Shown here: one piece after another, positions 1-41,981 of the stretch
Layout: each line of letters starts with the position of its first letter
How positions within the stretch are numbered: the stretch's first letter is position 1
DNA from: Promethearchaeota archaeon
GTDB lineage: Archaea > Asgardarchaeota > Hermodarchaeia > Hermodarchaeales > Hermodarchaeaceae
Assembly (NCBI GenBank): GCA_048937435.1
Contig: JBHLNC010000001.1
Coordinates: 1-41,981 of the forward strand
Direction: 5' to 3'
DNA: 41,981 bases
Notes under the pieces: generated by a model
Databases searched by the model: none
The model's input: only the letters and a program-made list of their open reading frames with translations
What the model was told of the DNA's origin: nothing
Translations under genes and position numbers: made by a program

Positions 1-837
1 GGAGGGGGGCATTACTAAATCGGGTGGTGATCCAGGAATGAACACTAAATCTTTAGAACCAAGTAGACTAGGAATAGAACGGATGAGTCCTTCGGTATAT
101 GGATGCAGTAGCTCTTTGAATATGGTTTTGACATCTGCAAGTTCTACGATTTGTCCAGCATACATGATGGCGACGCGATCACAGGCTTCTGCGATAGTTG
201 CCAAATCATTTGTAATGAGGATGATTGAAAGTCGTAGGTATTCTTGAAGATTTTTGAGAAGTCGGAGGAGTTGCACTGCTACTGTAATATCAAGGTTGGC
301 GGTGGGTTCGTCAGCGATGAGGATTTTTGGATTAGCGACAAGGGCTAGTGCAATCATTATCCGTTGTGTCATACCTGGAGTGAATTCATGTGGATAGTTA
401 TTGGAAAAGGTGGGATCGATGCCGACGACTTCTAAGAGTTCTTCCATTAGTTTCCGAGCATCGTTATTGGTTGTGTCTTCGTGAAGCATGATTGCTTCCA
501 CAATTTGGTCGCCCACCCTCAACACGGGATTGAGAGCGCTTCTTGGGTTCTGGAAAATCATTGAGATTTCTTCCCAACGAATCTTCTGTAACTCAGCAGG
601 GGATTTCTGAGTGAGGTTCTCACCATCAAGGACAACAGATCCGTCCACAATCCGCCCTGGCTCAGGAAGGAGGTTAAGGAGGGCATAGGCCGTAGTGGAT
701 TTTCCACAGCCAGATTCACCTGCAAGGCCAAGAATTTCTCCTCGCTGCAAGTCGAAGGTGATGTTGTCAACAGCTTTGACAGTACCACGTTCACTGAAAA
801 TGTAGACTTTGAGATTTTTTACTTCCAGTACTGCCAT
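1..837 (-). CDS. Oligopeptide/dipeptide ABC transporter ATP-binding protein (OppD/DppD type), C-terminus cut by window edge
   Basis: Not in the ORF track because it runs off the window. Reverse-strand translation from ATG (835-837) reads MAVLEVKNLKVYIF... It contains Walker A GESGCGKST, Walker B ILIADEPTANLD, the OppD-type YPHEFTPGMTQR signature region and the HPYTEGLIRSIP C-terminal motif. The 78-aa track ORF 558-794 is an out-of-frame artefact inside it. Confidence 0.9.
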   Translation of the reverse strand, partial: MAVLEVKNLKVYIFSERGTVKAVDNITFDLQRGEILGLAGESGCGKSTTAYALLNLLPEPGRIVDGSVVLDGENLTQKSPAELQKIRWEEISMIFQNPRSALNPVLRVGDQIVEAIMLHEDTTNNDARKLMEELLEVVGIDPTFSNNYPHEFTPGMTQRIMIALALVANPKILIADEPTANLDITVAVQLLRLLKNLQEYLRLSIILITNDLATIAEACDRVAIMYAGQIVELADVKTIFKELLHPYTEGLIRSIPSLLGSKDLVFIPGSPPDLVMPPS

Positions 838-856
838 CTGTTTCCACTTTTACATA

Positions 857-2932
857 TTATCTTCGTACTTGGTCTGGTGAATTAAGAACTTCATCGATTG
901 CGTAACCAACGAGTGTAAAGGCTAATGCGAGAAAGAGGATGCATAAGCCGGGAAAGAGGACGTACCACCATGCGCCAATGTAGGTAGCACCTGATTGAAA
1001 AGCATGCATTAACATTCGACCCCAACTCATATCATCTGGATGAGTTAAACCCAAAAATGCTAGACCTGCTTCAGCCAGTAGTGCCCCGGCAGCAGCTAAA
1101 ATGAATTGAGCGAAGAGAATAGGAATGACCATAGGAAGTATATGTTTGGATAGAATGTAGAAATCGCTTGCTCCGATTGCCCGAGCGGCATCGACATATG
1201 CTCGTCGTTTTTCTGTGATGACTTTGGATCGCACTATTCTTGCTGTACTTGTCCACCCAATTAGCGCAATTATCCAGACAATATTCCACCACCGGGGTTG
1301 GAGAATGGCTGCTAATACAATCATCAAGGCAAGTCCCGGAATAATTAAGAAGAAATCAGTTAGTCGTGATAAGATTTCGTCCGTTATTCCACCATAATAG
1401 CCAGCAATTAGTCCAACAACAAGCCCTGAAACGGTGGCAATTAATGCCGCGATAATGGCAACTCTAAAAGCATTCTGTGAGCCCCAGAGTAGTTGTGCCC
1501 AGATGTCTTCCCCTGATTGACCTGCTCCAAGAAAACCATGATAATTCCCTACAATCTCTAGGGTGCAATCATCAAGGAAAATAATGAAAGAGGGCGTATC
1601 CTCTGGTGTTGGATCGGTAATAAGAATTCGAAGGCGTATCCACAGTGTTCCACGCCGATCGAAAGTATTTGTAATCATAAAATCGTTCCAAGCCCATTCG
1701 GGAGAGGAGGTCCAATCACGGTTTTCGCTGATGGCATCACTGCGAAGTATCTCTTCGGTCCACCCATTCACTTCAACGTAACATTCTTGAATTATGTTAA
1801 TTTTGGCATCACCCCAGGCAGTTAGATTTTCAATTTTGTAATTATACCGTAGATAAGCTGTTTTAGGGCGGTCATAGTAGTCCCAGGTGATGTTAGTTTG
1901 TATCCAGCCTGATGATGAAACATAATATGATGAATTATCTGTGTCGATATAGTAGAATCGGAAGCTTCCAGGGCCTGTTAGGTAGCTCCCATCTTGTGTT
2001 GTGTGTTGCCCTTCCATTTGGGGATTGGGGGTTGTGTACGTGTATGAGTTTTCGATGCTGCATTGGAGGTCATCAAGGTGGATCCTAATGTAGGGGGTGT
2101 TTTCAGCAACGGAATTTTGAAAAACGAAATGGAATCGTAGGGTCATATTTCCTGTTGTGATGAATGTGGAGCTAATATCTTCAGAAGGCATATTCTTTGT
2201 CCTAGCATACCATCCGAAAGTTCCTGATGTTTGGTACGTTCTGGAAAAGATTTCTATTGGTTGGCCACTCGAATTCATGATTTCCAGGCTGAAAATTACA
2301 TTAGCGGCGGGAAGGGCAACGTAAGTATTATCGATAACGAATTTGATGCTGTATGACACAAATACCTTGGATGGGTAAAGGCTAGCCAACCCAGGGGAAT
2401 ACCGATCAGTATCGAAGGTGAAGTTGTGATCAAAATAGGCATCGGTACGTCCATAATCAAGATCATCGCGTAAATCATAATATTGAATTGTATAGCAACC
2501 GGGGCCACTCCCATCAACAAGATCAGAACCCGTTGTTGATCTGTAAAAAGCATCCGTAACTGATACTCCATCTCCAACTGCCGAAAACACCCAATCATCG
2601 GCATTCTCATTGAAATGAGAATTATTTACCACGGTATATCCGATGCCTTCAACTGACTCATTGTAACGCCATCCATCTGCATCGTTGTTGAAATGCCAAT
2701 TTGCTAGCGGATGGATTGATTGAAACCCAGTTGGATGTAGCGGGAGTAACCAGGTGGGAAACGCTAGAGCTGGTGCAAACCCAGGACCAGGCCAAGGTAC
2801 GATTAGTGGTGCAAGCAGGGCAATAGCCAAGAAAAAGAGAATGATAATGAGACCCACCATCCCCTTACGGTTCTTTCGATACTTCTTCCAGAATCCAGAG
2901 AACCGCTGCCGATATTCTTCCCTTCTTGTCAT
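857..2932 (-). CDS. ABC transporter permease (OppC/DppC type) with ~390-aa extracytoplasmic insertion after TM1
   Basis: The N-terminus (RFSGFWKKYRKNRKGMVGLIIILFFLAIALLAPLIV) is typical OppC TM1. The last ~225 aa form a standard binding-protein-dependent permease core (...LSRLTDFFLIIPGLALMIVL..., ...AARAIGASDFYILSKHILP...). It is separated by 20 nt from the ATPase gene and 14 nt from the OppB-type gene. Confidence 0.85.
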   Translation of the reverse strand: MTRREEYRQRFSGFWKKYRKNRKGMVGLIIILFFLAIALLAPLIVPWPGPGFAPALAFPTWLLPLHPTGFQSIHPLANWHFNNDADGWRYNESVEGIGYTVVNNSHFNENADDWVFSAVGDGVSVTDAFYRSTTGSDLVDGSGPGCYTIQYYDLRDDLDYGRTDAYFDHNFTFDTDRYSPGLASLYPSKVFVSYSIKFVIDNTYVALPAANVIFSLEIMNSSGQPIEIFSRTYQTSGTFGWYARTKNMPSEDISSTFITTGNMTLRFHFVFQNSVAENTPYIRIHLDDLQCSIENSYTYTTPNPQMEGQHTTQDGSYLTGPGSFRFYYIDTDNSSYYVSSSGWIQTNITWDYYDRPKTAYLRYNYKIENLTAWGDAKINIIQECYVEVNGWTEEILRSDAISENRDWTSSPEWAWNDFMITNTFDRRGTLWIRLRILITDPTPEDTPSFIIFLDDCTLEIVGNYHGFLGAGQSGEDIWAQLLWGSQNAFRVAIIAALIATVSGLVVGLIAGYYGGITDEILSRLTDFFLIIPGLALMIVLAAILQPRWWNIVWIIALIGWTSTARIVRSKVITEKRRAYVDAARAIGASDFYILSKHILPMVIPILFAQFILAAAGALLAEAGLAFLGLTHPDDMSWGRMLMHAFQSGATYIGAWWYVLFPGLCILFLALAFTLVGYAIDEVLNSPDQVRR

Positions 2933-2946
2933 GCTTTACACCGTTT

Positions 2947-3954
2947 TCAATCAAATCTGACACGTGGATCTAGATAACCGTAGAGAAGATCAGCGATGAA
3001 GTTGGCAATGATAACTGCAATTGCAAGAATGAAGAAAATAGCTTGTAGAACGGGATAATCTCGAGCCTGGATAGAATCGAAAATGAGTCGTCCAACACCA
3101 TACCAATCAAAGACAGTCTCGGTGAGCGTTGCACCGGTTATGAGAAACCCAAAGGTTAACGCAATCATAGAGACTAAGGGAAGAATCGCATTCCGCATAG
3201 CGTGCTTATACAGAACAGCGTTTTCGTTCACGCCTTTTGCACGGGCTGTGAGGATAAAATCCTCTGACATGACTTCGACGAGTGTGTTCCGCGTCACCAG
3301 CATGTAAGCCCCAAAGGAAACAAGAGCGAGAGTAAATGCTGGCAAAACAAGATGATGGGCGACAGACAAAGCATACAGGAGGGGATCTTCTGGGGCAGGT
3401 GAATGGACGGTACCTCTCTTTGGGAAGAGTGGAAGGTAGGTGGCAAAAAGCAGTATGAAAATCATCCCTAACCAAAAGGAAGGTGTTGAATAGAAGGCAA
3501 GAGTCGTCGTAACCAGGCCTTTGTCCACTTTGCTATCCCGTCGAGTAGCAGCAACGATACCAGCAACGATGCCGAGGATTATGGTAATAACAGCGGCAGT
3601 ACCGGTCAACAGGAGAGTATTAGGAAGGCGGGCCGCAATGGTTTCAATGACTGGTCGACTTTCTACGAACGAGTAGCCATAATTGAAAGTGAACATGTTG
3701 ATAATATATTGACCAAATTGCACGAAGAGGGGCTGATCTAATCCCCAAAGCATTCGGAGTTGTTCGGCGCGTTGGGGATCAAAAGAATCACCGATGATAA
3801 TTGAGGATGCGTCACCAGGCATTAAGCGGAAAACGAAGAAACTAAAGATGACGACAGCAATGACTAACATGAAGCTATTGATGGTTCGTCGTATCACGAA
3901 CTCGCGAAAGCCCACCAGTAATGCCTCCAGTTTTACAGAGCACGCCGTTGGCAC
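2947..3954 (-). CDS. ABC transporter permease (OppB/DppB type)
   Basis: 335 aa with about 6 hydrophobic helices. Opp/DppB-like conserved stretches are present (FVIRRTINSFMLVIAVVIFSFFVFRLMPGD, EDFILTARAKGVNENAVLYKHAMRNAILP). It is first in the same-strand permease/ATPase series. Confidence 0.9.
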   Translation of the reverse strand: MPTACSVKLEALLVGFREFVIRRTINSFMLVIAVVIFSFFVFRLMPGDASSIIIGDSFDPQRAEQLRMLWGLDQPLFVQFGQYIINMFTFNYGYSFVESRPVIETIAARLPNTLLLTGTAAVITIILGIVAGIVAATRRDSKVDKGLVTTTLAFYSTPSFWLGMIFILLFATYLPLFPKRGTVHSPAPEDPLLYALSVAHHLVLPAFTLALVSFGAYMLVTRNTLVEVMSEDFILTARAKGVNENAVLYKHAMRNAILPLVSMIALTFGFLITGATLTETVFDWYGVGRLIFDSIQARDYPVLQAIFFILAIAVIIANFIADLLYGYLDPRVRFD

Positions 3955-4020
3955 TCCTGTTACCGTTTATTATAAGCTTTGCTTTGCATGCAAGAGCAAT
4001 TGGAGCTATGGGAAGTGATA

Positions 4021-4314
4021 CTAGGGTTGGGGAATTCGGATAAGAGTCATAACCCAGAATCCGAGAATTATTGCCACGAACATTCCAATCATGAAGATAA
4101 GCTGTCCTAGTACCAACAGAGGAAAATTCGTGGGAGAATAGATGGCTACTACACCCCAAATTATGCCACCAATTATCATGAGGAGAATTGGAATAAGAAA
4201 AATCCGTAAGTTAATCTTCTTTAGTGGTGATCCCTTCGGTTTCTGTGATTCTTGAACACGGAACTGGTTATGAAAAGAGAATCGTGGAACGTATCTACAA
4301 ACCATTTCGTTCAC
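4021..4314 (-). CDS. Small hypothetical membrane protein (2 predicted TM helices)
   Basis: 97-aa ORF with two clear hydrophobic helices (IFLIPILLMIIGGIIWGVVAIY; LGQLIFMIGMFVAIILGFWVMTL), directly upstream of the permease genes on the same strand. No recognisable family. Confidence 0.4.
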   Translation of the reverse strand: MNEMVCRYVPRFSFHNQFRVQESQKPKGSPLKKINLRIFLIPILLMIIGGIIWGVVAIYSPTNFPLLVLGQLIFMIGMFVAIILGFWVMTLIRIPQP

Positions 4315-4443
4315 CTATTCAGCCCTTTAAAACTAGGAGGGGAGGAGAAAAAAGCTCCTTTTTCAGCATGATGCCCTCAATTCACCCATTTCTAAGTCGA
4401 AAACCTGAAGGAATAAAGGTAATACCATCCCACGATTATACCC

Positions 4444-6531
4444 TTGAGTGTTGAAATGACCATGCTGCCACAAGGTCGAAGTAAGGAATCGGTTCGAATT
4501 GGCATTGATGTCGGTGGAACCTTCACCGACGTATTGCTAATTGATTCTACTGGGAAACGGTGGCATGTCAAGGTTCGATCTACTCCAGAGGATTCTTCGA
4601 AAGGGGTTCTCAATGGCTTAATGAAGATTCTAAATCTTGCCAAGATAAAGCCAGATGCAGTTCGATATCTCTTACATGGAACAACAGTTGCCACAAATGC
4701 AGTATTACAACGGAAAGGTGCTAAAATCAGTTTAATAGTCACAAAAGGTTTTGAAGATATTTTAGAAATTGGACGACAACAACGACCAACACTTTATGAT
4801 CTGTTTGTGAAACGAGTTACACCGCTAGTTCCACGCGACCGGATTTTTGGCGTTGAAGAACGCATTGAAGCAGATGGTGCCATCCATACACCCCTTGCTG
4901 AGAAAGAATTGAAAAAGACCCTCAAGAGGGCGGTACGAAACGTAGAAGGTTTGGCTGTATGCCTCCTCTTTGCGTATCAGAATCCTATCCATGAACAACA
5001 ACTACTTTCCCAATTAGAAGACATTAACTCAGAGTTACCCGTCTCTATTTCATCAGAAGTTCTACCAGAATATCGAGAATACGAACGAATGTCAACCACT
5101 GTATTGAACGCCTATGTGACCCCCGTGTTAACTCGGTATCTTCGACGTTTGGATGGAGCTCTAACAGATGTGGGGATCAAGACTCCACTATTAGTTATGC
5201 AAAGCCATGGTGGTGTGTTACAATCACGGCTAGCTGGAACTCAAGCAGCGCGACTACTCTTCAGTGGGTTAGCGGGTGGAACTTTGGGAGGAAGATATAC
5301 AGGTCAGGTCATGAACCATGATAATATTATCACCTTTGACATGGGAGGAACCAGTACTGATGTCGCGCTAATTTCAAATGCTAGAATCCGAGAAACCACT
5401 GAGGGACAGATTGGAGGATTACCCTGTCGGGTGCCAATGACTGATGTGGAAACTGTTGGTGCGGGTGGAGGAAGTATTGCTTGGATTGATGAGGGAGGAA
5501 TTTTACGAGTTGGACCGCAGAGTGCAGGTGCAGACCCAGGTCCCGCTGCATATGGAACTGGAGGACAAGAGCCGACAGTTACTGATGCGAACCTTCTTCT
5601 TGGGCGATTGAATCCTGATTACTTTCTGGGTGGTGAGCTTTTGTTACATTCGGAGTTTGCCAAGCAGTCCATTCAAGGGTTGGTTGACAAGTTGTCCTTA
5701 TCATTGGAGAGATGTGCCTTTGGTATTGTTCGAGTCGTCAATGCAAATATGGAACGAGCCATTCGGGTGGTTTCCATTCAACGCGGATTTGATCCACGAG
5801 ACTTTGCACTGGTTGCATTTGGTGGAGCGGGACCAATGCATGCGTGGGCGTTAGCGAAGAATTTAGGTATTCCACGCGTTCTTGTTCCCATGGCACCCGG
5901 ACTTCATTCGGCTTTAGGATTATTAGCTACGAATCTTCGTTGTGATCAAAGCCAAACGGTGTTGGAATCTACTATCTCGCCCGATTTCAAACGTATCCAG
6001 AAAGTCTACAAACAACTGGAAATACAACTACGAGATTTACTCCGAGAGCAAGGTGTCCCGCAGAAATCGATTTCGATTCAACGTTTCACTGATCTCCGAT
6101 ATGAAGGACAAGCTTACGAAATTACTTTACAGGTTCCAAATGGTCAAGTTTCAAAGGCGTGGATGCAGGAGCTAGTAAATGCCTTTCATAGCCGCCATGA
6201 GCAGCAATATGGTTTTGCAGCAACCGAAGCCCCTGTTACAATAGTGAATCTTCGAGTTATTGCCGTTGGCCCAATGCCTTCATTGAAACCGGCTGATATA
6301 GAAATTCAGAAAGATTCCTCACCTACACCTCATATGAGTCGCCCAGTGTTCTTTGAAGAAGTGGAAGGGATTATTGATACACCAATTTTTGAACGGACAG
6401 TGTTGGGACAAGGTGCTGTGATTAGTGGTCCAGCCATTATCGAGCAATTAGATTCAACTACGGTTGTTCATCCTAAGACTCGAGCTGTTGTAAGCCGAGG
6501 GGGTAATTTGGTATTAGAGGCGATATCATGA
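4444..6531 (+). CDS. hyuA: Hydantoinase/oxoprolinase family protein, A (beta) subunit
   Basis: Two actin-fold ATPase phosphate motifs (IGIDVGGTFTDVLL and FDMGGTSTDVAL) and family-typical length (695 aa). The stop overlaps the start of the B subunit by 4 nt (ATGA). The track start is TTG; in-frame ATGs at 4456 and 4462 are alternatives. Confidence 0.9.
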   Translation: MSVEMTMLPQGRSKESVRIGIDVGGTFTDVLLIDSTGKRWHVKVRSTPEDSSKGVLNGLMKILNLAKIKPDAVRYLLHGTTVATNAVLQRKGAKISLIVTKGFEDILEIGRQQRPTLYDLFVKRVTPLVPRDRIFGVEERIEADGAIHTPLAEKELKKTLKRAVRNVEGLAVCLLFAYQNPIHEQQLLSQLEDINSELPVSISSEVLPEYREYERMSTTVLNAYVTPVLTRYLRRLDGALTDVGIKTPLLVMQSHGGVLQSRLAGTQAARLLFSGLAGGTLGGRYTGQVMNHDNIITFDMGGTSTDVALISNARIRETTEGQIGGLPCRVPMTDVETVGAGGGSIAWIDEGGILRVGPQSAGADPGPAAYGTGGQEPTVTDANLLLGRLNPDYFLGGELLLHSEFAKQSIQGLVDKLSLSLERCAFGIVRVVNANMERAIRVVSIQRGFDPRDFALVAFGGAGPMHAWALAKNLGIPRVLVPMAPGLHSALGLLATNLRCDQSQTVLESTISPDFKRIQKVYKQLEIQLRDLLREQGVPQKSISIQRFTDLRYEGQAYEITLQVPNGQVSKAWMQELVNAFHSRHEQQYGFAATEAPVTIVNLRVIAVGPMPSLKPADIEIQKDSSPTPHMSRPVFFEEVEGIIDTPIFERTVLGQGAVISGPAIIEQLDSTTVVHPKTRAVVSRGGNLVLEAIS

Positions 6532-8120
6532 AAACCGACCCAGTATCCTTTGAGGTGTTACGTAACGCATTCATTTCTGTAGCTGAGGAAATGGGGGCTG
6601 CGTTAGTTCGAACAGCGTATTCACCAAACATCAAGGAACGTCGTGATTGCTCAGCAGCTGTGTTTGATGTGCAAGGTGAAATGGTCAGCCAGGCTGAACA
6701 TATTCCTGTCCATTTGGGGGCAATGCCTAAATCGGTGAAGGCCGCAATCGATGTCTACCCGATTAAGCGGTGGGAAAAGGGAGATGTTGTTATTCTTAAC
6801 GACCCTTATGAAGGGGGAACCCATCTCCCAGATATTACCCTAATTTCACCTGTTTTATACAAGGAAGAGGTTGCAGGATTTGTCGCAAATCGAGCACATC
6901 ACGCGGATGTGGGAGGCTCTGTCCCAGGGTCTATGCCTGGTGGAGCCACAGAAATCTACCAAGAAGGCCTCAGAATCCCGCCCACAAAGCTAGTTGAAGA
7001 CGGTAGGGTGAATCAAGGGCTTTGGCGGATTATCCTGGCAAATGTTCGAACCCCAATCGAACGGCAAGGTGACTTACGAGCCCAATTAGCCGCTAATGCA
7101 ACAGGCGTCACTCGTTTCGAATCTATTCTTCAAAAATATTCACGTTCAACAATCTTTACTTTCCTAACTGATTTGCATGACTACTCGAGCAATCGGATGT
7201 TACAACAACTCCAGCAAATGCCCAAGGGGAAATACGCATTCACCGACTACATGGACAATGATGGCATCACGTCAGAACCAGTAAGCCTTACTGTTCAAGT
7301 CACCATAAAACAGAATCAAATAATCTTTGACTTTACTGGAAGCGATCCTCAAACTCAAGGTAATATCAATGCACCTTTTGCTGTTACCCTCTCTTGTTCA
7401 TATTACGTGCTACGATGCGTTACAGATCCTACTATTCCGGTGAATGCGGGTTGTTATGCACCCCTTAAAGTCATAGCGCCATTAGGGACCGTTCTCAATC
7501 CACGTCCTCCTGCAGCAGTGTCAGCAGGCAATGTTGAGACTTCACAGCGAATCGTTGACGTGCTTCTTGGGGCATTAAAAGAAGCACTCCCAGATCGTAT
7601 TCCTGCAGCCAGCCAGGGCACAATGAACAACCTCATTATAGGGGGAACCATTCCTGGAACTACACGGGCTTTCACTTTTTATGAAACAATCGCTGGAGGA
7701 CTCGGCGCACGTCCGAAATCTGATGGCATTGATGGAATTCACAGCCATATGACAAATACTGCAAATACGCCCATTGAAGCACTGGAGAGTGCTTATCCCC
7801 TTCGTGTTCGTTGCTACAAGCTCATTCTGAAAAGTGGAGGTGAGGGGCGGTATCGGGGTGGTGAAGGTATCCAAAGGGATATTGAAATCCTCTCCGACCA
7901 GGCTGTTGTATCCATTCAGAGTGATCGTCGTCACTTTGCCCCTTGGGGGCTTCGTGGTGGTCAACCGGCGCGTCCTGGAAGAAACCGCCACTGGAATGGA
8001 ACTCAATGGCAAGAGCTACCTGGCAAAATTACATTTACTGCAAGGAAGGGAGATGTCATAAGCATCCAAACCCCAGGCGGTGGGGGTTATGGAACTTCCA
8101 AAGAAAAGAAACGGGATTAG
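6528..8120 (+). CDS. hyuB: Hydantoinase B/oxoprolinase family protein
   Basis: The characteristic [15 protein letters not shown] motif is present and the protein is 530 aa. It is translationally coupled to the A subunit. Confidence 0.9.
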
Positions 8121-8770
8121 AGTATTCCATGAAGAACAAGGGCATTCAGGTAAAACACTGCCCCAAATAAAATTAAAAGGGCTCCGAAAAATGCGTTAAG
8201 AACTCGATATCCATTGGTTCCGATTAATCTTGTTCCTTTGTTAGTAAGCCAAGCGGTTCCCATAAGCCAGACATAGTCGATCCATACATGGCTAAGAAAC
8301 ATGATTATTACTCCTGCTAGGGCTGCGAAAAGGAGTGCATCAAGTATAATTTTGGCTCCGACGGTGAACCACCAGACAATGAAAAATGGATTTAACGCTG
8401 AAAATAGGAGACCTACAAGAATTGGATGCCGCGTTGGTTTATCCTTAGCCAAGTCGATCCCTTCACCGTCATCGAGAGTTTTGATTGCTTCTCGAACTTG
8501 CAAGCCACCAAAGATTATGAGAACACTGCCTCCAACAATCGCAAGCCCTACATGAAAACCAGGAATGAAAAAGAGGAAACTAAGTCCAAATGCGATGAGA
8601 AGAATGACTGGAAGCTCGACAAAGGTGTGACCTATCGAGAGCCAAAATCCTCCCTTCCACCCCCACCGAGGAGCATTGGACAGATTAGTAAATAGGAGTG
8701 GACCGGGGGAGAGGGCGCCACTCAAGGAAATTAGAATCACAGAGAAAAGGAAGAAAACGAAGGGAGTCAA
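8117..8770 (-). CDS. LysE/RhtB family amino-acid exporter
   Basis: 217 aa with about 6 TM helices. The N-terminal LSGALSPGPLLF motif is typical of LysE-type translocators. Confidence 0.8.
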   Translation of the reverse strand: MTPFVFFLFSVILISLSGALSPGPLLFTNLSNAPRWGWKGGFWLSIGHTFVELPVILLIAFGLSFLFFIPGFHVGLAIVGGSVLIIFGGLQVREAIKTLDDGEGIDLAKDKPTRHPILVGLLFSALNPFFIVWWFTVGAKIILDALLFAALAGVIIMFLSHVWIDYVWLMGTAWLTNKGTRLIGTNGYRVLNAFFGALLILFGAVFYLNALVLHGIL

Positions 8771-8822
8771 AGATTAACCTCGTGATGTTTTGGTTTCAAC
8801 TTTAATGAGTCCGTGTAGTTAA

Positions 8823-10136
8823 TTAGTCTAGCGTGTCCATTATGGCAATTTCTTCCTCTTCATGAGGAATAGGAGGCAGTCGAGTTTTGTGTTCTGGTTC
8901 TTTCACGGTCAACCCAAAGATGAAGATTCCGATTATGACAAGACCTGCAGAGATGTAGAATGTATCGATAATAGCTTGTAGTTGAGCAACTTCAAGAGGA
9001 TGTCCAAAGTTCAAATAGAGGTTTTGCTGCCACGTAGCATACGTTCCACCAACAGCTGTTGGAGAAGAACCGAAAGATAGGGTCCAGACAGCGTTATAAG
9101 TCCCGAATAACTCCCCACGTTGAGCTTCAGGTATCATATCAGCAACAAGAGCGTATGAGACTGTATGAGCCGATGGTCGAACAATGCCATTCACGGCATT
9201 GACTACTAACATCCCCAGCAGAGTATTTACAAAACCATAGAGTGCAGATGTGATTGCTTGAACAATCATGACTCCGACTAATACAGGTTTCCGACCAATT
9301 CGATCGCCAAGAATTCCAGCGACCGGTGCTGCAACAAGACCAGCAGCAGAATTCACATTTCGGACCAAGCTGATTTCAATTGAATTAAGATTAAGACCCA
9401 ATCGGAGGTAGAAGGTGAATAAGGAAAGATAGCAGGTCCACCCTACGATGATAAATGACCAAACGCCAAGAAAAATAAGATAATTTCGAGGATAACGATC
9501 CCTCCAACTTGGTTTTATTTCGGAACTCGCGGTTTGGTGATAAAGATTTTCTGTACTCGATGGAGTTGAAATCTCTGGAACGGAAACAATAAGGACAAGG
9601 ACGCTACCAAACATGATTCCTGCAGCTAGTGGAAAGGCCCAATGAAATCCCGCAGCAGGGACTGGGAAATCGTAGATAAATCCCATTATTGCTGCTCCGA
9701 AAATTCGTCCTCCTACACCGATGGAATTTATTCGCCCCATTAGGGTTGATCGTTCGGTAGGACTGGATAGATCAGCGAAGAGGGCAGACCACCCAGTATT
9801 CGACATGGACCATATGGCTTCAATCATGGTTAATCCGAGGATAATTGTCCAGATAGTAATGTTTGTCCAGATGACTAGGTAGCCAACTCCCGCAAAGATC
9901 TCTCCGACTACAATTAGCAATCTTCGTCGATGTATTCGATCGCTTAATCGTCCCCATACGAAGGCTTGCATTGAACTGTTAGCTAGCATTGGTAATGTGA
10001 TAACGAGTCCAAGTTGGATGAAGTTCGCACCAAGAGCTTCTGCCATGAAGAGAGTTAGAAACGTGTAGAATATGGCCCGACGGGAATTAACCATAAATTG
10101 AAAGGAGCCCATGCCAATCTGGATTTTTGTCCGCAT
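8823..10136 (-). CDS. MFS transporter
   Basis: 437 aa, about 12 TM helices. MFS motif A occurs in both halves (GRLSDRIHRRRLL; GILGDRIGRKPVL). Confidence 0.85.
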   Translation of the reverse strand: MRTKIQIGMGSFQFMVNSRRAIFYTFLTLFMAEALGANFIQLGLVITLPMLANSSMQAFVWGRLSDRIHRRRLLIVVGEIFAGVGYLVIWTNITIWTIILGLTMIEAIWSMSNTGWSALFADLSSPTERSTLMGRINSIGVGGRIFGAAIMGFIYDFPVPAAGFHWAFPLAAGIMFGSVLVLIVSVPEISTPSSTENLYHQTASSEIKPSWRDRYPRNYLIFLGVWSFIIVGWTCYLSLFTFYLRLGLNLNSIEISLVRNVNSAAGLVAAPVAGILGDRIGRKPVLVGVMIVQAITSALYGFVNTLLGMLVVNAVNGIVRPSAHTVSYALVADMIPEAQRGELFGTYNAVWTLSFGSSPTAVGGTYATWQQNLYLNFGHPLEVAQLQAIIDTFYISAGLVIIGIFIFGLTVKEPEHKTRLPPIPHEEEEIAIMDTLD

Positions 10137-10220
10137 GATCTAGACCCACAAAAAACGCTTATTCAATAAGACAACGGAGAAAGGTAAAGGAGCGGTGTTA
10201 CGCTCAATAGATTTTCCTAG

Positions 10221-19182: not shown

Positions 19183-20612
19183 GCATGAATAGGCGGTTGG
19201 CGTTTATTCCAAGGCTTGGCGGCTTCAAGTTGGGAGGCAAGTCGGAAGAGGATTGCTTCATCCCCGAATCGACTAACGAAGTGTGATCCGATTGGTAAGC
19301 CTTCGCTATTCCAGTGTAGGGGAACGGACATAGCTGGTTGTCCAGTAATGTTTTGAATTTGTGTAAAGGGAGCGAATTCACCAGCGCGCAGGAAACCTTT
19401 CATGGGATGTTCTGGAGGTCCATCAAAATGACCTAGAAGTACTGGAGGTTCTATGAGAGTGGGAGTGAGCCAAATGTCAAAATCAAGAAAGAAGCGAGCA
19501 ATATCTCGAGATATTCGTTGAAGATTATTAATTGAAAACATGTAATCACCAGCAGTAAATTGCCGTCCGATATTGGCTAATTCCCAAGAGAGGGGTTCGA
19601 CCTGATCTTGACTAATTGGGTTCCCAGTTTCTTGTTCAAAAGTTTTGAATGCAGCAGTGATAGCTCCAGAATAGAGAGTTACGAAACTTTGATACATGGC
19701 TTGAATATCGAATTCAGGATTTGCTTCGACCATCTTATGACCATGCTCAGAACATAGCGAGACAGCTACTTCTATCGCCTTCACACAGTCGGGATGGGCG
19801 ATGACTCCAGTAATGGCTTTTGATGTGTATGCTATGCGTAACTTGCCCGGATCAGCACCAACTTCTTCAAGATATGGACGTTTTTGTGGAGGTGCCCAGT
19901 AGGGATCCCCTAAATCTGGACCAGCGGTTGCGTCCAATAACGCTGCACTGTCTCGAACAGAGACAGTTAAGGCATGTTCAACAGCGAGCCCACCTTGAAC
20001 ATCCCCATACATGGGTCCCATGGGATTTCGAGCACGTGTGGGCTTAAGCCCGAAGAGTCCACAACAGGAGGCCGGAATTCGGATAGAACCACCTCCATCG
20101 TTCCCATGAGCCATGGGGACAATTCCTGCAGCAACAGCAGCAGCAGTTCCACCACTGGAACCACCGCTTGTCCGATCAGGATTCCATGGGTTTCGTGTTG
20201 GTCCAAAGAAAAGGGGTTCGGTAGTTGGTAAGATTCCGAATTCAGGAGTGTTGGTTTTGCCGACGATGATCAGGCCAGCGCGTTTGAGCCGTATGACCAG
20301 TTCACTATCAAAATTGGGTACATAATCTTTGAATGCCGAGGACCCATAGGTCAATCGCACACCAGCATATGAGGCAAAAACATCTTTGAGAAGGAATGGC
20401 ACACCCGTGAAAGGTCCTTTTGGTAATTTTCCTTCAGCAATGTGGCGTGCTTCTTCGTACATCGGGGTAATGACTGCGTTGATTTTTGGATTGAGACGTT
20501 CGATACGTTCAATCACAATCTCTACCAATTCTGATGGGGTTACTTCTTTTTGACGCACTAATTCTGCGAGAGCAGTGGCATCAAGTTGTGTTAATTCACG
20601 AGAGTCAATCAT
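19179..20612 (-). CDS. Amidase (amidase-signature family)
   Basis: GGSSGG signature within [16 protein letters not shown], upstream catalytic-Lys context FLLKD, 477 aa. Confidence 0.9.
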
Positions 20613-20924
20613 GATTTCACCAACACCATTTGTTACCCATGTTTTATGGCGTCAGATTTTTTATACTCTTGTCATCGATTCATCTTTTTTATAGACTAAG
20701 TTTTGCTGCTTCTTTGATAACATTGAATATTCCCTGCTTCATGCAGACAACCATTGTGCGTGTTTTCTTATTTTTTGTATTAGGAATATTATTTGTGGAT
20801 TAACAAAAGATTGATTAAGAAGTCCTATAGAATAATGATAATATATAATATATATAGTAATTTTTTATTTGACTGCTTAACACATGCCAATACCAACCTC
20901 TATTAAATCGGAGAACCGAACACC

Positions 20925-21944
20925 TTGACAATGGTTGCCATACTCATTCCCATCATAGTATTGCTTATTATCGCGAGTATCGTAGCCTTCGCAATTGGAT
21001 CAAATGATAGTACCATGGCCGCCGTCGTGGGGGCTAAAGTCCTTTCACTAAGAAATGCTGTGATTTTAAGCGGTATTCTATTAATCATAGGAGCCGTGGT
21101 ATTAGGTCAAGGTGTTAGCAACACCATTGGCTCAAATATGGTCAAACAACCCCTTTCGATTGATCTAATTTTAGTCATTTCGATAGCAATTATCGTTTGG
21201 ATGCTAATTAGTGCCTATCGGGGCTATCCGATTTCAGCCACTCACTCGATCGTTGGAAGCATAGTAGGTATTGGACTGTGGGGAGAGCTGGTTTTAGGTA
21301 CACCTATTGTCCAATGGGAAACTTTTTCCATTATTGTTATTGGCTGGATTTTGAGTCCCATTTTTAGTTTTGTCATGGCATTTTTACTTCAACGCTATAT
21401 CCGAAGAACATTTGTGTCAAAGGGAAGAAGCCTAATTGAGGTGCAGCGAAGAGAGCAACTTTTCGGATTACTTTTACTGTTGATGGTCATTATTATCTGT
21501 CTGAGTCGGGGAGGAAATGATGTTGCAAAAGCCGTGGGTTTGTTGACGGTATTTGTTTTTGAACCCATCCAACTTATACTGTTGTTGTTTCTTGGTGGAT
21601 TTGGTATGGCAATAGGGTTATTTTTTTTGGGACGTCGTGTGGTTCAGACAGTGGGAATGGAATTAACTGTCCTTCGTCCAAGTACGAGTTTTTCATCAGC
21701 AACAGCAGGGGCGATTGTGTTGTTGGTTGGTACCTTATGGGGGATACCTATCGCTGCAACACATATCCTTTTAACGTCGATAATTGGAGCAGGAATAGCA
21801 AACCAGGTACCCACGAATAAATCAATTTTACGAATGCTGATTTTAACCTCGTTTCTTACTGTTCCCATATCGGCAGCACTTGCCATCTGCATTTGGGGAA
21901 TTTATCAGTTGACACTCACTTTTATTATCCTACCAGTTCTATGA
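20925..21944 (+). CDS. Inorganic phosphate transporter, PiT family
   Basis: The duplicated PiT signature is present (GSNDSTMAAVVGA and GGNDVAKAVG) and the protein is polytopic. The track start is TTG; ATG at 20931 is the likelier start. Confidence 0.85.
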   Translation: MTMVAILIPIIVLLIIASIVAFAIGSNDSTMAAVVGAKVLSLRNAVILSGILLIIGAVVLGQGVSNTIGSNMVKQPLSIDLILVISIAIIVWMLISAYRGYPISATHSIVGSIVGIGLWGELVLGTPIVQWETFSIIVIGWILSPIFSFVMAFLLQRYIRRTFVSKGRSLIEVQRREQLFGLLLLLMVIIICLSRGGNDVAKAVGLLTVFVFEPIQLILLLFLGGFGMAIGLFFLGRRVVQTVGMELTVLRPSTSFSSATAGAIVLLVGTLWGIPIAATHILLTSIIGAGIANQVPTNKSILRMLILTSFLTVPISAALAICIWGIYQLTLTFIILPVL

Positions 21945-22108
21945 GTGGAATTGATTGCCATTAATCCCTATGTACAAGAGGAATCATAGACGAAAAAGTT
22001 GATTCTAAAGCTAAATCAGGCCCTTTTAGTTGTTATATGCAACTCTCATAGAATTCGTAGACTAATCTACCAAATTTCCAGATTTGACATTGACGAAGCC
22101 AGTAGGAG

Positions 22109-23422
22109 CTATACACGTTTTGTCGACTCGTCATCAGAGGCATTTTTCGCTTTTTCATCTTTCGATAGGGCAATTAAGTGTGGAAGTTTGTTGTCTAGGA
22201 AGGCTCTAACATTATCTAAACAGGTTTGATCCAAATTAATACAATGAATGTCTATTAGGGCATTTCGTAAAATATTGAACGGGGTTTCTCCTACTCCACC
22301 GGCCAGAAGCACATTGGCATTGACATGTAAAATCGCTTTTGCTGAATTTATGCCACGTTGTTTATTTTGTGAACTACCTGGATTTTTCATAGTTTTTGAA
22401 TGAAAAAGGTCTCCATGTTTAACATCTATGAGCAAGAAATATGGTGCTGTCTCGAAATTAGGGTTAGGTAGAGATTCTGGGGTTGAATTAGCCTTATTGA
22501 CAGGAATCGCTATCCGAAACGATTCAATTCTTGTAGGTTCAAGATGAACTAAAAATGTCAGCATTTCAGGAAAGGTAGCTGTTACCCTCCGTTCTATTTC
22601 CTCCGAAACCCTATAAGCTTGTGATAGAGACAAATCTGCTGCTACCTCTATGTGCATTTCACCAAAGCAGATAGGTCCTGCATGACGGACCTTTATATCG
22701 TGTATGCCTTGGACTCCCCTAACATTTGAAGCTAATTTTTCAATTTCCTCTACTTGTTCAGGATTCGTCACAGCATCCATCAAGACCAATACAGAATTAT
22801 AAGAAATCTCCAAGCTACTCTTCAAAATAACAAGACCTATGAAAAAACCAACCACAGCCTCAGCCCACCAAATGCCTATTCCTTCAAAAACTAGTCCGAT
22901 AAGAACTACAAATGATGCATAGAAATCCATTCTGTAATCCTGACCAACACTAGAAACAGCTTCACTCCCAGTTTCTCTTCCAACTTTTTTCAGATACCAA
23001 GACTTCACAAAAATGATAGGAACTGAAATGGTGGCCACAATTAAGGCAATATCATAAAACACAATTTCTATTGGTAAAAGAATGTGTAATATTGCCTGCC
23101 ATAAAACAAGTAATCCAGTTCCAAATATGAAGATTGCTACAATTAAAGCTGCCATTGTCTCCGCCTTGAAATACCCATAGGGATACTTCTGGCTCGGGGA
23201 GCGTTGAGCTAGCCATAGTCCAAGGTACACGGTTGATCCAGCAATCAAATCAGTAAAGGAATCGATAGCCTGGGCAAAGAGACCAACACTTCCTGAAAAA
23301 TAACCTATACTACCCTTTGTCAAGGCAAGGAGAATTACAACAACCATTGCCCATTTGATGACTCGTCGAGACCGCTCCAATTGTCGATCAATAATCGCCT
23401 TTGGTTGTGTCAAAATAATCAA
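22109..23422 (-). CDS. Cation diffusion facilitator (CDF) transporter fused to a C-terminal NifX/NifB-like (dinitrogenase FeMo-cofactor-binding fold) domain
   Basis: The N-terminal 6-TM CDF core has FTDLIAGS...KYPYGYFKAETMAAL. A cytoplasmic ZT-dimer-like segment follows. The last ~140 aa (FRIAIPVNK...NFETAPYFLLIDV...NVLLAGGVGETPFNILRNALIDI) match the Nitro_FeMo-Co pattern. Confidence 0.85.
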   Translation of the reverse strand: MIILTQPKAIIDRQLERSRRVIKWAMVVVILLALTKGSIGYFSGSVGLFAQAIDSFTDLIAGSTVYLGLWLAQRSPSQKYPYGYFKAETMAALIVAIFIFGTGLLVLWQAILHILLPIEIVFYDIALIVATISVPIIFVKSWYLKKVGRETGSEAVSSVGQDYRMDFYASFVVLIGLVFEGIGIWWAEAVVGFFIGLVILKSSLEISYNSVLVLMDAVTNPEQVEEIEKLASNVRGVQGIHDIKVRHAGPICFGEMHIEVAADLSLSQAYRVSEEIERRVTATFPEMLTFLVHLEPTRIESFRIAIPVNKANSTPESLPNPNFETAPYFLLIDVKHGDLFHSKTMKNPGSSQNKQRGINSAKAILHVNANVLLAGGVGETPFNILRNALIDIHCINLDQTCLDNVRAFLDNKLPHLIALSKDEKAKNASDDESTKRV

Positions 23423-23538
23423 CCAATACTAATACTTAGTGAACCTGATGACAGGGGGATGATGAATAACAATTTAATGAATATCAAAAAGCTATTGGTA
23501 ATATTCGAAATTTCAAAACATAGGTCAAACTACTTGCT

Positions 23539-24171
23539 CTATGTATCTGCTGGGTCTAAGTGAAACTCATTCAGCGGTTCGTTTGAATTGGTCTGAAGTT
23601 CCTCTATTGTTTTGTAAGAATCCCAGAGAGTACCTTGGAATCTCGCAAAGGGAATAATCAGTATAAATTGGACCGCAAACATGACAAATAGGCGGATTAT
23701 TACGACTGCTAGTGGACCCCAGAGAAGGAATAGTGAAGTCTCTAGCAGGATAAATGTTGGAGCGAATAGCTTAGAAGCTGTGAAAGAGGCAAGGTTAATG
23801 AGGAATAATCCAAAGCTGAATATGAAGTACAATAGCAGTTGGAGCGTGTTTCTTAGACTTCGTTGGGCGTTGTGTCTGAGTTCAGCGAATTTTTCTGCAG
23901 GGAATTCGTCAGGTTTGATCTCGATCAATTTTTTCGCTAAATAGAAATTGATTTCGTGGCTGATGATAGAGCCCATGATGGATAGTCCCAGAGCGTAGGT
24001 GATTGTGAGAAACATTATCAGGGGCATCCCCCATGCTGTGAGAAATTCGTGGGTGTATTCGAGAATGTATATTACGACAACAAATAGGAAACCCAGGAGA
24101 ATCCCCACCAGTGCAAGAATTGCATCAAAATGGACATCGGGACGTTGAAGTTTCATTGGTTTTGTTGTCAT
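23539..24171 (-). CDS. Hypothetical polytopic membrane protein
   Basis: 210-aa ORF with 4-5 hydrophobic helices. No family recognised. Confidence 0.55.
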   Translation of the reverse strand: MTTKPMKLQRPDVHFDAILALVGILLGFLFVVVIYILEYTHEFLTAWGMPLIMFLTITYALGLSIMGSIISHEINFYLAKKLIEIKPDEFPAEKFAELRHNAQRSLRNTLQLLLYFIFSFGLFLINLASFTASKLFAPTFILLETSLFLLWGPLAVVIIRLFVMFAVQFILIIPFARFQGTLWDSYKTIEELQTNSNEPLNEFHLDPADT

Positions 24172-24380
24172 TTGAAAGCTTCCAATTGGTTCGATTTATT
24201 TTTGATTCTTAATAGCTTGAATCGGGGAGATATATTGAATTTGTTCTTAAGAATGAATTCTTTGTGATGACGTGGAGAATTTATCGTTACCTACTATGAC
24301 ATACAAAAGAATGGTTTGATTGAAGAACTACTCGGAGTGAGTGCTATTCGGATGAATAGTGTTAATGATGATGTCGTGGT

Positions 24381-24575
24381 TTATTCTAGTTTGACCTTGA
24401 CGGCTTTGAGACCGCGGTCGCCTTCTTCAACTTCGAAGGTGACTTTATCGCCTTCGTTGAGGGCCTTATTGCCTTCGACTTCGCTACCGTGAACAAATAC
24501 GTCTGTTCCGGATTCTCGTTCGATGAAGCCGTAGTTTCGGTCGCGGTTAAACCATTTGACAGTTCCTTTTTCCAT
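24381..24575 (-). CDS. csp: Cold-shock domain protein (CspA family)
   Basis: [19 protein letters not shown]...VFVH contains the RNP1 (NYGFI) and RNP2 (VFVH) motifs. The track start (GTG at 24584) lies inside the SD, so the ATG at 24575 is the real start. Confidence 0.9.
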
Positions 24576-24580
24576 ATGAT

Positions 24581-24587
24581 TCACCTC
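24581..24587 (-). promoter_or_regulatory. Shine-Dalgarno GAGGTGA for csp
   Basis: The minus strand reads CGAGGTGAATCATATG. There is a 5-nt spacer (ATCAT) between the SD and the ATG, and the SD is complementary to the conserved 16S 3' end. Confidence 0.6.
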
Positions 24588-24849
24588 GATTGTCTTCAGT
24601 TAGGTAAATTTCCCTTTCGGGAGGTTTGGCTGTGTCACGCAGCCGTGCTTTTCCTATGAACGGTGTTCAAGGGAATAGCTGCATAGCACGATAAGTAAAA
24701 TTTCTGATAAAAAACGAAATTGTCCTATTTGCTACTGTGTAAATGCTACAAATATGTGCTATTTAGGGGTTTCGATGATGCATGATATAGCAAGTAGGCT
24801 ATTCCAGATTCAGATTACCTGGTAAACGATTGGGGAATGGTATTGAGAA

Positions 24850-25698
24850 TTAAAAATCCATTATGGGCTTTGGAGCCACGATTTCTTCTTTAGGTGCGGT
24901 AAGTTTCAAGGCTTCATTGATGATATCTAAGGCTTTTTCGCGGTTATTGGGATCGATAGCGACCATTCCATAGGCTTTGATGCCCAGAATTCGTTGCACT
25001 AGCTGAGGTGATAATGCGCCCGGTAGATCTTGTTTATTAGCAATAGCCAGAAGCTGTGCGGCAATGTCTTTGCGGCGAATTAGGTCGATGATATCTTTGC
25101 TGTTCAGAACATTTTCGAGGGTTGAGTCAGTAACGAGGAGGATGATGCGGCTGCCACGGAAGTAGAGTTCCCAGAGTTTGCGGAAGCGGTCTTGTCCAGC
25201 AAAGTCCCAGGTGGAGATTTCGTAGGTGCCGATGCGGGCGCCTTCGATTTTTTGGATGTCAATGGCGATGGTCGGGACATAGCTTGTGGGAGGAACACCT
25301 CCATTTAGTAGAGTAACCAGAGTGGTTTTCCCGACGCCACCGTATCCGATGATGCTGACTTTGAGGGTGGTGACGACATAGTCGTCGACTTTTTCCATAA
25401 AGTCTTCGTATTCGACTTCGTAACTGATAACACGACGGAATTCATAGGTGACACGGTCGAGTTTTTCGCGGAGGGTATCATCGTCGTCCACACTTTCTGC
25501 ACAAAGTACGACTACACCGCGTCCGAGGGGTTTTCCGATGTATTTGATGGGACCAATTTCCTCGATAAGGGAATCTTGGGCCTCTTTGACGCGACCAGCG
25601 AAATCTTGCATTTCACCTTGATTTATGGTGATGATCCAGAATTTCTTCTGAACGACGATTTCGTCTCGTGCGTCGATGATGAAAACGTGGTGTATCAT
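24850..25698 (-). CDS. Small GTPase (Arf/Rab-like, Ras superfamily) with N-terminal longin/roadblock-like domain
   Basis: G1 is GYGGVGKT (aa 118-125). The switch-I Thr is in YVPTIAID. G3 is WDFAGQ (aa 164-169) and G4 is NKQD (aa 221-224). The N-terminal ~110 aa begin MIHHVFIIDARDEIVVQKKF, a longin-like first strand. Confidence 0.85.
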   Translation of the reverse strand: MIHHVFIIDARDEIVVQKKFWIITINQGEMQDFAGRVKEAQDSLIEEIGPIKYIGKPLGRGVVVLCAESVDDDDTLREKLDRVTYEFRRVISYEVEYEDFMEKVDDYVVTTLKVSIIGYGGVGKTTLVTLLNGGVPPTSYVPTIAIDIQKIEGARIGTYEISTWDFAGQDRFRKLWELYFRGSRIILLVTDSTLENVLNSKDIIDLIRRKDIAAQLLAIANKQDLPGALSPQLVQRILGIKAYGMVAIDPNNREKALDIINEALKLTAPKEEIVAPKPIMDF

Positions 25699-25839
25699 CC
25701 GGTATCCCCTGGTGACAGCATCCGCTATTGTCTTTTGTGTATTTCGGGTGAAGCTATTTCAACTTTCCGCACCAAAATAGAGAAGGAAGGTTTATGTTTA
25801 CTTTTGCATAAGGTTCATATGGTCGGCAACTAAAGCACT

Positions 25840-26610
25840 GTGGAGTCGATTTCGGTGGAAGTAACAAATCTAGGCAGTGGCGCATCGCTACTTTCTCCAG
25901 ACCGGGTTTTATCTGGCTTAATGATTGAAACTGCCGGCGAACCACTTATTTTTGATATGGGTGCCGGCGTGTTGCATCGTTTGTCGTGCAGTTTAGTTGA
26001 GTTAACACGGATTGAGCATTTGTTCATCAGTCATCTGCACGTGGATCATTGTTCAGATATTGTGGCGTTAGTCCAAAGCTTATGGCTAATGGGCTATGAA
26101 AAGACACTTAATGTGTATGGACCAAAGGCTATCCTGAAGATGGGAGAAGCGATTGGTGAGATGTTTCCATATCTTATTGGAAAAATCAAGATAAAATCCC
26201 ACACCATTTCTCCTGAGTTTCAAGTAAAGTCAAAGAACTGGACAGTCAAAGCGTTTCCTGTGAACCATGGCGACTTTGAAGCCTATGGCTATCACCTCGA
26301 AGCTGAGGGAAAGCGTATTGTATATTCAGGTGACACTGCACCAAGCGAAGATTTGGTAAAGGCTGCCAAAGGCGCAGATTTACTAATTCACGAATGCTCC
26401 CTTCCAGACCGTATGAAAGGAATGGCTCCAAATCATTCCACACCTGGTGAAGTCGGGAAGATAGCTTCGGACGCAGGTGTCAAAACCTTAGTGATTACCC
26501 ATTTGTATCCTGAGCTGATAGAAGAATTAGGTGACGCCCTTCGAAGTATTCGAGCAACCTTTTCTGGGAAAATCATTGTCCCACGCGATACCCAGATCAT
26601 TACCTTATAA
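25840..26610 (+). CDS. MBL-fold metallo-hydrolase
   Basis: HxHxDH motif (SHLHVDHCSD), later His/Asp ligands (YSGDT, LIHEC) and an N-terminal beta-strand LGSGAS typical of RNase Z/MBL proteins. GTG start. Confidence 0.8.
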   Translation: MESISVEVTNLGSGASLLSPDRVLSGLMIETAGEPLIFDMGAGVLHRLSCSLVELTRIEHLFISHLHVDHCSDIVALVQSLWLMGYEKTLNVYGPKAILKMGEAIGEMFPYLIGKIKIKSHTISPEFQVKSKNWTVKAFPVNHGDFEAYGYHLEAEGKRIVYSGDTAPSEDLVKAAKGADLLIHECSLPDRMKGMAPNHSTPGEVGKIASDAGVKTLVITHLYPELIEELGDALRSIRATFSGKIIVPRDTQIITL

Positions 26611-26657
26611 CGTGGAACCGAAAAATCCTTGAATGGCTAGTAACTTCTGGTGGCTTC

Positions 26658-27131
26658 ATGAACGAGCGAGAATTCCAAGACATGTTACACCAGGCTGTAC
26701 CCATTGAGCAATATATGCATGAGTGTTCAGAAGAGTGTAAACCGAAATACAACACCCGTCGAGTGGAATACACACTAAAACCGGACATACTTGAATCGAT
26801 TAAGACATTTGTTGACCAGTTTATTGTCGTGACTATTAGCGCTGATTGGTGTAAAGATTGCATAGCCAATGTACCGGTGCTTGATTTGGTTCACGAGGCT
26901 ACAGGCCTTCCTGTGTATATCTTGGGTGGTGTGAAAACTGATCCTCTGAATCCCGATCGACAATGGGCGGTTCCACCAAGTCCTCCTGAAGTGGATATAT
27001 TGGATATCAAAGCGATTCCAACGATTCTAATCTATACAAAGAATGGAAAGGAAATTGGTCGCATCATCGAGAACCCATCGATAAAACCCTCACTCGAAGA
27101 GGAACTCCTTTACTTCATGGAAAAAGGGTAA
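26658..27131 (+). CDS. Thioredoxin-like fold protein
   Basis: WCKDC (CxxC) active-site motif in SADWCKDCIANVPVL and a cis-Pro context IPTILIY. 157 aa. Confidence 0.75.
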   Translation: MNEREFQDMLHQAVPIEQYMHECSEECKPKYNTRRVEYTLKPDILESIKTFVDQFIVVTISADWCKDCIANVPVLDLVHEATGLPVYILGGVKTDPLNPDRQWAVPPSPPEVDILDIKAIPTILIYTKNGKEIGRIIENPSIKPSLEEELLYFMEKG

Positions 27132-27157
27132 TTGTGTGCGTACTGCATTGGATTGCT

Positions 27158-27511
27158 TTATAATCTTTCTTCGTCAATTTCTGGTCGATATGGAGTAGGA
27201 CCATCACCTTCGAAATGGATGAGCCCCTTCCCCCCACCACCATGACCTCCAATAAAATGAGCCCGGCGATCAGCATCTCGTTTTCTTCTTTCCAAATCTT
27301 TAGTACGTTTATCGGCTGGTAGAAGGAATAAGAGAAGGATGAGCCCAAGGAGCGCCCCGTAAACGCCAGCATAGAAAATATTGGTTATTAGCAAGAAAAA
27401 GAAAATTGACACTAGCACAATTATGAGTGATGCCACAAAATATTGACATCTTTTCTGCCTTTGGGTTAATCGTGGCTTTTGTGAATTGGTCGTGTTCAAA
27501 ATCCCATTCAC
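27158..27511 (-). CDS. Hypothetical membrane protein
   Basis: 117-aa ORF with two adjacent hydrophobic helices and a Gly-rich charged tail. Preferred over the overlapping 27115-27372 ORF, which lacks such structure. Confidence 0.45.
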   Translation of the reverse strand: MNGILNTTNSQKPRLTQRQKRCQYFVASLIIVLVSIFFFLLITNIFYAGVYGALLGLILLLFLLPADKRTKDLERRKRDADRRAHFIGGHGGGGKGLIHFEGDGPTPYRPEIDEERL

Positions 27512-27628
27512 CTCAATTTTATAAGATGAATTTATGGCTTTATAGTTATGTCCAGTGTAGACACTTATCGCTTCGTCCCTCCTAAAGCCTTTAAGTAATG
27601 GAAAGAATCTTCGGGGTGGGAGCGAACA

Positions 27629-30289
27629 TTGTCTTATCGGATCTGTCCTCGTTGTTCAGGGTATGTAGAAGTACGACCGCTAGGGAAGCATTTCAAGATT
27701 CGGTGTGCCCAATGTGGAGCCAGCTATAGGACTAAACCTGGCGAGGTAAATGATCCTGTTGCAGCGTATCTGCGTTTCATGGACGTTATGGAGAGTGGTG
27801 AACCGGCTCAAAAAGCTGATGTGAAGACCAGACAACCTCCCTCTCGATATGACCCTGAACCGAAACGTCCACCTCGGTCAAAGGAAGAATGGGAGAAAGT
27901 ATTGAAACAAGCGGGAGTGGAATCGGTTGACCAGCTTCCAGAGGTGGTTCAGCGTATTCTTAGTGATTCTGCGTATCATTTAGTAAAATATCGTCAATTT
28001 CCTGAAACCGCTCCTGAACCTGGTTGTCAGATTAAGGATGCGTCGTTGAATGACCGATTGAAAGCTGTTCTCGAAGGTCAAGGTGTTACTCAGTTGTTCA
28101 AGTTTCAGGAGGAAGCTTTGCAGCATATTCTTGCTGGGCGGGATGTTGTCATTTCGGCACCTACTGCAACGGGAAAGACTGAGGCCTTTGCCTTGCCCAT
28201 TATTGAACAGATTCTAGCCCGACAAAAGGGTTGGGGACCATTACGAGCGGCAGAAAAACGTGCAGTACAAGCAGTATTCATCTATCCCACGAAGGCATTA
28301 GCGCGTGATCAAGCCGGAAAACTTGCCACTCTAGCTTCCAGTGTCAGTTTGGATGTAGCTGTGTTAGATGGTGACACACCAAAGTCTGAACGTGCTTCGA
28401 TTTTCCGGCAACCTCCTGATATTCTCATCACCAACCCAGATATGCTACATGTTCACCTAATTCGTCCACGAGACCCCATTCGAAGGCTGATTCGAACGGC
28501 CCAACATGTGGTCTTAGATGAGTTGCACGTGTATGTGGGAGCCTTTGGATCCAACGTGCATTTTCTTTTACGTCGTTTACAACGGATTTGTCCTCCGCTC
28601 CAATTGATTGGGGCATCAGCAACGATTGCTAATGCACAAGAGTTTGCTGAGCTCCTTTTTGGACGGTCTGTGGTTGCGATTCATTGTGCTACAGGGAAGA
28701 AGGGGATTATTCATTTTTTGATGTTGTATCCTGAACGGGTGAGCCAAAGCACAATGATTGCTAGCGTGGCTCAAGAATTGGTTCACAATGATATGAAAAC
28801 GCTGGTGTTTGCGAATACCCATAAGAACGCTGAGGTCATTAATCTGATTGCTCGACGGACACGGATGTCTAGTGCGGTTCATCGAGCGGGGTTACCAATG
28901 TCTTATCGTCGGAAAGTGGAAGATGATTTCAGGCGGGGTGAATTGGACCTGCTTGTTTCGACCCCCACTTTGGAGTTAGGGATTGACATAGGCGACCTAG
29001 AAGGCGTTGTGTCTATGTTGGTAGGAATTACTCGTCTGACTCAACGGATTGGTCGTGCTGGGCGAAAGGGTCAGGATAGTATTGCGGTATTGGCTCTAAG
29101 AGCGAATGATGCCATCAGCACTTATTATCGCGAACACCCAGAGGACTATTTCACAGATATTGATCCTGCTTATGTTGAACCGCACAACGAAGTTGTGGCG
29201 CATCATCAACTGTTAGCCGCATCCTTGGATAAGCCGTTGATTCAGGATGAATTTGCTGAGTTTGAACCAGTCATAGAACAATTACTCAAAGAAGGTTTGA
29301 TTTCCGAATCAAGTGGAAACCTGGGACCGAATATTATTGCAGCTCGTCAGATACTCGCGCGATATTCTATTCGAGGTATTGGTGACACCGTTCAAATCGT
29401 GCACAAAGGGAAAATTATTGGCGAGCGTCAAATGCCCATGGCAATGGGTGAACTACACCCTGGTGCATTCTATCTGCACGGAGGAACCACCTATGAATCA
29501 CTGGAATTCGAGTACCGCCATGGCGTAGGGAGAGCTGTTGTGGAGCGCCTTCCTGCTGGTCACCGTGAGATGACTCAACCGCTCCGCCATGTTGACCCTG
29601 AAGTCATCCGAGTATTAAACACACGTCAAGCGTACGGCATCACTGTACATTATGCTGACCTGCGTATGACAGAAGTTGTAACAGGTTATACGATTAGGGA
29701 CATCTATACTGACAAGATTCTCAAGATTGAAAGTTTGGATCAACCCTTGGAATTCACCTATCCCACGAAAGGCTTCTTTTTTACTGCTCCTCACCCCATG
29801 AAAGCAATCAAAGCAACATTGGAAAGAAAACAAGTAAAATCCAAACCAGAGCGGATTCTAAACGGGTCTGATGAAGACGAAGAGATTACAGAAGAGGACC
29901 TTCTAATTGGAGGATTTCATGCTTTGGAGCACACGCTGATTGAAAGTAGTGACATGTTAACAGGTGGTGGAAGCCATGGGATTGGTGGTGTATCCATTGG
30001 TACGACTGGACTCATTTTCATCTATGATGGGAGTCCAGGTGGGAGTGGATTATCTAAATTGCTTTACGATCGTCTGGAAGAAGCGTTCCGACGAGTGACG
30101 GTTATCATTAAGGAGTGTGCTTGTGAGGATTTGGATGGATGTCCAGCATGCACCTACTCGTATCGGTGTGGGAACAACAATTGGCCTCTCTTCAAAGATG
30201 GTGCCTATGAGGCAGCAGATTTAGCATTGAAAGGTGTGAAGGTGAACACCGAAGTAAGTCCTGAACTCACAGAAGAACCCATGGTATAG
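27629..30289 (+). CDS. DExH-box helicase with C-terminal DUF1998/MrfA-type Zn-binding domain and N-terminal zinc ribbon
   Basis: Helicase motifs: Q (FKFQEEAL), I (SAPTATGKTEAF), II (LDELH), III (SAT), V (TPTLELGIDIG) and VI (QRIGRAGRKG). The C-terminal four-Cys cluster is CACEDLDGCPACTYSYRC. The N-terminal ribbon is CPRC...CAQC. TTG start. Confidence 0.9.
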   Translation: MSYRICPRCSGYVEVRPLGKHFKIRCAQCGASYRTKPGEVNDPVAAYLRFMDVMESGEPAQKADVKTRQPPSRYDPEPKRPPRSKEEWEKVLKQAGVESVDQLPEVVQRILSDSAYHLVKYRQFPETAPEPGCQIKDASLNDRLKAVLEGQGVTQLFKFQEEALQHILAGRDVVISAPTATGKTEAFALPIIEQILARQKGWGPLRAAEKRAVQAVFIYPTKALARDQAGKLATLASSVSLDVAVLDGDTPKSERASIFRQPPDILITNPDMLHVHLIRPRDPIRRLIRTAQHVVLDELHVYVGAFGSNVHFLLRRLQRICPPLQLIGASATIANAQEFAELLFGRSVVAIHCATGKKGIIHFLMLYPERVSQSTMIASVAQELVHNDMKTLVFANTHKNAEVINLIARRTRMSSAVHRAGLPMSYRRKVEDDFRRGELDLLVSTPTLELGIDIGDLEGVVSMLVGITRLTQRIGRAGRKGQDSIAVLALRANDAISTYYREHPEDYFTDIDPAYVEPHNEVVAHHQLLAASLDKPLIQDEFAEFEPVIEQLLKEGLISESSGNLGPNIIAARQILARYSIRGIGDTVQIVHKGKIIGERQMPMAMGELHPGAFYLHGGTTYESLEFEYRHGVGRAVVERLPAGHREMTQPLRHVDPEVIRVLNTRQAYGITVHYADLRMTEVVTGYTIRDIYTDKILKIESLDQPLEFTYPTKGFFFTAPHPMKAIKATLERKQVKSKPERILNGSDEDEEITEEDLLIGGFHALEHTLIESSDMLTGGGSHGIGGVSIGTTGLIFIYDGSPGGSGLSKLLYDRLEEAFRRVTVIIKECACEDLDGCPACTYSYRCGNNNWPLFKDGAYEAADLALKGVKVNTEVSPELTEEPMV

Positions 30290-30305
30290 TTCGTTCTTTT
30301 CATAA

Positions 30306-31553
30306 TTAGAAATCTGGAGTAAGTTTAGCTCGTATTTTTGGAAAGAGCACTCTCACAAGCGGTAATTTCACAGATTGGGCTCCTGCATCAGGGTATATTT
30401 TGTGTAATTCGTCAATAGTTTTGTAACCCATGAGTAGCTGATAAATCACAGGAAAAGGTACTGCCACATGCATATCCTTAATCTCCTCACGTTTTATCTC
30501 AGTGATTTTTTTGATCTTCCCATTCTTGAAGTCTAGTTCAATTCCTGCTCGGAACCAGTTGATGCGCAACGAATCAGACAATTTGGCAAAATCGGATTGA
30601 GCTAACCGGTTTTCAAGAACTGGTGTAATTGTCTCCAAGAAGTGCTTTTCTGATGGAATTCGTACGCACCAAGCATAAGGTCTCGTAAATTTTGATCGAC
30701 ATAAGCCCTCAAGAACAGGTTGAAGGGCTGGTCGAGAAGGGAGATATATCCGGATGGATAATCTGCGGCGTCTTGCAATGGTTTTCGTATAGCGAAGTAT
30801 TGCAGGTATGTGTGTAAGATCCTTAACCCAGAGTTCATACATTTCGAGAAAGCCCCAACCAATTGATAGGATAAAGGACCCCACTATCTTTGTATTCTGT
30901 TTTACGATATAGAATCTGTAAACGGAATCATCTCCGAATTTTCCATGGGTAAGGTAAGGGTAGTCTGCTGGTGTGATAATCCGATAGAAATCGAGATACG
31001 AATTCCGGTTTTTTCGTGCTTTGAGATATTGATCAAAGGTTTGCTCTGTTATCTCTTCAATGGTGACGGGTTCTTTCTCATTCTTTTTGAGTCGAGGAAT
31101 TAGTTCTGTGGGTATAGTTATGGTTCCATCAAAGTTTATAGCGTATTCATAGCCGAGGGTGCGATAGAAGAAAGGAATTCCAATAATTACGAGTAATGGG
31201 AGTTGGTATTCAGCTACTCGTTGTTCGTACAGCTCATTGAGTTTACGAATAAATCCTCGATGACGATATTCGGGGAGGGTGGCGACGATTTCCATGTGTC
31301 CAACGGGAAATTGTGTACCATTGAGAACACAGGTTGATCGCAATAGACAAAAGTAAGAAACAACCTTCTGTTCTGTTATATCCATGATTAGAAAATGATC
31401 TGAAGGTGGGGAATCGTGGTGATAATTGAACAATCTGTCAATCATTGGGCTGACTTCTTTTCCAAAGACGGTCTTCACTGCTCTCTGAATCGCTTTCTCG
31501 TCCGCAGCGGTTGCGGTTCGCATAATTAGACCTTCGCCTAGCTCGACTTGCAT
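30306..31553 (-). CDS. GNAT N-acetyltransferase, Eis-like three-domain architecture
   Basis: GNAT motif A is VATLPEYRHRGFIRKL, followed by YRTLGYEYA. The length (~415 aa) and a C-terminal third consistent with a second GNAT plus SCP2-like domain match Eis-type enzymes. Confidence 0.75.
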   Translation of the reverse strand: MQVELGEGLIMRTATAADEKAIQRAVKTVFGKEVSPMIDRLFNYHHDSPPSDHFLIMDITEQKVVSYFCLLRSTCVLNGTQFPVGHMEIVATLPEYRHRGFIRKLNELYEQRVAEYQLPLLVIIGIPFFYRTLGYEYAINFDGTITIPTELIPRLKKNEKEPVTIEEITEQTFDQYLKARKNRNSYLDFYRIITPADYPYLTHGKFGDDSVYRFYIVKQNTKIVGSFILSIGWGFLEMYELWVKDLTHIPAILRYTKTIARRRRLSIRIYLPSRPALQPVLEGLCRSKFTRPYAWCVRIPSEKHFLETITPVLENRLAQSDFAKLSDSLRINWFRAGIELDFKNGKIKKITEIKREEIKDMHVAVPFPVIYQLLMGYKTIDELHKIYPDAGAQSVKLPLVRVLFPKIRAKLTPDF

Positions 31554-31609
31554 TGTGAAATCACTTCGATATTGCTGGCTGTCCGAAGTGTAGCTTCCTC
31601 AAATGCTTA

Positions 31610-31981
31610 TTGGTACCCTTTTATGAACTCTTGATGGTTGAAGTGCATCAGAGAACCCAACATTTTAAGACGACCAGCCCCCTCACTCTACATGTTATCG
31701 CCCAAAGAAGGAAGAAGGCTGAGATTGCTGTGGCGCGATTTAAGTACTATACCATTTACCGCTGCAGGCATTGTGGTGAACACATCCGTGTACATGGCAA
31801 GCTCGCGTCGAAACTTGTTTTGCCTTCCGGTGTGCAGATGTGTTGTACGCGTCCAAGATTAGTTCGAGAAAGGCAAGTGTTAATTTCTGATTATGAATCA
31901 GACAAACCAACTAAAGAGAAAGAAGAACCGCGGGCTGAGAAGGTTACACAGAAGAGCCTGTCTGAATATTCAAAGAAGTAG
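31610..31981 (+). CDS. Hypothetical small protein with possible Zn-ribbon (CxxC...CC) and Lys/Glu-rich tail
   Basis: ORF only; the track start is TTG and the first ATG is at 31634. Supported only by the CRHCGEH...MCCTRP pattern and by filling an otherwise empty 450-bp gap. Confidence 0.3.
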   Translation: MVPFYELLMVEVHQRTQHFKTTSPLTLHVIAQRRKKAEIAVARFKYYTIYRCRHCGEHIRVHGKLASKLVLPSGVQMCCTRPRLVRERQVLISDYESDKPTKEKEEPRAEKVTQKSLSEYSKK

Positions 31982-31999
31982 TCGTTCTCTTGTTTCTGT

Positions 32000-32944
32000 T
32001 TAGAGAATCGTGTATCGTGGATGATTCCTAGTTTTTGGAGTGGGAGCCGGGTAGGAACCCTCGGCAGAAGTGTAGGCAAGTAAAGCATCTGTGACTGCGG
32101 TTGCGGTAAAGAAGCGGGGTGCGCGGCGGATTGGTCCTGCGAGAATGAAGTTGGCTCCATGACATTGAAGGTAGGTGCAAAGGGCGGGAGAAAGGTATCG
32201 TTTTGCGGCGGGTGAGATGAGATTCGCGCGACGCCATATGGCAACGCTATTGGCTGATCCAGCACCAACGGGATAACCTAATTCATCCTTAACGAAATGC
32301 ATTGCAGATGCAGCAATACTCAGACCAGCTAGATCGAGTGCAACAGTATCGATGAGTAATTTTGTGAGTTTAGCTTTCTTGGCTTTAGCTAACAACCCTT
32401 CCTCATCTGAAGAACCCTTTAATGCGTCTAATCGCCCTTCAGGTCGGATATCGAGTGGATTATGAGCGAGGACAATTGCAGCTTGAATTTTTGCGCTTCG
32501 GAGTGCTTCGAGTTCTTCGTTGGAAGTATAGTGGCTGATAGCATCATAGATGGCGAACTTCGTTCGACCAGTTTGTTCAACGTAAGAAATCCCTGCGAAT
32601 CGTGCTTCCGGTGAACTACTATCAATGAGAAAAGGGACTGTTTCAGCAGCCTCAGAGAGAAAGGTCAGGTAATGGTTGATTGCTTCTGGTGTTTCAGCAA
32701 GGACATCGAGGATTAAAGGATTGCCAGTTGTGTGGCTGAGTTTGATAGCTCGGTTAATGTATTGTCTGGCTTTTTTCTTATCAAAACGACCAACACGATG
32801 ATCCATGACAAGACGATCGCCACGATGGAAAATGGATAGCATCAGAGTTGTGGGATATTCTCCGCGATGACCGCCTAGGATAACGTCACCAATCTGGACG
32901 GTCTTGGGATAAACAGGGGAGGATTGCTGGGTCATTGAGTTCAT
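32000..32944 (-). CDS. mtrH: Tetrahydromethanopterin S-methyltransferase subunit H (MtrH) family methyltransferase
   Basis: The N-terminal half follows the MtrH pattern closely: IGDVILGGHRGEYPTTLMLSIF, TGNPLILDVLAETPEAINHYLTFL, PFLIDSSSPEARFAG, AIVLAHNP. 314 aa. Confidence 0.85.
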   Translation of the reverse strand: MNSMTQQSSPVYPKTVQIGDVILGGHRGEYPTTLMLSIFHRGDRLVMDHRVGRFDKKKARQYINRAIKLSHTTGNPLILDVLAETPEAINHYLTFLSEAAETVPFLIDSSSPEARFAGISYVEQTGRTKFAIYDAISHYTSNEELEALRSAKIQAAIVLAHNPLDIRPEGRLDALKGSSDEEGLLAKAKKAKLTKLLIDTVALDLAGLSIAASAMHFVKDELGYPVGAGSANSVAIWRRANLISPAAKRYLSPALCTYLQCHGANFILAGPIRRAPRFFTATAVTDALLAYTSAEGSYPAPTPKTRNHPRYTIL

Positions 32945-33076
32945 CTCATTAGGCGAATTTTCCTATTTCCTAGAAGGGGGTTTGATGGCATTTTAAGTTC
33001 TACTTCACCGGATATTACCGAACACGCGAATGTTTTTTAGGAAACATCAGGTCCAGCATGGTCTTCATAGAATGCG

Positions 33077-34420
33077 GTGAATCCTACTTTGGAGCTTACT
33101 CCCCCTGATGAAGGCTTTGAATCAAGACCCTACTTGGGTCAAATCCTTCTTTTGGCAGCGGCACAAGCGATTCTCATGTTGGGTTATGGAGCCGTCCTTC
33201 CAATCTTACCTTATTATCTGATTGAATTTGGGGCAGGAGCCTTTGAATATGGGCTGCTTGTTGCCACTTTTTCAATTTTCGCCTTCATAGCTGCTGGTCC
33301 GTTAGGTACCTTATCTGATCGCATTGGCCGGAAACCCGTCATCCTGATTTCCCTCGCAGGTGCAGGTCTCTCATTATTCGTGTTTAGTCTATCGAATTCC
33401 CTGCTTTTGCTCTTTGTTACTCGGGCAGCGGAGGGATTTTTTACCGCAGGGTTATGGCCTTCAGGTGACGCCCTGGTCTCTGATATCGTTCCTGCCAGGA
33501 AACGTGGGAGCGCTTGGGGGAACCTTTTGGCTGGTCGGACCACAGGAATGATTTTTGGACCCACCATTGGAGGGATCCTCGCGTTTTATCTTGGCGTTCG
33601 AATTCCGTTCATGATTTGTGCCGCCTTAGCCTTCATTGCCCTGCTTCTAAGTGCACTTTTCATTCACGAACCACCACGTACTCGGTCCGAAGAAGAGATT
33701 CTTCACGACCACTCCCGTCAATCATGGTTGGATAGATTCTATCTCGCTCTCAAAGCCTATTGGAATGTACTGCTAACTGGTGGGCTCCTGCTTGTGGTTG
33801 CTATGATTGTGCGTTTCACCCGAATACTTTCGATTGCAACGGTAGAACCCATATTTGCCATTTACACAACTGATCCGCGAACTTTCGGATTGACACCTAT
33901 AGAACTTGGTCTGTTTTTCTTCTGTTTTGCGATCACGAATGCAATTTCTCAATTGGGGTTCGGACGGCTTGCCGATCGAATAGGACATGGCAGCCCGATG
34001 GTTCTTTCTGGCTTTGTGACCGCATTTGGGTTGTTTCTCGCCATTATTGCTACAACAACGCTTCAACTCTATCTCGTCGCAGTATTTTTAGGATTAGGTG
34101 GTGCGATGGCGTTACCCTCTACGGCAGCTGTTGCAGCGGAGTCCGCGCCTCCAACTGAACGTGGACGGGCTATGGGATTATTATCCATGTCTGGAAGCTT
34201 AGGACGGGCGACGGGACCAATTAGTGGAGGATTCTTATATGCCAGTATATTAGCCCTGACTGACAATCCCTATCTTGCCGCATTGCCGCCTGTAACAATT
34301 GCTTTGATTGTTGGAATTCTTGGAAGTCTTGCTGCAATTCCGTTATTCCTTAGAGCCCGTAGAAATACGATGAACAAAAAGCTTGGAGAGGAAAAGCCTT
34401 TGAAGACCGTTGAAGGCTAG
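33077..34420 (+). CDS. MFS transporter
   Basis: About 12 TM helices. Motif A is GTLSDRIGRKPVI, with a second-half copy GRLADRIGHGSPM. GTG start. Confidence 0.85.
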   Translation: MNPTLELTPPDEGFESRPYLGQILLLAAAQAILMLGYGAVLPILPYYLIEFGAGAFEYGLLVATFSIFAFIAAGPLGTLSDRIGRKPVILISLAGAGLSLFVFSLSNSLLLLFVTRAAEGFFTAGLWPSGDALVSDIVPARKRGSAWGNLLAGRTTGMIFGPTIGGILAFYLGVRIPFMICAALAFIALLLSALFIHEPPRTRSEEEILHDHSRQSWLDRFYLALKAYWNVLLTGGLLLVVAMIVRFTRILSIATVEPIFAIYTTDPRTFGLTPIELGLFFFCFAITNAISQLGFGRLADRIGHGSPMVLSGFVTAFGLFLAIIATTTLQLYLVAVFLGLGGAMALPSTAAVAAESAPPTERGRAMGLLSMSGSLGRATGPISGGFLYASILALTDNPYLAALPPVTIALIVGILGSLAAIPLFLRARRNTMNKKLGEEKPLKTVEG

Positions 34421-35255
34421 TCATAACTTGATACCGATGACATCACAAGTACTTCCCCATGTCAAGAAACGGGCAACGATTCTTATTGTGGAGGCACATC
34501 CTGATGATGCTGCAATTTTTGCTGGTGGAACTTTGGTTAGGCTAGCAGAGGAGGGGCACACCATTGTCAATCTTTGTTCGACGTATGGGGAAAAAGGCAC
34601 ATTAGACCGTTCGATGACTCGTGAAAAAATGATTGAGATTCAAAAACGCGAATCCCTACGAGCAGCGGATGTGTTGGGGATCAGCGAGGTTATCTTCTTA
34701 GGAATTCCAGATGGAGAAATGCAACGAGGGCTGGAACTGCGTCAGCAGTATACAGAAATTATCCGTCGTTTCCAACCGGATTTTGTGTTTAGTTTTGATC
34801 CTCATATTCCCTATGATCCCCATCCTGATCATCAAGCAACGAGTCGAACGATTTATGAAGCTTGCTTAAATTGCCACCTGCCTTTGGTATTTCCTGAACA
34901 ACTAGCAGATGGACTGAAACCGCATTATGTGAACCGATTCTATGGTTGGGAGTCTTCGAACCCGAACACCTATGTTGACATTACTGCGTCCTTAGAAACG
35001 AAACTACGAGCCTTAGAACAATATGAGAGTCAGATGCAGATGATACTCGATGAAACGCGGAATCGCTCTTCATGTGCAGGAATTGATATTCTGGTAAGTA
35101 AAGAAACACCATGGGAAGACTTCATTCGCAAGTGGATTATGGCGGAAGCCCAAAAAAATGGTAAACATGCCAATTGCCAATATGCAGAGGCATTCAATAG
35201 CATCGGATTTAGTGCGGTTAGAATTATTGCAGAACAATTCGAAACCACAGAATAG
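34410..35255 (+). CDS. PIG-L/LmbE family N-acetylglucosaminyl deacetylase
   Basis: The AHPDD motif (ILIVEAHPDDAAIFAGGT) and second metal motif (HPDHQATS) are present. The track start is TTG and overlaps the MFS gene; ATG at 34437 is a likely alternative. Confidence 0.85.
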   Translation: MKASHNLIPMTSQVLPHVKKRATILIVEAHPDDAAIFAGGTLVRLAEEGHTIVNLCSTYGEKGTLDRSMTREKMIEIQKRESLRAADVLGISEVIFLGIPDGEMQRGLELRQQYTEIIRRFQPDFVFSFDPHIPYDPHPDHQATSRTIYEACLNCHLPLVFPEQLADGLKPHYVNRFYGWESSNPNTYVDITASLETKLRALEQYESQMQMILDETRNRSSCAGIDILVSKETPWEDFIRKWIMAEAQKNGKHANCQYAEAFNSIGFSAVRIIAEQFETTE

Positions 35256-35329
35256 CAAATAACAGTATTCCCAGAAAAATGCTAAGCCTTTTAGGGAAGT
35301 TCATTTCCGGAGGTCACCGGTGAATTCCT

Positions 35330-35881
35330 GTGAATGGTTGGGATCATGTCTTTATTACAACGGTTGTATATTTTGTGGGTTGGTTGGCTATTTTCTTCCT
35401 TGCTGTCTATACACCTATTGTGTTCCCAGCATACCTTTCTCTCTGGTTTGTCTTTGTCGCTTGGGTCGGTGGAATCTTTCCAGATTTTGATATTCACTGG
35501 AAACCCCTTCTCGGACATCGGTCTTTAATTACACACAGTGTCTTAGCACCCCTGGTAATTGTAGGTGTCTTCTTAATCCCGATAATCATTTACCCATGGT
35601 TATGGATGGAAATTGACCGCTATTTCATCGTCATCTTTTTACTGGGATGCGCCTTACACTTTCTCCTCGATTTACTGCCAAGCTCTCGCTCAGTACTCAA
35701 TCGATTCATGAAAAACCCGTTGGAAGCCTTTGCCTATATTGAAAAAAATCAAACATCAGCACCAGGAAACATCACAAGAATCCCTGAAAAGTATGAAAGA
35801 GGATGGTTAATTGGTAATGCAATTGCCTTAATCTTCTTTGCTGCATTTCTCTGGTGGTTCTTTGTTACCTTCTTTCCTTGA
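35330..35881 (+). CDS. Membrane-bound metal-dependent hydrolase-like protein (DUF457/YdjM-like)
   Basis: Polytopic protein with PDFDIHWKPLLGHRSLITHS, which matches the PDxD...HRxxTHS pattern of the family. Confidence 0.6.
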   Translation: MNGWDHVFITTVVYFVGWLAIFFLAVYTPIVFPAYLSLWFVFVAWVGGIFPDFDIHWKPLLGHRSLITHSVLAPLVIVGVFLIPIIIYPWLWMEIDRYFIVIFLLGCALHFLLDLLPSSRSVLNRFMKNPLEAFAYIEKNQTSAPGNITRIPEKYERGWLIGNAIALIFFAAFLWWFFVTFFP

Positions 35882-37070
35882 GCGCCTGTGCTAGCAATTC
35901 CATGAGATCTAAAATCTTAAGATCAGTCTCCTTTACCCGATTCTGGGTTTCTGTGAAGTGAAGTTTACAGTTTGGACAAGCTGAAACCAAGTATGAGTTG
36001 GAAGTTGATGGGGTACTGGCTAGTCTGGTCCGGGTAATTTCCTCAGCTAGATCGGGAAAGGTTTTGGGTAAGGCACCGCCTCCACCGCAGCAATCTGTAT
36101 ATTCTCGGCTGTGAGAATATTCCATGAGAACAGCTCCCGGAATGAGTTTGAGGAGTTGACGGGGTGGTTCGTAAACACCAAGTTCTCGTCCTAAATGGCA
36201 GGGATCATGATATGTCATTGTTAGAGGTGTACCAGTTTGCTTTGGCTGTAAAGAGGATTTTATCAGTGAGATGAGTTGTTTAGTGTGTTTGACTAAAAAT
36301 TCGGTCATGTGAAGTACTTTGATTTTCTTGGGTAGGTGAATTCCTAGTTGTGGATAGTCGAGTTTAAGGGCTCTAGCGCACCCGGGACAGGTTGTGAGTA
36401 TGGTCTTTGCACCGGATTCTTTGATGGCTTTGAGATTTTGTTCTGCCAAGGATTTGGCAGTTTCGGTGAATCCGGCTCGGAAAAGGGGTGATCCACAACA
36501 AACTTCATTTTTCTCTCCATTGAGAAAGGTGAAATCTATTCCTAGCCTAGCTAAAACTGTTTGAGCTGCAAGAGCAATTTCGGGATGCCTATATGCTGTA
36601 GTACACCCAACAAAATAAGCAATCTCTGCTGAGGATGATAACTTCTTCACAACGTTTTGAAGTTTTGCAAATCGATCATTATGTGGTTCGCCATAGACGT
36701 TGAAAAATTCACTGGTATTGTTGTCGAGTTCAAGAGTTCCAGTAGGGGCACGGTGTTCCGCTACTACACATTCACGACTGAGTTCAATGATACGTGGGAG
36801 TTCATGGCGAGGCATACACCAAGCCTTGCACGCCCCACAGAGATTGCATTGATACAAACGATCCACTGCAGCTTCAGTGAGAGCGCTTTTTCCTCTTCGG
36901 TACAGTTCAATGATAAGTGCGCGACCAACAGGACTACAGGCATCAGAACGGGTAACCAGATGAGTTGGACAGGAATGGCGGCACATACGGCTACAAAGAC
37001 TACATAGACGACTGATTTTTGCGAAATCATCCAACGTGTTTAGTAGGTTGGTTGAATTGGGTGGTGTCAT
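35865..37070 (-). CDS. (Fe-S)-binding oxidoreductase subunit, GlcF/HdrD-like with two CCG domains
   Basis: Two ferredoxin-type Cys clusters (CSLCSRMCRHSCP; CNLCGACKAWC) and two CCG motifs (CCGSPL; CCGGGG). The start overlaps the stop of the FAD oxidase gene by 4 nt. Confidence 0.85.
   Translation of the reverse strand: MTPPNSTNLLNTLDDFAKISRLCSLCSRMCRHSCPTHLVTRSDACSPVGRALIIELYRRGKSALTEAAVDRLYQCNLCGACKAWCMPRHELPRIIELSRECVVAEHRAPTGTLELDNNTSEFFNVYGEPHNDRFAKLQNVVKKLSSSAEIAYFVGCTTAYRHPEIALAAQTVLARLGIDFTFLNGEKNEVCCGSPLFRAGFTETAKSLAEQNLKAIKESGAKTILTTCPGCARALKLDYPQLGIHLPKKIKVLHMTEFLVKHTKQLISLIKSSLQPKQTGTPLTMTYHDPCHLGRELGVYEPPRQLLKLIPGAVLMEYSHSREYTDCCGGGGALPKTFPDLAEEITRTRLASTPSTSNSYLVSACPNCKLHFTETQNRVKETDLKILDLMELLAQALKERR

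Positions 37071-41981: not shown

Follow-up and report, generated by a model that had tools for sequence, protein, structure and literature searches.

A predicted longin domain joined to an Arf-like small GTPase of an Asgard-only family

Longin/roadblock domains and small GTPases together make up the central regulatory pair of membrane traffic in eukaryotes, and Asgard proteins in which such a domain is fused to a GTPase serve as evidence for the archaeal roots of this traffic. The combination of a longin domain with an Arf-like GTPase is already known from Lokiarchaeum since 2016 and was reported again in 2024-2025; Klinger et al. (2016), in the summaries of later work, describe five longin domains fused to Arf-like GTPases in Lokiarchaeum (PMC4917890; 10.1101/2024.02.28.582541). 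The ArfL group is restricted to Asgard archaea, and its relationship to Arf is not a direct one (10.1101/2024.02.28.582541; PMC11914678). In Ca. Prometheoarchaeum MK-D1, the same domains are combined into longin-GTPase, GTPase-roadblock and longin-GTPase-roadblock proteins, a class that is annotated as Arf, has structures close to both Rag and Arf, and whose genes do not lie in operons with regulators (Tran et al. 2024, PMC10933270). P0001, the protein analysed here, is a further member of the longin-Arf-like design, and very probably consists of a longin domain and an Arf-like GTPase of an Asgard-only lineage.

The gene and the spread of its family

P0001 is encoded in the window (the whole stretch of DNA analysed, 41,981 nucleotides) by a single open reading frame, whose 282-residue product starts with MIHHVFII. 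The gene and its main parts are the following:

24850..25698, minus strand: whole gene P0001, longin plus Arf-like GTPase, 282 aa, stop codon included (ORF list and translation)
25375..25698, minus strand: predicted longin domain, residues 1-108 (AF2 model, VIA-align, Foldseek, family profile A3)
24895..25374, minus strand: small GTPase domain, Arf-like, probable ArfL group, residues 109-268 (Pfam Arf, PDB relatives, Foldseek, trees)
24853..24894, minus strand: low-confidence C-terminal tail, residues 269-282 (pLDDT 52-53)

The existing annotation of the gene is "ADP-ribosylation factor-like". Three short open reading frames overlapping this region (25104-25304, 25305-25502 and 25576-25833) were set aside as putative alternative-frame artefacts of the conserved coding region.

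More than 1100 homologues were found, spanning 100% of the length of P0001 and beginning at the identical MIH, with the length of 282 residues conserved. All those named by organism belong to Asgard archaea which, together with published work (PMC4917890, PMC10933270, PMC11914678), bears out the proposal of an earlier sequence-only reading of this DNA that the fusion of a GTPase to such a domain is an Asgard hallmark. The family is present in 113 of the 151 sampled Asgard genomes, mostly in several copies each; no member was found in those sampled genome families in which true Arf relatives abound. The N-terminal domain is carried by 96 of about 143 family cluster representatives.

The genomic context differs between the window copy, which has a cold-shock gene on one side and a divergent metallo-beta-lactamase-fold gene on the other, and its orthologues at 64-68% identity, which are flanked by a Peptidase_M32 gene and a DUF362 gene. 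No conserved neighbouring gene pointing to a partner was seen between these neighbourhoods, and no operon partner can be inferred.

The GTPase domain and its place among small GTPases

The sequence elements of the GTPase domain are located as follows:

25324..25347, minus strand: G1 / P-loop GYGGVGKT, residues 118-125 (family alignment, sequence reading)
25258..25275, minus strand: switch I / G2 PTIAID, residues 142-147, with T143 (aligned with PTIGFN in Arf, PTVGFN in Arl8)
25159..25209, minus strand: G3 WDFAGQ, residues 164-169, with candidate catalytic Q169, followed by switch II DRFRKLWELYF (alignment)
25027..25038, minus strand: G4 NKQD, residues 221-224, guanine specificity (conservation in alignment A1)
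24952..24963, minus strand: degenerate G5 VAID, residues 246-249, with conserved A247 (alignment and model)

All four motifs from which the sequence-only reading had recognised a GTPase (GYGGVGKT, PTIAID, WDFAGQ and NKQD) are thus present, providing the G1, the switch I Thr, the DxxG of G3 and the G4 of the Ras superfamily, and switch II aligns closely to QPRFRSMWERY of Arf/Arl8. In a 31-sequence alignment of the family, G118, G123, N221, Q223 and D224 are invariant, while conservation is 90% or higher at K124, T143, D165 (in G3), G168, Q169, K222 and A247. The same reading had seen no evident G5 of the SAK/SAL type and noted VAID instead, which the model places in the loop that joins the last strand (242-244) to the last helix (250-267). 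SAK is indeed missing, with neither the flanking Ser nor the Lys in place, but, given the conservation of A247, G5 is better described as degenerate than as absent.

The Pfam Arf model (PF00025) matches residues 111-242 with 69.9 bits (E 2.4e-19, cut-off 22.3), and the Roc, Ras and TIGR00231 models (the latter with 52.8 bits for a cut-off of 42.5) are also above their cut-offs. Since PF00025 also matches in 12 of 14 control prokaryote genomes, this model is not specific. The best solved relatives of the domain are Arl8A and Arf1 (E 1e-15), and Foldseek retrieves the GTP forms of Arf1, Arl1, Arf6 and GerdArfR1 with a target-normalised TM of about 0.8. The full-length model (pLDDT 83, pTM 0.73) superposes on the GTP-form Arf, Arl and GerdArfR1 structures. 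On these motif and profile matches, the C-terminal domain is a real and complete Arf-like small GTPase domain of the Ras superfamily, with a similarity far beyond chance.

Our reconstructions had limited reference sampling and a single long-branched outgroup, and lacked eukaryotic Rab, Ras, Ran, Rag and SR-beta; in both of these trees the family was monophyletic (100/100 and 100/99 support). It was excluded from the Arf+ArfR+Rag group in 999 of 1000 bootstraps and also branched outside the Ras-like clade, its position relative to the Arf+Rag versus the Ras-like clades receiving 46% against 30% of the bootstraps. A topology constrained to unite the family and eukaryotic Arf in one clade was marginally rejected (p-AU 0.046), and no eukaryotic member of the family was present among the sampled sequences of the trees. 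The family HMM separates its members (140-287 bits) from all other GTPases (at most 81 bits). As for Rag, PF04670 gives P0001 11.5 bits, below its cut-off of 22, and in the same genome yields only weak cross-matches to other small GTPases; Asgard proteins that score well on this model cluster with Arf/ArfR in the tree, whereas the family stays apart. The family also lies far from the outgroup, a single putatively MglA-like protein encoded in the same genome, which was assigned by sequence reading and takes the place of a reference MglA.

The view of the sequence-only reading that this GTPase is Arf/Rab-like rather than MglA-like probably stands in one part, as Pfam, PDB and Foldseek match it to Arf and the trees set it apart from that single, sequence-read MglA-like outgroup. 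It does not stand in the other: the domain is outside the Arf and Rab lineages and, in our trees, forms a separate Asgard-only clade with no eukaryotic member in the sample.

It could be argued that P0001 is nevertheless a true Arf-family member, of the ArfR/AArf type, whose amphipathic helix was replaced by a longin domain. Arf is its best match in both Pfam and PDB, some AArf proteins have longin N-termini (PMC11914678), and we found two longin proteins with an Arf-type G1 (L017 and L022) in other Asgard genomes. However, L017 and L022 group with ArfR in the trees and the family of P0001 does not. [quoted passage not shown] Its PF00025 score of 70 bits is below the 115-177 bits of ArfR (under half, at the upper end of that range), and the N-domains of its family (alignment A2) present no significant similarity to that of L017 (E 0.23, 12 columns). 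The N-terminal amphipathic helix of Arf is not present either, as residues 1-108 are modelled as a folded longin domain, which occupies the place of this membrane-binding helix in true Arf proteins. Membership of the Arf family thus appears very improbable. From our alignments and trees, the GTPase is similar to Arf both in its sequence and in its fold, yet is not an Arf-family member and forms a separate Asgard-only clade. P0001 is mainly a caution in this respect, with motifs that look eukaryote-like and a branch that is Asgard-only; given this branching, and since the family was not found in the sampled genome families with true Arf relatives, the gene should not be counted as an ancestor of Arf or Rab.

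The N-terminal longin domain and its connection to the GTPase

The N-terminal domain, which the sequence-only reading had described as of the longin/roadblock type, is predicted as a confident alpha/beta fold (AF2, pLDDT 93.3), and was compared with the longin and Roadblock/LC7 families. DSSP assigns to the model E2-8, E14-19, H27-40, E44-48, E51-58, E61-68, H73-91 and H97-108, that is, the order beta-beta-alpha-beta-beta-beta-alpha-alpha of longin domains (a five-stranded sheet with no N-terminal helix and with two helices at the C-terminal end). The best VIA-align match is VAMP7 (Z 12.9, 107 residues, rmsd 2.6), and delta-COP (12.2), synbindin (12.1), sedlin (11.8), AP-3 mu (11.7) and Sec22 (11.5) are among the other matches, which between Z 12.9 and 10 also take in Sybl1, AP mu/sigma and TRAPP longins, with 107-110 residues aligned. 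The 19 best matches are all longin domains and cover residues 1-110, and the top Foldseek matches are AP sigma, zeta-COP and AP-3 mu. In contrast, roadblock/LC7 domains have a helix before the first strand (alpha-beta-beta-alpha-beta-beta-beta), whereas the model opens with a strand at residue 2, and matches to roadblock, MglB and LAMTOR (Z 8-10) reach only residues 1 to about 92. The roadblock identity was rejected on this element order and coverage, and the longin half of the earlier description was retained: from the structure model and the family sequence profile, the N-terminal ~108 residues are specifically a longin domain.

At the sequence level, the N-domain of P0001 alone reaches no Pfam threshold (sole entry DUF5634, E 0.03), and a narrower subfamily profile matches longin families weakly (E 0.12). 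Among 76 N-domains of the family taken individually, Fuz_longin_1 is matched by 8 (best member E 3.5e-9) and Clat_adaptor_s by 6. The profile of these 76 N-domains (A3) matches AP-2 sigma with E 6.7e-6 over profile positions 1-105 (residues 1-101), as well as AP-3/AP-4 sigma, AP-3 mu and zeta/delta-COP (E from 7e-6 to 6e-3); SNARE, Mon1 and TRAPP longins rank after them. By sequence profile, the longin domain of the family is therefore closest to the sigma/mu/zeta/delta adaptor longins.

This proximity brings up the idea of a pre-eukaryotic remnant of an "Arf plus adaptor" system, in which a longin of the sigma-adaptin/zeta-COP type was tied to an Arf-like switch. P0001 would then share its descent with the Arf-AP/COPI partnership, or with the one that SR-beta forms with the SRX longin in SR-alpha, as an ancient covalent pairing, sister or precursor of these eukaryotic coat or receptor systems (AP/COPI chains, SRX/SR-beta). 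The longin would hold the place, and perhaps a nucleotide-coupled role, of the Arf N-terminal helix. Besides the profile matches, the MI(R/H) start and an acidic turn after strand 5 are common to the family and to sigma-adaptins, and SRX domains are matched too (Z 8.5-9.9). Nevertheless, the structure search ties SNARE, TRAPP and adaptor longins (Z 11.5-12.9), and the similarity of a small and ancient fold does not show descent. In its complexes with AP and COPI, Arf1 makes most of its contacts with the large subunits, which also speaks against this idea, as do the distribution of the family, not found in the sampled genome families holding true Arf relatives, and the lack of a eukaryotic member in our data. 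We regard such a remnant as improbable.

The connection between both domains is compact in the model, where the last longin helix (97-107) is immediately followed by strand 110-117, with about two residues between them and no flexible linker. At the other end, P0001 terminates 14 residues past the G domain, in a tail that ends with a hydrophobic-acidic-Phe motif, IMDF (MVF, MTF or IDFL in orthologues); as the tail contains no Cys, there is no prenylation signal.

A further possibility, along the lines of the sequence-only reading, is that the covalently attached longin would regulate its own G domain as a GEF or GAP platform, either in cis or, within a dimer, in trans, after the models of MglB acting on MglA, of the TRAPP and Mon1-Ccz1 longins on Rabs, and of FLCN, NPRL2 and SMCR8 on Rag/Arf. 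Small GTPases are most commonly regulated by longin and roadblock domains (a point restated in PMC10933270 and PMC12290439). A functional link between the two domains is implied by the age of the fusion and its near-universal presence in the family, and H3, F33, K52 and D71 of the longin are conserved across paralogues at only about 20% identity. However, longins of the GAP type (FLCN/SMCR8/NPRL2) carry a GP motif in the beta1-beta2 loop and an arginine finger (PMC12290439). In P0001 this loop reads DARDE, where sequence reading shows no GP motif, and its R11 is kept only within the closest subfamily and is not conserved family-wide. The lack of a flexible linker in the model also weighs against such a platform. 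Moreover, the switch face of a Ras-type G domain should point away from its N-terminus, which would make contact of the longin with the switches of the same protein in cis unlikely without dimerisation. A homodimer prediction with two full-length copies (alignment A1) returned no answer, with a score of 0.00 in both runs and without controls, and speaks neither for dimerisation nor against it. Overall, we consider a GEF or GAP role towards its own G domain unlikely, although less so than descent from an adaptor system.

Proposed function and comparison with known systems

By alignment, the G domain keeps every residue needed for Mg-GTP binding and hydrolysis (the P-loop Lys/Thr, Thr143, DxxGQ with Gln169, and NKQD). 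P0001 would accordingly be expected to cycle between GTP and GDP states, and the longin may couple the bound nucleotide either to a partner or to another copy of the protein. The reading that we favour, and hold to be reasonably probable, is that of a two-domain GTP switch of an Asgard-specific lineage with the longin as its built-in platform. A role of the longin specifically as a protein-interaction platform is a more tentative suggestion, made by analogy, and would resemble that of the Rag roadblock domains, or of the SRX longin that binds SR-beta. With no amphipathic helix, lipidation site or transmembrane segment, P0001 is probably soluble which, together with its compactness (282 aa), makes it a convenient subject for studying the effect of a fused longin on the GTPase cycle. 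For specialists, the interest lies in a longin that is nearly universal in a GTPase family and closest by profile to adaptor longins.

Among eukaryotic systems, the small chains of the sigma-adaptin/zeta-COP type (Clat_adaptor_s, PF01217) share the fold of the N-domain and are its best sequence-profile match but, unlike P0001, they are stand-alone subunits of heterotetrameric coats without a GTPase. SR-beta/SRX and MglA/MglB similarly combine an Arf- or Ras-like switch and a longin or roadblock domain by which the nucleotide state of the switch is read or set, although as separate polypeptides, and the matches of SRX and MglB to the N-domain (Z 8.4-9.9) score below those of SNARE, TRAPP and adaptor longins. 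Rag/Gtr proteins, like P0001, combine in one chain a small GTPase with a longin/roadblock-superfold domain; in contrast, their domain order is the opposite, with a dimerising C-terminal roadblock, and they belong to a different clade.

Closer at hand, the ArfR/AArf proteins have a similar G-domain fold (PDB 8OUM, target-normalised Foldseek TM 0.78, 25% identity). They differ from P0001 in the G1 motif and PF00025 score described above, in their grouping with eukaryotic Arf, and in the N-terminal amphipathic helix that many ArfR proteins have and P0001 lacks (10.1101/2024.02.28.582541; PMC11914678). The MK-D1 proteins present the same domain logic and likewise no operon with regulators; however, they are classed as "Rag-like" (PMC10933270), whereas the family of P0001 is apart in the tree from the Asgard proteins that score on the Rag model.

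The nearest likeness is to ArfL. Compared by properties, both are Asgard-only and patchy across Asgard archaea, resemble Arf while branching outside the Arf clade, and carry an N-terminal longin fusion; the clade of P0001 is likewise apart from the Ras-like and Rag groups and from the putative, sequence-read MglA-like outgroup. P0001 differs from the published ArfL in coming from a Hermodarchaeota-type genome and in representing a 282-residue subfamily without an individual description. On these matching properties, the family most probably corresponds to the ArfL group described by Klinger et al. (2016).

The fusion gene and its surroundings

The window gene is a single open reading frame of 282 codons, whose product starts with MIHHVFII. 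It stands alone, 141 bp separating it upstream from a divergent metallo-beta-lactamase-fold gene and 265 bp downstream from a cold-shock-domain gene:

22109-23422: cation-efflux protein with a C-terminal NifX-like domain
24381-24584: cold-shock-domain protein
24850-25698, minus strand: the window gene (longin-GTPase)
25840-26610: metallo-beta-lactamase-fold protein
26658-27131: thioredoxin-like protein
27629-30289: DEAD-box helicase with an MrfA zinc-binding domain

These neighbours are unrelated housekeeping-type genes. The orthologues at 64-68% identity are flanked by Peptidase_M32 and DUF362 genes, unlike the window gene, and no partner can be inferred from the gene order of the window locus and these orthologues. 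Likewise, Tran et al. obtained no partner from gene order in MK-D1 (PMC10933270).

All the motifs quoted in the sequence-only reading, which had proposed the fusion of a longin/roadblock-type domain with an Arf/Rab-like GTPase, are present in the protein:

Residues 118-125: G1, GYGGVGKT
Residues 142-147: switch I, PTIAID
Residues 164-169: G3, WDFAGQ
Residues 221-224: G4, NKQD
Residues 246-249: VAID, at the G5 position

The claimed absence of a canonical G5 SAK/SAL motif holds in part: VAID occupies its place and G5 is degenerate, yet Ala247 is kept. Residues 111-242 match the Pfam Arf family (69.9 bits, E 2.4e-19), with Roc, Ras and MMR_HSR1 likewise above their cut-offs; the NCBIfam match is to the generic small_GTP domain, and for residues 1-110 there is no Pfam match. 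A word-indexed search retrieved more than 1100 homologues. The close ones have 282-284 aa and share the MIH start; all homologues with a named organism are Asgard (Hermodarchaeota, Hodarchaeota, Thorarchaeota or Promethearchaeota) and are annotated as "ADP-ribosylation factor-like protein". The feature is genuine and has been conserved.

At the end of the disordered C-terminal tail (24853-24894, residues 269-282) stands a short, conserved motif of the hydrophobic-acidic-Phe type, IMDF in the window protein and MVF(E/D), MTF or IDF(L/T)P in two 282-aa subfamilies. This ending, for which Arf proteins offer no obvious counterpart, may serve as a short linear motif for binding.

Fusions of longin domains with Arf-like GTPases of lokiarchaea were described in 2016 (five cases, summarized in PMC4917890), the longin-GTPase architectures of MK-D1 were catalogued in 2024 (PMC10933270), and Asgard Arf-like proteins with longin N-termini were noted in 2025 (PMC11914678); GenBank also holds a 98%-identical protein under an Arf-like name. 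These reports, together with the exclusively Asgard named homologues, bear out the fusion as a known Asgard trait, and the original finding is a correct reading of an already known architecture. New here are the assignment of the N-terminus to longin, not roadblock, with sequence-level support, the separation of the G domain from the Arf/ArfR/Rag clade (ArfR being the Asgard members of the true Arf family), and the near-universality of the fusion within its family.

A longin rather than a roadblock domain

AlphaFold2 models based on a 31-row alignment reached pLDDT 83 and pTM 0.73 for the full-length protein and pLDDT 93 for the N-domain by itself. The predicted elements of the latter (strands 2-8 and 14-19, helix 27-40, strands 44-48, 51-58 and 61-68, helices 73-91 and 97-108) follow the beta-beta-alpha-beta-beta-beta-alpha-alpha order of longins. 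Roadblock domains, unlike longins, start with a helix.

In an exhaustive structural comparison of the N-domain model with 48,161 PDB representatives, the top 19 matches were longin domains only, covering residues 1-110: VAMP7 (Z 12.9), Sybl1 (12.2), delta-COP (12.2), synbindin/TRAPPC4 (12.1), sedlin (11.8), AP-3 mu (11.7), AP sigma (11.6) and Sec22 (11.5), with Fuz and Lst4 also among them. Roadblock, MglB, MglC and LAMTOR matched lower (Z 8-10), ending near residue 92 without the last helix. Foldseek agreed, with AP-2 sigma, zeta-COP and AP-1 sigma at the top.

Sequence support for the longin fold grows with wider sampling of the family. A subfamily profile gave weak matches (E 0.1-0.7), all to longins (AP-3 sigma, AP-3 mu, delta-COP, Mon1), and the family-wide profile of 76 N-domains matched AP-2 sigma over its whole length (E 6.7e-6), followed by AP-3 and AP-4 sigma, AP-3 mu and zeta/delta-COP, and lower by VAMP7, Mon1 and Bet5. 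Scanned one by one, 8 of the 76 hit Pfam Fuz_longin_1 (best E 3.5e-9) and 6 hit Clat_adaptor_s. Therefore, of the proposed longin/roadblock type, the element order, structural matches and profile uphold the longin half, and the initial strand and partial matches speak against roadblock.

Distribution across Asgard genomes

Within the family, the longin-GTPase architecture is the norm: an N-domain of 105-144 residues, mostly starting MI(H/R) or MLR, is present in 96 of about 143 cluster representatives. Many members have 450-750 aa (e.g., P0124, P0129, P0147, P0149, P0169 and P0195); in these the longin-GTPase module is N-terminal and is followed by C-terminal extensions lacking a Pfam match. 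P0147 shows a faint CdvA-like coiled-coil match (E 7e-4), and P0058 and its relatives (397 aa) carry an N-terminal zinc ribbon instead.

A full-length profile detected family members in 113 of the 151 Asgard genomes sampled (39 of 52 genera), in 1-8 copies each. There are five matches in the genome of the window (2.28 Mb, completeness 77.5%), on contigs C196, C344, C250, C281 and C307; the four further copies are:

C344:2981-3850: family copy
C281:4215-5060: family copy
C307:3225-4070: family copy
C250:6610-7368: family copy, truncated by the contig end

The C281 and C307 copies are near-identical, and each sits on a short contig; this points to strain heterogeneity in the MAG or to a duplicate in its assembly.

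With this profile, genome families f4, f21, f13, f17, f24, f25 and f27 of the 151 genomes gave no member of the longin-GTPase family; all of them except f13 are among those with high-scoring ArfR, and the two kinds of protein co-occur only in f9, f12 and f23. Their distributions are largely complementary, which is also new. Two proteins of other Asgard genomes, L017:358-1362 (minus strand, 334 aa) and L022:370-1530 (minus strand, 386 aa), show motifs of the true Arf type (GLDEAGKT/WDVPGQ and GLDRAGKT/WDIPGQ, respectively) and long N-terminal domains whose starts resemble longin strands (MLKDIFFISSRD... and VISYVWIFRNSG...); both cluster with ArfR in the G-domain tree.

An Arf-like GTPase outside the Arf family

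The G-domain trees (IQ-TREE, LG+C20+F+G4) included 25 family members from protein searches, the remaining small GTPases encoded by the window's own genome (with two family members among them), 17 Asgard ArfR (two with longin N-termini), 13 eukaryotic Arf/Arl gathered by a search with an ArfR, and 9 Asgard Rag-like proteins. The family was monophyletic (support 100/99) and sat on a long stem; the Ras-like group of the window's genome was monophyletic too (996/1000 bootstraps), and a split uniting Arf, ArfR and Rag left the family out in 999/1000. Its sister was Arf+Rag in 46% of bootstraps versus the Ras-like group in 30%. Forcing it with eukaryotic Arf cost 26 log-likelihood units (p-AU 0.046). 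The family HMM scored members at 140-287 bits and all other GTPases at 81 or less.

The Asgard proteins scoring best on the Rag/Gtr Pfam model branched within the Arf+ArfR grouping rather than next to it (Arf+Rag, 999/1000 bootstraps; Arf alone, 0/1000), a position that may reflect the missing eukaryotic Rag references.

ArfL is an Asgard-only group first named Arf-like and later found to lack direct Arf kinship (10.1101/2024.02.28.582541; PMC11914678). By its match to this description, the family is probably ArfL; the equation is probable rather than proven because the trees had no reference ArfL and no eukaryotic Rab, Ras, Ran or Rag.

The Mg-GTP binding and hydrolysis residues, Gln169 included, are all conserved in the window protein. 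The protein has neither an amphipathic helix nor a transmembrane segment, and it lacks a Cys-based signal for lipidation. It would act as a soluble GTP/GDP switch. In the model, the longin domain passes into G-domain strand 1 without a linker, and it could form a fixed interaction or dimerisation platform. The sequence-only reading had suggested a GEF/GAP-type platform for its own G domain; this may be so, but the beta1-beta2 loop has no GP motif and no conserved arginine, leaving it without motif support (PMC12290439). A fixed platform would be analogous to the roadblock domains of Rags or to SRX on SR-beta.

Regarding the G domain, the closest sequence matches among solved structures are Arl8A, Arf1 and Arf6 (E ~1e-15), and the best superpositions of the model are with GTP-form Arf1, Arl1, Arf6 and Arl6 and with the Asgard GerdArfR1 (TM ~0.8 normalised to target, identity 23-27%). 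Switch I (PTIAID versus PTIGFN) and switch II (QDRFRKLWELYF versus QPRFRSMWERY of Arl8) are also clearly Arf-like. In contrast, the protein lacks the N-terminal amphipathic helix of Arfs, its G1 is without the Leu-Asp pair (GLDxAGKT in the recovered ArfR), its G3 carries Ala in place of the Gly of Arfs, and its interswitch aligns as 3 residues longer than that of Arf1. Across the 151 genomes, the scan found no ArfR-type protein in the window's own genome family, and those found elsewhere score 115-177 bits on Pfam Arf versus 70 for the window protein. Thus, of the Arf/Rab-like description, the likeness to Arf stands for the switches and fold, whereas the absent defining residues and the tree split place the protein outside the Arf family.
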